From: an uncultured Candidatus Saccharibacteria bacterium
GTDB lineage: Bacteria; Patescibacteriota; WWE3; 2-01-FULL-39-13
Direction: 5' to 3'
Assembly: GCA_965230915.1 (NCBI GenBank)
Contig: OZ246395.1
Coordinates: forward strand, 339,535 to 403,534
Length of the DNA: 64,000 bases
Below the pieces are notes generated by a model. The model did not search any database. It saw only the letters and a list, made by a program, of their open reading frames with translations, and was not told the origin of the DNA. The translations under genes and the position numbers were made by a program. Below, in pieces: positions 1 through 64,000 of the stretch; positions within the stretch are counted from its first letter, which is position 1, and each line of letters opens with the position of its first letter.

Positions 1-127
1 TAAATAAAATGCTTCCTCCAACTGGATCAACTGATATTAATATAGGCGCTCAACAAGCAGGTACACAAATTGATGGAACCTGTTCCATGGGTATGTATAA
101 CTTTTCTATTAAATTTATTTAAATCAT

Positions 128-406
128 ATGAACAAATCTAAAAAAGATGCAGCGATAGCACTTAAAAAAGCACAAACTAGTATTAAGAATATTCTTCAAA
201 TGATTGATGAAGATAAATATTGTATAGATGTTCTTCAACAAATTCTTGCAGTCAATGGATTATTAAAATCTGCTTCTGACAAAATCCTACAAGACCATTT
301 ACACACATGTTTTAGTGAAGGTATGACTACTAACAATAAAGAACATAGAGAAAAGTTAATTGAAGAAGTCGCTAACGTGATTAATTTAAAAGATAGAGCC
401 AAATGA
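128..406 (+). CDS. csoR: CsoR/RcnR-family metal-sensing transcriptional repressor
   Basis: 92-aa all-helical protein with Cys (YCIDV) and H-x-H-x-C (HLHTC) ligand positions as in copper-sensing CsoR. It is the first gene of the copZ/copA cluster and its stop overlaps the next start (ATGA). Confidence 0.7.
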   Translation: MNKSKKDAAIALKKAQTSIKNILQMIDEDKYCIDVLQQILAVNGLLKSASDKILQDHLHTCFSEGMTTNNKEHREKLIEEVANVINLKDRAK

Positions 407-624
407 AATATCAAATAAATATCGAAGGTATGCACTGCACGGGATGTGTAGGTTTAATAAAAATGACGTTGGAAGATGATTTTACAAATGTTGAGGTCAA
501 TTTAAAGGAAGGTAAAGCAGAGTTTGAGTCTGATTTAGAGCAAAATGAAGTTGAATCAAAATTAGTAAAGGCTTTTAAAGAATTCAATCAGTATAAGTTT
601 GGTAATTTAGTTGAAGCGAATTAA
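403..624 (+). CDS. copZ: Heavy-metal-associated (HMA) domain copper chaperone, CopZ-like
   Basis: 73 aa; GMHCTGCV = the canonical MxCxxC metal-binding loop of HMA domains; sits between csoR and copA. Confidence 0.75.
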   Translation: MKYQINIEGMHCTGCVGLIKMTLEDDFTNVEVNLKEGKAEFESDLEQNEVESKLVKAFKEFNQYKFGNLVEAN

Positions 625-1177
625 TATGCAAAATACTCTAATAATAATTATTCTACTCTTTTTGGTTGGAACAGGAGCCTACTTTATGCTTAATAAAAAT
701 AAAATGTCTAACAGTTCGGATAATGCTGATCTTCAGTTTATAAATTCAATGATAGAACATCATTTGGGTGCTATTGAAATGGCAAATGAGGCAATAGCTA
801 AGTCAAATAGAGCAGAAATTATAGACCTTTCGAATAACATAATTACAGCTCAAACAAATGAAATAGAGATGATGTATGCATGGAAAAAAGATTGGTTTAA
901 CGATGTTTCAAAAGTAGAAATAAATAGCCAAGATCATTCTATGAGTATGACCCAAGATCTGGGAGCAGCTGATGCAAATTTTGATTTAAGATTTATTGAC
1001 GCAATGACTGAACATCACAATGGTGCAGTAGATATGGCTAATGATATAAAACTAAAATCTAAAAGATCCGAAATATTGAATTTAGCTGACACAATCATTA
1101 AAGACCAAACTTCTGAAATAGAACTGATGAGTAATTGGAGAAATCAGTGGTACCCGAATGACACTTTAGGTAATTAA
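611..1177 (+). CDS. DUF305-family protein (copper-resistance associated), N-terminal TM anchor
   Basis: Two internal ~90-aa repeats each containing EHH.GA..MA (IEHHLGAIEMAN / TEHHNGAVDMAN), typical of DUF305 four-helix units; N-terminal hydrophobic helix; embedded in the copper operon. Confidence 0.65.
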   Translation: MKRINMQNTLIIIILLFLVGTGAYFMLNKNKMSNSSDNADLQFINSMIEHHLGAIEMANEAIAKSNRAEIIDLSNNIITAQTNEIEMMYAWKKDWFNDVSKVEINSQDHSMSMTQDLGAADANFDLRFIDAMTEHHNGAVDMANDIKLKSKRSEILNLADTIIKDQTSEIELMSNWRNQWYPNDTLGN

Positions 1178-1182
1178 ATTAA

Positions 1183-3531
1183 ATGGAACACAATCATTCA
1201 ACAACCGTTAAACAAATAGTTCCAGTAAAAGGAATGCATTGTGCTAGTTGTGCTATGACTATCGAAAAAGCATTAAAGAAAGTTGAGGGAGTTGTTGATT
1301 GTCATGTTAACTATGGAAATGAAAAGGCTTCTTTAGAATTTAACTCTGATCAAGTTAATATTAATGATTTAAGTAAAAAGATTGAGCCATATGGATATTC
1401 TCTATCAGTTCCACAAACACATGAGCATATAATGCCTGATGGTACAAAAATGAGTAATTCAGTAATGCCCACAGGAATGGATCATTCCGAACATCTAGGA
1501 CTCAATCAAACAAAAGATGAAAAGCTAAAAGAACTTAATTCCTTAAAATCCGAGATAACCTTAGGTTTTATTTTTACTGCCGTTGCTACATTTGTAATGA
1601 CTTGGGATATTGCAGCTCAATTTAATCTTATACCTGCCCTATCGCATGTAATAGCAGAGTTCTTTCATCACCTATTACCATTGTTCGCTACCTACACAAT
1701 GTTTGTAATTGGCAAAAGATATATCAAAGCAATTATAAGTTTTATAAAACATGGAGTTGCCAATATGGATACCCTTGTTGGTATTGGAACATTAGTAGCC
1801 TTTATCTATAGCTTTATACTTACTGCATTTGAAGAGTCATTGGCTCCTTATATTAACGTAGAACACACCTATTATGATGTGGTAATTATCGTTATTGCTT
1901 TAATTAGCTATGGTAAATATTTAGAAGCTAAGTCAAAGCTTAAAACTGGTGAAGCTATCGAGAAACTTCTTAACCTACAGGCAAAGACAGCACTAGTTGA
2001 AAGAGACGGAAATGTTGTAGAAATTCCTGCCGATCAGGTTGTTATTGGGGATATTATAATTGTAAAACCTGGTGGCAAGGTTCCTGTTGATGGACTAATC
2101 GTTGAAGGATTTTCATCTGTAGATGAGTCTATGGTTACTGGTGAATCAATACCTGTAGATAAAAATATTGATGATGAAGTAATTGGTGGAACTATAAATA
2201 AACAAGGAACCTTTAAATTTAGAGCTACTAAAGTTGGATCAGAAACATTATTAGCCCATATTGTAAAAATGGTTGAAGAAGCACAAGGTAGTCGTGCGCC
2301 AATTCAAAAGATGGCTGATCAGATTTCGGCTGTATTTGTACCAATTGTTCTCGTAATTTCTGTTGTGGCTTTAATTGCATGGATTGTAATTGGATCTCAG
2401 TACATGCCTTTTAACCAGGCATTTTCACTTGGTTTAATTTCATTTATCGGAGTATTAGTGATCGCTTGTCCTTGTGCTTTAGGTCTTGCTACCCCTACAG
2501 CTATTATTGTCGGAACTGGTAAAGGTGCTGAGAATGGTATTTTAATAAAAGATGCAGAAAGTTTAGAACGCCTTAGCAAAATAAATACAATTGTTCTTGA
2601 TAAGACTGGAACAATTACTAACGGTAAACCAATTGTGACAGATATTATTCCTCTATCAAATATTGATGAAGTAAGGATTCTCGAAATATTAGGATCATTA
2701 GAAAAATATTCTGAACACCCTCTGGCAGAAGCTATTGTTAAAAAAGCTAAAGAACAAAATTTAAATTTAACCGAAGTTAAGAACTTTTCTATTACAGAAG
2801 GACAAGGTTTAACAGGAACTATAGATAACATTACCTATCATGCAGGGAATATTAAACTTATAAATAACTTAAATATCAATTTTGATAAATCTAAGATTGA
2901 TAGATTAACCAGCCAAGGTAAAACGCCTGTCATTCTAACTAATGAGTTAGAAGTCTTAGCGATAATAGGTATTGCAGATACTTTAAAAGATAATGCAAAA
3001 GAAACAATAAAAGAACTTCATAAGTTAGGAATAAAAGTAATTCTAATGTCAGGCGATAATAAAAATACTGCTGAATACATTGCCAAACAGGCTGGCATTG
3101 ATGATGTTATAGCCGAAGTGTTGCCACAAGATAAAGCCTTAAATATTAAAGAACTTAAAAAACAAGGAAATCTTGTTGCTATGGTTGGAGATGGTGTTAA
3201 TGATGCTCCTGCACTTGCTGAGTCTGATGTAGGTATAGCAATGGGTACTGGAACAGATGTAGCGATAGAGTCAGCACAGATAACTTTATTAAAAGGAGAT
3301 ATATCAAAGCTCCTAAAGGCAATTAAACTATCCAAGATAACAATGAGGACTATTAGACAAAATCTCTTCTGGGCTTTTATCTATAATTTAGTTGGTATTC
3401 CCTTAGCAGCAGGAGTTTTTTATCCATTCTTTGGAATTTTGCTTAACCCTATCTTCGCTGGGTTTGCTATGGCTTTTAGTAGCGTGTCAGTTGTCTTCAA
3501 TTCCCTTAGATTTAAATTTAAGCCGCTATGA
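1183..3531 (+). CDS. copA: Copper-translocating P1B-type ATPase
   Basis: N-terminal HMA (GMHCASCA), 8 TM helices, CPC motif in TM6 (IACPCALGLATP), DKTGTIT phosphorylation site, GDGVNDAP hinge; 782 aa. Confidence 0.95.
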   Translation: MEHNHSTTVKQIVPVKGMHCASCAMTIEKALKKVEGVVDCHVNYGNEKASLEFNSDQVNINDLSKKIEPYGYSLSVPQTHEHIMPDGTKMSNSVMPTGMDHSEHLGLNQTKDEKLKELNSLKSEITLGFIFTAVATFVMTWDIAAQFNLIPALSHVIAEFFHHLLPLFATYTMFVIGKRYIKAIISFIKHGVANMDTLVGIGTLVAFIYSFILTAFEESLAPYINVEHTYYDVVIIVIALISYGKYLEAKSKLKTGEAIEKLLNLQAKTALVERDGNVVEIPADQVVIGDIIIVKPGGKVPVDGLIVEGFSSVDESMVTGESIPVDKNIDDEVIGGTINKQGTFKFRATKVGSETLLAHIVKMVEEAQGSRAPIQKMADQISAVFVPIVLVISVVALIAWIVIGSQYMPFNQAFSLGLISFIGVLVIACPCALGLATPTAIIVGTGKGAENGILIKDAESLERLSKINTIVLDKTGTITNGKPIVTDIIPLSNIDEVRILEILGSLEKYSEHPLAEAIVKKAKEQNLNLTEVKNFSITEGQGLTGTIDNITYHAGNIKLINNLNINFDKSKIDRLTSQGKTPVILTNELEVLAIIGIADTLKDNAKETIKELHKLGIKVILMSGDNKNTAEYIAKQAGIDDVIAEVLPQDKALNIKELKKQGNLVAMVGDGVNDAPALAESDVGIAMGTGTDVAIESAQITLLKGDISKLLKAIKLSKITMRTIRQNLFWAFIYNLVGIPLAAGVFYPFFGILLNPIFAGFAMAFSSVSVVFNSLRFKFKPL

Positions 3532-4568
3532 CCGAAGTAGAAATATATTCATGTGAATTTTATGTTGATGGGATGCACTGTGCAGCTTGTGAAATTCTTA
3601 TAGAAAAGAAATTATCCAAACATGGAAATGTTAAGAGTGCGAAAGCTAATTTAAATAATCAAACAGTTAGTCTTGAACTTGAAGGATCAGACTTAAATAT
3701 AAATGATCTAAGAATTGTATTAAGCAATTCCATAAAAGAACATGGTTATGCGTTGTTACATACAAAGCCAGTTAATTCCAAAATAAATAAAAAAGAAATC
3801 TTAATTGGATTTTCGATAGCTGCCCTATTCGCTTCGCTTTTTATAATCTTACAGAAGCTAGGCATAGTAAATCTTTTAAGCGCTGACACAATAAGTTTGC
3901 CTTTTGTATTCTTCATTGGAGTTATTGCTTCCTTATCAACTTGCATGGCTGTAGTTGGTGGATTGGTTTTATCCCTTTCTTCAACATATGCTAAAAACAA
4001 TCAAGATAAATCTGCTCCGATAATTGCATTCCATCTATCTAGAATTTTAGGGTTCTTTGTTTTAGGAGGACTAATAGGTTTATTAGGATCAGCCTTTACA
4101 CTTACCCCGATATTTTCTTTTATATTAAACTCAGCTCTATTTTTAGTAATGGTTATTCTAGGTATAAATTTACTGGATATTTTTCCTTTTATGAAAAGGC
4201 TTCAATTAAGAATGCCGAAGATTAAAGGAATTTCTAGTGTCTACGATAATACTTATGCAAATAAATATGCTCCAATACTTTTAGGGCTATCTACATTCTT
4301 TTTACCATGTGGATTTACTCAATCTATGCAGGTCTACTCATTAACTACTGGAAGTTTTCTTAACGGAGCTTTAACAATGCTGGTTTTCGCTTTGGGAACC
4401 TTCCCTATTCTAGCTCTAATTAGCTTTGCTTCTATTAAGCTAGCTGATACTTTAAGATCAGGAATATTTTTTAAAACAGCAGGTTTTATTATCCTTTTCT
4501 TTGCTCTTATAAACTTTATTGGAGCGTTAGCAGCTATTGGTTTGATAAAACCGTTTCTAAATATTTAG
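3528..4568 (+). CDS. HMA domain fused to a CcdA/DsbD_2-like polytopic membrane domain
   Basis: N-terminal GMHCAACE HMA domain followed by ~6-8 TM helices with single conserved Cys residues in two TMs (LSTCMAVVGG ... FFLPCGFTQS), the pattern of CcdA-like electron/thiol transporters. Translationally coupled to copA (4-nt overlap). Confidence 0.65.
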   Translation: MTEVEIYSCEFYVDGMHCAACEILIEKKLSKHGNVKSAKANLNNQTVSLELEGSDLNINDLRIVLSNSIKEHGYALLHTKPVNSKINKKEILIGFSIAALFASLFIILQKLGIVNLLSADTISLPFVFFIGVIASLSTCMAVVGGLVLSLSSTYAKNNQDKSAPIIAFHLSRILGFFVLGGLIGLLGSAFTLTPIFSFILNSALFLVMVILGINLLDIFPFMKRLQLRMPKIKGISSVYDNTYANKYAPILLGLSTFFLPCGFTQSMQVYSLTTGSFLNGALTMLVFALGTFPILALISFASIKLADTLRSGIFFKTAGFIILFFALINFIGALAAIGLIKPFLNI

Positions 4569-4742
4569 TTTTGAAAGGACTTTGGAATTTCTATTCCGAT
4601 TTCTTGGTAGACTAATTCTAAGGTTTCTTGGTTAATATCGAGTTCAACTTCACGGTTCATGAATGTGTCCTTTAAGGGCAGCCATGAAACTATAGGGTAA
4701 ACTTAGTTTTACTTCCATGAGTTTCAGTATATAATTAACAAA

Positions 4743-5363
4743 ATGTTCATCGGATTTTATCCACTGCCAATTGAGTTATTTATAATAATATTCTCAATAT
4801 TTCTGCTCTCATATATCATATTCAAACCTCTAAGAAGATATTTCATGAAGTTTGAGAGAATTGTTCTAATTTTATCCATATTAAATATAGTCCTACTTTA
4901 TATGTTACTTACCGCTACTCAATGGCCAGTAACGGGTGACGGACTTTTTTCTGGTGCAGTAAGATTATTAAGAACCCAGCAATATATCTCCTTTGCTGAA
5001 CGTTATCTTGAATTTATTGCCATTTATATATCTTACTTTTTCGTTTTACTAATATCCTATTGGCATTTTATTAAGAAAAGCTTTTCGGCCAGCAAAAAGA
5101 AAACTAAGATTATTATGTTTTTTGTATTCTTATTACCACTTTATCTTTTCTTTTTATTACCGTTCTCTTTTGGAATTCGTTGGGAATTTCAAATATGGAC
5201 TTATGCACTTTTAGGATTTCCTACGCATGATTTATGGGTATTAAATGATTATTCGCCAATTATGCAATTATTAAATTGGACGCTTCTATTTATTGGTCTT
5301 ACCTTTCCTGAAAGCTTAGTAACTGTAATTCTTCTAAGCAAGATTCGACATGGAAAACTTTAG
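4743..5363 (+). CDS. Hypothetical polytopic membrane protein
   Basis: 206-aa ORF with ~6 hydrophobic helices; no recognisable motif. Confidence 0.4.
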   Translation: MFIGFYPLPIELFIIIFSIFLLSYIIFKPLRRYFMKFERIVLILSILNIVLLYMLLTATQWPVTGDGLFSGAVRLLRTQQYISFAERYLEFIAIYISYFFVLLISYWHFIKKSFSASKKKTKIIMFFVFLLPLYLFFLLPFSFGIRWEFQIWTYALLGFPTHDLWVLNDYSPIMQLLNWTLLFIGLTFPESLVTVILLSKIRHGKL

Positions 5364-5493
5364 GTTAAGATACAAAACAGCTTCGAACACAGTCTAGGGT
5401 CGCAGCCATGAGGATTTTATTGATATTACAGCCATTTAAATACAATCTAATATTTTAAACGTTTGTAAATGATTCTTTATCTCTCATGGTCTA

Positions 5494-7131
5494 CTAATCT
5501 AAATGCCAGCCGTTAGTAAAACTTTGATAGCTTACTGGAAACGACAACTCACCTTCATTACAGTGATTATATGGTCTGATTTGAATTTTTTGTGAGGCAT
5601 CAACATTAGGTAAAAATTCATGTCCATCATTCAAAGTTTTTTCAATTCTCCATGGAAAACTTCCGGTACCATCATCAATTTTGATTGTGATTTTATCTGC
5701 CGAATATTGTGTCCAAGTTAGCTGCATACCTCGAACGTTATTCACTATTTTTGGCGTAAGCTTGATCCAAGTAGTTGTTGGAGGTTTCGACCATTCACAT
5801 TTTTCTTTTTTTGGTTTGTCATCTTTATGTTTTCTAATTATTTCTAAAATGTCTCCACCAGTATCATCTTCAGACTCCCATTCGGGTGGACCATCAAATG
5901 GTTCTTCGTCTCCACTGTCGGCGGGGTCAGTAGAATCTGGGTAAGCTACGATTCTATTATTGCCAGAATCTAGTGCATATAATGCAAATCCGCTAAAAGG
6001 ACTAATCGAGGTCGGACCTTTTAGTGTTCGAGCAGTAGGTGTTAAATAACCTTTATTTGCAAATATATGGGTCATATCCACCTGGCCCAAAACAAAGTCA
6101 GCTGTATCATCGCCAGTAAAATCATCCCAAACAAGAATACGGTTATTATCAGTATCTGCAATAAAGAACTGACTTGTATAAGGATCAAAATATACATCTT
6201 GTGGATGGTTTAGCGTATTAGAATTTGCACTTCCACCCCTATTTACTGAATTACTTATAGCATCAGGCTGCCCCCAAATAAACTCTGGATTTTCAGGGTC
6301 TGTATACCAGAAAACTACACGATTATTGTCGGTATCTGCTACAAAAACTGCGCCAAAAATTGAAAACACACCTTTTGGATTACAAAGTGTATTTGGTCCA
6401 ACTGATCCTCCACGGTTACATTCTCCACTTACAAAATCTGCTTGCCCAAAAATGCCCGTTGGTTCATCGGTACTATCAGTTGGAAACGTATTCCAGGTTA
6501 AAATACGATTGTTACCAGAGTCTGCTACAACTAAAATGTCCCCATCTGAGAATACCGCTGTTGGGCTGTTAAGAGTATCTGGTCCAACTGCACCACCTTT
6601 ATTTGAGCTATTATGAGTAAAATCATCCTGACCTAAAACAATATCTGGATTCGGGCCGCCTCCCCCTAAATTAGACCAAATTAATACACGATTATTCCCT
6701 GTATCGGCTACAACAAGATGAGTTCCATCAAAAATCGCATCCATTGGGTGATTCATTGTATCCGCGTCGACAGATCCTCCGCGATTTGGTTCACCTGAAA
6801 CTAAATCATCTTGTCCAAAAGCTGCATCTGCACCAATATCTGGATCTATGGGATTATAAAGTAAAACACGATTGTTATATGTATCTGCGACCGTCATTAG
6901 GTATGGAGTAACTCGAAGTTTTCCGGCTGGAACGTCACCTTCAATAGTTTTAATTCCATATGGGTTCACAGAGTCTTCTCCCCCATTTGCTGAGTTACTT
7001 ACAACATTTGGTTGCGCAATAACGCCAACTGTTTCTTGATTATTAACATAGGCAAATGAATTTATAACTAATACGAAATTTAAAGTGATACAAACTATTA
7101 AGGATACAAAAAATTTATACCGGACAGGCAT
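5494..7131 (-). CDS. Secreted NHL-repeat (beta-propeller) protein
   Basis: Signal peptide, then six or more repeats of the NHL signature (VADTYNNRVLLY, VADTGNNRVLIW, VADSGNNRILTW, VADTDNNRVVFW, IADTDNNRILVW, ALDSGNNRIVAY), acidic linker, C-terminal beta-rich domain. Confidence 0.7.
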   Translation of the reverse strand: MPVRYKFFVSLIVCITLNFVLVINSFAYVNNQETVGVIAQPNVVSNSANGGEDSVNPYGIKTIEGDVPAGKLRVTPYLMTVADTYNNRVLLYNPIDPDIGADAAFGQDDLVSGEPNRGGSVDADTMNHPMDAIFDGTHLVVADTGNNRVLIWSNLGGGGPNPDIVLGQDDFTHNSSNKGGAVGPDTLNSPTAVFSDGDILVVADSGNNRILTWNTFPTDSTDEPTGIFGQADFVSGECNRGGSVGPNTLCNPKGVFSIFGAVFVADTDNNRVVFWYTDPENPEFIWGQPDAISNSVNRGGSANSNTLNHPQDVYFDPYTSQFFIADTDNNRILVWDDFTGDDTADFVLGQVDMTHIFANKGYLTPTARTLKGPTSISPFSGFALYALDSGNNRIVAYPDSTDPADSGDEEPFDGPPEWESEDDTGGDILEIIRKHKDDKPKKEKCEWSKPPTTTWIKLTPKIVNNVRGMQLTWTQYSADKITIKIDDGTGSFPWRIEKTLNDGHEFLPNVDASQKIQIRPYNHCNEGELSFPVSYQSFTNGWHLD

Positions 7132-7264
7132 TACTAAAATATAATATGTTTTTGAAATCGAAAGTAGCAGAAGCTAAAACTATATTCAGAAAGTCTATTG
7201 TTTTATTTTTGTCGAACACAAACCTAAGTTTACTTCCTCTTTTTATAAAGGTAATCTTAATATT

Positions 7265-7570
7265 ATGTCTAAAACAATTTCAGGCGGAACAGTTCACAAA
7301 ATGCCCGCCGATCTAAAAGCTATCCTAATTTCTGATGCAAAAGCATTGGCTGCTTGGGAAAGTTTAACTCCCCTAGCCCGCAACGAATGGATTTGTTGGA
7401 CCGTATCAGTAAAATTACAGGAAACCCGAAAAGAACATGTTGAAAGGGTCCGCAGTGAACTTAAAGAAGGCAAACGCCGCCCATGTTGCTGGATTGGTTG
7501 CATTCATCGCAAAGATAAAGCTATTAGCCCTTCGGTTCAATATGTGCTTAACAAACGCAAAAAATCCTAA
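7265..7570 (+). CDS. YdeI/OmpD-associated family protein
   Basis: 101 aa; pattern LKAILISDAKALAAWESLTP..RNEWICWTVSVK..TR..HVER matches the YdeI_or_OmpD-associated family. Confidence 0.55.
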   Translation: MSKTISGGTVHKMPADLKAILISDAKALAAWESLTPLARNEWICWTVSVKLQETRKEHVERVRSELKEGKRRPCCWIGCIHRKDKAISPSVQYVLNKRKKS

Positions 7571-7785
7571 TTATTGACCCTAAGCATGCTCGGTCGCCTA
7601 ACATAAAAATTTGCAAATAGCGTTAAAATATGAGTAGAATAAATTTAATGCTAATCACTTTATTTACTAATAACGTGCAACATTCAAACTTCTATAAAAT
7701 TCGAAGCTTCTTCTTAATAATTAAACACGAAATTAAAATTTAACGGTTGTATTTTACAATTAGTTGTAGGTATTGAAGGGGGTGA

Positions 7786-7983
7786 ATGAAAATGAATGTA
7801 CTAGGAAAAGTAGCTATGGTATTACTAGTAATAGGAGGCCTTAATTGGGGGCTGGTAGGTCTATTCGATTTTGATCTTGTTGCTGCAATATTAGGCGATA
7901 TGACAATGTTATCAAGGGTTGTCTACTCGGTAGTCGGAGTCTCGGCAGTATATGTTGCATTTACTGAACTAACAAAGTCATAA
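7786..7983 (+). CDS. DUF378-family small membrane protein
   Basis: 65 aa with two TM helices; GGLNWGLVGLF.FDLVA motif characteristic of DUF378; strong GGGGG RBS upstream. Confidence 0.55.
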   Translation: MKMNVLGKVAMVLLVIGGLNWGLVGLFDFDLVAAILGDMTMLSRVVYSVVGVSAVYVAFTELTKS

Positions 7984-8115
7984 ACGTAGAAATTTAAAGG
8001 TGGAGCGATAGTTAATTTGTTCCACCTAACATAGCTAGGTTTAACGCTGTAATATTGATTTATAGCTAGTTTGTAAGTTTAATCTGTGTGTCTAATAATT
8101 TCAGGTATTGCTAGT

Positions 8116-8508
8116 ATGAATATATATCTAAATAATATAGAAGAAGAAACCTTAAAAAATACTGATTATAGAAGAGTTATTTATACTTCAAGTTATTCTC
8201 AGTTAGTACTAATGAGCCTAAAGCCTGGTGAAGAAATCGGAAATGAAATTCATGGGCTTGATCAATTTATTCGATTTGAACAAGGCGAAGCAAAGATTAT
8301 TTTGAATAATGGAGAACAAGAGTTAAAAGCCGAAAAAGAATGGGCTACGATAATACCTTCCGGAACTTATCATAATATTATAAATACAGGTTCTGTTGAT
8401 TTAAAACTATATACGATTTACTCTCCGCCAAGCCATTTAAGAGATACTATTCAACATACAAAGGCAGACGAACAAGAGGATCATTTTGATGGAAGAATAG
8501 ACAAATGA
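8116..8508 (+). CDS. Cupin-domain protein
   Basis: Small beta-barrel protein with cupin-like G.E...H......E and GTYHNIINTG motifs. Track start is 8086; the internal ATG at 8116 is more plausible. Confidence 0.5.
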   Translation: MNIYLNNIEEETLKNTDYRRVIYTSSYSQLVLMSLKPGEEIGNEIHGLDQFIRFEQGEAKIILNNGEQELKAEKEWATIIPSGTYHNIINTGSVDLKLYTIYSPPSHLRDTIQHTKADEQEDHFDGRIDK

Positions 8509-9014
8509 AACCTCAGATTATTATCGTAAACGATCTCATGCAAAAAAATTATGAGTATGAACTTGTTGAGCCAATAGGTAAAAATTTTCACAAAGACTTT
8601 AAGCCAGATTTAACTCCTAAAGAAATGCTCGAAATCGGAGTTTTTGGAGGTAAGTATATGACCGACTGTACAAATGAATTTCCCAAAGATTGGTTTACAA
8701 ATGCAAAACTTTGTCACGAAAAACATGATGCTTCTCTAAACTTTTTTGGAGTAAACGCAAGTCAGCCCCTTTCGATTTGGAGGAAAAACGGATGGATTTA
8801 TCACGAAGACCCTCGTGGTTGGTTTCAGTGGTATTGCAGATATTATATGGGGCGAAGAATTACTAAAGAAGATGACCGTCAAATAAAAAGATGGAAAGCT
8901 ATGAAAAGACACGTTGCTCAAATAGAAAAGAATTGTGCAATCGGCGATCTAGACTGCCGAAAGGTTCAAAGGCAGGCGCTTTTACATTGGGCATACGATA
9001 GTAGAAGAATTTAA
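8505..9014 (+). CDS. Hypothetical protein (Trp/Cys-rich, soluble)
   Basis: 169-aa ORF translationally coupled to the cupin gene; no recognised motif. Confidence 0.4.
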   Translation: MKPQIIIVNDLMQKNYEYELVEPIGKNFHKDFKPDLTPKEMLEIGVFGGKYMTDCTNEFPKDWFTNAKLCHEKHDASLNFFGVNASQPLSIWRKNGWIYHEDPRGWFQWYCRYYMGRRITKEDDRQIKRWKAMKRHVAQIEKNCAIGDLDCRKVQRQALLHWAYDSRRI

Positions 9015-9029
9015 GCTACAATTAAAATT

Positions 9030-9434
9030 ATGGATACTAATAAAACATACGCTTGGTATCAGAATCTTAAAAAGCCCTTTTTTGCTCCTCCACAGGAAAT
9101 CTTCGGAATTGTTTGGCCAATTTTATACGCAATAATTTTTGTTTCTTATGGATATACAGTTTATTTGGTTTATAAAAAGAAAATTTCGAAAGCTGTACTT
9201 GTTCCGCTCATATTAAATCTAGTTTCCAATGCATCTTTTTCATACATACAATTTGATCTTCAAAATAATTATTTAGCTTTGGCTGATATAATAATTGTTC
9301 TAATTACTATTATCTGGTTTATTAAACTTATTCTTCCCTACTCTAAAATTTTGGCTTTATCACAAATCCCATATTTAGCCTGGGTGTCATTTGCAACAAT
9401 TTTGCAAATATCCATAACATGGTTGAACAGATAA
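9030..9434 (+). CDS. TspO/MBR-family tryptophan-rich sensory membrane protein
   Basis: WYQNLKKPFFAPPQEIFGIVWPILYAII is the hallmark N-terminal TspO motif; five predicted TM helices; 134 aa (short for the family). Confidence 0.6.
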   Translation: MDTNKTYAWYQNLKKPFFAPPQEIFGIVWPILYAIIFVSYGYTVYLVYKKKISKAVLVPLILNLVSNASFSYIQFDLQNNYLALADIIIVLITIIWFIKLILPYSKILALSQIPYLAWVSFATILQISITWLNR

Positions 9435-9877
9435 TTATTTTATTAATTCTATTTGCCGGATACATTATTGGCCTTGGAGCTGTTACTGTAATTGATTTGC
9501 ATGGATTTCTCGGTAGAAAGTCTTCGTATTGGACACACGCAACAATCGTTACGCATAAAGTAACAAAACCATTGATTTGGCTAGGAACCTTTCTAGTTTT
9601 GATCGGAAGTTTTTTATTTTATAACTATGTCGCTGTCGTTAATGAGATTTCATATGTTCACTGGCTAATGATTCTTGTTTTGATATTAAATGGATTATTC
9701 TTAAGTTTTTGGGTTAGTCCAAGATTGTTACAAAGAGAAAAAGAAGGCCGATCTAATGAGATTTTGCCAGATAGCTGGCAGAATGCAATTTTTGTAAGTT
9801 TTGTGTTTTCGTTTACAGGGTGGTGGAGCAGCCTCATTTTATTCTTATACTATCTAGTGTCGATCTATAATATTTAG
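9419..9877 (+). CDS. Hypothetical membrane protein
   Basis: 152 aa, four hydrophobic segments; overlaps the TspO stop; no motif recognised. Confidence 0.4.
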   Translation: MVEQIIILLILFAGYIIGLGAVTVIDLHGFLGRKSSYWTHATIVTHKVTKPLIWLGTFLVLIGSFLFYNYVAVVNEISYVHWLMILVLILNGLFLSFWVSPRLLQREKEGRSNEILPDSWQNAIFVSFVFSFTGWWSSLILFLYYLVSIYNI

Positions 9878-9898
9878 GTGTGTTAAACTCGATTTACT

Positions 9899-10369
9899 AT
9901 GAAAAAATTAACGACATGTATATGGCTAGATAACGAAGCTGAAGAAGCCGCAAATTTCTATGTTTCTGTATTTCCGGATTCAAAGATAATCCAAACTGAT
10001 AAATATTTATCTGAAACACCTTCAAATAAGCCAATTGGCAGTGTTCTGACTGTAACATTAGAAATATTAGGCGAAAATGAATTCATGCTCTTAAATGGTG
10101 GGCCTTATTTTAAGGTTAGCGAAGCCATTTCTTTTGTGATTCCATGCAAAGACCAAGCTGAAATGGATTATTATTATGATAAATTGTCAGCTGACCCAGA
10201 AGCTGAAGTCTGCGGATGGTTAAAAGATAAATTTGGCGTTTCATGGCAGATAATTCCACATAATTATAATGAGTTAATGAATTCTGCAGACGAAGGTAAA
10301 AGAAAACGTATGTGGGATAAAGTCATGCAAATGAAGAAATTTAACTTGGCCGAGCTAGAGAACGCTTAA
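9899..10369 (+). CDS. VOC-superfamily protein, PhnB/3-demethylubiquinone-9 3-methyltransferase-like domain
   Basis: N-terminus KKLTTCIWLDNEAEEAANFYVSVFPDSKI closely matches the conserved start of the PhnB-like (PF06983) family. Confidence 0.6.
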   Translation: MKKLTTCIWLDNEAEEAANFYVSVFPDSKIIQTDKYLSETPSNKPIGSVLTVTLEILGENEFMLLNGGPYFKVSEAISFVIPCKDQAEMDYYYDKLSADPEAEVCGWLKDKFGVSWQIIPHNYNELMNSADEGKRKRMWDKVMQMKKFNLAELENA

Positions 10370-10385
10370 TATAATTTTTTTTTAG

Positions 10386-12095
10386 ATGTTAATTTTAATA
10401 ACTTTTGCATTTTTGGCGGGCATCGTAACAATACTTTCTCCTTGTATATTGCCCGTCCTTCCTATAATTTTGTCATCAACGGTTGATTCGTCGGGCAAAC
10501 AAAGGCCATTTGGAGTTGTTATCGGATTTATTTTAAGTTTTACGTTTTTTACCCTATTTCTTTCATCTCTTGCTCAAGTAAGTGGAATTTCCGGTGATGT
10601 ATTCAGGTATATTTCTATTTTTGTACTTGCCGGGTTTGGGCTCAGTATGCTTATTCCACAAGTTCAGCAAAAAATGGAAATACTTTTTAGCAAGTTAAGC
10701 GGGCTTGCTCCGAATATGACTACCAAACATGGCTTTTTCGGAGGGCTAGTTATTGGTCTGTCGTTAGGTCTTTTATGGACGCCATGTGTGGGCCCGATTT
10801 TAGCTTCGGTTATTAGTTTGGCATTAACAGGAAGCGTAACTACTCAAACATTTTTTATTACTCTCGCCTACTCTATCGGTACTGCGATTCCAATGTTTAT
10901 TATTATGATTGTCGGCTCAACAGCATTACAAAAGGTTCCTTGGTTACTTCGCAACACTTCAAAAATTCAAAAGATTTTTGGGATTTTAATGATATTAACC
11001 GCTATTGCGATTTATTTTAATTTTGACAGACAGTTTCAATCGTATATATTAGAAAAATTTCCAAGTTATGGAACTGGCTTAACTAAGATTGAAGATAACA
11101 GTGCCGTCAAAACTCAATTATATATTGCAGGTCAGCCTACGAATAATAATGCTGTAAGGTATGATTCAAAATTGCCTAAAGGCCCAGAAGCGCCAGAAAT
11201 TATCCCGGGCGGTGAATGGTTTAACTCTGATCCGTTAACGCTTGAAGAATTAAAAGGGAAAGTTGTAATAGTTGATTTTTGGACATACAGCTGCATTAAC
11301 TGTATTCGTACGCTCCCATATATAGAAAAATGGTGGGAAACTTATAAAGATGACGGACTTGTTATTATCGGAGTTCATTCGCCGGAGTTTGAGTTTGAAA
11401 AAAATCCTAAAAATGTAGAAAAGGCCATACAAGATTTTGGCCTAACCTATCCGATAGTTCAGGATAATAATTTTTCTACATGGAGAAATTACAGTAATCA
11501 ATATTGGCCAGCAAAATATATTATCGATAAAGATGGGTTTATTCGTTATTACCATTTTGGCGAAGGAGAATATGATCAAACTGAAGAAGTTATACAAAAA
11601 CTTCTAAAAGAAACGGGTGCCGAAAATGTTGATAAAGAAATTAATAATGCAGATTACGATATAGAATCAAATACCCCTGAAACTTATTTAGGATATGCCA
11701 GATTAAGTGGCTTTGCATCAAATGAAAATATAGTCCGCGATAAGACGGCTACTTATTCAGCTCCGAAAAATTTACCGTCTAATTCAGTAGCTTATGAAGG
11801 CGATTGGAATGTGATGGATGAATATGCAAATCCTCAAAAAGGTGCAAAATTATATTTAAATTTTGATGCTAAGGATGTTTATCTTGTTATGAGAACTAAG
11901 GGAGATCCTTCTAAAGTAAAAGTTTATGTAGATGATAAGCTTCAATATTTTGGTGAAGATAATATTGAAGGAACTGTAACAATAACCAAAGACTCTTTAT
12001 ATAGACTTATTAAACTTCCAACTGCCGGACGACATATTTTAAGGCTCGAATTCGAAGATGAAAATACAGAAGTGTATGCGTTCACCTTTGGTTAG
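10386..12095 (+). CDS. DipZ-like thiol:disulfide oxidoreductase: CcdA/DsbD transmembrane domain + thioredoxin-like domain + C-terminal beta domain
   Basis: N-terminal 6-TM region with Cys in TM1 (LSPCILPVLP) and TM4 (LLWTPCVGPIL) as in CcdA; periplasmic TlpA-like redoxin with WTYSCINC (CxxC); ~150-aa C-terminal domain as in mycobacterial DipZ. Confidence 0.75.
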   Translation: MLILITFAFLAGIVTILSPCILPVLPIILSSTVDSSGKQRPFGVVIGFILSFTFFTLFLSSLAQVSGISGDVFRYISIFVLAGFGLSMLIPQVQQKMEILFSKLSGLAPNMTTKHGFFGGLVIGLSLGLLWTPCVGPILASVISLALTGSVTTQTFFITLAYSIGTAIPMFIIMIVGSTALQKVPWLLRNTSKIQKIFGILMILTAIAIYFNFDRQFQSYILEKFPSYGTGLTKIEDNSAVKTQLYIAGQPTNNNAVRYDSKLPKGPEAPEIIPGGEWFNSDPLTLEELKGKVVIVDFWTYSCINCIRTLPYIEKWWETYKDDGLVIIGVHSPEFEFEKNPKNVEKAIQDFGLTYPIVQDNNFSTWRNYSNQYWPAKYIIDKDGFIRYYHFGEGEYDQTEEVIQKLLKETGAENVDKEINNADYDIESNTPETYLGYARLSGFASNENIVRDKTATYSAPKNLPSNSVAYEGDWNVMDEYANPQKGAKLYLNFDAKDVYLVMRTKGDPSKVKVYVDDKLQYFGEDNIEGTVTITKDSLYRLIKLPTAGRHILRLEFEDENTEVYAFTFG

Positions 12096-12113
12096 TTCTA
12101 TATTTATTAATTT

Positions 12114-12710
12114 ATGAGAAAACTAATTGTATTATCCTTTATAACTCTAGATGGTGTTATGCAGGCTCCTGGAGGACCGGGTGAAGATGATTCTGGTGGT
12201 TTTAAATATGGCGGATGGGTTGCTCCATATTTTGACGAAGACAGTGGAAAAATTATGAGCGAGCAAATGAAACCTGCAGATCTACTACTCGGCAGAAAAA
12301 CATTCGAGATTTTTTCAGGCTATTGGCCTAATCATACTGAGGAGTGGCCACAAATTAACGAAGTTACAAAGTATGTTGTCTCAAATACACTTACCTCTCC
12401 TACTTGGCAAAATTCAGTCGTTATAAGTGGTGACGTAGTTGCCGAAATTAAAAAATTAAAAGAATCAGATGGACTTGATTTGCAGGTTCATGGCAGTGGC
12501 AATCTAATTCAGACTTTATTAAAGAATGATTTGGTAGATGAATTGTGGCTGAAATTCTTTCCCATAACTTTGGGCCAGGGTAAAAAGTTGTTTGCCGAGG
12601 GAACTATACCGGCAGCTTTTACTTTAACAGACCATAAAGTTTCAGCTACAGGGGTAATTTTTGCTAATTACAAGCGCTCTGGAGATGTCAAGACAGGCAA
12701 TGTTGGTTAA
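12114..12710 (+). CDS. Dihydrofolate-reductase-like (RibD C-terminal domain) family protein
   Basis: MRKLIVLSFITLDGVMQAPGGPGED...LLLGRKTFE matches the YwjB/RibD_C reductase family N-terminus. Confidence 0.65.
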   Translation: MRKLIVLSFITLDGVMQAPGGPGEDDSGGFKYGGWVAPYFDEDSGKIMSEQMKPADLLLGRKTFEIFSGYWPNHTEEWPQINEVTKYVVSNTLTSPTWQNSVVISGDVVAEIKKLKESDGLDLQVHGSGNLIQTLLKNDLVDELWLKFFPITLGQGKKLFAEGTIPAAFTLTDHKVSATGVIFANYKRSGDVKTGNVG

Positions 12711-12718
12711 TGAGTCTA

Positions 12719-12746
12719 TTGACCGGCAATAGCCCTATAGTATAAT
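12719..12746 (+). promoter_or_regulatory. Near-consensus sigma70-type promoter (TTGACC-N16-TATAAT)
   Basis: TTGACCggcaatagccctatagTATAAT ~50 nt upstream of the GTG start of ORF 12795..13148, followed by the AAGGAG Shine-Dalgarno. Confidence 0.45.
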
Positions 12747-12794
12747 CTAGTCCGTTCTTGTTAAAGATAATCTATAGCTCACAAGGAGCCAAAA

Positions 12795-13148
12795 GTGTCT
12801 GAAAATCAGCTTTTTTCGAATGCTGGCAGTAATGTTACCGTCGTTTTTCCGGCAACTATCGAGGAGATACTTGTTCTGCCTATGGCAGTTGTCGCGACAC
12901 AGGTTCTTGTGTTAGGCGATGCTCCCATTACCCATAATCAATGGGATGCGATTCTGGCTTTGTTTGACCATGTGTTTTTGCACGGCGAAACTATGCGTAA
13001 TTTGGCCGTATGTCATCGAGGGGTGACCTATATTGAATCGATTCGGAATATTGAGGCCGTTGTAATGCAGTACTGTGTGCAAAAGACGGCGACGGATCTT
13101 GTTCTCTCGGTTCATGAGCCACTAGAAAAACTAATTCTTGGTATGTAG
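12795..13148 (+). CDS. Hypothetical protein (GC-enriched ORF, ~46% GC vs ~34% flanks)
   Basis: 117-aa ORF with GTG start, consensus promoter and SD; composition differs from its neighbours; no motif recognised. Confidence 0.4.
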   Translation: MSENQLFSNAGSNVTVVFPATIEEILVLPMAVVATQVLVLGDAPITHNQWDAILALFDHVFLHGETMRNLAVCHRGVTYIESIRNIEAVVMQYCVQKTATDLVLSVHEPLEKLILGM

Positions 13149-13171
13149 GGATATCTGCTTGAGCACAAAGA

Positions 13172-13218
13172 GAGCTCTAAATCCGCAACGATTTTTGTTG
13201 CAACAGGATTTAGAGCTC
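13172..13218. terminator. Bidirectional intrinsic terminator (nested hairpin) between convergent genes
   Basis: GAGCTCTAAATCC-gcaacgatttttgttgc-aaca-GGATTTAGAGCTC: a perfect 13-bp outer stem enclosing a 5-bp inner stem, followed by T-rich sequence. Lies between the + strand ORF ending 13148 and tsaC (minus, ending 13232). Confidence 0.55.
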
Positions 13219-13231
13219 TCGAGTATTTTAA

Positions 13232-13762
13232 TTATCTTAATTTTCTTACTTCCCCATTCGTAATATCGTAAATGCTTGAAGCGGGATTATTTAATTCTCC
13301 GGCATTTACATAAAAATCAATTTTATCGCCGAAATATTCCATAGCTTGGTGTATGGTTGTCGATGAAGGCATACCGTGCAAATTAGCGCTTGTGGAAATC
13401 AGTGGGCCAGTTGTTTGCATAATACTTTGTATAAAATCATTTTTGGGAAGTCTGAATGCTCGCGTTTTGCTGTTTGGAGTTTTAAATATTAATGTGTTTG
13501 GGCCTGGCCAAAAATTTTTCATTTGTTGTTTTTCGAATTCTCCGATTTCTAGGCCAAAACTTTCGAGATCTTCGATTTTTGAAATTACTGTAATTAATGG
13601 TAAATCGCCTGGTCTATCTTTTATTTCATAAATTCTTTTAATTAATTCGGGATCATGTGCCTTACAATGGATTCCATAAATTGTGTCGGTAGGTAAAATG
13701 CCGATTTTTCCACTTAATAATAAATTTGAGATTTCTTCTGTCTGTGATGGATTTAGAGTCAT
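13232..13762 (-). CDS. tsaC: L-threonylcarbamoyladenylate synthase (YrdC/Sua5 family, single-domain TsaC type)
   Basis: 176 aa; N-terminal GKIGILPTDTIYGIHC and STSANLHG motifs typical of YrdC/TsaC. Confidence 0.8.
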   Translation of the reverse strand: MTLNPSQTEEISNLLLSGKIGILPTDTIYGIHCKAHDPELIKRIYEIKDRPGDLPLITVISKIEDLESFGLEIGEFEKQQMKNFWPGPNTLIFKTPNSKTRAFRLPKNDFIQSIMQTTGPLISTSANLHGMPSSTTIHQAMEYFGDKIDFYVNAGELNNPASSIYDITNGEVRKLR

Positions 13763-13774
13763 ATGAATATAATA

Positions 13775-14944
13775 CTATATATCCTGGTCTTCTAGTTTTA
13801 TAATTCTATAACCTATTGAGCCTGTTCGCTGGATAGGTCTATTTAGCTGTTCTGTCCCTTCTACTTCTTCGAATTCTATTAGTTCTTCTTCTATTTCGAA
13901 TGCATCTTCTTGTAAGGTACCATTTTTAATTTGGTAGGTTGAAGAAGTAACTTGCCTTAGTAATGGGTTTGGCTCATCATTTGGGCTGGATATATTGGTA
14001 TATGTTTTTTGTGTTTTTGCCGAGAGTTCAAATGGTGTTCGATCTTCTGCTCCATATATAGACCAACCGTATTTGGCATTTTGTCCATAAAAATGATATT
14101 GAGTAATTGTATAACCGGTGTTTCTATCTATTACATGAATTGTTCCTATTTGTGTTGGAGAATCCCTTCGATCTGATTCAGATTCAGATATATATAGAAT
14201 ATATTTTTCATCTTCGGCTTCCGGAATTTGTATAGCTGGGAATTTACTTCCTAATAATCGACACCAATTTTTTGCAGAAAAAGGGACATAATTTATTCCG
14301 TTAACTTCTATAAATTCTGCATTCGTAAACGGAATATAATAAGCACATTCCTCAATTTCCTCATTTGTTGCGGGTCTAGCATGCCATGAACGTTCATGAA
14401 TTATCATTGGGACTCCACCTATTGTAGGAATTTCAAATGAATTTGTAATACATTCGAGTGTGGCAAAAGTTTCCGAATAATGAAAGACAGTTTTGAATGG
14501 CCTTTTTAATAAATATTTTTCGAAAGTATTAACAGTTGTGTATACACCATTAGAATCTGGATGAAATGGACGCCCTGTTATCGCGATGCCATATAGAGCA
14601 TCTTTATAAAAAGTTTCACGATAGTCTATTACTTGGTTTTGTAAGTCTTGTTCGTCAGAATATTCATCTTCTGAAAATAATTCCCGTTCTTCATCTTCAA
14701 CGTCCCATTTTAGTTCAGAATAAAAATCTGATGGATATTCATAGAAAATCGGAACGACACTTTGGTCTATAGCTGATTTTACTATGCCGCCTAAAATTTG
14801 AGAGCCAAAATTATAATTAGCTTCTTCAGGCTCTTTGTAATATCGATCAAGGGCTTCCGTATCTAAATGAATATAATTTGTAGATGGCTTAACGGTTGGG
14901 TCTGTTTCTTCTGAAGTAGTTTCTGGATTGTAAAATCTCAACAT
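13775..14944 (-). CDS. Hypothetical protein (389 aa, acidic, Tyr/Trp-rich)
   Basis: Long ORF immediately upstream of tsaC with a 12-nt gap; likely co-transcribed; no recognisable motif. Confidence 0.5.
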   Translation of the reverse strand: MLRFYNPETTSEETDPTVKPSTNYIHLDTEALDRYYKEPEEANYNFGSQILGGIVKSAIDQSVVPIFYEYPSDFYSELKWDVEDEERELFSEDEYSDEQDLQNQVIDYRETFYKDALYGIAITGRPFHPDSNGVYTTVNTFEKYLLKRPFKTVFHYSETFATLECITNSFEIPTIGGVPMIIHERSWHARPATNEEIEECAYYIPFTNAEFIEVNGINYVPFSAKNWCRLLGSKFPAIQIPEAEDEKYILYISESESDRRDSPTQIGTIHVIDRNTGYTITQYHFYGQNAKYGWSIYGAEDRTPFELSAKTQKTYTNISSPNDEPNPLLRQVTSSTYQIKNGTLQEDAFEIEEELIEFEEVEGTEQLNRPIQRTGSIGYRIIKLEDQDI

Positions 14945-15008
14945 ATTAATATGTATGGGCGGAAATTACTTAGGAGTATATTCAATTTTCACTTTGGAAT
15001 CAATGATT

Positions 15009-15614
15009 TTAGATTTTATTGCCCGGCCTTAAAAACTTTAAGCCGAAATATATCACAACAATTAGTATTACTGCCCCTACCCCAATAATATATGGAAAGT
15101 AGTCGCTTGTAGTAATTGCTTCTGCTGGTTTTGGGCTTGTTATGCTTGACGCAATTTTATAAGTTGTGGGCGTTATATCGCTTCTAATCTGTGTTGCGTT
15201 TTCGTCTGTTAATGCAATTTTTCCATTTCCTTTTAGTGCAAAGTTTCCTTCTTTTAACGTTTTGAATTTTAGTGTGACTACATTATTATCACCGATCGCA
15301 AGTTTATCTTTTCCTAACATTGCCGCCGTTATTGTCACTGTATTAACAATCTTTGTAGGACCATTCACTAGTGTCCATCCGTCAGAAAGTTTTCCGTCTA
15401 TAAATTCCAAATTCTCAAATTCTATGTTCAATGTAAAAGCATTATAGGCATTAGAACTATTAATGTTTATTGGAACATTAATCTCGGTCTCTGAGGGATA
15501 ATCTTTTTGCTCTAAATTAATAGTAAATTGTGTAGCTGCTGCAAAAGCTGATTTTGCTAAGAATATTGTAAGTGTTACTGCGAAAATTATTGCGATTAGT
15601 TTTATTTTGTTCAT
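15009..15614 (-). CDS. Cohesin-domain protein with signal peptide and C-terminal TM anchor (putative membrane-bound scaffoldin)
   Basis: Signal peptide (LAKSAFA|A), a ~140-aa beta-sandwich region with cohesin-like alternating pattern (FTLNIEFENLEF..., VVTLKFKTLKEGNFALKG), Thr/Pro linker, then hydrophobic anchor YIIGVGAVILIVVIYFGL + RPGNK. Its start is 2 nt downstream of the dockerin-protein stop. Confidence 0.55.
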   Translation of the reverse strand: MNKIKLIAIIFAVTLTIFLAKSAFAAATQFTINLEQKDYPSETEINVPININSSNAYNAFTLNIEFENLEFIDGKLSDGWTLVNGPTKIVNTVTITAAMLGKDKLAIGDNNVVTLKFKTLKEGNFALKGNGKIALTDENATQIRSDITPTTYKIASSITSPKPAEAITTSDYFPYIIGVGAVILIVVIYFGLKFLRPGNKI

Positions 15615-15615
15615 A

Positions 15616-15786
15616 TTATTCCTCCCAGTTGCGAGCCAAAATACTTAAATCTGATAAGTCGATTATTCCATCTGCGTTAAGATCCCCATCGCTTCTTCCG
15701 GATATATTTTTTAACCAGTTATCCATAATAACTTGTAAATCTTTCATATCAAACTTATTATCACCTGTTATGTCTTTTGTTTTAAT
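15616..15786 (-). other. Dockerin type-I module (two ~22-aa Ca-binding repeat segments) at the C-terminus of the giant protein
   Basis: DxNxDGxxxxxDL pattern twice, each followed by a hydrophobic helix ending in W; position corresponds to residues ~2255-2310. Confidence 0.65.
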
Positions 15787-18700
15787 TTCTGTCATTTCGA
15801 GTACTGGTTCAGACGGTTCGGTTACAGGGGTATTTGTCTCACCAGATCTAGGTATATAAGGCGTAATTCCATCACCTGGAATGTCAGCCTCATTTTTTAC
15901 TTTAATATCATTATCTTTTACATATATTTCGGTATCATTTACGTCGATGTCATCATAACGTCCGTCTTCTGAATCTACTTCATATTTAATTTTAACTTTG
16001 TGGTCACCATCTACCGTGTTGTTATCGATTGCTTTTATCTTTACTTTTTTGGATTTTTCCCAGTCATCTGGCTCGATTTCTAAAGTGCTATCGTCAATGT
16101 CGATATACTTTCCATCATCATCTGCTGACAATTTTATTTTTACCTTTTCGGATGGTTGGTCAGAAAGTTCGACCTCGATTGTATCTGTATCTCCGCCTTC
16201 TTCTACTACTGTATCTCCGCCGGTTTCTGTTACTTGAATTTCGACATTTTCTTCTCTTTCATCATCTGTAATGGTTACAACTACATTTGAAATATCCAGA
16301 TCGTCGAAATCACTATCATCTGATTCACTTGAATGTGTAATGGTTGCTGTACGGTTACCTTGAAAATCATCATCGTCAATTCCTGTTACCGTAATACTTT
16401 GCGGTACGTTCCAATCGGATGCTGTAAATGTGAGTTCTGACTCGGAAATTGTAATTTCATCGCTGGTAGTAGCAATATTAATAGTTACATTCGCAGCTGG
16501 AATTGTATTGAGCGAGATTGTATAAATATCGGTTCCGCCGTGCTCATTTACGCTTGTTGATCCGTCGCTTTGAGAAAGTGTTACCCCAGGAACTTCATTG
16601 TCTTCGACAGATACAGTAATTGAGTTGATTGAAATTCCGTCATAGAAATTATCTGTACTTAGTGCTTCATGGTCTATGTTTTTTGATCGTGTTCCATCGA
16701 TAATTAAGTTGTCTACAGCGCTTACAGTTATTGTTTGCGGCGTATTCCAATTTGAAATCGTGAATGTTAATGATGTGGGATTTACTGTTACTCCGCTATC
16801 CGGATCCGGATTTATTATGACTGTATTAGTTGGCTGAGTATTTAATACAACAGTATATGTATCGGTTGTTCCATCTTCATTTACTGTTGTTGATCCTGAA
16901 CTTTGAGACAAAGTTACTCCAGCTGTGTCGTTGTCGGTAACAGTAAAATCGACGCCGGGAATATCGAAATCATTGTAAGAAAGATCTGAACTTGAAACTG
17001 CAAATGATACTGTTCTGGAATGTGATCCTTCGGCAACATTATCGTCTGTTGCAGTGACAGTGACTGTTTGCGCAACATTCCAATTTGAATTTGTGAATGT
17101 TAATGTGCTCGATGATGTGCCCTGTTTGTATGCAGTCGCCTCTGATGTTGCCATTGAAATCGTTACATCTGATGATGGTTGTGTGTCTAGTACAACAGTA
17201 AATGTGTCAGTTGTTCCTGATTCAGAAATTGCTGTGTCTCCGCCAGTTTCAGTTACAGTTATTCCGGATGTATCGTCATCAGTTACGAGTACCGTTACAT
17301 TTGATGTTTTGCCGCTATAGTTTGTATCAGAACTTGATGATGTATGTGTTAGTACATTCGAATAATTTCCCGTGGCAACTGAGTCGTTGTTTGCAGTTAC
17401 TGTAACTGTTTGGGGTGTGTCCCAATTACCTGTTGTAAATGAGAGAGATGTTTTATCAAGATCAACGCTATCATTGCCTGTTATATTTACAGTTACATCA
17501 GAAGTCGGTTGTGATGTTAATACTACTGTATATGAATCAGATGTTTCACCTGCTTCTGCTACTTCTGTTGAGCCGCTACTTTGCGAAATTGAAATTGCGG
17601 CAGTGTCATTATCACTTATATTTACAATAACCTGTCCGATTGTTAACCCGTTAAATGCTCCATCACTTGAAGTTGATGTGTGAGTAAGAGTAGCTTGGTG
17701 CGCACCTTCTGCAATTGAATCATTAAGGGCCGTTATAGTAACTGTTTGTGGAGTATCCCAGTTTAAATCGGTAAATGTAACCGATGGTGCGGATAAACTT
17801 ACTTGTCCACCAGTTCCAGCAATATTTACTGTTACATCTGCGGATGGTTGATTGTCTAAAACAATTGTGTATGAATCGGTTGCCCCGCCTTCTGTTACAT
17901 TTGTGGAACCACCGCTTTGAGTGATTGTTATACCAGGTGTTTCATCTTCGGTAATACTTACCGAAACAGTCGAGATTGAAATTCCATCATAGTTGTCATC
18001 GCTACTTGTTGCAGTATGTGTAATATCTACTGAACCATTCCCAATATAGTTTGAATCATTTGTTGCAATTACAGTGACAGTCTGAGGAGTATCCCAATTT
18101 GAAGTTGTGAATGTTAACGACGACGCACTTAATTGCAGTCTGCTTGTAGTTGATAAATCTACTGTTACATCTGCTGATGGTTGTGAATCTAAAACTATAG
18201 TATAAGTATCAGTCGCTCCACCTTCTGTTACGGCTGTTGTTCCACCTGACTGAGTAACTGTTATTCCAGCTGTATCGTTATCGGTAATATCTACGATTAT
18301 GTCACTAATATTTAGTACGCTATATTTTGTATCGCTACTTGTGATTTCAAAGCTTATATCTCCGGTATGTGACCCTTCTTGAACTTCATCGTCGATAGCT
18401 GTTACCACAATTGTCTGTGGTGTGTCCCAATTGCTTGCTGTGAAAAGAATGTCTGGTACGATTGGGTTTTCTTCATCGGGCGTTAGCGGATCTTGATTTA
18501 AAGCTGTAACTTGTAATGAGCTTAAATCAACACTGACAGATGATGTTGGTTCGGACGCTAAAACAATTGTGAATGTGTCTGTAGTTCCTCCTTCTGTTAC
18601 GTCAGTTCCACCACCCGATTCTGAAATATTTATGTCGGCCGTGTCATTATCTGTAACAGCTGTTGTAACTGAATCGACAGAAATTGCATTGTAGTTTGAA

Positions 18701-21700
18701 TCAGAGCTCGTAGCGGTATGAGTAATAATTGAGTCTTCCGAGTCTTCATCTATATCATCGTTTACGGCCGTAACTGTTACTGTTTGTGCGCTACTCCAAT
18801 CTGAATTTGTGAAAGTTAAAGTACTTTTATCTAGTGAAACTTCTGAGTCATGATCAATAGCAACAGTCACATCGTTTGTTGGTTGTGATGTAAGCACAAC
18901 TGTATATGAATCAGTAGATCCACCTTCTGTTACGGCTGTTGTACCGCTTGATTGTGTAACTGTTATACCAGCTGTATCGTTATCGGTTACTGTTGCTGTT
19001 ATAGATCCGATTGAAATATTGTTGTAATTTCCGTCAGAGCTCGCCGCCGTATGATTTATTGTTCCACTATGTGTTCCTTCGACTATCGAGTCATTTACAC
19101 CAGTAATAGTAACTGTTTGTGGTGTGCTCCAATTTGATGTTGTAAATGTAAGTGTTGGATTATCTACACTGACTTGTGAATCTGGAGAAACCGTAATCGT
19201 AACATCGGATGTTGGTAATGTTGAAAGAGCAATTGTGTACGAATCGGTTGCTCCACCTTCTGTTACATTTGTTGAGCCAGAACTTTCTGAAACTGAAACG
19301 CCGGCAGAATCATTATCAGTGATTTTTACAGTTTTTGTGGGGAACGAAAGTCCATTATATTTAGCATCGGAGCTTGTTGCCGTATGTGTAATTATTCCGT
19401 TGTGTGCACCTTCGGCTGTTAAATCGTCGATTGCTGTTGCAGTAATCTGTTTATTTGAATTCCAGTCTGAAGATGTAAAAGTCAAACTTGTCGGTGAAAC
19501 TTGTACTTGGGAATCTCCGCTTATGCTGACAGTAACATCAGATGTTGGCTGCGTATTTAATCTAATTGTATAAGTTGCAGTTGCGCCGCCTTCTGTAGCG
19601 TTAATTGATGTCGATGGTGTAATACTTCGTCCGGCTGTGTCGTTGTCTGTAATCGTGTATGTATAAATTACGTTTGATCCTAAAGTACCATTTGTCGGAC
19701 TTGAAAGTGTAACAATTATAGTTTCGTCATCTTCATCGATTTGATCATTAACAATTGTTACTGGAATTGTAGTTGTTGTGTTTCCAGCTGTAACAGTTGC
19801 GGTTCCACTTGCGAGCGTGTAATCTGTTCCGCTTCCAGATGCTGTGCCACCTGTTACGGCGTAGTTAACTGAAACATTTTGTGATGTTGCTGTCGAAATT
19901 GAAATTGGCAAACTAACAGAGGTTGTTGCTTCATCTCCACTTGCTGCAGTTGAAGTAAATTGAATACTTGGAATTGCTGCCGTTGCAAAGTCAGTACTTG
20001 TTTCAGTGTTTCCTCCAAATGGAACCCATGCGGAAGTGTTTCCTAACGAGTCTACAACTCGGGCTTGCCAATGATAATTTAATCCAACTGTTAGACCAGT
20101 CACACTAATTGTAGGATTTGCTTCAGATCCGGAAGTTGCCACAGGTACACTTGAAAAGTTTGCCGTTCCCGTAAATGCAGTTGTTGTCGGCTGAACTTCA
20201 GCCTGAAGAGTTAGGGTATCAGGATTATCTGCGTCATTTACTGTTGAGCCTATACACATCGCTGTTCCGTTTACAAAACCGCCAATATTTAAGGCAGATG
20301 TACAGTTAGTTTGATATTGTGCAGTCAAACTAATTGCAGGTGTCGACATGCTCTTAATAGAAACATCGTCGTAAGTCAAAGTAATTGGAGCTGAACATGT
20401 TGAAGATATAAAAGATCGAATTCCTGATGCGCCGGAATTTTGTAAGTTTGATTCTGAGTCGGTTGTAGTTAAGTCCCAAGATGTAGGTTCGGTTGTTCCA
20501 TCTTGCCATACTTTCATTCTTATTGTTGTAGGACTTGTTCCGTATGTTTGAACTCTTAGTTTATAAAAAGTATCTGCAGTAAAAGTTTCACGAGATACGG
20601 TTGTGTCTGCCGAAATTGTTGTAAGTGAAGTTGAACCGAGCAATTTTCCTGCTAGTAGTTTTAAACTTGTACCTGAAAACTGAAGTCGGTGTCTATATTC
20701 CCAATTAGTAAGTGAAGCTTGCTTTCGACTAACTACATATATAGTTTGTGTTTCATTTGTTATTGGAGCTTTATTCGATTTAACTTTAAATGTCATATCG
20801 CTATTTAATACATCCAGTCCGTCTAGCCTTTCTTGATTAGTTGTATTACAGCTTCCATGAACAGACAAACCTTGTGTTCCATTTATAGAATGCGATCCTC
20901 CTGACCCCGATTGAGCAGTTGTCCATGTTTGGCTTCCGGTTTCTGTTGTTCCCCATCCCGATGCCGCAGTTCTTGTGAATGTATCTGCAACATATGTAGT
21001 TCCGTTAAATGGAACGCTGGACACAACATTTTCGAATGATCCGATATCCATAGTTGTATTTTGTGGTATTGAGGTTCCGTCAGAGTCTTCATTCATGAAC
21101 GAATAAGCGAGCATTTCAGAATCATTAGAACCTATATCAATTGCCGGGCTTCCCGATTGTAATCTGAAGTTTCCATTCGCGGCGTCAACGAAAAGCGGAT
21201 CAACTTTTTGTGAGGTTCCATCGATTGTATAGTTTTGTGTAAATTGAGATGGAAATGGCGATCCGTCACCATCCCAGAAAATGTTATTTGTTTCTATAGG
21301 AGTCTGCCCAGTTCCAACGTATATTGCTTTAGTTCGTGCCCAAATAATATTATTCCGCATTATCAAAACATCTGTGTCGCATCCGCTACAACTTATTCCC
21401 TGTGAATCGTTCGTGCTTGATGAGTAATATGTGTTGTTGTATAAGCGAACTCCGAGAGTCGGTCCGAATGTAATGTTTTTACCATGAATAACAATAAATC
21501 TTGCTTTATCCTGGTCAGTAGATACTACGTTATAAGCGAAAACAATATCTTCGCTATTAAAATCCAGATCGTCAGTTTTTCCACCAATTTCTGAAAAAAC
21601 TCTATTCCCAATCGAAACATTGTGGTGAATAACATTTCTTTTCGCGTCATAAACTTCAATTGCATTACTTTCGATCATTCCGGATTCGGGCGGACAATTT

Positions 21701-22548
21701 GCTTTATTGTCCTTCATGAAATTGTAGGCAACTATATTGTCATTACCTTTTATATCGATTGCTTTAGCTCCATTTAGTGATTGTTGAGGAACAATATCGT
21801 TAGCAGCTGCAGTATTTTCTGAAATATCATTATATATAATAGTAAGATGATGAGGAGTTACACTCGCATCTGCTTCATTCACTTGAACATTTATCCCTCT
21901 AGAAAATTGCGTAATGGTGCTGTTTTGAATAGTAATATGGTGAGATGTTGTACCAACTTTTACTCCGTAAAAATATCCGAATGCCATGTCAGGGCAAAGT
22001 GTAAATCCCCCTTCTGCTTCAGTACCATGCGGCAACGTTGACTGGTCTGCCGTTAGTTTTAGATTCTCGATAGTAATGTAAGTTCCAATAACTTCGATGG
22101 CCGTGCTTGTATCAGGGTAATCTAGCCAGAGAATTGGTTGAGCGCCTGTTCCATATGCCCCAATTGTAATTGGACTTTCACTAGTTCCAGTCCAATCTGC
22201 TTTAATATTGTATCCGGTAAAATTGCACCCTCTATTTAAGTATAAATTCTCACCAGCAGATAAATTTACTTGTGTGCCATCTGCACCTCTACCAGTAAAA
22301 CGCTTTAAAGTTTTATATGGAGTTCCTGAAGTTCCATCGCCATTATCGTTTGCAGCATTACAATCAACATAGTAATCCCTTGCAAATGCCGAAGCCGGTT
22401 TTACTAAAGTGAAAAATACAAAAATAAGTGGAAGAATAAAAAAAAGAATCCGAAGATTCTTTGTCGGTGCATCGCCCGCAGTGTAATTCAAGAAACCATT
22501 AAGATTATTCCGAGCATGTGGACGGAAGGGCATTTTTACAAATAACAA
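15616..22548 (-). CDS. Giant (2310 aa) secreted multidomain protein: right-handed beta-helix (pectin-lyase fold) + lectin-like middle region + ~11 tandem Ig/Calx-beta-like repeats + acidic stretch + C-terminal dockerin
   Basis: Signal/TM peptide at the N-terminus; beta-helix-type repeats with NxxI/NN ladders in residues ~60-520; tandem ~105-aa repeats with consensus DNDTAGITVTQSGGTTAVTEGGATDSYTIVL.SQP..DVTV...LTFT.SNW.TPQTVTVTA.ND; two dockerin type-I Ca-binding segments at the C-terminus (DITGDNKFDMKDLQVIMDNW and DLNADGIIDLSDLSILARNW). Confidence 0.85.
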   Translation of the reverse strand: MLFVKMPFRPHARNNLNGFLNYTAGDAPTKNLRILFFILPLIFVFFTLVKPASAFARDYYVDCNAANDNGDGTSGTPYKTLKRFTGRGADGTQVNLSAGENLYLNRGCNFTGYNIKADWTGTSESPITIGAYGTGAQPILWLDYPDTSTAIEVIGTYITIENLKLTADQSTLPHGTEAEGGFTLCPDMAFGYFYGVKVGTTSHHITIQNSTITQFSRGINVQVNEADASVTPHHLTIIYNDISENTAAANDIVPQQSLNGAKAIDIKGNDNIVAYNFMKDNKANCPPESGMIESNAIEVYDAKRNVIHHNVSIGNRVFSEIGGKTDDLDFNSEDIVFAYNVVSTDQDKARFIVIHGKNITFGPTLGVRLYNNTYYSSSTNDSQGISCSGCDTDVLIMRNNIIWARTKAIYVGTGQTPIETNNIFWDGDGSPFPSQFTQNYTIDGTSQKVDPLFVDAANGNFRLQSGSPAIDIGSNDSEMLAYSFMNEDSDGTSIPQNTTMDIGSFENVVSSVPFNGTTYVADTFTRTAASGWGTTETGSQTWTTAQSGSGGSHSINGTQGLSVHGSCNTTNQERLDGLDVLNSDMTFKVKSNKAPITNETQTIYVVSRKQASLTNWEYRHRLQFSGTSLKLLAGKLLGSTSLTTISADTTVSRETFTADTFYKLRVQTYGTSPTTIRMKVWQDGTTEPTSWDLTTTDSESNLQNSGASGIRSFISSTCSAPITLTYDDVSIKSMSTPAISLTAQYQTNCTSALNIGGFVNGTAMCIGSTVNDADNPDTLTLQAEVQPTTTAFTGTANFSSVPVATSGSEANPTISVTGLTVGLNYHWQARVVDSLGNTSAWVPFGGNTETSTDFATAAIPSIQFTSTAASGDEATTSVSLPISISTATSQNVSVNYAVTGGTASGSGTDYTLASGTATVTAGNTTTTIPVTIVNDQIDEDDETIIVTLSSPTNGTLGSNVIYTYTITDNDTAGRSITPSTSINATEGGATATYTIRLNTQPTSDVTVSISGDSQVQVSPTSLTFTSSDWNSNKQITATAIDDLTAEGAHNGIITHTATSSDAKYNGLSFPTKTVKITDNDSAGVSVSESSGSTNVTEGGATDSYTIALSTLPTSDVTITVSPDSQVSVDNPTLTFTTSNWSTPQTVTITGVNDSIVEGTHSGTINHTAASSDGNYNNISIGSITATVTDNDTAGITVTQSSGTTAVTEGGSTDSYTVVLTSQPTNDVTVAIDHDSEVSLDKSTLTFTNSDWSSAQTVTVTAVNDDIDEDSEDSIITHTATSSDSNYNAISVDSVTTAVTDNDTADINISESGGGTDVTEGGTTDTFTIVLASEPTSSVSVDLSSLQVTALNQDPLTPDEENPIVPDILFTASNWDTPQTIVVTAIDDEVQEGSHTGDISFEITSSDTKYSVLNISDIIVDITDNDTAGITVTQSGGTTAVTEGGATDTYTIVLDSQPSADVTVDLSTTSRLQLSASSLTFTTSNWDTPQTVTVIATNDSNYIGNGSVDITHTATSSDDNYDGISISTVSVSITEDETPGITITQSGGSTNVTEGGATDSYTIVLDNQPSADVTVNIAGTGGQVSLSAPSVTFTDLNWDTPQTVTITALNDSIAEGAHQATLTHTSTSSDGAFNGLTIGQVIVNISDNDTAAISISQSSGSTEVAEAGETSDSYTVVLTSQPTSDVTVNITGNDSVDLDKTSLSFTTGNWDTPQTVTVTANNDSVATGNYSNVLTHTSSSSDTNYSGKTSNVTVLVTDDDTSGITVTETGGDTAISESGTTDTFTVVLDTQPSSDVTISMATSEATAYKQGTSSSTLTFTNSNWNVAQTVTVTATDDNVAEGSHSRTVSFAVSSSDLSYNDFDIPGVDFTVTDNDTAGVTLSQSSGSTTVNEDGTTDTYTVVLNTQPTNTVIINPDPDSGVTVNPTSLTFTISNWNTPQTITVSAVDNLIIDGTRSKNIDHEALSTDNFYDGISINSITVSVEDNEVPGVTLSQSDGSTSVNEHGGTDIYTISLNTIPAANVTINIATTSDEITISESELTFTASDWNVPQSITVTGIDDDDFQGNRTATITHSSESDDSDFDDLDISNVVVTITDDEREENVEIQVTETGGDTVVEEGGDTDTIEVELSDQPSEKVKIKLSADDDGKYIDIDDSTLEIEPDDWEKSKKVKIKAIDNNTVDGDHKVKIKYEVDSEDGRYDDIDVNDTEIYVKDNDIKVKNEADIPGDGITPYIPRSGETNTPVTEPSEPVLEMTEIKTKDITGDNKFDMKDLQVIMDNWLKNISGRSDGDLNADGIIDLSDLSILARNWEE
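16400..19950 (-). repeat. In-frame tandem coding repeats (~315-330 nt units, ~11 copies) encoding Ig-like/Calx-beta-like domains
   Basis: Protein-level periodicity of ~105 aa with conserved VTEGG.TD.YT..L...P..DVTV...LTFT..NW..PQTVTV core; copies are divergent at the nucleotide level. Confidence 0.7.
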
Positions 22549-22695
22549 GAATTTTAATAACTTCCGTTTAGCTTAATCCTCATATCTATATAGCACAACC
22601 CCCAAATAACACCTTGGTTATGGGAATATAGAGCTTCTATATAGATGCTTATCAGTAATTTGATTAGTGTGATACTCAGTTGCTAATATAAGCTT

Positions 22696-23127
22696 ATGGA
22701 TTTAAAGTCTACCTCCCTTTTTATTGTGCTTTCGTTGTTAACAGGAATATTAATAGTTGCAAGCCTAACACTTGGGATATTTCCGCTAGCCTTTATTGTG
22801 GTTGTATACCTTTGTTTCGCCGGTTTTTATATTAATCATAAAAATACTAAAGAAACTTCATTAAGATATTTCGCATACTGCATTTTGCCAATATTGCCTA
22901 TTTATTTAACTCGATTATTCGCTATGACTTCAGAAGATTATGGTTTATATAAGTTAGTAATAGATTTTCTGATTTGCCTACCCTATTCTATTGCCGCATT
23001 TGTAATTGGAATTATCCTTATGGCAAGAAGCGCTTTTATGAAAAATAATTTATTCACAGCTTATAATTTAATTTTTTCTTTTGCGTTGTCCGCGATTATT
23101 TATATTTCATTGGTTCGGAATTGGTAA
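22696..23127 (+). CDS. Hypothetical 4-TM membrane protein
   Basis: 143 aa, hydrophobic; the only + strand gene between the giant-protein gene and the ABC operon. Confidence 0.4.
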   Translation: MDLKSTSLFIVLSLLTGILIVASLTLGIFPLAFIVVVYLCFAGFYINHKNTKETSLRYFAYCILPILPIYLTRLFAMTSEDYGLYKLVIDFLICLPYSIAAFVIGIILMARSAFMKNNLFTAYNLIFSFALSAIIYISLVRNW

Positions 23128-23129
23128 GG

Positions 23130-24350
23130 CTACTCATATCTTAACGCCTCAATCGGCTGCAATTTCGACGCCTTTTGTGCTGGGTACCATCCGAAAATTA
23201 TTCCGATTAAACACGAGACTCCTGCTGATAATAAAATTGCATTTGGCGCGAATACAAATGACAGGTTCATTAACTTGGTGATTCCGTAAGATGCTCCTAC
23301 CCCGATTAAGATTCCGATTATTCCTCCTGTTATAGTTAGCACAACTGCCTCGACTAAAAACTGTGTAACGATTGTTCGGCGTTTTGCTCCGAGGGCTTTT
23401 CTAAGGCCTATTTCCATTGTTCGCTCGGTGACGGTTACTAGCATTATATTCATGATTCCAATTCCTCCTACTATTAAAGAGATTGCGGCGATTCCAGCTA
23501 ACAATGATGTGAAGGTTCCGGTTACTTCGCTGATTGTGTCGAGTAAATCTTCTTGTGAAGAGATTGAAAAATCGGCATCGTCTGGAGTATCTAGATTATG
23601 GCGCTCTAGTAAAAAGAAACCGATTTGGTTTTGTGCAGCTTCCATTACGTTTTCGTCTTTTGCAGTTACATAAATTGTCGAAACGTAATCGACTCCGAAT
23701 AATATATTTTGTGCAGTTGAAAGTGGAATGTAAACGGCTTCGCTTGAACTTCCGAATCCAGAAACTTCTTCGGAGATTCCAACGATGTCATAAGTGCTGC
23801 CTTCGATTTTTATTTGTGCCCCAACGCCTGTGCTGGAATTTCCGAATAATTCGGTTGCAACATCGGGAGTTATAACTGCAACTTTTCTTGTAGATAAAAT
23901 GTCGTCGGTTGTAATTGGGGATCCAATTGTTACTTCTATATTTCGTAAATCAAAATAATTTTCACTGACTCCAATTACAGTTGCGTTCATGTTTGCATCT
24001 TCGTATGCTAGCTGCCCCCTCGAAGAATATTCTGATGCAACTTTATCGATTGTTGTTATTCGATCTTCTGTCGCGATGGCTTCGGCGTCTTGTAAAGTTA
24101 ATGTAGTTCCGCTTCCTGATTGTCCGCCAAGAAAGCCGCCACCGCTACTTGCACCTGGTCTAATAGTTAATAAGTTTGCTCCTAAAGATTGTATTTGAGA
24201 TTTGATGCTTTCCTGGCTTGCTTGTCCAAGAGACATTAATGCAATAACTGATCCGACACCAATAATTATTCCGAGTGCAGAAAGTGCTGTTCGCAGTTTG
24301 TTTGTTGTTAAGACTGATATGGATTCCTCAAAAATTTCTATTAAGTTCAT
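23130..24350 (-). CDS. macB: ABC transporter permease, MacB/FtsX family (large periplasmic domain)
   Basis: N-terminal TM, ~220-aa periplasmic domain, three C-terminal TM helices with the FtsX fold; start overlaps the ATPase stop (4 nt). Confidence 0.85.
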   Translation of the reverse strand: MNLIEIFEESISVLTTNKLRTALSALGIIIGVGSVIALMSLGQASQESIKSQIQSLGANLLTIRPGASSGGGFLGGQSGSGTTLTLQDAEAIATEDRITTIDKVASEYSSRGQLAYEDANMNATVIGVSENYFDLRNIEVTIGSPITTDDILSTRKVAVITPDVATELFGNSSTGVGAQIKIEGSTYDIVGISEEVSGFGSSSEAVYIPLSTAQNILFGVDYVSTIYVTAKDENVMEAAQNQIGFFLLERHNLDTPDDADFSISSQEDLLDTISEVTGTFTSLLAGIAAISLIVGGIGIMNIMLVTVTERTMEIGLRKALGAKRRTIVTQFLVEAVVLTITGGIIGILIGVGASYGITKLMNLSFVFAPNAILLSAGVSCLIGIIFGWYPAQKASKLQPIEALRYE

Positions 24351-25033
24351 TTTTTGCCCTTCCCTTTCGTGTCGCTGACGAGTTTGCCGTCAACAAGTTT
24401 TATAACTCGGTTCGCACGTTGTGCGATTTCATCATTGTGAGTAATTACTATAATAGTATGTCCCTTTTTGTTTAGGTCCTTAAAGATGTCGATTATTTCA
24501 TCGCTTTGATTTGTAGGAAGGTTTCCGGTTGGTTCATCGGCTAATAATATAGATGGTTCCATTGTTAGAGCGCGGGCGATAGCGACTCTTTGTTTTTGAC
24601 CTCCGGAAAGTTCATTAGGTCTATTTGAAAGTTTATTTCCAAGTCCGACAACATTTAAATATTTCTGTGCACGTTCCAATCTTTCAGATTTAGAGAGTCC
24701 ACCATAAGCCATTGGCAACGAAACATTTTTTAATGCGGATGTTCTTGGTAATAAGTTGTATGACTGAAAAATAAATCCAATTTCTTTGTTTCGAATTTCA
24801 GCGAGTTCGTCGTCGCTTAAATTTTCTACGTTTTGATTATTTAAAATATATTGTCCGCTAGATGGAACATCGAGAGCTCCGAGTATATGCATGAGTGTAG
24901 ATTTACCAGAACCAGATGGGCCGATTATCGCGACAAATTCTCCTTTATCAATTTTAAAGTTGATATCAGATAAAGCGTGAGTCGTAACGTCTCCGTTTAC
25001 GTAAGTTTTAGTGATGTGTTTTACTTCGATCAT
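24347..25033 (-). CDS. ABC transporter ATP-binding protein (MacB/LolD-type)
   Basis: Walker A GPSGSGKST, signature LSGGQKQRVAIARAL, Walker B ILLADEPTGNL, H-loop ITHN. Confidence 0.9.
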   Translation of the reverse strand: MIEVKHITKTYVNGDVTTHALSDINFKIDKGEFVAIIGPSGSGKSTLMHILGALDVPSSGQYILNNQNVENLSDDELAEIRNKEIGFIFQSYNLLPRTSALKNVSLPMAYGGLSKSERLERAQKYLNVVGLGNKLSNRPNELSGGQKQRVAIARALTMEPSILLADEPTGNLPTNQSDEIIDIFKDLNKKGHTIIVITHNDEIAQRANRVIKLVDGKLVSDTKGKGKK

Positions 25034-25034
25034 G

Positions 25035-26264
25035 TTATTGTCTAACTCTTACTGCTCCGCCTGTTCCGAATGTGCCGATACGAACATTGTTTTGTGTGTT
25101 TGTATTCGTAAAGCCACTCGTCGAAAACGCCGTTACAATAACTTCATCGCCTTCATTTACCCCACTAATAATTTCTGTGTTATCATCGCCGATTAAGCCA
25201 GTTTGAACTTCGACTTTTCCATTTAAAGTTGTTACATAGGATTTGCCATCTCTATCTTTTGTAACTGCACTTGATGGAACCGAAACCACATCAGCTTTTT
25301 CTTCGACAATTATTTCGGCATCAACGCTCATGTTTGGTAAAACGTTTGGAGAATCGTTTTCGAATTGAATTATTACCGGATAATTCGAAACTCCATTTGA
25401 TGACTCGCCTATTCTGTCGATTCCGACAACAGTTCCTGTGAAAGTTTCATCTTTAATACTGCTCATAGTTAAGTTAACTTTTTGCCCGACTTTTATTTTA
25501 TTTATATCGACTTCGGTTATGTTTACAGTTGCAAGTGGAGTTCCCTCTTGTTTAATTGATGCGACAGTTTGAATTGATTTTTCGGATACAGAGTTTTCAA
25601 CTTTCATACCTGCGACTGCTACGATGTTTGCGACTGTTCCGCTAGCCGGAGCTGTAATTATCGGAGATTGCGATTGGTAATTTATTGATGATGAACTTAA
25701 CGATAATTGTTGTTGCGAAATATTTTTGGCTTGTAAATCGTATGATTGTTTCGCAGAAACATATTCTGCATATGCAGTATCGTATTCTAATTTTTCTGCA
25801 TCGGTTTGATAGCTCGTTCGTTTTTTAACTTCATCAAGTTTCGCTTCTTTTTGCTTTAATGTGTTTTGAAGATTTACGAGTTGATTCTTAGCTTCTTGAA
25901 GTTGAATTTGCGATCCGGTGTAACTTGCGAGTGAACTTGTTTGGCTCGCCTCCCCTTCGTTGTCTAGTGTTACTTCCATTAATTTCTGACCTTCGGTAAC
26001 TGTGTCACCTTCTTTTACAAAAACTTCTTTGATGATTCCATTTACTGAAGTTGTTACCGCTAGATAGTTAGCAGTTGCGATTGTTCCCGATGCTGCGATT
26101 GTGGACTTAACTGTTCCACGTTCAGCAGTTCTGGTAAGAGTTGGAAGTTCTGATGTAGATGAATTACTCATGGAATTTTTATAGTAGAAGTAGCTTACGC
26201 CGCCGACTACTATAAGGATTGCAGGAATGATCCATTTATAGTTAGTTTTTAAATATTTTTTCAT
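25035..26264 (-). CDS. macA: Periplasmic adaptor subunit, HlyD/MacA family
   Basis: N-terminal TM anchor, long coiled-coil (QLQEAKNQLVNLQNTLKQKEAKLDE...), beta-barrel/lipoyl-like segments; translationally coupled to the ABC ATPase. Confidence 0.8.
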   Translation of the reverse strand: MKKYLKTNYKWIIPAILIVVGGVSYFYYKNSMSNSSTSELPTLTRTAERGTVKSTIAASGTIATANYLAVTTSVNGIIKEVFVKEGDTVTEGQKLMEVTLDNEGEASQTSSLASYTGSQIQLQEAKNQLVNLQNTLKQKEAKLDEVKKRTSYQTDAEKLEYDTAYAEYVSAKQSYDLQAKNISQQQLSLSSSSINYQSQSPIITAPASGTVANIVAVAGMKVENSVSEKSIQTVASIKQEGTPLATVNITEVDINKIKVGQKVNLTMSSIKDETFTGTVVGIDRIGESSNGVSNYPVIIQFENDSPNVLPNMSVDAEIIVEEKADVVSVPSSAVTKDRDGKSYVTTLNGKVEVQTGLIGDDNTEIISGVNEGDEVIVTAFSTSGFTNTNTQNNVRIGTFGTGGAVRVRQ

Positions 26265-26309
26265 ACGCGAAGTATACGCCTAGAAAACTGAAAAGGTGCT
26301 GAGAGAGTA

Positions 26310-26819
26310 TTAATTTGTGAATTCTTGTATGAGCTTACTCAATAATTCTATTCTACTTTTCTCAGCCTCCAACAAATGTAATGGAAAGTGTTGTTCATAC
26401 TTATGGTGGATTAATTTGTCTTTTTTGGATAAAAATTGTGTATGGAATACTTTTTTGCACATATCGCTACTGTATCCACTGATATTATGCCCGAGGATTG
26501 TTAATAGAAGCCCTTCTAGACAGGGTGATGAGAAATAAACGCGGAAATCATACTGCTTGATTTTAGCTTGGTATTTTTCTGAAATAGGCATATCAGAGTC
26601 AAGCAGAATAAACTTTTCGTTGAAATCAAACGCCTTTACTTGCCTTATCGCGTGGTCTATTACACTATGTGGTCCTCCACCACCTCCGTTTGTTATTACT
26701 ATTCTAGTTTCATTTTTTTTCGCATATTTGCTATTGATATACCGCATTAAAGCTTCTTCCGTCGGACCTTCTCCATAAGCAAGTTTAGTTTTAAGTATTG
26801 GGCGGATGAATCGTCTCAT
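26310..26819 (-). CDS. RloB/DUF4276-like small protein (TOPRIM-like) - partner of the AAA_21 ATPase
   Basis: 169 aa; N-terminal LAYGEGPTEEALMRYI resembles the (V/C)EG.TE motif of RloB/DUF4276; C-terminal SSPCLEGLLLTILGH resembles the NPcFE.WlLlH motif of RloB; starts 3 nt after the ATPase stop. Confidence 0.5.
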   Translation of the reverse strand: MRRFIRPILKTKLAYGEGPTEEALMRYINSKYAKKNETRIVITNGGGGGPHSVIDHAIRQVKAFDFNEKFILLDSDMPISEKYQAKIKQYDFRVYFSSPCLEGLLLTILGHNISGYSSDMCKKVFHTQFLSKKDKLIHHKYEQHFPLHLLEAEKSRIELLSKLIQEFTN

Positions 26820-26822
26820 ATT

Positions 26823-28034
26823 CTATATATTAGGTAGTCCTCCGTACGCTCCAGAGAAGTACTTAGCATGTAAATTTTCGTCCGGTCTTATTCCCTTAAT
26901 ACTATCAAGTCGCCATACGATGCTGCTTCCTTTTCTATCCTCCTTTTCCACCATTAATATTTGATATTTATCGAGTTTATTGAATATGTGGTACTGATGT
27001 GTTGTGAATATGAACTGGGCATTATTCTCGTTTATATCTTTAGATGTAAATAGATTTATCAGTTCATTTACCATATTAGGGTGCAGAACATTGTCAAATT
27101 CATCTATGATGGCAACGCTACCTTTCTTGATTGCTACTAGCATTATTTTCAGCAAATGTATTAACCGTCTTGTACCGCTAGATTCTAGTTCATACGGTAT
27201 TATAAATTCATTTTTTAGGAATTTATGAAATCCAAATGCGCTATATTTCGCATTGGATTTTTTATTTTTTTGTTTTTCGTCATCTTCAGTAAATGTGAGT
27301 AAGTCGTGCATACCAATATCATATTTTTTCAAGAGGTCAATGATAACCAGCTTTATTGCTTTGTTTTCTTCAAGGAATTCAATTAGGCTATTTTCATTAT
27401 CGTCTGCAGATTTTCTTTCATGAAGGATATCAGTGTAAGCTATGCTGCAATAAATCGAATGCCAATAATCAAATATGTCGCTTATGTATTTGTTGTTAGA
27501 TTTCTCAACAACAGATAAAAATGAAGCATTTGGGGGCACTAGTTCCCTAAATTTAGCGACTGAGGACAATTCTTCTGAAAATTTATATACATAATTATTA
27601 CTTTTAAATTCTCTTTGGAATAAAGATGCATATCGATTCGTTTTATGGTTCCATATTTTTAGTGACTCTGACTCAATTATATTTTTATTTAGAGTAAGAC
27701 TATACTTAAAGACATTCTTTTGTGTCTCAAAGGTTACTGACAAGTCTGTAGGTTTACGATTATCAGGTAGTCCGAAGGTCACGAAAGGCATGTACCTAGA
27801 TTTATTTTGGCTAAATGATTCTGTTAGAACCCATTTTATGAAGGGAATTACTCTTAGGGCATTCGTTTTCCCGGTCGCATTAGCTCCAGTTATGGCGAGA
27901 ACCTTAGTTATTCGTCCATTATTTCTAGACTTTATATATGATTCTGAGAGAGGGGCTTTGTTATTAACCTCTAAATCAACCGTAGCTTCCTTAAGAAAGG
28001 AGTAGAAGTTTTTAAAAGTATAATTATGGATCAT
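26823..28034 (-). CDS. AAA_21-family ATPase (AbiLi / RloA / PD-T4-4 A-type)
   Basis: Walker A ITGANATGKTN near the N-terminus, long insertion, then ABC-signature-like ESSGTRRL, Walker B SVAIIDEFDNVLHP and H-loop FTTHQ near the C-terminus: the split ABC-like NTPase layout of PF13304 proteins. Confidence 0.8.
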   Translation of the reverse strand: MIHNYTFKNFYSFLKEATVDLEVNNKAPLSESYIKSRNNGRITKVLAITGANATGKTNALRVIPFIKWVLTESFSQNKSRYMPFVTFGLPDNRKPTDLSVTFETQKNVFKYSLTLNKNIIESESLKIWNHKTNRYASLFQREFKSNNYVYKFSEELSSVAKFRELVPPNASFLSVVEKSNNKYISDIFDYWHSIYCSIAYTDILHERKSADDNENSLIEFLEENKAIKLVIIDLLKKYDIGMHDLLTFTEDDEKQKNKKSNAKYSAFGFHKFLKNEFIIPYELESSGTRRLIHLLKIMLVAIKKGSVAIIDEFDNVLHPNMVNELINLFTSKDINENNAQFIFTTHQYHIFNKLDKYQILMVEKEDRKGSSIVWRLDSIKGIRPDENLHAKYFSGAYGGLPNI

Positions 28035-28130
28035 GGCTAGATATTACAATATCTGTAGATTTTAGTCAATAATCGCGGTTTTTTCGTCAAATCTCGACTT
28101 AATTACTGGTTTAATGTATAATTTCGGAAT

Positions 28131-29063
28131 ATGTTTACAAAAACTATATTTGCTTCGAAAGTCTCAACAGATGTGAAAAATGCGATAAAAGACTGTCTTT
28201 TATGCTTTATATACCGTAAGCAAGACTTGATTACATTTCTTAAATCTTGTAATTTTACGAGCCAAGATTTGCGCATGGTTACTACAAATCTCACAAAGTC
28301 TCAAATAATCGACATGTCATTTTCAAATATTGAATCTAGGCCGGATAAAGGGGTCGTCCAATATAAGTCTGTGATTGAGACTTTGATCTTTTGGAGTGAT
28401 TTTGATTCCTATTGGTTTAGAAACGGCAACTTAGATAAGGATGTTGCAATTGAAAGTCAAAATAGGTTAAAGAAAATTCTTAGTGTGAAAACGGATCAGG
28501 ATAGACTCAAACAAGAGGAGATTCAAAGAAAAACTCAATTAGAATCGATTAAAAGCAAGCAAAAGACGCTAGAAGACTTGAATGAAAGGTTTACAGTTCT
28601 ATGTAAAATGTCTGAGAATGCGCAGAAAAGAGGGATTGAATTCGAGAAATTCTTAGTGGACTTGTTTAACTTGTCTGATATAAAAATTGACGCCCCGTTT
28701 AAATTAAAAGGAGAACAGATTGATGGAAGTATAAATTTAGGGGGCAATAATTATATTTTAGAAGCTAAATGGCAAGATTTAGCTTCTGCCAACGATCAGC
28801 TATATCAATTTGCTTATAAAATTGAAAGCAACACCCTCTATCCTAGAGGGATATTTATATCTATAAATGGATACTCTAGTGAAGTTATTGATAGAGTTAC
28901 CCATAATAAGAAGCCACAGTTAATATTAGTTGATGCTAGCGATCTGCTTTTCGTATTAGAAGGACGTGTAAATTTATCAGATTTGCTGAACTTGAAAATA
29001 AAACATGCACAAACTCGAGGGGAAATTTATATAAACGCTTTTAAATTATTAGAAGCTAAGTAA
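28131..29063 (+). CDS. Mrr-like PD-(D/E)xK restriction-endonuclease-domain protein with N-terminal unknown domain and coiled coil
   Basis: C-terminal half: GIEFEKFLVDLF ... KGEQIDGSINL ... YILEAKWQD matches the Mrr_cat core (G.FE; D.G.ID; E.K). Transcribed divergently from the ATPase with only 6 nt between a TATAAT box (28113-28118) and the ATG, suggesting a near-leaderless mRNA. Confidence 0.5.
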   Translation: MFTKTIFASKVSTDVKNAIKDCLLCFIYRKQDLITFLKSCNFTSQDLRMVTTNLTKSQIIDMSFSNIESRPDKGVVQYKSVIETLIFWSDFDSYWFRNGNLDKDVAIESQNRLKKILSVKTDQDRLKQEEIQRKTQLESIKSKQKTLEDLNERFTVLCKMSENAQKRGIEFEKFLVDLFNLSDIKIDAPFKLKGEQIDGSINLGGNNYILEAKWQDLASANDQLYQFAYKIESNTLYPRGIFISINGYSSEVIDRVTHNKKPQLILVDASDLLFVLEGRVNLSDLLNLKIKHAQTRGEIYINAFKLLEAK

Positions 29064-29082
29064 TATTTTGTATGCTTTCAAT

Positions 29083-29157
29083 GATTAATCCGTGATTCAA
29101 GTTGTCGACGGAGAGATAAAGATTTTGACTGAAGGAATTGTTAAGAAATACAATTAA
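29083..29157 (+). pseudogene. Degraded duplicate of the 3' end of the peptidase-S51 gene (last ~25 codons, with an in-frame stop)
   Basis: Hand alignment gives ~78% nt identity over ~78 nt to 31191..31268, including an exact 17-mer GTTAAGAAATACAATTA. It translates in the same frame to D*SVIQVVDGEIKILTEGIVKKYN* versus DNSAIQVVNGEMKIIGEGVVKKYN*. Confidence 0.5.
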
Positions 29158-30143
29158 CTTCCAGCTTTTCTCAACTCCTCCAACAACCTCTCTTCCACTT
29201 CAACCTCCCCTGCTTCCATATTCATCTTCAAAGTTTTATTACTCTGTTCTCCGGAAACAAAAATCTCGTCCACTCCATCTAACTTCTTTGCTCCCTTTAT
29301 AGCTCCAACAATTCTTGAATTCTCCTTCTTAAAATCATCTGCACTTGTCAAAATATTTGGATCAATCGCGATAACAAGATTTCCGGAATTATCGCTGTCG
29401 TCATCAAATGAATCGGCTTGAACTAAAGAGCCGGCGAATATTTGAACGATCAATGCGAGGCCAGAGCCTTTGTGTCCGCCGAAAGTTTTTATTGCGCCGT
29501 CCATAATTTCTGCTGGATCAGTGGTTTCGGCACCAGTAGAGTCGTATCCCAAGCCTTCTGGTAATTTGCGACCAGCGGTCTTGGCTTCGATTAATCCGTA
29601 ATATGCGATTGCTGATGTCGACATATCTAAAATTATTGGATCACCTTCGGTTGGAACTCCATATGCAAATGGATTTGTGCAAAACATTGCTTCGATAGAT
29701 CCGAACGGCGCAGTCGTTTTAAATGGAGCTGACGCGAATGCGATTCCAATTAAATTTTGTTCTGCAATTTTTTGAACATAGTAGCCGAGAGCTCCGGTTG
29801 ATTCGCCGGTATTAAAATTTCCGGCAATTCCGATTCCTGATTTTTTAGCTTTCTCGATTGCGATATCGCATAACGAATCCATGACGACCATTCCGTTTGT
29901 GTGATTTCCATTAACTAGTGCTGATACCGGAGTTTCTTTTATGGTTTTTGGTTCAGATGCTTCAGGATTTTTTGGAAGCCCATTGCCGATTAATTTAACA
30001 ACGCCTTGGTTGCTGCCACGAAGTTGAGCGTACATTAAAACTTTTAATATTGTTTCTGCCTCTTTGTCGGTGTAATTAAATTTTTCGATAAGTATTTTGC
30101 GGGCGAGATCTTGTAATTCGGTTATGGCGATTTTTGTTTTCAT
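29154..30143 (-). CDS. Ldh_2-family (malate/L-lactate dehydrogenase-like) oxidoreductase
   Basis: N-terminal ELQDLARKILIEKF...EAETILKVLMYAQLRG and C-terminal HKGSGLALIVQIFAGSL segments match the PF02615 fold. The catalytic His of the usual SHG motif is replaced (SNQG), so activity is uncertain. Confidence 0.55.
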   Translation of the reverse strand: MKTKIAITELQDLARKILIEKFNYTDKEAETILKVLMYAQLRGSNQGVVKLIGNGLPKNPEASEPKTIKETPVSALVNGNHTNGMVVMDSLCDIAIEKAKKSGIGIAGNFNTGESTGALGYYVQKIAEQNLIGIAFASAPFKTTAPFGSIEAMFCTNPFAYGVPTEGDPIILDMSTSAIAYYGLIEAKTAGRKLPEGLGYDSTGAETTDPAEIMDGAIKTFGGHKGSGLALIVQIFAGSLVQADSFDDDSDNSGNLVIAIDPNILTSADDFKKENSRIVGAIKGAKKLDGVDEIFVSGEQSNKTLKMNMEAGEVEVEERLLEELRKAGS

Positions 30144-30192
30144 AAGCGGAGTATAGCAAAATGAACATTATTTTTTGATATAATTTGCAATT

Positions 30193-30630
30193 ATGAACGA
30201 TGAATCAATACAACCTGTAGAAATCGATCTAACATTATTAGCTGAACAAGCTCTTGAAGACCATCAAAATAAAGATACTTACATAGTATTAGATCCTGAA
30301 AATGGAACCGAATCAGTACATCCATATTTCTATTGGGATGCTGCTGCTGCGGTTATCTCAAGAATTATTGAGGAATCAGGTATTGACCCCATTGATCTAT
30401 TTAAACGACTTAAAGATCAAGGTGGATATGAAGACAAGCCTTGGAAATTTAGTTCAATTTCTAGTGGCGCGGTTGAGGAATATGGAACTTTTGGTGAAAT
30501 GTTTTTGAACTTTTCTAGAGATGCACTTTCTTTGAAAATGGTCGAAATGAATCCGAATGTCTATGATTTGGATGAAGAAAAAAGAAGGATTGCTGGAACT
30601 AATAATCCAACTTATTTTGAGGATTCTTAA
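30193..30630 (+). CDS. Hypothetical acidic protein
   Basis: 145-aa ORF; its stop overlaps the pepE-like start (ATGA); no motif. Confidence 0.4.
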   Translation: MNDESIQPVEIDLTLLAEQALEDHQNKDTYIVLDPENGTESVHPYFYWDAAAAVISRIIEESGIDPIDLFKRLKDQGGYEDKPWKFSSISSGAVEEYGTFGEMFLNFSRDALSLKMVEMNPNVYDLDEEKRRIAGTNNPTYFEDS

Positions 30631-31268
30631 TGAAACTCATCCTCTCCTCATTTGGAATCACCAACCAAACAATCGCAAATTCGCTTCAACAATTAGTCGG
30701 TAAATCGCCTTCTGAAACAAAAGTCGGATTCATTCCAACCGCTGCAAATATTGAACCCGGCAACAAAGACTGGTTCTTTTCGCAAATCGATGGGCTTCAC
30801 AAATTCGGATATAACTATGTAGATGTAATCGATATCTCCGCCAGCGATGTAGATTGGCGCGAGCGCTTATCTCAAGTCGATGTAATTTTTATGAGTGGCG
30901 GAAACACATTCTATCTATTAAAATGCATTCGCGATTCTGGATTCGACCTTTGGTTCAAACAAAATCTCGATAAATTTGTGTATGTCGGTTCGAGCGCCGG
31001 AGGAATTGTTTGTACTCCGACGATTGCGATTGCAGGTGTTGAACCTGGTGATATTAATTATTCTAAATTAACAGATTTAACTGCGATGAATTTGGTCGAT
31101 TTCGAGGTTTCTCCACATGTTCCAGAAATGCTGCCTTACGAAAATAATGAAGCTTATGCAAAAACGATCAAGAATACGCTTTATTGTTTAGACGATAATT
31201 CTGCGATTCAGGTTGTGAATGGTGAGATGAAGATTATTGGTGAAGGTGTTGTTAAGAAATACAATTAG
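30630..31268 (+). CDS. Peptidase S51 (dipeptidase E-like) family protein
   Basis: FIPTAA...FMSGGNTFYLL..GSSAG pattern typical of the Ser-His-Glu triad context of PepE/cyanophycinase-like class-I glutamine-amidotransferase-fold peptidases. Confidence 0.7.
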   Translation: MKLILSSFGITNQTIANSLQQLVGKSPSETKVGFIPTAANIEPGNKDWFFSQIDGLHKFGYNYVDVIDISASDVDWRERLSQVDVIFMSGGNTFYLLKCIRDSGFDLWFKQNLDKFVYVGSSAGGIVCTPTIAIAGVEPGDINYSKLTDLTAMNLVDFEVSPHVPEMLPYENNEAYAKTIKNTLYCLDDNSAIQVVNGEMKIIGEGVVKKYN

Positions 31269-31376
31269 GCTTAATTTATACAATTTCCCGACCAATTTAT
31301 AAACTTGAAAAGGGCTCTTATATAGCCCTTTTCAGTTATCGCGCTTAATTTTGCTAAACTAATTTTCGTTGTTTTC

Positions 31377-31835
31377 TCATTTATTAATACCTATGCTATG
31401 TTTCATTCTCATGCCTAAGCCTATTGCCTGTAAGTCGATACCATTTTCTTTTGCCCAATTTTTGAATTCTGTCCTTTCGGTTTCCCTTTTTTCTTTAATT
31501 TGTTCGCGTGTTAAACTTTCAAAATTCGGCCTATTGTTTTGTCTTTCTTCTAGTTTTGCCACTAATTTTGTTTTTTGATCTTCGGAAAGTTTCCCTTCGC
31601 TAACCAAAGAATTTAATTTTGTTTCTAGATTAGCCGATCTGGTCTCGTGCATTTCGTCTCGGTGCTCGTCGAAAACTTGTTGCACATCATCTTTATTAAG
31701 ATTAAATTTTTGTGCAATTCTATCTACAATCGACGTTCCTGCCATTGTCGTCGATTGAGCGTTTATAGTCCCTACTCCTAATGTCGCGAGTGTTACAACT
31801 GCGGCTGCACTTGCTAGTAATATTTTTTTGTTCAT
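31377..31835 (-). CDS. Secreted hypothetical protein (signal peptide, Lys/Glu-rich helical)
   Basis: N-terminal LLASAAAVVTLATLGVGTINAQS signal; remainder charged and helical. Confidence 0.45.
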   Translation of the reverse strand: MNKKILLASAAAVVTLATLGVGTINAQSTTMAGTSIVDRIAQKFNLNKDDVQQVFDEHRDEMHETRSANLETKLNSLVSEGKLSEDQKTKLVAKLEERQNNRPNFESLTREQIKEKRETERTEFKNWAKENGIDLQAIGLGMRMKHSIGINK

Positions 31836-31959
31836 ATAGTTTTCACCCCCTTAGATGATAGTTCGAGTATTGCAACCGTGGCTGAGATTATCCTGTAGTC
31901 TTTTTTGGTATAATAATGGCCGCACAGTAAATCCAATATATAGAGATAGGAGAAAGCAA

Positions 31960-32469
31960 ATGTTTTTTGTGCCAGTAATGTATGATAGCAATCCGGATGC
32001 ACGTTTTGACTTGAGCAAAGAGCAAGTCAAAGGTCTGAAATCGCTCTACGTCTACATCTTTGGTAACGATTGGAAGTACGAGCTAGCGATCTTATTCGCA
32101 TTGCTCGGAGGGCATATGGCTCGGATGTTCTTAAGTTCTAAAGAAGAGGAATTTATTGAGGGCAGCGTTGTTTTCATGTATGGGTTTAAGGAATTGTTTA
32201 TCCCTTGGGCAAACAGGCTTCTTCTGAAACCCGAGGTGAAGGCTAAGGTGACCCATATTATGCTTCTCGTTCTTGAGATCAAGTTTGGTGATTTATGGCC
32301 GACTAAGATCGCCGAATTCACTTCAAACTATTGGGTGCCTACAAAATCTGCCGTACTCGAAGTCAGCGTGCAGGAAACATTTTTGCACGAAGTTGCGGAA
32401 TTAGTGCAACGCTATCCGATCGAGTTTATCGAGTGGATGGCAAATACGCCGGGCAACAAACCCGAATAA
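31960..32469 (+). CDS. Hypothetical protein (GC-enriched ORF)
   Basis: Extended -10 (TGGTATAAT at ~31900) and AGGAGAAAG SD precede the ATG at 31960 (the track ORF starts earlier at 31855); ~45% GC versus ~33% in neighbouring genes. Confidence 0.4.
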   Translation: MFFVPVMYDSNPDARFDLSKEQVKGLKSLYVYIFGNDWKYELAILFALLGGHMARMFLSSKEEEFIEGSVVFMYGFKELFIPWANRLLLKPEVKAKVTHIMLLVLEIKFGDLWPTKIAEFTSNYWVPTKSAVLEVSVQETFLHEVAELVQRYPIEFIEWMANTPGNKPE

Positions 32470-32489
32470 CTGTGCTTTGTGCCCACCTG

Positions 32490-32535
32490 ACCTACTGGCG
32501 GTTATTTTTACCGTCAGTAGGTGTTTATTTTTTAT
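32490..32535 (+). terminator. Rho-independent terminator
   Basis: ACCTACTGGCGG-ttattttta-CCGTCAGTAGGT (12-bp stem, one G-U pair) followed by GTTTATTTTTTATT. Confidence 0.6.
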
Positions 32536-32572
32536 TCAGCCAAACCTCAGAAACAAAACTATAATATTAGTT

Positions 32573-33250
32573 ATGAAGATTCTTATTATCGAAGACGACC
32601 ACAAAATATCATCTGCAATTAAACGCGGATTAGAACAAGAAAATTTTTCAGTAGATACCGCATACGATGGCGATGACGGTTACGATCTTGCCGAAACTGG
32701 CGATTATGCTGCGATTATTTTAGACTTAATGCTTCCTAAATTAGATGGTTACGAGGTATGCAAAAAACTTAGAAAAGAAGATGTGCATACTCCGATTATT
32801 ATGCTTACAGCACGTACGGAACTCGAGGATAAAGTTAATGGCCTAAATATTGGAGCGGATGACTATCTGCCAAAACCATTTGCTTTTGAAGAACTTTTAG
32901 CTCGTGTTCGTGCCTTAATTCGACGCCCAAATAATTTAACTGACAATAAACTTTCATACGAAGATTTGACCCTAGATACAAATACTTTTCAGGTCATGCG
33001 TAATGGCACCGAAATTCAACTTTCACGAAAGGAATACACGGTTTTAGAATTTTTGCTTCGAAATAAAGAAAAGATTGTTACAAAAGATCAATTAATAAGT
33101 CGGTTATGGGATTACGAGTCAGATATTTTACCGAATACAATTGAACAATACATTTCGTATTTAAGAAATAAAATTGACCGCCCTTTTAATCACAAACCAA
33201 CTTTAATTAAAACTGTCAGAGGATTTGGGTATAAAATATCATCTAAATAA
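32573..33250 (+). CDS. OmpR-family response regulator (REC + winged-helix)
   Basis: MKILIIEDD..., phospho-acceptor context AAIILDLMLPKLDG, C-terminal winged helix LSRKEYTVLEFLLRN...RGFGYKI. The track ORF starts upstream at 32477; the ATG at 32573 fits the domain boundaries. Confidence 0.9.
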   Translation: MKILIIEDDHKISSAIKRGLEQENFSVDTAYDGDDGYDLAETGDYAAIILDLMLPKLDGYEVCKKLRKEDVHTPIIMLTARTELEDKVNGLNIGADDYLPKPFAFEELLARVRALIRRPNNLTDNKLSYEDLTLDTNTFQVMRNGTEIQLSRKEYTVLEFLLRNKEKIVTKDQLISRLWDYESDILPNTIEQYISYLRNKIDRPFNHKPTLIKTVRGFGYKISSK

Positions 33251-33268
33251 GTTAAAAATTATGAAAAA

Positions 33269-34297
33269 ATGAAAAATATATTTGACTCTGCAAAAATAAA
33301 ATTAACTGCTTTGTATTTAGCCATCATTATGGCTGTTACTGTTTCTTTTAGCATTTTTATTTTTCACGGAGTCAACGAAGCAACTAAGCACGCACTTGAT
33401 ATTCAACGTGCACGTGTTGAACGTCAATTATCCAGAGTCCCGGCACAGTTTCGCGGAAATGTAGTGTTCGAAGATTATAATACAAACGCTATTTTAGAAA
33501 TTCGCGAGAAAGTTTTGTATAACCTCTTTTTTGTAAATGCTTTCATTTTTATAGTCTCTGGAACTCTTGGTTATTATTTAGCTGGTCGAACATTAGAGCC
33601 TATAGAGCAAATGTTGCTTAAGCAGAAAAGATTTATTTCTGATGCGGCACATGAACTTAAAACTCCACTTACTGCAATAAAGGCAGATTTAGAAGTAACT
33701 TTGAGAAGTAAAAATTTAGAATTATCAGAGGCTAAAGATGCTATGAATCGCACTTTAGAAGAAATAGATTCCCTCTCTGCAATAACTGCAAACTTATTAG
33801 CAACAAGCAAACATGAATTAGTTGACTCTTATAAAAAAGATATAAATATTTTTCAACTAAATAACCTTATAAATAAGGTTGCGAAAAAATATGCGGCAAT
33901 AACAAAAGAAAAAAACATAAGAATTATTGAAAACTTAGCAGATGTAAAAATAAAAGGTGACCAAAAAGACATCGAGCAGGTTTTGAATAATATTATTGAT
34001 AATGCGATCAAATATTCTAAAGACGATTCAAGTATAAATATCGTATTAACTCAAAATAATAAAAAAGCTGAAGTGAAAATCGAAGATGAAGGAGTCGGAA
34101 TTGCCGAAAAAGATTTAGCCCATATATTTGATCCATTTTATAGAGCTGATATATCAAGAACAAAATCTAAAACCGAAGGTTATGGTTTGGGCCTTGCTAT
34201 AAGTAAAGACATTATCGAATCGTATGGTGGAAAAATTGAAGTTACAAGTAAGCCAAATAAAGGATCAACCTTCACTATTACCTTGCCAGCAATATAA
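33269..34297 (+). CDS. Sensor histidine kinase (HisKA + HATPase_c)
   Basis: TM helix, H-box SDAAHELKTPLTAI, N-box NIIDNAIKYS, G-boxes EDEGVGI and GYGLGLAI. Confidence 0.85.
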   Translation: MKNIFDSAKIKLTALYLAIIMAVTVSFSIFIFHGVNEATKHALDIQRARVERQLSRVPAQFRGNVVFEDYNTNAILEIREKVLYNLFFVNAFIFIVSGTLGYYLAGRTLEPIEQMLLKQKRFISDAAHELKTPLTAIKADLEVTLRSKNLELSEAKDAMNRTLEEIDSLSAITANLLATSKHELVDSYKKDINIFQLNNLINKVAKKYAAITKEKNIRIIENLADVKIKGDQKDIEQVLNNIIDNAIKYSKDDSSINIVLTQNNKKAEVKIEDEGVGIAEKDLAHIFDPFYRADISRTKSKTEGYGLGLAISKDIIESYGGKIEVTSKPNKGSTFTITLPAI

Positions 34298-34327
34298 TAA
34301 GACATATTTTGAAATATATTCTGCTAA

Positions 34328-35563
34328 TTATTTAACTAGAATAATCGCATTAGCAAGTGGCCTACCTGGGCCAACAACATATTTCCCGTTTACATACATT
34401 GCGGCTGTTCCTCCTCCATCTAGGTTTAGCGCACTTTTGGCCCCCAGTGCTTTAATTGCATAGGCAGCGTCAACAACGCTTGCTTTTGTAACATAAGCTA
34501 AGTAAATATTATTATCGTCGATTCCTAAAACTCCGCGGGTACCTTTTGTAGATTGGGACGAATCAATGTCGCCTGAATCAACCACTACGTTTCCACCTGA
34601 AACTAGAAATGGATAATTGGAAATTGCAGCACTAACGCTTCCTCCGCCAAAATCAGATGTGCTTTCGTAACCTTTTACACTTGATCCATTAAAAGTAATA
34701 AGGCCTGTATCTCCCCATGAAAGTGCATCTTTATTTAGCCATTTGCCGTCGTTACTATCGTATAAAGCAAAATCAAAAGACCATTTTTTGTCAGCACAAG
34801 CAGCATAATCGGCGGGACATTCATAAGAGCCCGCGATTCCGGCGTATGCATTATTTTCATTTATATATTCTTGCAGAGATTTTGTTGCGCAATCATTTTC
34901 ACAATCGTCTTCGATTGCGGCTAAAGTTTTTACGCGAACTGAAGATTTTGATGCTTTGATTAAGTAAACGCCAAATTTTCCGCGTTCTGTGTCTACGGTA
35001 ACAAAGCTATAACCATTTCCGCCGGCCGTCGCAGGAGGAGGAAGCGTCGCCAAATATTTTTTATAATCATCTTCTAATTTTTTCGATTCGTCGGATATAG
35101 AAGCTGAAAGCTCGTCAAACTTTTTGTCTATTAATAGTTGCCCCCATGTTTTTGTTGCTTCATTAGCTGAATCGGTCTTTAATTTAACGTCGGTGTTTCG
35201 TTTTAGTTTTGTTTGAAAGGCTTGGTAGTCGGTATAAATTTGATTGACTTTTGTGTACGTACTCCCCTTCTCGGTATTTTTTAGTTCTTCTAATTCTAAA
35301 TTAAGTGTAGCGAGTTCGCCTTCGAGTTTTATTTTTTCAGCGAGTTCCAGATGATCTATAAAAAGTTGATCGTCGAGGTTTTCGTTAAGATTGTTATAAG
35401 TCTTTTCAATTTGGGTTACTTTTTCATTTACTTTATTGTCTAACTTTTGAAGGTTTTGGCTCGATTCATAACGCACATAAATTATGAAGCCAAATAAGGC
35501 GATAATTAAAATTAGCCCGAGAATTATTGAGTTTTTAGGCTTATTGATGCGGGACAGTAACAT
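34328..35563 (-). CDS. Phosphodiester glycosidase (NAGPA/DUF2233) family protein with N-terminal TM anchor and coiled coil
   Basis: C-terminal LNLDGGGTAAMYVNGKYVVGPGRPLANAIILVK is the conserved end of the DUF2233 family; N-terminal TM and ~150-aa coiled coil. Confidence 0.65.
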   Translation of the reverse strand: MLLSRINKPKNSIILGLILIIALFGFIIYVRYESSQNLQKLDNKVNEKVTQIEKTYNNLNENLDDQLFIDHLELAEKIKLEGELATLNLELEELKNTEKGSTYTKVNQIYTDYQAFQTKLKRNTDVKLKTDSANEATKTWGQLLIDKKFDELSASISDESKKLEDDYKKYLATLPPPATAGGNGYSFVTVDTERGKFGVYLIKASKSSVRVKTLAAIEDDCENDCATKSLQEYINENNAYAGIAGSYECPADYAACADKKWSFDFALYDSNDGKWLNKDALSWGDTGLITFNGSSVKGYESTSDFGGGSVSAAISNYPFLVSGGNVVVDSGDIDSSQSTKGTRGVLGIDDNNIYLAYVTKASVVDAAYAIKALGAKSALNLDGGGTAAMYVNGKYVVGPGRPLANAIILVK

Positions 35564-35625
35564 CAGTATCTCTATTCTAACCTGTTTTTAAGTTTAAAAG
35601 CCACCTTTTCACTCCGAGGCGGGAG

Positions 35626-35654
35626 TTGACCTATAGTTTACTAAGGTTTATAAT
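35626..35654 (+). promoter_or_regulatory. Consensus sigma70-type promoter TTGACC-N17-TATAAT
   Basis: TTGACCtatagtttactaaggttTATAAT, ~60 nt upstream of the ATG at 35714, with a GAAAGGAAAG SD. Confidence 0.5.
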
Positions 35655-35713
35655 CTTGGACATTCCTAGCCCAAGTACACTACGGTTTTATACAGATCAG
35701 AAAGGAAAGTTCT

Positions 35714-36235
35714 ATGGGTACCCGTCCTTTTCGCAGTCGCAATTCGTCCAAGTCGAACAGTTCTGCTCCGTCGGTATTGCCAGTTGTTTTTTGCCCCTGC
35801 TCGACGAGAACTAACCTAACTAACCCGCTAAGAATCGACGAAGAAGTTCTCACGAACATCTTGGAATGCGATTTTCCATGGCGCGAAGTCTACTACACAC
35901 TTATGAATCACGGACTCAGGTCCCAACAGGCTTGCTACTCGATCGGCGGCGTCAAAGAGCTTTTGTTTTTGTCGGCATTTTCAACAGCGCCCTTGGGTAT
36001 AAACCATGCATTTGTTTGCCAGGCATGGGCAGCGGCCATCGAACGGAAAGAATCTTACTCATACTTAATGGGTGAAATTGCCATTGCATCGTGCCACTTG
36101 GGTTTTAATGTTGAGCGAGTCGATAACTCTGAACTCTTCGTCACCGACGAGATGATAAGAAGATTCAACGAGGCGCATGCGGCGTATTTTCCGCATTCGC
36201 GAGTCTGGCCTCATCGTTATAAGCAGTACGCTTGA
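35714..36235 (+). CDS. Hypothetical protein (GC-enriched, ~48% GC)
   Basis: 173-aa ORF behind a consensus promoter; Cys/His/Trp-containing; no recognisable motif. Confidence 0.45.
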   Translation: MGTRPFRSRNSSKSNSSAPSVLPVVFCPCSTRTNLTNPLRIDEEVLTNILECDFPWREVYYTLMNHGLRSQQACYSIGGVKELLFLSAFSTAPLGINHAFVCQAWAAAIERKESYSYLMGEIAIASCHLGFNVERVDNSELFVTDEMIRRFNEAHAAYFPHSRVWPHRYKQYA

Positions 36236-36360
36236 TTCTGATTTTGACTAAAACCTAGTTATAATCCGAGCGAGGGCTTTAAATCCTAAAAAATTTAAAC
36301 CCTCGTTCGGCCAGCTTTCTTTTTGCATCCACCCTATATATAAGATAAAATTTCGCAAGT

Positions 36361-37263
36361 ATGTCCGAGAAATTTAAAGTCCTCCTATATTACAAATACG
36401 TTCACCTAGATAACCCAGAAAAAATCGTTAAAGCTCAAAAAGCTTTGTGCCAGCAGTTAGATATACATGGCCGAATTTTAATTTCAGAAGAAGGTATTAA
36501 TGGAACATTGGCCGGGCTTCCGGATAAGGTCGATGAATATATTGCAGAAACCACGAAAATTCCTGAATTTGCTGATATTGAATGGAAAATTTCATGGGCC
36601 GATGAACAGGTATTCCCTCGCTTACGCGTTGTAGTTCGTAATGAAATCGTTACCTTAGGAATAAAGAAAGACGGCAAAGATGTTTCTGTTGAAAATAAAG
36701 CTGACTATATTGAGCCAGCCGAATTAGCTGAAAAATACGCGAATAATGATGACTTCATAATTGTCGATGCCAGAAATAATTATGAAGCCGACATCGGTAA
36801 GTTCAAAAACGCTATTGTTCCACCTATTCGCAATTTTAGGGATTTTCCCGAATTTGTTCAGAAAAACCTAAATTATGCCAAAGACAAAGAAATTATCACC
36901 TATTGTACCGGCGGAATTCGATGCGAAAAGGCTTCAGCCTACCTTCGTGAAAGCGGATTTACAAAAGTTCGCCAATTACATGGTGGGATTCATGAGTACG
37001 GCGTAAAGGCAGGCGGACGTGATTTCGAAGGCGAAATGTTTGTTTTTGATAAACGATTAAACGTTCCTGTTAATTCAGTTAACCCTACAGTGATTTCTAA
37101 ATGTATTTATTGTGAAACACCAGTTTCCAGATACGTTGACTGTCAGGGACAAGGTTGCGATTCTCTTTTTATTTGCTGCGAAAACTGCGAACTTAAGCAT
37201 AAAAGTGCGTGTTGTGAGAAATGCGAAGTGACCTCAAAGGTCAGCATAGATACTACCCTATAG
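36361..37263 (+). CDS. trhO: Rhodanese-domain tRNA uridine(34) hydroxylase (UPF0176/YceA family)
   Basis: N-terminal KVLLYYKYVHLDNPEKIV...LDIHGRILISEEGINGTLAG is the conserved TrhO N-domain; rhodanese active-site Cys context (ITYCTGGIRCEKAS); C-terminal Cys-rich tail. Confidence 0.85.
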   Translation: MSEKFKVLLYYKYVHLDNPEKIVKAQKALCQQLDIHGRILISEEGINGTLAGLPDKVDEYIAETTKIPEFADIEWKISWADEQVFPRLRVVVRNEIVTLGIKKDGKDVSVENKADYIEPAELAEKYANNDDFIIVDARNNYEADIGKFKNAIVPPIRNFRDFPEFVQKNLNYAKDKEIITYCTGGIRCEKASAYLRESGFTKVRQLHGGIHEYGVKAGGRDFEGEMFVFDKRLNVPVNSVNPTVISKCIYCETPVSRYVDCQGQGCDSLFICCENCELKHKSACCEKCEVTSKVSIDTTL

Positions 37264-37358
37264 CATTGACTATCCTGAATTAAATGTTAAGATTGTGCCA
37301 CTTTGCGAATGCAAAGGCACAGTGATTTTCGAAGAGTGTTTTTTCAAAGGTGGAGGAA

Positions 37359-38213
37359 ATGGCCAAGATTAGTCCATTCGCCTTAGTTTCAAGCTGTAAA
37401 AGGACCAAAGAATCAGATGACTTTGTAACAAAGCCAGATTTTGATGCGCGACCACATGAAGAAGAGATCACAGATACCACACAGGAGGAATATTTAAATC
37501 GTATGAATACCACGCCGAGTCAGAATGCAGAGAAGGCCAAACGCCCTAAGCTTGTTGTCTCATTCGAAAAGGGCAATGCCGAAAAGATGGTGTTACGCCA
37601 AGAATACGTGCGAGTCCTCAGGGAATATGCTGAACTTTTCGAGGATTGTTTTTTGGCTCAAGGTCACGTATGGGCTTGCCCGTTACCGTCGAATTTCCCC
37701 ACAGAAGCCGATGTTTTATTGGGCAATATCCAGCACACTCCATTACGGACCGTGTTCAAGAACCTGTGGCATGCGTATGATTTTCTATACACTGTCTTTG
37801 TTGCGAACGAGACCCCAAAGGATGTGCAATTTCTCGAGGTGCGATCTACAACTAGACAGGAACAACCTAATCAGGAGCAAAAAGTGGACGAACCTAATCA
37901 ACCACAAAGTCTGCATGATTTGCTGGCCTTGTTTGTGGAAGCCGCCGCGAGCCAGATGTTGAGCGCCAATGAAACGAATATGCTTGTCCTGCGGCATGTT
38001 CTTGCCGTCGCTGAAACGGGTAATGTCGAGATTTCTGTAAAGCGGCCGAAGCTCGCAAACGGTGTCGAAATCAGCATATTGAAGGATGACAAAGGCCAGA
38101 TATATGCAATTAGTATCATAGATGGCGCCGAAGAAATCGAAATTTCGTACCGCCGTGGGCCGAAAAAGACCGCCTCACAAGAAAACACACCAGAAAATCA
38201 AGTAGACGCCTAG
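37359..38213 (+). CDS. Hypothetical protein (GC-enriched, ~47% GC)
   Basis: TTGACT-N16-TAAGAT promoter at ~37266-37293 and a strong AAAGGTGGAGG SD before the ATG at 37359 (the track starts at a GTG at 37350); ~285 aa, Glu/Gln-rich, no motif. Confidence 0.45.
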   Translation: MAKISPFALVSSCKRTKESDDFVTKPDFDARPHEEEITDTTQEEYLNRMNTTPSQNAEKAKRPKLVVSFEKGNAEKMVLRQEYVRVLREYAELFEDCFLAQGHVWACPLPSNFPTEADVLLGNIQHTPLRTVFKNLWHAYDFLYTVFVANETPKDVQFLEVRSTTRQEQPNQEQKVDEPNQPQSLHDLLALFVEAAASQMLSANETNMLVLRHVLAVAETGNVEISVKRPKLANGVEISILKDDKGQIYAISIIDGAEEIEISYRRGPKKTASQENTPENQVDA

Positions 38214-38312
38214 CGTCAAACCGTAACGCGGGATCAAAATATAATTTTTGCAAAAGCAAAATGTTTATGCCATTCGCATAAAACTATAGCTTAGCTAAAT
38301 TATATTCCCGCG

Positions 38313-39023
38313 TTACACCGACTTTTCTCTTACCCAATTTGCAGCATCTAATAACGAATCAAAAGTTCCAGTATCAAACCATTTTCCGTTTAACTTAACA
38401 ACATCAAGTTCTCCAAGTTCCAAATATTTTTTATGCAGGTCGACAATTTCGAGTTCTCCCCTGTCAGAAGGTTTTAACTCTTTTGCAAATTTAACGACAC
38501 GCGAGTCATAAATATAAATTCCAGGTATAGCATATTTGCTTTTTGGATTTTTCGGTTTCTCTTCAATGCTCAAAACTTTTCCATTTTTATCAAATTCAAC
38601 AACCCCAAATCTTTCTGGGTCGCTTACTTCAAGTGCAGCTACCCTTCCGCCTGATTTAAAACTCTGGATCATTTCGGTTAAGTCGTCTTCAAAAATATTG
38701 TCGCCGAGAATTAATGTAACATCATCATCGCCAATAAAAGAATTACCAATAATAAATGCATCAGAAAGTCCGCGCGCTTCTTCTTGAATTTCATATGTGA
38801 ATTTTGCGCCAAATTCTTTTCCGGATCCTAATAGTTGTAAAAAATGTCCCGCGTAGTCAGGAGCAACAATAATTAAAATTTCCTTTATTCCAGCATTTAA
38901 TAGTGTATTAAGTGGATAAAAGATCATCGGTTTATCGTATACGGGAAGAAGTTGTTTGCTTGTGATTTTAGTTAATGGACGAAGCCGTGTGCCTTTTCCG
39001 CCTGCGAGAATGATTCCTTTCAT
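38313..39023 (-). CDS. Sugar-nucleotidyltransferase (glucose-1-phosphate thymidylyl/uridylyltransferase-like, RmlA family)
   Basis: [38 protein letters not shown] is the canonical NTP_transferase N-terminus. The track ORF extends to 39098; the ATG at 39023 is the likely start. Confidence 0.8.
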
Positions 39024-39299
39024 AATAAAAAGATAGGAAGTGCGGGTAGTAAGCAGGGATTTGATCTGGGGGAGATCATTACCCGGCTCACTACCCAAAA
39101 AACCTCTAAGAAAATTAGAAGATTTAAAACAAAAACACCACTATCCGTTTTGCCCAACCGAGGGCACCACAACGTCAGACTCAACTCTGCAACACGGGCA
39201 CACAATTCTTCTGGCCTTAAGCCAGACGCAGAAGTTGATCTATTTCTAATCTTCTTAGACGTAATTTCAATATATGATGTGTGGCGTTAAAATGCAATG

Positions 39300-42200
39300 C
39301 TATTTTAGGAATCCGAACATTTCTTCCAAGTTCTTCACAATCAAATCAACAACACTTTCGCGTGGTTGTGGTGTTAAAAGTGTGTAATTTTGTGATTCTC
39401 CAGTATTGCCGCCGGTATCGGTTGATTGAATTTTGTAACTGTAAACTTTTCCTGATGAAAATACGGATGAAATAACAATATGTTCGCGGCGCAACGCCGT
39501 ATCTTCTGGAACAGATAATCTTAATTCACCATTTGAGCGAACTCCTTCATCATAAATAATTTTTGATGTAGCTGGTTTATTTGTTTTCCATGAAATAATC
39601 GTTTGAACTTGCTCTACTTTTCCAGGAACCAACGATGTGGTTACGCGAACATCAGAAATTATCGGTGGAGAACTATTTAGTACAGTCGCAAAAGTTACAA
39701 TTGATGATTCCGTTTCATTCCCATTTTCATCAATAGATACAACTTGTGCACTGTAATTTGTAGAAGGAGTTAATTCTTCCGTTGTATAAGAGTGGCCAGT
39801 TATAAAACTGTCATTGGTATCAGTTTGGGCCTGGCCAGTTGTCGTGTCCGTAATAATAATTCGGCTTCTTGTTGGAATGGTCGTGTTCCATGCCAAAGTT
39901 GCTCCACTCTCATTTACGCTTCGAATTTCTATCGAGTCAATATCTGCCGTTTGCGAAGTTGTTGTGAAAATATTATCTGCCGAAGCTGACATTGGGCCAA
40001 AACTTCCCTTTGATCTGCTTTGAATATGGTATGTTGTTTCAGGTTGTAAACCTTCAACTACAACTGTATGTTCAGTCACTGATGCGCTGGAATCTCCAAC
40101 TTCAATTACATATGGATTTGCGGAATCCGAATTGTATTCGGATTCTTTTACATAAGCGACCATCGAATTTGAGGGACGATTTGTAACCCATGATACCGTT
40201 GCAGTTGTTGCTCCGGGTTCAATTGTTAAGTTTGACCCTCCAATTGTCGGACCTGAAAATGTGCTTGATGTAATTTCTAAAAGATAATCGCTTAATGTGT
40301 CATCCGATATATCTTCTAAATTCGGATTGTTTGCTAAAGCTTCAAGTATAGCCTCTAAAAGTGACTGGTCAGCATCTTCGATTATTGATGATATTCCATC
40401 TTCAATTTGTTCTTCTAATGTAGGTTCACCTTCACTGGAATCAACGGTTGTTACATCATTCGTTGTGAAATCCGATACAGCATTTTCTGATTCGTTATTC
40501 GAGCGATCTTTTGATTTAACTTTGTAATAATATTTTGTATTTGCAGTTAATCCCGTCAGACTTATTGAATGATATGTTGTGTAAATATCCGCAATTTCTG
40601 TGGTTTGTCCAAGTGAACTCGAAGTGCCCCACTCTACTGTGCTATTTGCATCTTCGTCAGTTGACCATGTAATAGTTGCACCCTTTTCTCCAGTTAGTGC
40701 AACAACTACATTCGAAATGACCGGGTCTTCATTGTCGATTGTCGTCGATAAGAAATAATATTGAACCGATCCGTTTACGATATTTTTGTCTTCGGTTGTG
40801 TTATCGCTTCCATCTTTGGATCTTACGTAAAAATAATAATCTGTACCAACCTCCAGTCCCGTAATTGTTACCGAATGATTTTGTGTTAAGTCATCTGATC
40901 CGGCAGTTGTTGTCGGACTAGATAGATCGGCATTTTCTGAATAAACGACATAGGATGTTGAATCAATATTTGTTTTCCATGTAATAGTTGCTTGAGTATC
41001 AAAAATTTCCGTTACCGAAACATTAGTAATTTGTGGGCCGGCAGCAGTTGTAAATTGATATGTATTATTTGATGAACTTGCAATATTGTCTGATGCATCT
41101 GTTGACTCGGTTAAAAATGAATAAGTTGTACTCGAATTTAATCCGCTCAAAATTACACTGTGACTTGTTGCCATTGAAGGGTTCCCTTGTGATGAATCGT
41201 AGTCTGAACGGTTGCTTCCTGGATAACTGTTTGTCGCTTCAAAGTATACATTTGAATTTGAAAACTTATTTGTTGTCCAGGTAATTGTGGCTGTTGTTGC
41301 AGTGACGTTGCCTATCGAAACGCCGCTAATTGTAGGAGAAGATAAATCTGTGCCACCATCGCCGTTTGGTATATCTGTAATTACTGAAGAGTATGCTGAT
41401 ATATTATCGTTAGCGTCGATCGATCTTATTTTATACCTATATTCGATTGTCTCATCTAAATTAGTATCAACATAATAATTAGTTAGCCTATTAGTTATAG
41501 TTGTTAAAAGAGAATAAGATCCTCCATTTTCACTTCTATATATTTCATATGATTCGAAGGCGATAGAAGTTGAATCAATTACTCCCCATGCTAAAAATTC
41601 TCTCCAATCTTCTAGAGCTGGGTTCGATACATCTTGATAAAAAACATTTGACGGAATTCCAGGAATTATTGCAGTCTGTATGGTTGTTGTATTACTAAGT
41701 GGATCAATACACTGGGCGTAAACTGTCATCCCTGGTGAATAAGTTACACCGGCCGCGGCAAAAGTATATGAGCTTGAATAAGATCTCCAACTAGCACCAG
41801 ATAAATCTGATGCGGTTCCAATTTTTACTTCTACACCTGATTCATCACTACATGGAACATAAATGAGCGGAGTCGCAAGTGAAGCATCTATTCTAAAATT
41901 ACCTGAAAAGTCCGGGTCGTTTACATCGATTGGTACCAGTTCAGTCTCATCGCTTCCGGTCATAGATGAAGATGCTCCATCGTTTGAAAAAACCTTTAAT
42001 AAAATTCCAGCAAGATGATAAAAGCCATCAATATCATCTTTAGCATTCCATACAAGCGATTTGCCAGTTCCATTTGCAATCGATGATCCGACATTGCCCG
42101 TTACCGATTCTGCTACTCGCCATACATCTGTACCTGATAGATGGGAAGTATTTATCGTATTGTTTACCCCGCGTGTTATGCCTGACAACGTGCTACCGAC

Positions 42201-45200
42201 TTTGCTTGTGTATGTAATCATTTCATCGTCAATTACTATAGTTCCTGAATTATCAAATACAGTTGGGTCAGTGACTACAATACCACCTGTACCTGTATTC
42301 AAGTCAGAACTTAAGGTTGCTCCAAGCTGATATAACAGATAAATAGTTGTGCTAGAAGATTCGTTATCGCTTACATCGTATGTAACATTTAGTTCACCTG
42401 TAGAAGCTTGTTCTCCTGTAGCACTTGAAACAGTCGGTGGAGAGTTGCTGAAAACAAATTGTTTAGTGTAGTTAGAAGTTACTCTCGGGTTTGTTGAGTA
42501 AGCTGTAATTGTATACGTATGATCAATTGTCCATATCGCGCTAGAGACATCATATTGCCATGTTACAGCTCCCGCATAAGGCAGTGTTTGGTTCAAATCT
42601 GTTAGATCAAATTTCTGTTCCGTATCTTGATCAAACTGGCCGTTTGATGAGTTGTACCATTTGTTTGTGTTCGTATCTTTAATAGAAATTTGCAGTGCGT
42701 CGATTTCTGTATCAGATTCCGTGGTTGTTCCAGCAAGTGATGTAACAATAAATGCTTCTTCTGGGTCAGCACTGCTGCCGCTGGTTGTGCATGAATTACC
42801 GGATGTATCGCATATATTTGTAAACGCTGTTACAGGGCCTATTAGGTCTACATAAGTTGTTCCGTCTGCACCCGCATTACCGCTGGAAGTACCGCCACTT
42901 ACAGTAATCGATCCGGAATATCCCGAGCTTTCTGCAGCAAAAACTTCTATGCGTCCGCCACCGCCTCCACCGCCATGTCCCGATAATGTGCTTGAGCTTC
43001 CGGTTCCTCCATTTGCAGTAATATTTCCGGTGCCAGTTAAGGAATAAGTTGTAATATAAATGCTACCGCCTGAACCGCCACCGCCGCCTCTTGATGTTGA
43101 TTGGGTTCCAGCGTTTGACCCGTTTGCAGTAATACTTGTTCCTAAAGATAACGTTCCGGTAACAGTTAATCTTATAGCACCACCTCCGGCACCTCCTGTT
43201 GTTGTTGAATTGTTTCCTCCTCCGCTACCCAATAAAATCGGTGTCTCAGATGAGCCATAAGTTGTACCTGCGTTTGACGATCCGATACCACTACCTCCTG
43301 CTCCTCCATATCCGCCCCCACCGGCTCCAGCCGACCCTGCAGTGCCCGCGCCGCCAGCACCGGTTCCGTTTTGTGCGGCAAATCCTTTCCCATTTGCACT
43401 TAAGCTGCCTGCGCCAGTAATTGTGAAATTTCCATTAGCTGTAATATTTGCTTTGTATAAATCGGTTGAAGCATTCGCCGTATGAGTCATTGTTCCCGAC
43501 AGAGTTACATTGCCGAATGTTGTAGTAGTAGTGCTATTTATGTTGTAAGTACCTGATATTGTTGTATCGCCAAATGTTGAATTGGCATTTTGATTATAAG
43601 TACCAGACACCGTTGTTGCACCGAAAGTCGCTGCAGCGTTTGCATTGTAAGTTCCAGCTATTGTTGTTGTTCCATAGGTTGCACCTACACTATCAAAAAT
43701 AGTTCCGCCTGACCCTAAATTTAAGTCGAAAGATCCGGAAAATAATGATGCGGTTCCACCAGTATATAAAATTATCGCTTCGTTAGATAAATCGGCTGCG
43801 GTATGTGTAACACTGGTTCCTGTGTTTACTAGCCAAGCTCCATAGTTTGAAACTGTAATATTATCTAGGGTTATGACTTCTTCAATTTTTGTTGTTCCGA
43901 CCGGAGCTAAATATGTTGAATGAGATTGATTGTTATTATCAATAATTAGTTCACCATTTGTTTGTGCCGAAGATTTTTTATAGATTGTACCGGCGGCTCC
44001 AAATCTAGTGCTTGGTGTTCCTCCATATGCGGAGATTGTAATTGACCCGCTAAGCGATGAACCATAAAAAAGTGCTATACGACCTCCACTTCCTCCTCCG
44101 CTGCTTGTGGTGTTTCCGCCGTTTCCTCCATTTGCTGTGATTGATGAGGAACCTGCAATACTTGCTGCTGTAATCCATATGCTACCCCCGGCACCCCCGC
44201 CCCCACCTGCGTTTGTTGCAGTAGTTCCATTTGATGCATTTGCTGTAATCGGGCCATTAACCGTTAACGTTCCGGTTACTGTAATTTTTGCTGCTCCGCC
44301 TCCAAGTCCACCAACCGCGCCATTGCCCGAACCACCTCCGCTTGAACCTATGGTTGTCGGTGATTTTATCGATCCATATTGTGCACCGGCAGCAAAAACC
44401 GAGGAATTACCGCCAGTTCCTCCATGGCTAGCACCACTTCCGTAGTTTCCCGAAGAATTTCCGCCATTTCCTGCGCCAGGACCATATCCGTCACCTCCGG
44501 TTCTGTTTGTGTATCCTTTTGTATCTAAATTTACGGAGCCAGTTGAGCTTACGGTCATATCTCCAGTCACAGTTAAATCTAGCTTTATAGTTTCAGAGGA
44601 TCCATTGGGATGATGTACAACACTTCCATCAATTGTTAAATCATGAAAGGTTGTTGGAGTATCTAAAAATAGCGTACTTGTTTGTGGAACAGTAAAATCT
44701 TTTGTTCCATCAAATAACGTGAATGTTCCACCTGTATACATAATTACTGCTTTGCTTGATACATCTAGAGTTGTGTATGATACATCTGTTCCAGATTCAA
44801 CAAGTAATGCTCCATAATTTGTAACTGTTAGTGTGTCGAGTACTATGGCTTCTTCAATCTCTGTATTTCCGATTGGGGATTGGTAAGTTGTGTGTGATTG
44901 ATTATTGTTATCAATTACTATGTCCCCATTAGGTTGACCTGAGGATTTTTTAAAAATGCTTCCTGCTCCGCCATATCTTCCGCTAGTTGCTCCGCCATAA
45001 GCTGTCATTGTCACTGTTCCCGCTAACGAAGAAGTATAAAAAACTGCAATGCGTCCACCACCACCAGCACCGGTGTTTGTGTTATTACCGTTACCCCCGT
45101 TAGCATTCATGTTTCCACTTCCCGTTATAGAGTCAGCAGACACCCAAATACTTCCTCCTGATCCGCCTCCGCCTCCTCCGGAGGTTGCTGATCCACCATT

Positions 45201-46640
45201 TCCGCCGTTTGCAGTTATATTCCCACCAACATTTAATGTCCCCGTAACAACAATTTTTACTGCACCGCCGCCAGATCCACCCGTTCCGCTATTATTTGAA
45301 CCACCACCCCCAGATCCGTAATCAGTTGGTGATTTTATTGATCCATAACTTGGACCTCCAGCATTACTTGTTGCTTTACCGCCGGTCCCCCCATATCCCG
45401 CACCTCCGCCATAACAGCCAGAAGAACCACACCCAACTCCTCGACCAGTACCCGAACCGTTGGCTCCAGTACCGCCAGTTGAACCCTTGCTATTTGCATT
45501 AATATTTCCGCCAGTCTGAACATCTAAACTTGCAGCAGTTAATGAAGATAAATTTCCAGTTATATTTCCTCCACTTTCAATTGTTACGCTTCCATCCATT
45601 GCGATGCTAAATGACTGCGCGTTTGAAGTTGTAAGATTTCCTCCATTTTTGATAACCAGGCTTCCTGTTCCTGAAATCGATGATCCATTAGTCATCGCCT
45701 GTGTAGTTGTAACATTACATGTATCGGCTAAAGTTCCTGAATCGCAAGCAAAGTTGTGGGCGATTGTATCGGTTTCACCAAATTTAAAATTTAACGTATG
45801 GATACCTGGAGTTGCAGCTGTATTTTGAATTCGAGATATTTGTCCATCGCAATTGTAATTTTCTAAAAATACTTTGTTATCTTGATATACATTTGGAATT
45901 TCATTATCACCGCAATAAAAATTGATATAGCTGATATCTGTTCCCCATACTGTTCCTTCAGTCGCTTGAATATCAAGGTTCGAAGTTCCATATGTTCTAA
46001 ATCTAACTTCCCAAGTGTCATTTACGGTAAGATCAGATTGAACATTTAAGACTTCTAGATAAGCTCCCGCATATGCTGAAAAGTGGCTTACATCAAAGGC
46101 AATTTCTTCACCGGATATATTAGGAACAATATCTGAAATTTCCCATTTATTACAAGTGCCCTTTTCTTTGTCAAAATCCCAGGTTTCGCACTTCAAAATT
46201 GCATTTATCGGTTGGTCTTTTTGTTTCTTTAACGTTACGTTTGCGGATTCGAATTTAAAATCGGTGTCGTCGACAAATAAAATATCAGTTTTTATATCTT
46301 TATCGCCTTCGGTTTCAGTAGGTTTATCTACAAAAATATAATTTTCTTTTTCCTCGGGGTTTATATTGGCTTTATTGATTTGAATTGTTGCTTGATTATT
46401 TGTAATTCGATACGAATAAGTATTATCTTCAAATTTATTGATTTGTATTTTTGACTGGATAGTTTTTCCATCTCGACTCTTTACTTCGAAGTTTTTTAAT
46501 TTAACGGGATTAGCTTTGTCTAAAAGAATAATCGTAAAAATGGTACAACAGGTTAGAACAAATAAAGACACCAATAACAATCTATATTGCCTCTTTGCAA
46601 GTAATAATTTAATTGACTCTTTATAGTGTTTAATTTGCAT
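39300..46640 (-). CDS. Giant (2446 aa) membrane-anchored surface protein: N-terminal TM, beta-sandwich domain, three Gly-rich ~330-aa beta-helical units, then ~8-10 fibronectin type-III domains
   Basis: N-terminal LLLVSLFVLTCCTIFTIILL anchor; three units each containing GGA(V/A/I)K(I/L)xVTGTL...ITANG.NG...GGSIW(V/I)...ANGGNG...RIA(V/L)F(Y)...SSL(A/S)G..T(M/I).AYGG; C-terminal half with multiple Fn3 signatures (e.g. ATITWTTN...YSF, YEIYRSENGGSYSLL...YRYKIRS). Confidence 0.85.
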   Translation of the reverse strand: MQIKHYKESIKLLLAKRQYRLLLVSLFVLTCCTIFTIILLDKANPVKLKNFEVKSRDGKTIQSKIQINKFEDNTYSYRITNNQATIQINKANINPEEKENYIFVDKPTETEGDKDIKTDILFVDDTDFKFESANVTLKKQKDQPINAILKCETWDFDKEKGTCNKWEISDIVPNISGEEIAFDVSHFSAYAGAYLEVLNVQSDLTVNDTWEVRFRTYGTSNLDIQATEGTVWGTDISYINFYCGDNEIPNVYQDNKVFLENYNCDGQISRIQNTAATPGIHTLNFKFGETDTIAHNFACDSGTLADTCNVTTTQAMTNGSSISGTGSLVIKNGGNLTTSNAQSFSIAMDGSVTIESGGNITGNLSSLTAASLDVQTGGNINANSKGSTGGTGANGSGTGRGVGCGSSGCYGGGAGYGGTGGKATSNAGGPSYGSIKSPTDYGSGGGGSNNSGTGGSGGGAVKIVVTGTLNVGGNITANGGNGGSATSGGGGGGSGGSIWVSADSITGSGNMNANGGNGNNTNTGAGGGGRIAVFYTSSLAGTVTMTAYGGATSGRYGGAGSIFKKSSGQPNGDIVIDNNNQSHTTYQSPIGNTEIEEAIVLDTLTVTNYGALLVESGTDVSYTTLDVSSKAVIMYTGGTFTLFDGTKDFTVPQTSTLFLDTPTTFHDLTIDGSVVHHPNGSSETIKLDLTVTGDMTVSSTGSVNLDTKGYTNRTGGDGYGPGAGNGGNSSGNYGSGASHGGTGGNSSVFAAGAQYGSIKSPTTIGSSGGGSGNGAVGGLGGGAAKITVTGTLTVNGPITANASNGTTATNAGGGGGAGGSIWITAASIAGSSSITANGGNGGNTTSSGGGSGGRIALFYGSSLSGSITISAYGGTPSTRFGAAGTIYKKSSAQTNGELIIDNNNQSHSTYLAPVGTTKIEEVITLDNITVSNYGAWLVNTGTSVTHTAADLSNEAIILYTGGTASLFSGSFDLNLGSGGTIFDSVGATYGTTTIAGTYNANAAATFGATTVSGTYNQNANSTFGDTTISGTYNINSTTTTTFGNVTLSGTMTHTANASTDLYKANITANGNFTITGAGSLSANGKGFAAQNGTGAGGAGTAGSAGAGGGGYGGAGGSGIGSSNAGTTYGSSETPILLGSGGGNNSTTTGGAGGGAIRLTVTGTLSLGTSITANGSNAGTQSTSRGGGGGSGGSIYITTYSLTGTGNITANGGTGSSSTLSGHGGGGGGGRIEVFAAESSGYSGSITVSGGTSSGNAGADGTTYVDLIGPVTAFTNICDTSGNSCTTSGSSADPEEAFIVTSLAGTTTESDTEIDALQISIKDTNTNKWYNSSNGQFDQDTEQKFDLTDLNQTLPYAGAVTWQYDVSSAIWTIDHTYTITAYSTNPRVTSNYTKQFVFSNSPPTVSSATGEQASTGELNVTYDVSDNESSSTTIYLLYQLGATLSSDLNTGTGGIVVTDPTVFDNSGTIVIDDEMITYTSKVGSTLSGITRGVNNTINTSHLSGTDVWRVAESVTGNVGSSIANGTGKSLVWNAKDDIDGFYHLAGILLKVFSNDGASSSMTGSDETELVPIDVNDPDFSGNFRIDASLATPLIYVPCSDESGVEVKIGTASDLSGASWRSYSSSYTFAAAGVTYSPGMTVYAQCIDPLSNTTTIQTAIIPGIPSNVFYQDVSNPALEDWREFLAWGVIDSTSIAFESYEIYRSENGGSYSLLTTITNRLTNYYVDTNLDETIEYRYKIRSIDANDNISAYSSVITDIPNGDGGTDLSSPTISGVSIGNVTATTATITWTTNKFSNSNVYFEATNSYPGSNRSDYDSSQGNPSMATSHSVILSGLNSSTTYSFLTESTDASDNIASSSNNTYQFTTAAGPQITNVSVTEIFDTQATITWKTNIDSTSYVVYSENADLSSPTTTAGSDDLTQNHSVTITGLEVGTDYYFYVRSKDGSDNTTEDKNIVNGSVQYYFLSTTIDNEDPVISNVVVALTGEKGATITWSTDEDANSTVEWGTSSSLGQTTEIADIYTTYHSISLTGLTANTKYYYKVKSKDRSNNESENAVSDFTTNDVTTVDSSEGEPTLEEQIEDGISSIIEDADQSLLEAILEALANNPNLEDISDDTLSDYLLEITSSTFSGPTIGGSNLTIEPGATTATVSWVTNRPSNSMVAYVKESEYNSDSANPYVIEVGDSSASVTEHTVVVEGLQPETTYHIQSRSKGSFGPMSASADNIFTTTSQTADIDSIEIRSVNESGATLAWNTTIPTRSRIIITDTTTGQAQTDTNDSFITGHSYTTEELTPSTNYSAQVVSIDENGNETESSIVTFATVLNSSPPIISDVRVTTSLVPGKVEQVQTIISWKTNKPATSKIIYDEGVRSNGELRLSVPEDTALRREHIVISSVFSSGKVYSYKIQSTDTGGNTGESQNYTLLTPQPRESVVDLIVKNLEEMFGFLK
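42440..45715 (-). repeat. Three tandem in-frame Gly-rich coding units (~1 kb each) within the giant-protein gene
   Basis: Protein-level triplication (units starting near residues ~400, ~720, ~1060) with conserved GGAxKxxVTGTL / GGSIW / RIALFY / AYGG landmarks; boundaries approximate. Confidence 0.6.
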
Positions 46641-46655
46641 TAGTTATCCCATTTT

Positions 46656-47858
46656 TTACTTATACCTTAAGGCTTCTAGCGCATTCAGCTTACCCGCCTT
46701 TTGGGCCGGCAAGATTCCTGATAAAAACCCTACTCCTCCAGAAAATAAAATAACGAAGAAGATAAACCACAACGGTGTGTAAAAAATACTGATTGGTTTT
46801 CCCCCAAGTGCACTGGCTAAAATATTTAGTCCAACGGTAAAGATAAAACCTCCAATATAGCCAAGAATAATTCCTACAAATCCCCCCAAGAAACCAATGA
46901 CGGTTGATTCGATTAAGAAAATTTTCTTAATATCCCATGAAGATGCACCAATTGCGCGCATAATTCCGATCTCATTTATTCTTTCTAGCAACGATATAGT
47001 CATTGTATTAACAAGACCGATTGCTGCGACAAAAAGTGAGAAAATACCAAAAACTCCTAAAATTGACTGGATTACCCAGAAAATTTGATTAGCTTGCTCA
47101 ACAACATCTGATAATGCCGATACAAGATATCCTTTTGCAATTACTTCTTCCCGAACACTCTCTATTTGATTTTGAGCGGCTGCTTGGATTTTTATAAACT
47201 GGTAATCATTAAATTGAAGATTTGCGGCGTCAGAATAACGCATAAATACTTGGTTTGTGCTCTCTAATGAGTCGATTATGCCAATTATTTCAAATTCTTG
47301 ATCTAGGTTTATAACATCAACTGCATTAGCCCCTGTTTCATCAACTTTTGGCATATATAAACTTAGTTTAAGCTTTTTACCGATAATTTCACCGACCGGA
47401 ATTCCAAATAAATCGGCTACTGTTGGGCTTACAACTAAGGCATTCTTCTTCTCATCTTTGAAATTTTCGCCCGTTGTAACTTCAAGTCCTGCAAGTCTAA
47501 AAAAATTGCTATCAACAACATTAACACTGGTTTCAGAAACCAGGTCGTTCATCGTAATTTGGCCCGGAACAACTGCTTGTGGGCTTACAGCCTTAATATT
47601 TTCAATTTCACTTAAGCTTTTCACAGCATTATTATCAAGTTTGATAGTTTCTGTATCTGGTGGATAAACATCGAGTGTCAAAATTGAATCAGCTGTAGTA
47701 ATTCTTTCCAGGATTGTTTTTTGTAATCCATATCCTAATGAAACCAAGAAAATAATAACTCCAATTGCGACTGCGACACCTAAGACTGTCAAAATAACGC
47801 GTGACTTACGGTTTTTAAAGCTTTGGAATGAAAAGCTCAGAAGGTCATCGATTCGCAT
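46656..47858 (-). CDS. ABC transporter permease, MacB/FtsX family
   Basis: TM1 (VILTVLGVAVAIGVIIFLVSLG), ~230-aa periplasmic domain, three C-terminal TMs. The track ORF (to 47906) starts at TTG and overlaps the ATPase by 62 nt; the internal ATG (MRIDDLL, 47858) gives a 14-nt overlap. Confidence 0.8.
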   Translation of the reverse strand: MRIDDLLSFSFQSFKNRKSRVILTVLGVAVAIGVIIFLVSLGYGLQKTILERITTADSILTLDVYPPDTETIKLDNNAVKSLSEIENIKAVSPQAVVPGQITMNDLVSETSVNVVDSNFFRLAGLEVTTGENFKDEKKNALVVSPTVADLFGIPVGEIIGKKLKLSLYMPKVDETGANAVDVINLDQEFEIIGIIDSLESTNQVFMRYSDAANLQFNDYQFIKIQAAAQNQIESVREEVIAKGYLVSALSDVVEQANQIFWVIQSILGVFGIFSLFVAAIGLVNTMTISLLERINEIGIMRAIGASSWDIKKIFLIESTVIGFLGGFVGIILGYIGGFIFTVGLNILASALGGKPISIFYTPLWFIFFVILFSGGVGFLSGILPAQKAGKLNALEALRYK

Positions 47859-49203
47859 TTCGATCCTCCAATAATTTCGCGATAATAACTTCGGTTTTTT
47901 CTGCAAAATGAGCTGCGGTTCTTGAGTTTAACCCTACTCCGCCATCTTTAAGTGATAAATCTAAAACCTGTCTGAATTGTTCGCCAGTAATTTTTTCTTC
48001 GATTCTATAACCGATCACCTCATGTAATTTTTTCTTTTGGGTTGAGGTTAATTTGACTGTAGATTTTTCAAGTACAAAGTCGGCAACTTCTTTTGATTTA
48101 GCTAAAATAGTTATTGTTTTCTCTCCTGATGCAGATGTGACCGATTCTATAACTTTGACTTCTTTTGTGATTTCCATAACAGACTTTATTAGCTTTGTAG
48201 TCGTCGGATGATATAAACTCAGCCCTTTCAGATTGCCCTTTGATGAATCATCTAGCAATTTATACATTTTGTGCTCATCAATTTCTTTGTTTATAAATTT
48301 GCTGATAATAATTTCGGTGTTATCAATAACTTCAATATCATATGGAACAAGCGATTCATGAACTAATAATTTTGCCATTAATCTATTTTCATCGAGCCCA
48401 GGATACATTTTTGCAAGCTTTTTAAGAATTGTGTCACGATCTTCAGGTTTCTTTTGCAACTCATCTTCAGGTTTTTCTTTAAATGTATCGTAACCTTTAT
48501 GTTCCTTTGATTGATCGGCAACTTTTACAATTTTTCCATCTTGAATATAGAAAACGCGATCTGCTTTTGGTAAATACGATGGATCATGTGTAACTAAAAT
48601 CACAGTTTTCTTATCTTTGTGTTTTAGGTCGGCAATTAAGTCTAAAACGATTGCTGCGTTTTTTGAGTCAAGGTTTCCGACTGGCTCATCAGCTAAAACT
48701 AACGATGGGTCATTGACCAATGATCGTGCGATAGCAACTCTTTGTTGTTGTCCTCCGGATAAGTGTGATGGCGTTCTTGATTGAAATTCTGTAATCCCAA
48801 ATCGTGCTAGTAACTTTGCAGCTACTTCTTCCCGCTTGGCCGGCTCGGCGCCGGCAAAAACCATTGGTAATAGAACGTTATCTTTTGCGGTTAAACTTGG
48901 AATCAAATAAAAGGCTTGAAAAATCATTCCCACCGATGATCGGTGAAATTGAATCATATCTTTTTGTGATAAATGTGTGATGTCGTTTTGTCCGTTTACA
49001 GAAACTTTTCCTTTTGATGGAACTTCTAGTCCTGCAATCAAATAAAGCAGCGTGGACTTGCCCGAGCCCGATGGGCCGAAGAATATTACAAATTCTTCTG
49101 AGAATATTTCTAAGTTGATATCTTGAAGTGCTTTAAACTCTGTGGGTTTCCCTTCATTATAGGTTAATGAAACGTTCTCAATTTTTACGACAGGATTGGG
49201 CAT
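47845..49203 (-). CDS. ABC transporter ATP-binding protein with ~220-aa C-terminal extension of unknown function
   Basis: Walker A GPSGSGKST, LSGGQQQRVAIARSL, Walker B VLADEPVGNLD, H-loop VTHD in the first ~230 aa; residues ~231-452 form an extra Lys/Glu-rich domain with no recognised motif. Confidence 0.85.
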   Translation of the reverse strand: MPNPVVKIENVSLTYNEGKPTEFKALQDINLEIFSEEFVIFFGPSGSGKSTLLYLIAGLEVPSKGKVSVNGQNDITHLSQKDMIQFHRSSVGMIFQAFYLIPSLTAKDNVLLPMVFAGAEPAKREEVAAKLLARFGITEFQSRTPSHLSGGQQQRVAIARSLVNDPSLVLADEPVGNLDSKNAAIVLDLIADLKHKDKKTVILVTHDPSYLPKADRVFYIQDGKIVKVADQSKEHKGYDTFKEKPEDELQKKPEDRDTILKKLAKMYPGLDENRLMAKLLVHESLVPYDIEVIDNTEIIISKFINKEIDEHKMYKLLDDSSKGNLKGLSLYHPTTTKLIKSVMEITKEVKVIESVTSASGEKTITILAKSKEVADFVLEKSTVKLTSTQKKKLHEVIGYRIEEKITGEQFRQVLDLSLKDGGVGLNSRTAAHFAEKTEVIIAKLLEDRNANR

Positions 49204-49305
49204 AAAATTTTGCGGCTAAAAATTCAATTTTTATCAGCAGTAACTGACTTTTTCAATTGTAACACCATGAATATATATGGAAAGGATTTGTATATTTTTA
49301 TGGGA

Positions 49306-49360
49306 TAAAAAATTCGGACCGAGAACTTGGGTTTTGGGTATATACCCAAGTTCTCGGTCA
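49306..49360 (-). terminator. Strong rho-independent terminator (16-bp perfect stem) on the minus strand
   Basis: Minus-strand reading: GACCGAGAACTTGGGT-atatacccaaa-ACCCAAGTTCTCGGTC followed by CGAATTTTTTAT. It is ~105 nt upstream of the ABC ATPase start codon. Confidence 0.65.
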
Positions 49361-49868
49361 TTCAAACAGAAGGAGGAGGATGGAGGACCTACATTGTAAT
49401 GCAGTTAGGCAAGGCGTAATCGACAACAGTTGATCCAACTAGTTAGTAGAGGGGTTTCTCAAAATGTACGTCTACATTCCGAGTAGCTATTCCCAAGAGG
49501 ATGCACTTTCCGGGCCACGTGTTTTCGTGGTAGACCAATGCGCCATTTCCCTAGCAGTTAAAACTATGTCTCATAGTGAGTTTATCCTTTCTTATGTTTG
49601 TAGCCCTGTGGCCGTGTGCAAAATTCCGTAAAACAAGCCGAAACGCAATGTTTCGCTTAAACTCAAATATTATTCTTAATTCCATAAAAGACAATAAACT
49701 TTCGGGATAAATTGGGGTAAGTCCTGCAGAAAAATGACCAATGGCAATCTGGATCTCACGCTAATGAGAAAAACACCAGATTACCATCGGTCGGTGCGAC
49801 AGAACACAAGTACAGGCCGTACGGAGTCGCCATGTAATCATAAAAATATTTCTAGTGAAAATCAAGAT
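49361..49868 (-). ncRNA. Candidate structured ncRNA or long structured 3' UTR (GC-rich, no ORF of 60 aa or more on this strand)
   Basis: ~500-nt region of ~45-48% GC in a ~34% GC genome, between the metallophosphoesterase stop (49869) and the strong terminator at 49360-49306 on the same strand; multiple local hairpins (e.g. GUACGGCCUGUAC, CGAAAC-gcaau-GUUUCG). Family not identified. Confidence 0.25.
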
Positions 49869-50537
49869 TTAGTATCTTTCGCTTATAAAGTCGAATTCAC
49901 CTTGGTCATTAATGAGCATGTAATTTGCCCATCCATAGTTGAAAAAGCCAATATCAATAAAGTTCAAATTGGGCTGATATAAAGGTCGGTGCGAATGCCC
50001 GCATACAAGCAAATAATCCAATGGAGCAATTCGCTTTCTCTCCTCTAAAGACATTTTATTAAATTTTTCGGGAAAAACCGTCGGCCCGAATAATTGAAAA
50101 AGCACTCCCTGTATAAATCCAGCTACTAAAATATCTAGTTTAGTTAAAAACTTTAATGCACGTTTTGCAGTTTCATGTGGATCTTTTAATTTCGGAAACA
50201 GGAAATCTTGACCGTGTGTGAAATAGTATTTTAGTGTTTTAGTCTCAAGCTTATAGTCCGCTACAGCCTGGTTACAAAATTCATAAATTCTTTCATCTGA
50301 AACAGCAGGGTCATCATGGTTCCCAAAGACATAAATAGTTTCTTTGGATTTTAAAAGCGGGAAGAGAATTTTCCATTCGCTATTTAAAAAGTCGCTGAAA
50401 GGCACTGATAATCCTTCCCAAAAATCGCCGTTTATAATTATTCTATCGGCTTTTTCAATTAAACTTTTTAGCTTGATATAGCGCTTTTTTTCGAATCTTT
50501 TCGTGAAATGAGTGTCAGAAAATACTAGGGTTGTCAT
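49869..50537 (-). CDS. Metallophosphoesterase (calcineurin-like phosphoesterase) family protein
   Basis: VFSDTHF (motif I), INGDFWEG, VFGNHDD (GNH[DE]), and GHSHRP: the ordered metal-ligand motifs of the MPP superfamily. Confidence 0.75.
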   Translation of the reverse strand: MTTLVFSDTHFTKRFEKKRYIKLKSLIEKADRIIINGDFWEGLSVPFSDFLNSEWKILFPLLKSKETIYVFGNHDDPAVSDERIYEFCNQAVADYKLETKTLKYYFTHGQDFLFPKLKDPHETAKRALKFLTKLDILVAGFIQGVLFQLFGPTVFPEKFNKMSLEERKRIAPLDYLLVCGHSHRPLYQPNLNFIDIGFFNYGWANYMLINDQGEFDFISERY

Positions 50538-51025
50538 TTGTTTATGCTCAATATTCTAACACTATGAGGTTTTTATTCAAACTTTGCAAAATTGGGTTAT
50601 ACTATTATTTAATGCGCCACTTTGTTGAACACAAACAAAAGACATACTCCCCAGTTCGAAACTTTGATACACACTCTAAATTTCTTGTGGGAATTATCAC
50701 ACTTACGCATCCTATAATCACACTTGCATGCCTAAAGATTGCAAGTATTTTAGCTCAAACATCTGCCGAAACTTTTAGACACATTTCGGATGCGTATATT
50801 GATCCAAACTCGCCTGAAAAGGCACAGTTTCTAAGGCTTGCTGAATCAAAATCATTATTTTTGAACTACATAACAGTTCTATTTTTAATAGTTGCTGTTC
50901 ATGCTGGAATTTTTCAGATTTTTAGAATTAAAAATTTTTGGGCAAATTTTATAATTTCTATAATTTTGCTTTTTATTGGCTTAATGATTTTTGCTCCAGA
51001 TTTTCTAATTCTTCAACAATTCTAA
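50531..51025 (+). CDS. Hypothetical membrane protein
   Basis: 164 aa with three or four hydrophobic segments; no motif. Confidence 0.4.
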   Translation: MSFVYAQYSNTMRFLFKLCKIGLYYYLMRHFVEHKQKTYSPVRNFDTHSKFLVGIITLTHPIITLACLKIASILAQTSAETFRHISDAYIDPNSPEKAQFLRLAESKSLFLNYITVLFLIVAVHAGIFQIFRIKNFWANFIISIILLFIGLMIFAPDFLILQQF

Positions 51026-51057
51026 CTATAAATTAAAGGTTCATTTCAGTTTGGGTT

Positions 51058-51534
51058 ATGTATAATAATTCTATGAATTCAAGTACTCAAAAAAATAATT
51101 TTATGCTTATTGCTATATTGGCATTTGTTGTAGTTAGTATATTTGTTTATAAGAGTCTTGCTAAAAATCTTGACACATCTAGTACAAATATAAAGCAGGA
51201 ATCTCCATTTGAAAAATCTGAACAAATTGTTTCAACAGAGTACAAAGATGGAACATATACATCAACCGGAACTTATGTTTCTCCAGGAGGCCCTGAAACA
51301 GTCGAGGTCACATTGATAATCAAAAATGATATTGTAGAAAGCGCAGATTTTGTAGGAAAAGCCGATCTACCAACCTCAAAATTCTTCCAAGACAAATTTG
51401 CTGAAGGTTATAAGGAGCTTGTTATTGGGAAAAAGATAAATGAAATTACGGTTGATAAAGTTGCCGGGTCATCTCTTACTCCACTTGGGTTTAACGAAGC
51501 ACTTGAAAATATAAAATCACAGGCAAAGGCATAA
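51058..51534 (+). CDS. FMN-binding-domain protein with N-terminal TM anchor (extracytoplasmic flavoprotein, NqrC/RnfG-like)
   Basis: TM helix, then YKDGTYTSTGTYVSPGGPETVEVTLIIKNDIVESADF resembling the FMN_bind domain, including a Thr/Ser context for ApbE-mediated flavinylation. Confidence 0.6.
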   Translation: MYNNSMNSSTQKNNFMLIAILAFVVVSIFVYKSLAKNLDTSSTNIKQESPFEKSEQIVSTEYKDGTYTSTGTYVSPGGPETVEVTLIIKNDIVESADFVGKADLPTSKFFQDKFAEGYKELVIGKKINEITVDKVAGSSLTPLGFNEALENIKSQAKA

Positions 51535-51535
51535 T

Positions 51536-52390
51536 ATGAAGCTGGAATTTCAAGCAACTGGAACAAGTTGGGTTATCGAATTTAATTCAGACGACTTGCA
51601 AGTTGCTGAAAAAATCCGCATACGTATTTCTGATTTTGAAAAAACTTATTCGAGGTTTTTAGACACATCTTTTATTTCAAAAATTTCTAATATAACAGGG
51701 GAATTTGAATTGCCTAACGATGCAAAACCAATGTTTGATTTATATTTTGACTTATATAAACAAACAAACGGACTTTTTACTCCGTTAATTGGACAGAATT
51801 TAAACGAAGCTGGATACGATAAAAACTATTCGTTGCAAGTAAAACAATTAAAAACAATTCCAGATTTAATTGAAGTAGTTGAATACAACTTTCCTAAAAT
51901 AAAAATTAAAAGGCCGGTTCAATTTGATATGGGAGGTATTGGCAAAGGTTATTTAATCGATATTATTGGAGATCTTTTAAAAGTAGAAAATATTTTTGAT
52001 TTCACGATTGATGCCGGAGGTGATATCTTGCATAGCTCTCTTGAAAATAAAAAAATAGATATTGCTCTAGAACATCCGCAAGATAAAACTAGTGCGATTG
52101 GTAAAATTTCAATTTTAAATCAAAGTATATGCGCTTCATCTTCAAACCGCCGCAACTGGGGCAAATATCACCATATAATTGATCCTAAAATGCTCGAATC
52201 ACCAACAGAAGTTATGGCTACATGGGTTATTGCAGATAATGCTATTATTGCTGATTCTTTAGCCACTTGCCTATTTTTAATCTCTGCGGATATTCTCAAA
52301 GCGTACTATAATTATGAATATCTGGTATTAAATTCCGATTTTTCAATTTCGAAATCTGAAAATTTTAATGCTGAAATTTATTATGCTTAA
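51536..52390 (+). CDS. apbE: FAD:protein FMN transferase (ApbE family)
   Basis: FDMGGIGKGYLID, DAGGDIL and C-terminal flavin-binding segments typical of ApbE/Ftp; adjacent to its likely FMN-binding substrate. Confidence 0.8.
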   Translation: MKLEFQATGTSWVIEFNSDDLQVAEKIRIRISDFEKTYSRFLDTSFISKISNITGEFELPNDAKPMFDLYFDLYKQTNGLFTPLIGQNLNEAGYDKNYSLQVKQLKTIPDLIEVVEYNFPKIKIKRPVQFDMGGIGKGYLIDIIGDLLKVENIFDFTIDAGGDILHSSLENKKIDIALEHPQDKTSAIGKISILNQSICASSSNRRNWGKYHHIIDPKMLESPTEVMATWVIADNAIIADSLATCLFLISADILKAYYNYEYLVLNSDFSISKSENFNAEIYYA

Positions 52391-53864
52391 TTTCATTAAC
52401 GAGTTTTTAAACAAAACCACAATGTACAAAGTTCTTTTGTACGGACTTTTCGCACTTGCTGTTTATGGGATTATTTTATCCGGAATAAACATATTATCTT
52501 TTAATGTTTGGTTTATGGTTTTGACTCTGATTGTTTTTGTTTTCGCGAGTTATATATTTAATCTTATTATTGGAAAACTTTTGAATGTCCCTCTTAACAG
52601 CGAATCTTCTGTAATTACAGCATTAATTTTATTTCTAATTATTCAACCCGCCTCTAACTGGTTTGAACTTCTCGCAATTATTTTAGTAAGTCTTTTTGCA
52701 ATGTCATCGAAGTTTCTGTTTGCCTTTAATCGCATTCATATATTTAACCCAGCGGCTTTTGCAGCTGTAATAAGCGCAATCTTAATAAATTATTATGCGA
52801 CATGGTGGGTCGGAAGCATTTCGATGTTGCCGCTTGTGTTAATTATTGGATTTTTGATTGTTAAAAAAGTTCGTAGATTTGAAATGGTAGGTTTATTTTT
52901 ACTAATTGCAACAATCTCTGCATGTATTTTTAATTACAGTCAAAATTATAATTTAATTCAATTTATTTATCAGATATTTACTTCTTGGCCAATTATATTT
53001 TTTGCATCCGTAATGTTAACCGAACCTTTAACAATGCCAGGTACAAAAAATTTGCAATTAACATACGCCGCTATAATTGGCTTTTTATTCGGATGGGGAT
53101 TCCATATTGGCCCCTTTTACTTAACACCAGAAATGGCTCTATTACTGGCAAATTTAGGCTTCTTTTTAGTAAGACCGCGTGGGAAATTTTTATTAACACT
53201 AAAAGAAAAAATAAGTTTAGCTCCTGATATTTTTGAATTTATATTTACTTCAGATAAAAAAATAAATTTCCATCCCGGGCAATATGTAGAATGGACATTA
53301 GATCATGAAAAGCCCGACTTACGTGGAAACCGCAGGTTTTTTACAATTGCATCATCTCCTACCGAAAGCGATGTCAAAATTGGAATTCGAGTGAATCATG
53401 ATCATGGAAGCAGTTTTAAAGATTCATTGCAGCATTTAGAGCCTGGTCAGAATATTTATGCCGCACAAGTTGCAGGAGATTTTACATTAGATACATCTAA
53501 GCCAGCTGTTTTAATTGCTGGAGGAATCGGTATTACCCCATTTAGAAGTAATATTAAATATTTCATTGATAAAAATATTAAGCAAGATATCACATTATTT
53601 TTCTTTGCAAAGCAGGAAGCTGATTTCGTTTTTAAAGATGTTTTTGATGAAGCATCACAAAAACTTAATATGAAATCTCATTATATTGTTAGCGATAGTA
53701 AAACAGATTTAGAAAAGTTAATTAAGGAAAATGTTCCCAATTATAAAGATGCAAAATATTATTTATCTGGTCCAAATGCCATGGTAGATAATTACAAAGC
53801 AGCAATAAACGAAATGGGAATTAGATTTTCGCATATTGTTACAGATTACTTTCCTGGATTTTAA
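52368..53864 (+). CDS. Polytopic membrane protein fused to C-terminal ferredoxin-NADP-reductase-like FAD/NAD(P)-binding domain
   Basis: ~280-aa N-terminal region with ~8 TM helices; C-terminus with FAD-binding RxFT(I)AS (GNRRFFTIASSP), HPGQYVEW and NAD-binding GGIGITPF motifs. Confidence 0.7.
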   Translation: MLKFIMLNFINEFLNKTTMYKVLLYGLFALAVYGIILSGINILSFNVWFMVLTLIVFVFASYIFNLIIGKLLNVPLNSESSVITALILFLIIQPASNWFELLAIILVSLFAMSSKFLFAFNRIHIFNPAAFAAVISAILINYYATWWVGSISMLPLVLIIGFLIVKKVRRFEMVGLFLLIATISACIFNYSQNYNLIQFIYQIFTSWPIIFFASVMLTEPLTMPGTKNLQLTYAAIIGFLFGWGFHIGPFYLTPEMALLLANLGFFLVRPRGKFLLTLKEKISLAPDIFEFIFTSDKKINFHPGQYVEWTLDHEKPDLRGNRRFFTIASSPTESDVKIGIRVNHDHGSSFKDSLQHLEPGQNIYAAQVAGDFTLDTSKPAVLIAGGIGITPFRSNIKYFIDKNIKQDITLFFFAKQEADFVFKDVFDEASQKLNMKSHYIVSDSKTDLEKLIKENVPNYKDAKYYLSGPNAMVDNYKAAINEMGIRFSHIVTDYFPGF

Positions 53865-54109
53865 TGGACCATTTTGTATACCTTTTAGAGTGTGCAGACA
53901 GGACTTTTTATTGTGGTTATACAACAAGTATAGAACGCAGAATAAAAGTGCATAATACCTCAAAATACGGCGCCAAATACACACATTCCCGTAGACCAGT
54001 TACCCTAAAGTATTACGAGAAATTCGACTCCAAAAGCGATGCTTTAAAACGTGAGTATCAGATAAAAAAACTTACGAGAGAAGAAAAAGAAAAATTGATA
54101 AATGTTTAG
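53864..54109 (+). CDS. GIY-YIG nuclease-family small protein (UPF0213-like)
   Basis: FVYLLECADRTFYCGYTTSIERRIKVHN: the GIY...YIG core with conserved Arg and a Glu further on; 81 aa. Confidence 0.7.
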   Translation: MDHFVYLLECADRTFYCGYTTSIERRIKVHNTSKYGAKYTHSRRPVTLKYYEKFDSKSDALKREYQIKKLTREEKEKLINV

Positions 54110-54160
54110 CCGAGGCTTTGAAAAATTCAAAGCTCGACCAAACATTAAATCAAAAAAAGC

Positions 54161-54751
54161 TTATTGAACTACTAGAGTTCCGTATTGTCCGTTTTGTCTA
54201 TGTTGACCAACTGAACAATAAAATTCAAACGATCCAGTCTGATCGGCTACGAATTCAACAGTATTTGTTTCGCCAGATTTTGTAATTGGCATACGAACAT
54301 TAAGTTCATCAATAACAAAATCATGTTGCATATCTACAGAATTCATTACGATTCTTACAGTATCACCTTTCTTTACAGTTATTAAATTAGGTTTGAAGTA
54401 AGGAAAGCCTGCTTCTACATTGAAAACTTTAACATCTGTAGCTGTAGAACTTGTATCCATTGTGTCTACTACAGCAGAATTATCGAGTGTAAGTTTTAGG
54501 TCTTGATTTTCCATCATTTTTGAGTCATCAGCCATCATTGTAGAGTCTGTTCCTTCTTGAGTTGGTTCATCGGCTGGTTCTGTTGATTCGGTCGCCATAG
54601 TTTCTGTTGGTTGTTCTGGAGTATTATCACTATTATTTGATGAGAATATTACATAGCCCAGAATTCCAGCTAGCACTAGTGCACCGATAACAAACATTGC
54701 TGTATTGCCTCCTCCTGTTGTTGAAGTTGGTGGAGTTGTATTATCTTCCAT
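54161..54751 (-). CDS. Membrane-anchored cupredoxin-like domain protein
   Basis: N-terminal TM, Thr/Glu-rich linker, C-terminal beta domain ending FEFYCSVGQHRQNGQYGTLVVQ (Cys-x4-His ... Gln where the axial Met usually sits) with an upstream His (MQHDFVIDE). Confidence 0.45.
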   Translation of the reverse strand: MEDNTTPPTSTTGGGNTAMFVIGALVLAGILGYVIFSSNNSDNTPEQPTETMATESTEPADEPTQEGTDSTMMADDSKMMENQDLKLTLDNSAVVDTMDTSSTATDVKVFNVEAGFPYFKPNLITVKKGDTVRIVMNSVDMQHDFVIDELNVRMPITKSGETNTVEFVADQTGSFEFYCSVGQHRQNGQYGTLVVQ

Positions 54752-54942
54752 TAAAAAGTCACCTCCCTGTAATTAATTGATCTCACGTCGCAATTTGCAA
54801 CTTAAGTATCTATTTTTAACATACCATAAATTCCCTATTTGGCTACATATTTACTGTCTGAAATTTAGCTTTGATGATTTTTATTTTAAATACAACTTAC
54901 AAGACTCTTTTTTCGAAGCAAAACGCGAGGAGCGGAGCGATT

Positions 54943-55347
54943 CTATTTCTTTCCGGTATATACGATTTCGAAAAGAATTTTATCCGGGGATTCAAACATT
55001 ACCTGGTAATAAGTTTCTTCAGGTGTTGGTACGAAATCAGGTCTATGTTTTGGGGTATCAAATAATGTTTTTATGTTGTTCTTTACAAGCCAATCGACAC
55101 ATTCATCTACTTCTGAAACGCTACCTACTCCAAGCGAAAGATGGTTCATTCCTTTTTTATCGTAATCAGATTCTTCGTTCTTTTGAGCTGGCATAAACCA
55201 TACACTACCTTTTTCGTTACTGTGGAAACCTGCAAAACTCTCAGTTTCCATTACAGGAGTCCATTTTAAAAAGTCCATCAAGTCTTTATAGAACTTCAAA
55301 TTCTTAGAATCTATATTTATTTGTACATGGTGAAGAAATGATGTCAT
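54943..55347 (-). CDS. VOC/glyoxalase-bleomycin-resistance family protein
   Basis: HHVQINIDSKNLKFYKDL...HLSLGVGS pattern of the paired beta-alpha-beta-beta-beta modules; 134 aa. Confidence 0.55.
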   Translation of the reverse strand: MTSFLHHVQINIDSKNLKFYKDLMDFLKWTPVMETESFAGFHSNEKGSVWFMPAQKNEESDYDKKGMNHLSLGVGSVSEVDECVDWLVKNNIKTLFDTPKHRPDFVPTPEETYYQVMFESPDKILFEIVYTGKK

Positions 55348-55455
55348 ACACCAGTTATATCATTTATGTAGGTATGTGCAATAAAGAGAAAGGAGCCTTT
55401 CTATTTTAAAGAAAGGCTCCTTTTCCCTACCCTGCGAATCCAATTTGAGAATGTG

Positions 55456-55920
55456 CTAAGTGGTTATCATTTCGCCTAGTTTTTTGTCTGTATCTTCTTC
55501 CTCTTTTAATGTCTCGTGCAAAATACTTACAAGATCTATATCATCTTCTTCTAGCATCATAATAACCATGCCATATTTTAAAATTTCATAATGCTCTACT
55601 GTTCTTGCCCCTGCAACTAATAATGAATCTCTTAAATCGCCTTCATCGACATCTTCTATTGCTTCGTTGCCTTCTTTTATTAGACCTTGCATGCCATGGC
55701 ATGTAGTTCCTCCTAAAGATATTTGTAAAGAATCAGCAACTTGTTGCAATCTTGCAACATGAGTGCGTGTTTGTTCTAAATGCATTTTAAATCCATTTTT
55801 TAGATTTGCATTCGTAGCAGCTTCGGACATTTTAGGAAGAGCAACAATGAGCTGTTGCTCTGCGCTATATAAATCTTGAAGCAAGTGTTCAAGTAATTTT
55901 TCTGGAGTATCAATTTTCAT
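55456..55920 (-). CDS. Ferritin-like YciE/YciF (DUF892) family stress protein
   Basis: LLEHLLQDLYSAEQQL...HLEQTRTHVARL...TVEHYEILKYG: the characteristic DUF892 helices and Glu/His ligands. Confidence 0.55.
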   Translation of the reverse strand: MKIDTPEKLLEHLLQDLYSAEQQLIVALPKMSEAATNANLKNGFKMHLEQTRTHVARLQQVADSLQISLGGTTCHGMQGLIKEGNEAIEDVDEGDLRDSLLVAGARTVEHYEILKYGMVIMMLEEDDIDLVSILHETLKEEEDTDKKLGEMITT

Positions 55921-56022
55921 CTTTTATCTCCTTTGAACTAATTCACTAAACACATTTAAGCTTATTAGTATGAAGAAGATATAAATATAAAGTAAGAAAC
56001 GTGTAAGCAAAATCGCGTAAAA

Positions 56023-56826
56023 TTATTTTCTATATCGTGAAGTGATTTCTAGTCGCCGATTAAAAAAGTCATTTTTATCAATGAATCCAATTTTAATAAT
56101 TTCTCCCTTTGATAATAATATTGAAGTTTCTGAATCGATTTCTAGATCTTTCTGAACACCATCTAAAAAAATATTAGAAGGTCGGGATTTTTCTGATAAT
56201 TTAATTTCAAAATTTTGTGCATTTACAATATCTTCTAAAAATCGATTGCATACAATCCCGTTAACTGACCATAAGTTGCTGCTAATAGGTAAAACAGACC
56301 CGCCAAGGCTAAAGTTATAGCCCGTCGAACCTAAGTCCGTGCATATGCAAATTCCGCTGCCTTTTATCTCGAAATTAGCAAAAGATTTATCCTCTGACGA
56401 AAGCAAAAAATGATGGTACCCCATTATATAAGTGCCCAGTATAACTTCATTAACGGCGTAGCCTAAAAATTCCTTTTTGTTTTTCTTTTTAATTTCAACT
56501 TTTATAGAAGTTGTTTCGAGATAATCCAGCTTTATCTTATCTTTTAGCAAAAGGTCAATTGTGCTTTCTAGATTATCAATTTTATTCATTAAGAAATTTA
56601 GCGTTCCATTTGCATATCCAAAAAATGGAATTTGAAGATTATTGTGATTCTGAATCGCGTGAAGAATTGCTCCGTCTCCGCCTGCTATTAATAAAATATC
56701 GGGGCTTTTTTCGCTTAGAACGTATGAAAAATTTTCTTTTATTAAGGTATTTATATTGGTACATCTTGGGTCGTTTGATTGAATGTATTTTATTTTCATA
56801 TCGCATGCTGAGAGTATTCCCAGCAT
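56023..56826 (-). CDS. nadK: NAD kinase family protein
   Basis: LLIAGGDGAILHAI (GGDG motif), AVNEVIL (NE/D motif), CTDLGSTGYNFSLGGSV (substrate-binding loop). Confidence 0.7.
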   Translation of the reverse strand: MLGILSACDMKIKYIQSNDPRCTNINTLIKENFSYVLSEKSPDILLIAGGDGAILHAIQNHNNLQIPFFGYANGTLNFLMNKIDNLESTIDLLLKDKIKLDYLETTSIKVEIKKKNKKEFLGYAVNEVILGTYIMGYHHFLLSSEDKSFANFEIKGSGICICTDLGSTGYNFSLGGSVLPISSNLWSVNGIVCNRFLEDIVNAQNFEIKLSEKSRPSNIFLDGVQKDLEIDSETSILLSKGEIIKIGFIDKNDFFNRRLEITSRYRK

Positions 56827-56835
56827 GCGTAATTT

Positions 56836-57150
56836 TTATTTCGCGCTACGTTTTGCTGGTTTAGTATCTTCTCGGTTGGCTCTATTCTCTTCTATTTTTT
56901 CTTGAGCTTCAACTAGCTTCTCTTCGGCTTTATCTTCTATATCGTCGCGCATCCTCATTGCTTTAGTTTTCACTTTTTCTACTTCTTCTTCTGCCACAGA
57001 TTTTGCGTCTTGAAGTTTTGTTTCAACCTTAGCGCGCATATCCTTGTCTAAAAACATTACTGCAATTGCACCTGCAACAGCTCCCATGACAAAAGTCATG
57101 AATGAATTGCTTGAGTTATTGTATTCATCGTATCTTGGCATTCTAAACAC
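56836..57150 (-). CDS. YtxH-like small stress protein (N-terminal hydrophobic helix + charged coiled coil)
   Basis: 104 aa; FMTFVMGAVAGAIAVMFL anchor followed by Lys/Glu-rich helix. Confidence 0.4.
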   Translation of the reverse strand: MFRMPRYDEYNNSSNSFMTFVMGAVAGAIAVMFLDKDMRAKVETKLQDAKSVAEEEVEKVKTKAMRMRDDIEDKAEEKLVEAQEKIEENRANREDTKPAKRSAK

Positions 57151-57370
57151 CTCCTTTATCTTTATTTGGTCTAATTAACTTAAGAATGAACGACATAAAA
57201 CCGGCCTGAATTGTTCCAGCTGCTAAAAGTGGAAACTTTTGAAGTTGCCAAATTAAAGTTTTAATAAGTGCGAAAAACAGTGTTAATTGATAAATAAGAA
57301 ACACTAACGCAATAGTAAAAACTATTAGAAAGGCAGTAATTGTGTAATACATTAATTCGATTGCTTCCAT
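57143..57370 (-). CDS. Small two-TM membrane protein (hypothetical)
   Basis: 75-aa hydrophobic ORF overlapping the downstream gene start by 8 nt. Confidence 0.3.
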   Translation of the reverse strand: MEAIELMYYTITAFLIVFTIALVFLIYQLTLFFALIKTLIWQLQKFPLLAAGTIQAGFMSFILKLIRPNKDKGGV

Positions 57371-57540
57371 ATAGGCCTAATATAGAGCTTTCGTAAAAGA
57401 ATAAAGATAAAATTTTGTAAGAAATTGTTAAGAGTGTAAGGTATGTTGATTATATTTTAATCAGCCTTCGCAGGATGGCAAACTATAGGGCTTTTTCTGT
57501 GCTTCCCCTAACCTGTTCTCTAATATATAATCTTATACCT

Positions 57541-59352
57541 ATGGAACTCCGAAATATCGCTATTATCGCTCACGTTGACCACGGTAAAACCACACTTGTT
57601 GATGGTTTGCTAAAACAATCTAAGACTTTTCGCGAAAATGAAGCCATGATGGGTCAGGACCTTATTATGGATTCTAACGACCAAGAAAGAGAACGTGGAA
57701 TCACGATTTTGGCAAAAAATACAGCAGTCACATATAAAGATGTAAAAATCAACATTGTTGATACCCCAGGACACGCCGACTTTAGCGGTGAAGTTGAACG
57801 TACCCTAAATATGGCCGATGGGGCTATTTTATTGGTTGATGCTCAAGAAGGTCCAATGCCTCAAACTAAGTTTGTTTTAAGAAAAGCTTTAGAATTGGGT
57901 TTAAAAATAATCGTTTTAGTCAATAAAATCGATAAAAAAGATGCAATTATTGATAAAACCTTAAGTCGTGTTTATGATCTTTTCTTGGAACTTGCTACTA
58001 CAGAAGCTCAATTAGATTTCCCGGTTTTATATGCAATTGGTCGCGACGGTAAAGCTTGGGATAATCTTCCAACAGATATGACAGCTCCAGCTGATTTAAC
58101 GCCGGTTTTTGATGCAATTTTAAAATACTTCCCTTCCCCAGCCGTTGATGAAAATGGACCATTTCAAATGTTAGTCTCTTCTTTAGATTGGGATAGTTAT
58201 AAAGGCAAATACGCGGTCGGCCGTGTTAAACGAGGAAAAGTTTCACCAGGATCAGACATCGTTATCATGAAACCTAATGGTACTTCAGAAAAGACAAAAG
58301 TCGACAAAGTTTTTGTTAATCAGGGTTTAAAACGTGTCGAAGCTGCTGAAGCCTTGTCAGGAGATATCGTTGCTATAACCGGAGTAAAAACCGCCGAAAT
58401 TGGTGATACTTTAGCCGATGCTGCAAATCCTGAAGCCTTGCCTACTATTCAAATTAGCGAGCCAACTCTTAGCATTTCTATCGGGCCAAACACTTCCCCT
58501 TTTATGGGTAAAGAAGGATCACTTTTAACAGGCCGTCAAATTTTAGAAAGAATTGAAAAAGAACTCCAAACTAACGTTGCAATGCGTTTAAATATCGAAA
58601 ATGGGCAATATATATTGTCAGGTCGTGGAGAATTGCACATCTGTGTTTTCTTAGAAACACTTAGTCGTGAAGGTTTTGAAATCGAAATCGGTAAACCACG
58701 CGTTATAACAAAAATGGTAGACAGAGTAGAAATGGAACCTGTCGAAGAATATACAATTGATGTTCCTACTGAATTTGTAGGAGCAATCACAAGCGAAATG
58801 GGAAAAAGAAACGCCATGATGAGCTCTCATACCGAAGACACCCCAGGCCAAACAAGATTAGTATTTGAAGTTCCTACTAGAAATATTTTAGGTTTACGAA
58901 GTGTGATTTTAACCCTTTCGAAAGGAACAGGTGTAGCTAACTCAAACTTCTTAAGGTATCAAAAAGTATCCGGAGATAACAAAAAACTTCGACGCGGAGT
59001 ACTAATTGCCTTCGAAACTGGTAAAGCTACAGCATACGGATTAAACGCCGCTCAAGAACGTGGCCCTCTATTCATAGAGCCGGGCGTAATGGTCTATGGA
59101 GGAATGATTGTTGGGTTAAATTCACGCGATATGGACCTTGAAGTAAACGTATGTAAGGCTAAACACTTAACAAATATGCGTTCAAAAGGTGAAGATGGAA
59201 TCATTCTAAATGCACCGATTAAAATGACTTTAGAGCAATGTTTTGGCTTTTTAGAGGATGACGAACTTCTTGAAATTACACCTGAAAGTTTAAGGCTTCG
59301 AAAGAAAATTCTCGATGCTACACTTAGGGCTAAAGCTGCCAGAAAAGGCTAA
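57541..59352 (+). CDS. typA: Translational GTPase TypA/BipA
   Basis: RNIAIIAHVDHGKTTL (G1), DTPGHADF (G3), NKID (G4), EF-G-like domains II-V and the TypA-specific C-terminus. The track ORF starts at 57475; ATG 57541 (MELRNIAII) is the conserved start. Confidence 0.95.
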   Translation: MELRNIAIIAHVDHGKTTLVDGLLKQSKTFRENEAMMGQDLIMDSNDQERERGITILAKNTAVTYKDVKINIVDTPGHADFSGEVERTLNMADGAILLVDAQEGPMPQTKFVLRKALELGLKIIVLVNKIDKKDAIIDKTLSRVYDLFLELATTEAQLDFPVLYAIGRDGKAWDNLPTDMTAPADLTPVFDAILKYFPSPAVDENGPFQMLVSSLDWDSYKGKYAVGRVKRGKVSPGSDIVIMKPNGTSEKTKVDKVFVNQGLKRVEAAEALSGDIVAITGVKTAEIGDTLADAANPEALPTIQISEPTLSISIGPNTSPFMGKEGSLLTGRQILERIEKELQTNVAMRLNIENGQYILSGRGELHICVFLETLSREGFEIEIGKPRVITKMVDRVEMEPVEEYTIDVPTEFVGAITSEMGKRNAMMSSHTEDTPGQTRLVFEVPTRNILGLRSVILTLSKGTGVANSNFLRYQKVSGDNKKLRRGVLIAFETGKATAYGLNAAQERGPLFIEPGVMVYGGMIVGLNSRDMDLEVNVCKAKHLTNMRSKGEDGIILNAPIKMTLEQCFGFLEDDELLEITPESLRLRKKILDATLRAKAARKG

Positions 59353-59408
59353 TTACGGCCTTATTATAAGTTTTGCCTTTCTAATATATTCCTTTATACT
59401 GCTAGGGT

Positions 59409-59972
59409 ATGCTTAATATTAAAGCCCGTCACCGCACAATCTTTTTTATAATTGCAATTGTACTTATTGCCCTTGTTGTAGGCGCTTTTGCTTATTATTT
59501 CAATGAAGTTACTGAAAACGAAAGTCAGGTCATTTCGTCTTATGATGAATGTGTTACTGCCGGAAATAAAATTCTCGAATCTTATCCTCCTCAGTGCATG
59601 ACTGAAGATGGGCAAACCTTTTCGCAGGAAATTGACCCCCAACATGATTACTCAAAAGAAATTCAGGTGACTAATCCTATCCCAAATCAATTAATTGAAC
59701 AAACTCTCCAGGTTACGGGTCAAATTTCTGGTACTTGGTTGTTTGAGGCCCAATCGTCGATGAAGCTTTATGATACCGACAATAACTTAGTGGCTGAAGG
59801 TGTAATTACAACTACTTCTGATTGGATGACCACCAATTTAGTACCATTTACAGGCACTTTAACCTTTACCCAGCCAGATCCTCAAAAAGGTAAGTTGGTA
59901 ATTGAAAATGCGAATCCAAGTGGAGATGAGGCGAACAAGAAAGAGTTTGAAATCCCTATATATTTCAAATAA
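59409..59972 (+). CDS. Hypothetical membrane-anchored extracytoplasmic protein
   Basis: N-terminal TM (IFFIIAIVLIALVVGAFAYYF), then a 150-aa soluble domain; a T-run hairpin follows at ~59975-60005. Confidence 0.4.
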   Translation: MLNIKARHRTIFFIIAIVLIALVVGAFAYYFNEVTENESQVISSYDECVTAGNKILESYPPQCMTEDGQTFSQEIDPQHDYSKEIQVTNPIPNQLIEQTLQVTGQISGTWLFEAQSSMKLYDTDNNLVAEGVITTTSDWMTTNLVPFTGTLTFTQPDPQKGKLVIENANPSGDEANKKEFEIPIYFK

Positions 59973-60024
59973 AAAACGCCTGCTTGTCTTTCGACAAACA
60001 AGGCGTAATTTATGGGTTTAGAAA

Positions 60025-60309
60025 TTAGTTTCTGAAACCGCCATTACCTCTAGAACCTTCTTCTTTTGGTCTAGCTATGTTAACAACGATTGATCTTCCT
60101 CCTAATTCTGTACCGTTTAAGGTATCGACTGCTTTTTGAGCTTCTTCTTCTGTTTCGAATTCTACGAAACCGAATCCTTTGCTTCTGTTAGTAGCACGAT
60201 CGATTATTATGCTTGCGCTAACGACATTTCCGCATTGTGCGAAGTAGTCTCTAAGTTCAGCTTCAGTAGTAGAATATGGAATTCCTCCTACAAATAATTT
60301 TTTAGACAT
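60025..60309 (-). CDS. RRM-domain RNA-binding protein with Gly/Arg-rich tail
   Basis: RNP2 KLFVGGIPYS and RNP1 KGFGFVEF motifs; C-terminal RGNGGFRN. Confidence 0.85.
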   Translation of the reverse strand: MSKKLFVGGIPYSTTEAELRDYFAQCGNVVSASIIIDRATNRSKGFGFVEFETEEEAQKAVDTLNGTELGGRSIVVNIARPKEEGSRGNGGFRN

Positions 60310-60446
60310 TAAATATCACCGCCCAAATAATAATTTCTGTTAAACCGTGAAAATTTTGCGAGGTTAAACTAGCGTATTTACGTTCGAACAGATCATTATG
60401 CACTGTGTAAATTATATATCAGACTATGAGCTTTGTTAATAGGGGT

Positions 60447-60495
60447 AAAAAAAGCAGGGGGTCCTAGATTTGGTTATATTCTAGGAACACCCCTG
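60447..60495 (-). terminator. Rho-independent terminator on the minus strand
   Basis: Minus-strand reading: CAGGGGTGTTCCTAGA-atataaccaaa-TCTAGGACCCCCTG followed by CTTTTTTTACC. It lies ~150 nt upstream of the RRM gene start. Confidence 0.6.
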
Positions 60496-61085
60496 AAGCG
60501 GCTTGCCATTTGGCTTGCGTAGGGCCCTGCATGGCCAAGTCGCTTTGAACCAACAAACGGAACTACGTAGTGGGATCTCTGATCATGGCGTACCTCTCAA
60601 GTGAAGTTTCAGCGCCTGAATGATTTCCGTGAGACTTCGTTAAGCAGAATCAATCGAGCCTCATTTCTCTACCATACTACCCGTTTGTAGTATGAAAAGA
60701 ATTATACGAGCAACAAAGCCATTTTTGCAATACCCCAATTTGAGCAATTTCTTAATTTTATGTTTTGGTGGATAAAAGCTAGAGGTGCTTATCTTAAAGT
60801 AAAACAGGGAGGAATCTCTCAAGATTGGTCCGAACGAATTCGGTAATCTTAAGAAACCCTCCCTTAAAGTTTTAGCGATAGGCTAAAAATCTACGAGCCT
60901 ACCGCTCTATGGCTTCACCCCAAGGGGTGGCCGCTCGGCGTCGTCAGGCGCTGCTTGTGGCTGAATAATTTACCAAAACCCTACATTTCCTAGCTTTCCT
61001 ACACATGGGAAAAACCTTTCTGCCGATTTGGCATCAGTCGGATGGATAAATAGAGCCCACGGCTCACCTGCTCTTCGCAGTGGCG
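60496..61085 (-). ncRNA. Candidate large structured ncRNA (~600 nt) on the minus strand
   Basis: ~800-nt interval with no ORF of 60 aa or more on either strand, ~45% GC (flanks ~34%), bounded by a putative promoter (TTGCAT-N18-TATACT, minus strand ~61117-61088) and the terminator at 60495-60447; several internal hairpins. Family unassigned. Confidence 0.3.
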
Positions 61086-61087
61086 AT

Positions 61088-61117
61088 AGTATAGTTCCAT
61101 AGCCACTTTATATGCAA
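61088..61117 (-). promoter_or_regulatory. Putative sigma70-type promoter (TTGCAT-N18-TATACT) for the candidate ncRNA
   Basis: Minus-strand reading TTGCATataaagtggctatggaacTATACT; positioned to start transcription at ~61080, reading toward the terminator at 60495. Confidence 0.3.
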
Positions 61118-61203
61118 TAGGCAATTTGAAGGCAAATTGTGTTTGGTATTTTCTGGTTTTGGCTATAATATAGAGGAAGTCGATTTTGGCTTGGTGGGTA
61201 ACT

Positions 61204-61890
61204 ATGGATAAAATAATCGTTTTGCTTCAGAACAATGAAGAGTATGAGGAATTCCTTTACAAGCTTCTCTCTGACCATAACTACATAATAAAAAGAGCAA
61301 AGAGTGATATCGAAGTCTTGAACCATTTAGATGAGCTAAATCCTGACCTAATCATTTCTTCTTATAATCTTCAAAATTTAGATGGAACTTCGTTTTTCAA
61401 TAAAATTACGGAGGACTACCCGGATATCCCGGTCTTATTCGTAAGCTCCCAAAGAGATCCGGAGCTAATAGCTTCACTTTTGAAATATCCTAATTGTGAT
61501 TTTATGCTAAAGCCTGTTGTTACAGAAGAGCTATTGGCACGAGTTAAAGTTTTGACCACCCCAGTAAATTTATCTATCAATAGAAAAAATCCTGATAGCG
61601 TAAAAATTAAAGATTTAATATTAAATACAAAAACAAAAAATGTTACTCGTGGAAGTCGAACAATTGCACTAACTCCTAAAGAATATAATCTACTCGAATA
61701 CTTAATGTTCAATAAGAATACGGTTTTATCCCGTGATAGCATTTTAAGCAAAGTCTGGGGAACTGTTACAGATGTTTCAGATAGAATTGTCGATGTTTAT
61801 ATTGGATACCTACGCGAGAAAATTGATTCCAAAGAAAAGATAAAATTGATCGAGACTGTACCTGGCTTTGGTTACTGCATAAAAGATTGA
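61204..61890 (+). CDS. Orphan OmpR-type response-regulator-like protein (atypical receiver + winged-helix DNA-binding domain)
   Basis: C-terminal LTPKEYNLLEYLMFN...VSDRIVDVYIGYLREKI...PGFGYCI is a clear OmpR/PhoB winged helix; the N-terminal ~120 aa resembles a receiver domain but with a poorly conserved acidic pocket; no cognate kinase adjacent. The track starts at 61186; ATG 61204 is used here. Confidence 0.6.
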   Translation: MDKIIVLLQNNEEYEEFLYKLLSDHNYIIKRAKSDIEVLNHLDELNPDLIISSYNLQNLDGTSFFNKITEDYPDIPVLFVSSQRDPELIASLLKYPNCDFMLKPVVTEELLARVKVLTTPVNLSINRKNPDSVKIKDLILNTKTKNVTRGSRTIALTPKEYNLLEYLMFNKNTVLSRDSILSKVWGTVTDVSDRIVDVYIGYLREKIDSKEKIKLIETVPGFGYCIKD

Positions 61891-61990
61891 TTCTTCTTAC
61901 TTTCTTCTTACATAAATTTAACTGAATTTTAAAGCTCATTCCCTACTCTTATACTAATTAATTAGTTTAGTTTTAGGAGGTGAATTTCAA

Positions 61991-62239
61991 ATGTTAGGAG
62001 TAATACTTTGGATAATACTAGGTGCTTTAGCAGGATGGATCGCTTCAATGATTATGGGAACCGATGCAAGTATGGGACCACTCGCAAATATAGTAGTCGG
62101 AATTATCGGTGCTGTAGTCGGTGGGTTCATAATGACACTTCTAGGTTTTGGAGATGTTTCTGGCTTTAACTTATACAGCTTACTAGTTGCAATACTAGGT
62201 GCAGTAATCGTTATTTGGTTAGTTAAGGTTATCGCGTAA
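61991..62239 (+). CDS. GlsB/YeaQ/YmgE-family (transglycosylase-associated) small membrane stress protein
   Basis: GVILWIILGALAGWIASMIMG...IVVGIIGAVVGGFIM: the diagnostic Gly-zipper helices; strong GGAGGTG SD. Confidence 0.7.
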   Translation: MLGVILWIILGALAGWIASMIMGTDASMGPLANIVVGIIGAVVGGFIMTLLGFGDVSGFNLYSLLVAILGAVIVIWLVKVIA

Positions 62240-62269
62240 TTAGTTTTTTAATTTGGAGGAAAATAAAAA

Positions 62270-62809
62270 ATGGCAGACGTACAAGAAAACACAAACTCTG
62301 TTGTCTCTTGGATTGCACTTTTAATCGGGGCTCTTGCTCTGCCTATCGCAGTTGTAGCATACAACCGTTCCGGTGAAGACATTAGCACAACAGTAGAAAA
62401 GAAAACTGCTGATGTTGTTGATGAAGCGCAAGACACCACCGCTCAAGTTGGAAGTAAAATGGCGGATGTCGGAAATGACATCGCTCAAAATGCGGCCGAA
62501 ATGAGAACTCGAGCAGAACTTGAAGCTAGATTGATTCAAATTCAATCTGAAGTGAACGCCAACAATGTTACAGATAATACTGTGAAAGAAGTTCAGGATT
62601 TAAGGACAGATTTAAGAAATACTTATGCTAATGCTTCTGATGAAGCTAAAGAACAAGTAGATGAAATGGATTCTGATTTAGCAGAACTTGAAATGCAGGT
62701 TCGTCAGGATACAGCAGCTGCTTTAGCTAATATAAGTAGCTTATTAGAAAGGTTAAGACAAGATGTGATGTCGACAGACGATGACGGTATGAATGATCAG
62801 GGTAATTAA
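62270..62809 (+). CDS. Hypothetical protein with N-terminal TM and long coiled coil
   Basis: 179 aa; TM (VVSWIALLIGALALPIAVVAY), then an Ala/Glu/Gln-rich helix. Confidence 0.45.
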   Translation: MADVQENTNSVVSWIALLIGALALPIAVVAYNRSGEDISTTVEKKTADVVDEAQDTTAQVGSKMADVGNDIAQNAAEMRTRAELEARLIQIQSEVNANNVTDNTVKEVQDLRTDLRNTYANASDEAKEQVDEMDSDLAELEMQVRQDTAAALANISSLLERLRQDVMSTDDDGMNDQGN

Positions 62810-62821
62810 CAAGTGAACTGA

Positions 62822-62848
62822 AGCCCGCTTTCAAATTGAAAGCGGGCT
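62822..62848. terminator. Perfect palindromic hairpin between convergent genes (putative bidirectional terminator)
   Basis: AGCCCGCTTTCAA-a-TTGAAAGCGGGCT (13-bp arms) between the + strand ORF ending 62809 and thpR (minus, ending 62855); flanking U-tracts are weak. Confidence 0.45.
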
Positions 62849-62854
62849 CAACCT

Positions 62855-63439
62855 TTATATCAAAGGAATCTTATACAAAACATCCTGAAATTTCGGACTC
62901 TCCAGATTCTCTTTTCCGTATATATAGACTTCTTTTAATTTAGTTTTCCATTCAATAGTTGTTAATAGGTTCTCAATCATTTTTCTATGCTCAGCAAATT
63001 GGATTTCAGATTCTGTAGTTTTTAGTCTTCCTAAAGTTAAATGTGGAATGAATCCGCGTTCTTCATCCCTATTATATGAATCTAAATGGGATGCTAAGTG
63101 TTCTCGCAATGTAATAAGTTTATCTGAGTGTTCGACTTTCATGTATAAAACATACGGAGTTTTTTCTACTTTCGACTCGCGATTAAATATGCCGAGTCCA
63201 TTTAGCTTAATTTCATCACCAACAATTATTTCTTTTTCTTCATGTAGAATTTCTGCAATTTCATTTAAACTTTTTGTATTCTGCTTGCCTAAATAATATA
63301 GAGTAATATGAGCTTCGCCAGCGGCTACAGCCGACATATTAGGCATGTATGCTTGTAGCTTCTTTTGTACAATTTGCAATTCGTGTTTGAACTCAGGATT
63401 TATTGGAAATCCGATAAAGCAATTATAAAATTCTTTCAT
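62855..63439 (-). CDS. thpR: RNA 2',3'-cyclic phosphodiesterase (2H phosphoesterase, LigT/ThpR family)
   Basis: Two H-x-T/S-x motifs at the expected spacing (EAHITLYYLG and IPHLTLGRL); 194 aa. Confidence 0.8.
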   Translation of the reverse strand: MKEFYNCFIGFPINPEFKHELQIVQKKLQAYMPNMSAVAAGEAHITLYYLGKQNTKSLNEIAEILHEEKEIIVGDEIKLNGLGIFNRESKVEKTPYVLYMKVEHSDKLITLREHLASHLDSYNRDEERGFIPHLTLGRLKTTESEIQFAEHRKMIENLLTTIEWKTKLKEVYIYGKENLESPKFQDVLYKIPLI

Positions 63440-63696
63440 TCGTCTATTATAACTAAATATTTAAATCAAGAAATTATTTTCTGGTGCGATTGTCATCAAA
63501 ATATTTTCTTAGTTATGATTATTTAGGATAAATTGTTTTAAAACTACAAAAAGTTCTTGACATATTCTTCATCATGCTACAACATAATAGTATTACGAAT
63601 GATTTCTTACTGCCTGCCCGAAGTTAATATTTTTTTAAATAGAACACCACGCGTTTAACGTAAGGTGTTTTTTTATTTTATTGGAGGTGAATATAA

Positions 63697-63825
63697 ATGC
63701 CAGCAAAAAGAAAAACAGCTGCTAAAAGAAAACCAGCAGCAAAGAAAACTGTTAAGAGAAAAACTGTTAAAAGAAAAACAACAGCAAAGAAGACAACAAA
63801 GAGAAAAACAGCAAAAAGAAAATAA
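63697..63825 (+). CDS. 42-aa lysine/arginine-rich repeat protein (histone-H1-tail-like small basic protein)
   Basis: A perfect SD GGAGGTG lies 7 nt upstream of the ATG; the ORF reads MPAKRKTAAKRKPAAKKTVKRKTVKRKTTAKKTTKRKTAKRK* (KRKT/AKRK periodicity) and is followed by a terminator. It is in a different frame from the track ORF 63665..63961. Confidence 0.45.
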   Translation: MPAKRKTAAKRKPAAKKTVKRKTVKRKTTAKKTTKRKTAKRK

Positions 63826-63854
63826 TCTTTTAGTTGATTCTTATTATCATCCTA

Positions 63855-63897
63855 AAAAGCGGTATCCTGCCTCAAACGTTGGAGCCGCTTTTTTAAT
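63855..63897 (+). terminator. Rho-independent terminator
   Basis: AAAAAGCGG...CCGCTTTTTT with an internal AACGTT-centred stem, followed by a T6 run. Confidence 0.55.
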
Positions 63898-64000
63898 TAC
63901 TTTAGCAATAAAAACACAAGCATCTCGAGTGCTTTTTTTAATTCTTTACCCTTCCTCATAACCACGCTATATAATTAATGTATGCGCCGTTTTCCAACTA

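Follow-up and report, generated by a model that had tools for sequence, protein, structure and literature searches.

Two putative tandem non-coding RNA genes between a response regulator gene and an RRM protein gene in a Candidatus Saccharibacteria bacterium

Introduction

What is transcribed from a gap of almost 0.9 kb to which gene callers assign no ORF? This question is raised by the largest non-coding gap (60310-61203) of a 64,000-nt stretch of a Candidatus Saccharibacteria contig of about 945 kb, the stretch being here called the window. The gap lies between the gene of a single-RRM RNA-binding protein (60309..60025, minus strand) and the ATG of a response regulator gene (61204, plus strand). 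A sequence-only reading had proposed that one structured transcription unit of about 630 nt, possibly related to RNase P RNA, fills the minus strand between 61117 and 60447. Regulatory RNAs have hardly been explored in the CPR/Patescibacteria, whose genomes are tiny. In this study we analyse the gap and its equivalents in related loci (L numbers), and we propose that it probably holds, by a modest balance of the evidence, two independent tandem ncRNA genes on the minus strand (unit A, 61084-60796, and unit B, 60694-60447) belonging to an undescribed group.

Results

The region is predicted to be structured and probably consists of two units

The description of the gap as the window's largest ORF-free stretch proved correct, as did its GC content of about 45% (45.0% over 60447-61117, vs. 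36.6% for the window). The region also harbours two DnaA-box-like 9-mers. Its minus strand folds far more stably than shuffled sequences (z = -5.77; plus strand, z = -3.88), while the control, the unit-free AT-rich gap of the relative L011, gave z = +0.99. On the minus strand, the region is bracketed as reported by a TTGCAT-N18-TATACT promoter motif and a terminator followed by U7 (Table 1), and the internal GGGAGG...CCUCCC hairpin was located at 60863..60807. The idea of an ORF-free structured ncRNA running from promoter to terminator on the minus strand is supported. However, its extent had to be revised, since a second promoter (60730..60701) and a spacer of 32% GC split the region. Each of the resulting units has its own sigma-70-type promoter-like motif and its own hairpin/U-tract terminator.

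Table 1. Features of the gap and its flanking genes (window positions).
Feature	Position	Strand	Description
Orphan response regulator, OmpR/PhoB family	61204..61890	+	Pfam Response_reg + Trans_reg_C; divergent to the units
Unit A direct repeats	61112..61138	-	AATTTGC-N4-AAATTGC-N2-ATTGCAT; putative activator site
Unit A promoter	61088..61117	-	TTGCAT-N18-TATACT; sequence motif
Unit A RNA (putative)	60796..61084	-	about 290 nt, 48.6% GC, MFE z = -3.2
Unit A 5'-terminal hairpin	61065..61082	-	CACUGC-GAAGA-GCAGGUG; read directly from sequence
Unit A SD-like module	61004..61033	-	hairpin UGCC-AAAUC-GGCA; AGAAAGG 61021..61015; AUG 61006..61004
Unit A hairpin	60870..60889	-	UUUUUAGC-CUAUC-GCUAAAA; fold
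Unit A terminator	60796..60863	-	GGGAGGGUUUCUUAAGAUU...AAUCUUGAGAGAUUCCUCCC, ~20 bp, small hairpin inside, then UGUUUUACUUU
AT-rich spacer between A and B	60695..60795	-	32% GC; holds unit B promoter and conserved upstream block
Unit B promoter region, repeats	60701..60750	-	AAATTGC-N2-AAATTGG-N3-TATTGCAA; sequence motif
Unit B promoter	60730..60701	-	TTGCAA-N18-TATAAT; sequence motif
Unit B RNA (putative)	60447..60694	-	about 248 nt, 47.6% GC, MFE z = -2.9
Unit B 5' hairpin	60673..60694	-	CAUACUAC-AAACGG-GUAGUAUG; fold
Unit B intrinsic terminator	60447..60493	-	14-bp stem GGGGUGUUCCUAGA/UCUAGGACCCCC at 60493..60457, U7 at 60453..60447; motif and fold
RRM gene's own promoter	60439..60411	-	11/12 matches
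RRM leader hairpin	60392..60336	-	conserved
Single-RRM RNA-binding protein gene	60025..60309	-	directly downstream of the units

The 5' end of unit A is an estimate from the -10 element, and the last of the direct repeats upstream doubles as the -35 element. The first nucleotides, TATACTATCG, and the hairpin next to them are common to the regulator-adjacent unit of L022; the MFE structure of the unit pairs this hairpin segment otherwise, and the fold of the full region forms only its core (CUGC/GCAG). Counted from the estimated 5' end, the AGAAAGG motif lies 64-70 nt into the RNA, and the AUG 8 nt past it begins a non-conserved ORF of 20 codons. In the counterpart that the hairpin at 60870..60889 has in L014 unit A (UCUUAAGC-AAAUC-GCUUAAGA), the stem is altered and the loop is similar (alignment, by eye). 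The GGGAGG hairpin and its UGUUUUACUUU tail correspond in position and build to strong terminators in L003 and L014, where the promoter-distal unit ends in a long hairpin followed by 7-8 U. As the U-tract of unit A is interrupted, some A-B co-transcript is possible.

The spacer is flanked by two blocks of 48-49% GC, the units themselves, in a genome of 37% GC. Part of the spacer (60778..60726) is 78% identical over 54 nt to positions 5406-5459 of L003; third codon positions of the RRM gene are 47% identical between the window and L003, synonymous sites being saturated. In unit B, the 5' hairpin has an alternative, a long-range helix of 60691..60681 with 60560..60550, and L019 keeps the 3' strand CCGUUUGUUG unchanged in surroundings that are about 55% identical. 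The 3' 170 nt of unit B have a diverged homologue in L019/L020 (58% identity), in which the blocks GAUCCCAC and CCGUUUGUUG are kept and the terminator stem is altered. The terminator hairpin of L019 is retained with other stem bases (CCUAGA/UCUAGG to CCAGA/UCUGG), and five of 28 pairs changed on both sides between unit B and L019.

No known RNA family matches the region

The whole window gave no Rfam match at gathering score (cmscan). Position 60250-61250 was also searched with permissive filters, and no RNase P (bacterial A/B, archaeal, type T), tmRNA, SRP, 6S or large-ncRNA model (OLE, GOLLD, ROOL, HEARO) matched at E<=10; the same families were without a match in eight related loci at E<=5. 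These Rfam models, which the sequence-only reading had proposed for RNase P, tmRNA, SRP and large ncRNAs, thus matched nothing, and only chance-level matches appeared in the Rfam scans (sau-19, IS009 and HCV_SL1412, E 1.6-6.5). ARAGORN found 0 genes in the window, and tmRNA was rejected on this result and on the missing Rfam match; SRP RNA, 6S RNA, OLE, GOLLD, ROOL, HEARO and raiA were rejected for lack of a covariance-model match. The alternative already mentioned by the sequence-only reading, a different or novel RNA, agrees with the absence of any match to a known family.

The suggestion of RNase P was not upheld. The RNase P-like strings do exist (60999..60989, 60921..60911, 60905..60898 and 60785..60775), but they are short partial matches, and the last one, CCUCUAGCUUU, proposed as the partner strand of P4, lies past the terminator of unit A. 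That the region has no Rfam match and that it is not conserved in related genomes are two of the three observations that the sequence-only reading had named as counting against its own proposal. A single RNA of about 630-650 nt from the 61117 promoter to the 60447 terminator, perhaps a divergent RNase P or another large housekeeping RNA, would accommodate the stability of the whole stretch (z = -5.8), the long-range pairs between its halves in the MFE structure, the weak U-tract of unit A, the strings resembling GGAAAGUCC and GGGUGAAA...GCGGUAAG, and the succession of a small hairpin and GAAAGG, which bears a superficial resemblance to the order of P3 and the 5' strand of P4. We nevertheless find it hardly credible: no covariance model matches here or in the eight related loci, the internal promoter and AT-rich spacer divide the region, and the relatives hold zero to two separately terminated units of 237-432 nt and of unrelated sequence. 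An essential universal RNA would be neither absent at L011 nor so variable, and RNase P as a single, essential, conserved gene was rejected at a syntenic locus with 0, 1 or 2 unalignable units.

Related loci hold zero to two units of similar build

The syntenic gap holds two units in L003 and L014, one in L007, L012 and L015, and none in L011, where it measures 304 nt (26% GC) and both the regulator and the RRM gene are present. Two metagenomes, SRR14271372 and SRR14271365, carry a locus identical to that of the window. The units of the relatives are 237-432 nt long, separately terminated and unrelated in sequence; across units GC is 46-54%, and fold z-scores of five units ranged from -2.8 to -5.6. 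The marks by which a stand-alone sRNA gene is recognised, namely a promoter of its own and an intrinsic terminator but no conserved ORF, were found for units A and B and likewise for ten units of relatives. U-runs of at least 7 follow hairpins in six of ten units (opposite strand, 0), and the layout (A)TTGCA(T/A) or TTGACA, N17/18, TATAAT/TATACT precedes most of the ten units (seven related loci); exceptions are L022, with TTGATT, and the L003 unit L003A, whose spacing is less well defined. A third unit of like build, C2, is present at about 49.3-49.7 kb in the window. L023 has no such unit in its syntenic gap of 144 nt but still has the promoter of the downstream ABC transporter gene, and no target duplication was seen at the C2 insertion boundaries.

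The units share an architecture, not a sequence, so that the unity of the group rests on build and a 6-7-nt motif rather than on alignment: promoter, usually a 5' hairpin, AGAAAGG and a start codon, a tiny ORF, a multi-helix body rich in GC and a long terminator. Unit B, L003B, L007/L014B, L012/L015, L022A and C2 also have a hairpin at or near the 5' end. Only three pairs could be aligned with blastn and nhmmer (L007-L014B, L012-L015 and unit B-L019); MAFFT alignments of the remaining units were not credible. L007 and L014B have an identical 27-nt 5' end. Helices of the relatives' equivalent units appear to be kept via compensatory changes while the sequence drifts: with counts based on 2-4 sequences per family and on RNAalifold structures chosen partly for covariation, 16 pairs changed on both sides between the L007 family and L014B (4.0 +/- 1.7 in shuffled and 2-4 in slid controls), and the 81 pairs of L012 vs. 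L015 included 5 compensatory changes, 9 one-sided changes that still pair and 0 broken pairs. Compensatory changes thus exceed the controls in two unit families and are present between unit B and L019; unit A has no alignable close homologue.

The units are accessory, not housekeeping. The group is fast-diverging and lineage-restricted: it was not found outside a small clade of Saccharibacteria-like CPR bacteria. Pattern scans of genomes and metagenomes with the RRM-leader motif returned one locus each (the leader-sequence handle for the units is TCTGTTCGAA...TTTTCACGRTTWAACAGA). We had considered an evolution "faster than neutral", given 58% identity between the window and L019 units vs. 87% at third codon positions, and dropped it. 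Ordinary intergenic DNA is only 30-47% identical between these two genomes (RRM coding sequences, 96%), and therefore the units are under weak constraint and do not evolve unusually fast. "Unusually long terminators" were also given up as a hallmark, as perfect 13-16-bp inverted repeats exist elsewhere in the window, several of them intergenic.

Such variability could mean that the stretch has no present function and consists of decayed foreign or ex-coding DNA, or of chance hairpins and gene terminators. Presence and absence vary among close relatives, the units share as little as 58% identity between genomes with 96% identity in the RRM coding sequences, and neither a function nor a target is assigned. 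We consider this quite unlikely, since unconstrained intergenic DNA is AT-rich and unstructured here (L011, 26% GC, z = +0.99) whereas the units have 46-54% GC, a promoter and a terminator are maintained at every unit, compensatory changes are present, and blocks are conserved in diverged sequence (CCGUUUGUUG in unit B and L019; the 27-nt 5' end of L007 and L014B). Similarity to phage or plasmid DNA was not found, which argues against a foreign remnant and led us to reject a phage or plasmid origin. A mobile repeat (MITE, REP, BOX-like) was rejected because blastn of all units against the window, which covers 64 kb of the genome, and against all loci found no second copy. A replication origin was set aside, the region being GC-rich, strand-specific and bounded by promoter and terminator.

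An SD-like module is enriched near the 5' end of the units

GAAAGG is present in seven of ten units (0.72 expected; opposite strand, 0), and AGAAAGG in five of ten (0.2 expected), again strand-specifically. A start codon follows the motif after 7-12 nt in at least seven units and opens ORFs of 3-36 codons that are unrelated between units; CCATG is enriched too (7/10 units). L012 and L015 share a 16-nt match, AAAGGAGGTGATCCAG. The ribosome-binding sites of the window's genes (AGAAAGGA, GGAGGTGA and AAAGGAG) belong to the same motif class, and outside the units, too, AGAAAGG can precede a start codon (6 of its 15 occurrences in the window). A scan of 11 units for all ORFs of 15 aa or more showed none behind the SD that was conserved or transmembrane-like, and a Pfam search of the small-ORF peptides gave zero matches. 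An apparent L36-like CxxC peptide in L022 was discarded for want of Pfam support. Type I toxin-antitoxin systems were also discarded: the unit scan gave no conserved or hydrophobic toxin ORF and the peptides have no Pfam match. A Csr/Rsm-type protein sponge was rejected as well, the only strand-specific motif (GAAAGG, 7/10 units) occurring about once per unit by eye and forming no array.

The predicted peptides comprise MCRKARKCRVLVNYSATSSA and its counterparts. The units might be mRNAs or dual-function RNAs that express very small proteins or leader peptides, the rest being a 3' UTR or regulatory fold. The enriched motif with its properly spaced start codon (7-12 nt, at least seven units) and the CCATG enrichment suit this explanation, as does the prediction that the SD pairs with a downstream anti-SD-like stretch in L012/L015 and C2, like in translationally controlled genes; the SD and AUG module could simply represent translated tiny ORFs. 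We judge it unlikely. The ORFs (3-36 codons) are dissimilar across units, a frameshift after six codons separates L012 from L015, the ORF of L007/L014B has three codons, and no peptide has a Pfam match or is hydrophobic and toxin-like. Moreover, gene callers call none of them in the window's gap, and 150-300 nt of GC-rich helices, most of each unit, lie outside the ORF.

Flanking genes suggest a regulator and a partner

The double repeat A[AT]TTG[CG]-N2-5-A[AT]TTG[CG] occurs only three times in the window (both strands), two of these occurrences being the unit A and unit B promoters. The position of the response regulator gene and this repeat motif make its product a candidate activator of the unit promoters. 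Homologues of the regulator adjoin the units in L003 and L022, a JGI contig has a 799-nt gap between regulator and RRM gene (from gene order only), and a partial 116-aa ORF flanks the units of L014; the units of L007, L012 and L015 have no regulator alongside. The RRM protein, encoded by the adjacent gene, is a candidate partner of the unit RNAs. Such RRM proteins carry a cold-inducible annotation. A search for targets with RNAduplex over 58 translation-start regions gave no signal beyond shuffled controls.

The adjacency of the RRM gene also admits a cis-acting role, in which the units are leaders or attenuators and conditional read-through (cold, translation stress) raises expression of the RRM gene or, for C2, of the ABC transporter gene. 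The units always lie upstream of the next gene on the same strand, the succession of a short leader ORF and a terminator is reminiscent of ribosome-mediated attenuation, and the cold-inducible annotation of the RRM proteins would suit such control. Yet the RRM gene retains a strong promoter (11/12) and a conserved leader in all lineages, including the unit-free L011, and the promoter of the ABC gene persists in L023 without C2. With hairpins of 14-20 bp, the terminators are highly stable; an antiterminator is not evident, and read-through would be needed at both serial units. These observations make attenuation decidedly improbable.

Discussion

The best reading is that the units may make up a new family of stand-alone, accessory RNAs with a regulatory role, a function that we infer from their build and setting. 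Transcription would start at promoters in which the last of three AAATTGC-like direct repeats doubles as the -35 element. Such an arrangement is characteristic of OmpR/PhoB-type activators, and therefore the divergent orphan regulator would be the likely driver. The RNA would open with a protective 5' stem-loop, followed by an SD-like AGAAAGG complementary to a 16S 3' tail (...CCUCCUUUCU), a start codon and a tiny ORF that is not conserved. We propose that this module may be a ribosome or 30S docking site that stabilises the RNA in a STAB-SD-like manner, rather than a coding gene. The working part would be the body of GC-rich helices, which would most plausibly serve as a scaffold for protein binding or regulation and for which the adjacent RRM protein would be the obvious candidate partner.

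In the L007 family, three strains that differ by about 0.1% overall have a wholly different segment of 26-45 nt (across L007 5620-5645) just 5' of the SD-like module, and four more assemblies break exactly at the edge of this variable segment. Together, these observations hint at an exchangeable specificity segment. A bolder proposal, which we regard as very doubtful, is that the units constitute a genome-wide accessory RNA class that is gained, lost and locally diversified in these epibiotic CPR bacteria, with a dedicated OmpR-type switch, an RRM partner and such a segment, which would be rapidly exchanged. If true, the exchangeable segment would indicate a programmable or arms-race RNA for the recognition of host, phage or competitor, not an ordinary regulator.

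The retention of putative structured, GC-rich RNA genes of 250-430 nt, up to three of them in the 64-kb window, in so small a genome implies that these RNAs "earn their keep". The placement of the RNA genes between the orphan regulator and the RRM protein offers a compact, testable circuit. The present analysis also removes a false RNase P candidate and supplies coordinates for the collection of homologues and a family model.

Comparison with known systems

The signature of RNase P RNA is P4, formed by CR-I (GGAAAGUCC...) and CR-V (...ACAGAAxCCGGCUUA), together with P1-P5 and P7-P12. The region resembles bacterial RNase P RNA in the order of size, if A and B are summed, in its raised GC content in an AT-rich genome and in a hairpin followed by a GAAAG-containing strand. 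It differs in that the signatures of P4 and of CR-I to CR-V are absent and in that it consists of two variable, non-essential units. With 6S/Ms1-type RNAs, the units share a stand-alone structured nature and a sequence that drifts while, in the units, structure appears to be kept; two copies also occur in some bacteria. However, there is no Rfam 6S match, some close relatives are without units, and the single long irregular hairpin of the 6S type (central bubble, paired ends) was not seen in the predicted folds of A and B.

In Gac/Rsm circuits (RsmX/Y/Z, CsrB/C), response-regulator-activated sRNAs sequester an RNA-binding protein. These RNAs are non-coding, structured, intrinsically terminated and poorly conserved in sequence, with variable and sometimes tandem copies, as are the units described here. 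A conserved upstream activating sequence beside the -35 element, a regulator and an RNA-binding protein are further common points, all three in candidate roles in our case. By contrast, the units have no repeated GGA-type motifs, the regulator is of the OmpR type rather than GacA/NarL, and the RRM protein is not CsrA.

The SD-like module recalls STAB-SD of Bacillus, where a bound 30S subunit or ribosome protects against 5'-to-3' decay (Agaisse & Lereclus 1996, as presented in PMC7509114 and PMC12970973); RNase J1 is blocked by initiating ribosomes (PMC5737220). As in cry3A and in the hbs and ermC leaders, an SD-like sequence lies in the 5' part of the transcript beside a 5' structure, and an SD-complementary 5' element without a conserved ORF, the sequence mark of STAB-SD, was found in the unit module. 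The element reads GAAAGGAGG in STAB-SD, AGAAAGG here and AAAGGAGGUGAUCCAG in L012/L015, and none of these is tied to a conserved ORF. STAB-SD stabilises mRNAs of real genes, whereas the units terminate without a conserved ORF, and a role of the ribosome and RNase J is putative here.

A parallel for the candidate partner is RbpB of Bacteroides thetaiotaomicron, a small RRM-1 protein and global binder of multicopy sRNAs (PMC11697453) in a host without Hfq and CsrA (PMC13370968). In bacteria that lack both, RRM proteins serve as sRNA partners (PMC11697453, PMC13370968), and the RRM family has also been linked to cold adaptation (PMC13370968). The sRNA FopS differs from the units, being about 65-70 nt long with a conserved single-stranded 5' seed, a simple terminator and an Rfam entry, while the units are 237-432 nt long, multi-helical, unalignable and without an Rfam match. 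While RbpB works with the sRNAs FopS and GibS, the RRM gene of the present locus lies directly beside the putative RNA genes.

The non-coding gap upstream of the RRM gene

No ORF was accepted between the gene of the single-RRM RNA-binding protein and the divergent, orphan OmpR/PhoB-family response regulator (gene callers, two identical public contigs), and at 876-894 nt this is the largest non-coding gap of the window, as the sequence-only reading had proposed. Positions 60447-61117 have 45.0% GC, as that reading estimated, compared to 36.6% for the window; the promoter, the GGGAGG...CCUCCC hairpin and the terminator it had described were also found (see table). Folding was strong on the minus strand (z = -5.77) and weaker on the plus strand (z = -3.88). 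Gap size, GC, promoter, hairpin, terminator and folding demonstrate that the structured ORF-free stretch is real, beyond chance. Two DnaA-box-like 9-mers on the minus strand (TTATCCACC and TTATCCATC, at 60767-60775 and 61041-61049) are probably chance matches; the region bearing them is GC-rich and transcription-unit-like, not origin-like.

The reading had proposed for this stretch a single ~630-nt candidate ncRNA with possible RNase P-like motifs. The strings are present but short, and the proposed 3' partner (60785..60775) falls outside unit A, beyond its terminator. Rfam 15 gave no match anywhere in the window at the gathering score and, with permissive filters (E<=10, 60250-61250), only three chance-level matches to unrelated families; at E<=5, the counterparts of this stretch in eight related loci likewise gave nothing relevant, and ARAGORN found neither tRNA nor tmRNA. 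RNase P was rejected on the lack of an Rfam match and the misplaced partner, while the reading's alternative, a different or novel RNA, is supported, as two units instead of one.

A single unit is disfavoured by a second, internal promoter within a 100-nt AT-rich spacer (32% GC) between two GC-richer blocks (48.6% and 47.6%). Identity to the matching site of L003, a related locus, reaches 78% in the block that precedes this promoter but only 47% at the third codon positions of the adjacent RRM gene, and the unit B promoter region is therefore under selection. Both promoters share a layout in which two AAATTGC-like direct repeats, spaced about 9-11 nt, precede TATTGCA, the -35 element. After the GGAGGG hairpin of unit A comes UGUUUUACUUU, and the promoter-distal units of L003 (where it adjoins the response regulator) and L014 carry similar long terminal hairpins with 7-8 U. 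From the internal promoter, spacer, conserved block, promoter layout and hairpin counterparts, we read the stretch as two separately bounded units, A and B, with some A-into-B read-through possible.

Features of the three RNA units and their neighbours in the window
Feature	Position	Strand	Remark
RRM-protein gene	60309..60025	minus	
Response regulator	start 61204		OmpR family; divergent from RRM gene
Unit A	about 61084-60796	minus	
A repeats ending in -35	61112-61138	minus	AAATTGC-like
A promoter	61117..61088	minus	TTGCAT-N18-TATACT
A module hairpin	61033..61021	minus	
A AGAAAGG	61021..61015	minus	
A AUG	61006	minus	
A GGGAGG...CCUCCC hairpin	60863..60807	minus	
Conserved block upstream of B promoter	60778..60726		
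B repeats ending in -35	60725-60750	minus	AAATTGC-like
B promoter	60730..60701	minus	TTGCAA-N18-TATAAT
Unit B	60694-60447	minus	
Terminator stem	60493..60457	minus	then U7
Long terminator of preceding phosphoesterase gene	49792-49736	minus	
C2 promoter-like element	49696-49667	minus	TATTGTC-N17-TAATAT
Unit C2	about 49668-49300	minus	build like A and B
C2 5' hairpin	49656..49639	minus	
C2 AAGAAAGGA to AUG	49593..49572	minus	AUG 10 nt after, opening a 7-codon ORF
C2 CU-rich CCUCCAUCCUCCUCCUUCU	49386-49368	minus	can sequester SD
C2 terminator	49359-49317	minus	perfect, 16 bp

Promoters and the response regulator

The double repeat occurs three times in 64 kb (both strands), twice in the promoters of A and B; the third copy is at about 5269, minus strand. 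Because direct repeats that overlap the -35 element are classically associated with OmpR/PhoB-type regulators, the adjacent regulator may activate the units, and the repeats could define its regulon. However, L007, L012 and L015 have units without a neighbouring regulator.

The regulator apparently heads a small operon (61204-62809, plus strand), continuing with genes for a Transglycosylase-associated (GlsB/YmgE-like) membrane protein of 82 aa and for an apolipoprotein-like helical protein of 179 aa; a 2H-phosphoesterase (LigT-like) gene is at 62855-63439. Operon, cold-inducible-type RRM gene and LigT-like gene together look like a stress island. L007, L012 and L015 lack the operon, and their LigT-like gene lies right next to the RNA unit.

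Distribution and divergence of the units

By its RRM protein, the window belongs to Patescibacteria. Among species-representative genomes, the RRM leader motif was found solely in one, an uncultured Candidatus Saccharibacteria bacterium. Contigs that code for near homologues of the RRM protein and of the response regulator yielded the syntenic locus in several lineages; P0010, a remoter homologue of the RRM protein, has another gene context, without such a gap. The units are confined to a small clade, and their presence varies.

Gap upstream of the RRM gene in related loci
Locus	Gap	Content
L003	1061 nt	two promoter-plus-terminator units
L014	1057 nt	two units
L007 and strain variants	522 nt	one unit
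L012, L015	536 nt (L012)	one unit each
L019, L021, L022	contig truncated	parts of units
JGI contig	799 nt	known from gene order alone
L011	304 nt, 26% GC	no unit; folding z = +0.99

The units have 46-54% GC and folding z from -2.8 to -5.6. Only three pairs were alignable (blastn, nhmmer): L007 and the proximal unit of L014 (67% identity), L012 and L015 (about 73-77%), and a 170-nt 3' portion of unit B and L019 (58%). Relative to L019, the window shows 93-97% identity in the RRM coding sequence and its leader and 87% in the Gmad2 neighbour gene. Identity is 30-47% in ordinary intergenic DNA and 37-63% per 30-nt window in unit B, so the units are weakly constrained in sequence and do not evolve faster than neutral DNA. 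Unalignable units are expected between lineages with saturated synonymous sites, even if orthologous.

Three L007-family strains, otherwise ~0.1% divergent over roughly 900 nt, carry a hypervariable 26-45-nt segment inside the RNA unit (L007 5620-5645; also L008, L010), completely different and with indels, just 5' of the hairpin and AGAAAGG module. In four same-study assemblies (L004, L005, L006, L009) the contig ends exactly at its 3' edge, which suggests that several variants coexist within samples. Such strain-level hypervariability could raise the interest of these RNAs.

Between the L007 family and the proximal unit of L014, 16 predicted pairs were changed on both sides (4.0 ± 1.7 in shuffled and 2-4 in slid controls), and three compensatory pairs lie within the terminator stem. 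L012 and L015, at about 23% divergence, showed five compensatory, nine one-sided but still standard and no disruptive changes in 81 pairs. Both sides were changed in 5 of 28 pairs between unit B and L019, where CCGUUUGUUG is invariant and able to pair with 5' ACUACAAACGG. These comparisons, based on small samples and on RNAalifold, which favours covarying pairs, are supportive of selection on RNA structure, not conclusive.

A third unit and the accessory nature of the units

The second-largest gap of the window (49204-49868), also ORF-free, folds more strongly than the RRM gap (z = -7.3, minus strand) and harbours a third unit, C2, upstream of MacB-type ABC transporter genes. In the L007 lineage (L023-L026), the two genes flanking C2 are merely 144 nt apart, without a unit, and the transporter's own promoter is kept. 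The RRM gene promoter and invariant leader hairpin are likewise kept in all nine lineages, unit-free L011 included. That downstream genes keep their own promoters where units are absent argues for stand-alone genes, gained and lost, and disfavours the units as leaders of those genes.

The RRM 5' UTR hairpin (UCUGUUCGAACGUAAA ... UUUUCACGGUUWAACAGA, 60336-60392, minus strand) encloses a variable ~25-nt loop and is also present in L003, L007, L011, L012, L014, L015, L019 and L021, invariant even across saturated synonymous divergence (one of nine lineages). It has no Rfam match and probably serves the RRM mRNA as an autoregulatory or temperature-responsive element.

Perfect 13-15-bp inverted repeats between genes (13170-13220; 55389-55423, itself AAAGGAGCCTTTCT/AGAAAGGCTCCTTT; 62822-62848) are bidirectional or long-stem terminators, so this genome generally tends to have terminators with very long stems. 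The TypA/BipA ORF (57475-59352) is listed as 625 aa (homologues, 603-612 aa) and probably starts at 57541 (MELRNIAII...), which would leave a ~390-nt AT-rich divergent promoter region with AGAAAGG at 57327.

Shared architecture and proposed role

Most units start 5-8 nt after TATAAT/TATACT, with (A)TTGCA(T/A) or TTGACA as -35 at 17-18 nt (exceptions: TTGATT in L022, less clear spacing in L003A; the unit start of L012 and L015 was placed directly after the -10 element), and most have a hairpin at or soon after the 5' end. GAAAGG (expected 0.72) and AGAAAGG (expected 0.2) were present in 7 and 5 of 10 units, respectively, with neither on the opposite strand of these units; besides terminator U-runs, this is the sole strand-specific enriched sequence. 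The module runs from a small hairpin through the motif to AUG or GUG 7-12 nt on.

The window's genes use AGAAAGGA, GGAGGTGA and AAAGGAG as ribosome-binding sites, and the motif would therefore be a Shine-Dalgarno element for this organism. In L012 (726-741) and L015 (213-228) it is extended to the 16-nt AAAGGAGGTGATCCAG, the exact complement of the conserved 16S rRNA 3' end. By prediction, AAAGGAGGTGATCCAG pairs with GCGGCCAUGGAUCAACUUC, a 16S-tail-like stretch further downstream that includes the AUG, as a putative intramolecular SD:anti-SD mimic. The ORFs behind the motif (3, 3, 7, 9, 12, 17, 20, 23 and 36 codons) are mutually unrelated, a frameshift separates L012 from L015, and none is hydrophobic or has a Pfam match; for these reasons we consider ribosome docking a likelier role than coding.

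The analysis supports the two structured non-coding units as new, unclassified stand-alone bacterial sRNA genes. Their multi-helix body may serve as a scaffold for protein binding or regulation, and the RRM protein encoded next to them is the candidate partner; target prediction (RNAduplex, 58 translation-start regions) gave no targets. RNA regulators of CPR bacteria are little known, which, together with the tidy regulator-RNA-RRM neighbourhood, makes the units of moderate interest. In Bacteroides, without Hfq and CsrA, RRM-1 proteins bind sRNAs globally (PMC11697453, PMC13370968).

The 5' hairpin and SD-type element may stabilise the unit RNA; RNase J1 is blocked by initiating ribosomes (PMC5737220). 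The closest precedent for the module, by a likeness we infer, is STAB-SD, an SD-like GAAAGGAGG in the 5' untranslated region that stabilises RNA via 30S binding (Agaisse & Lereclus 1996, as cited in PMC7509114 and PMC12970973).
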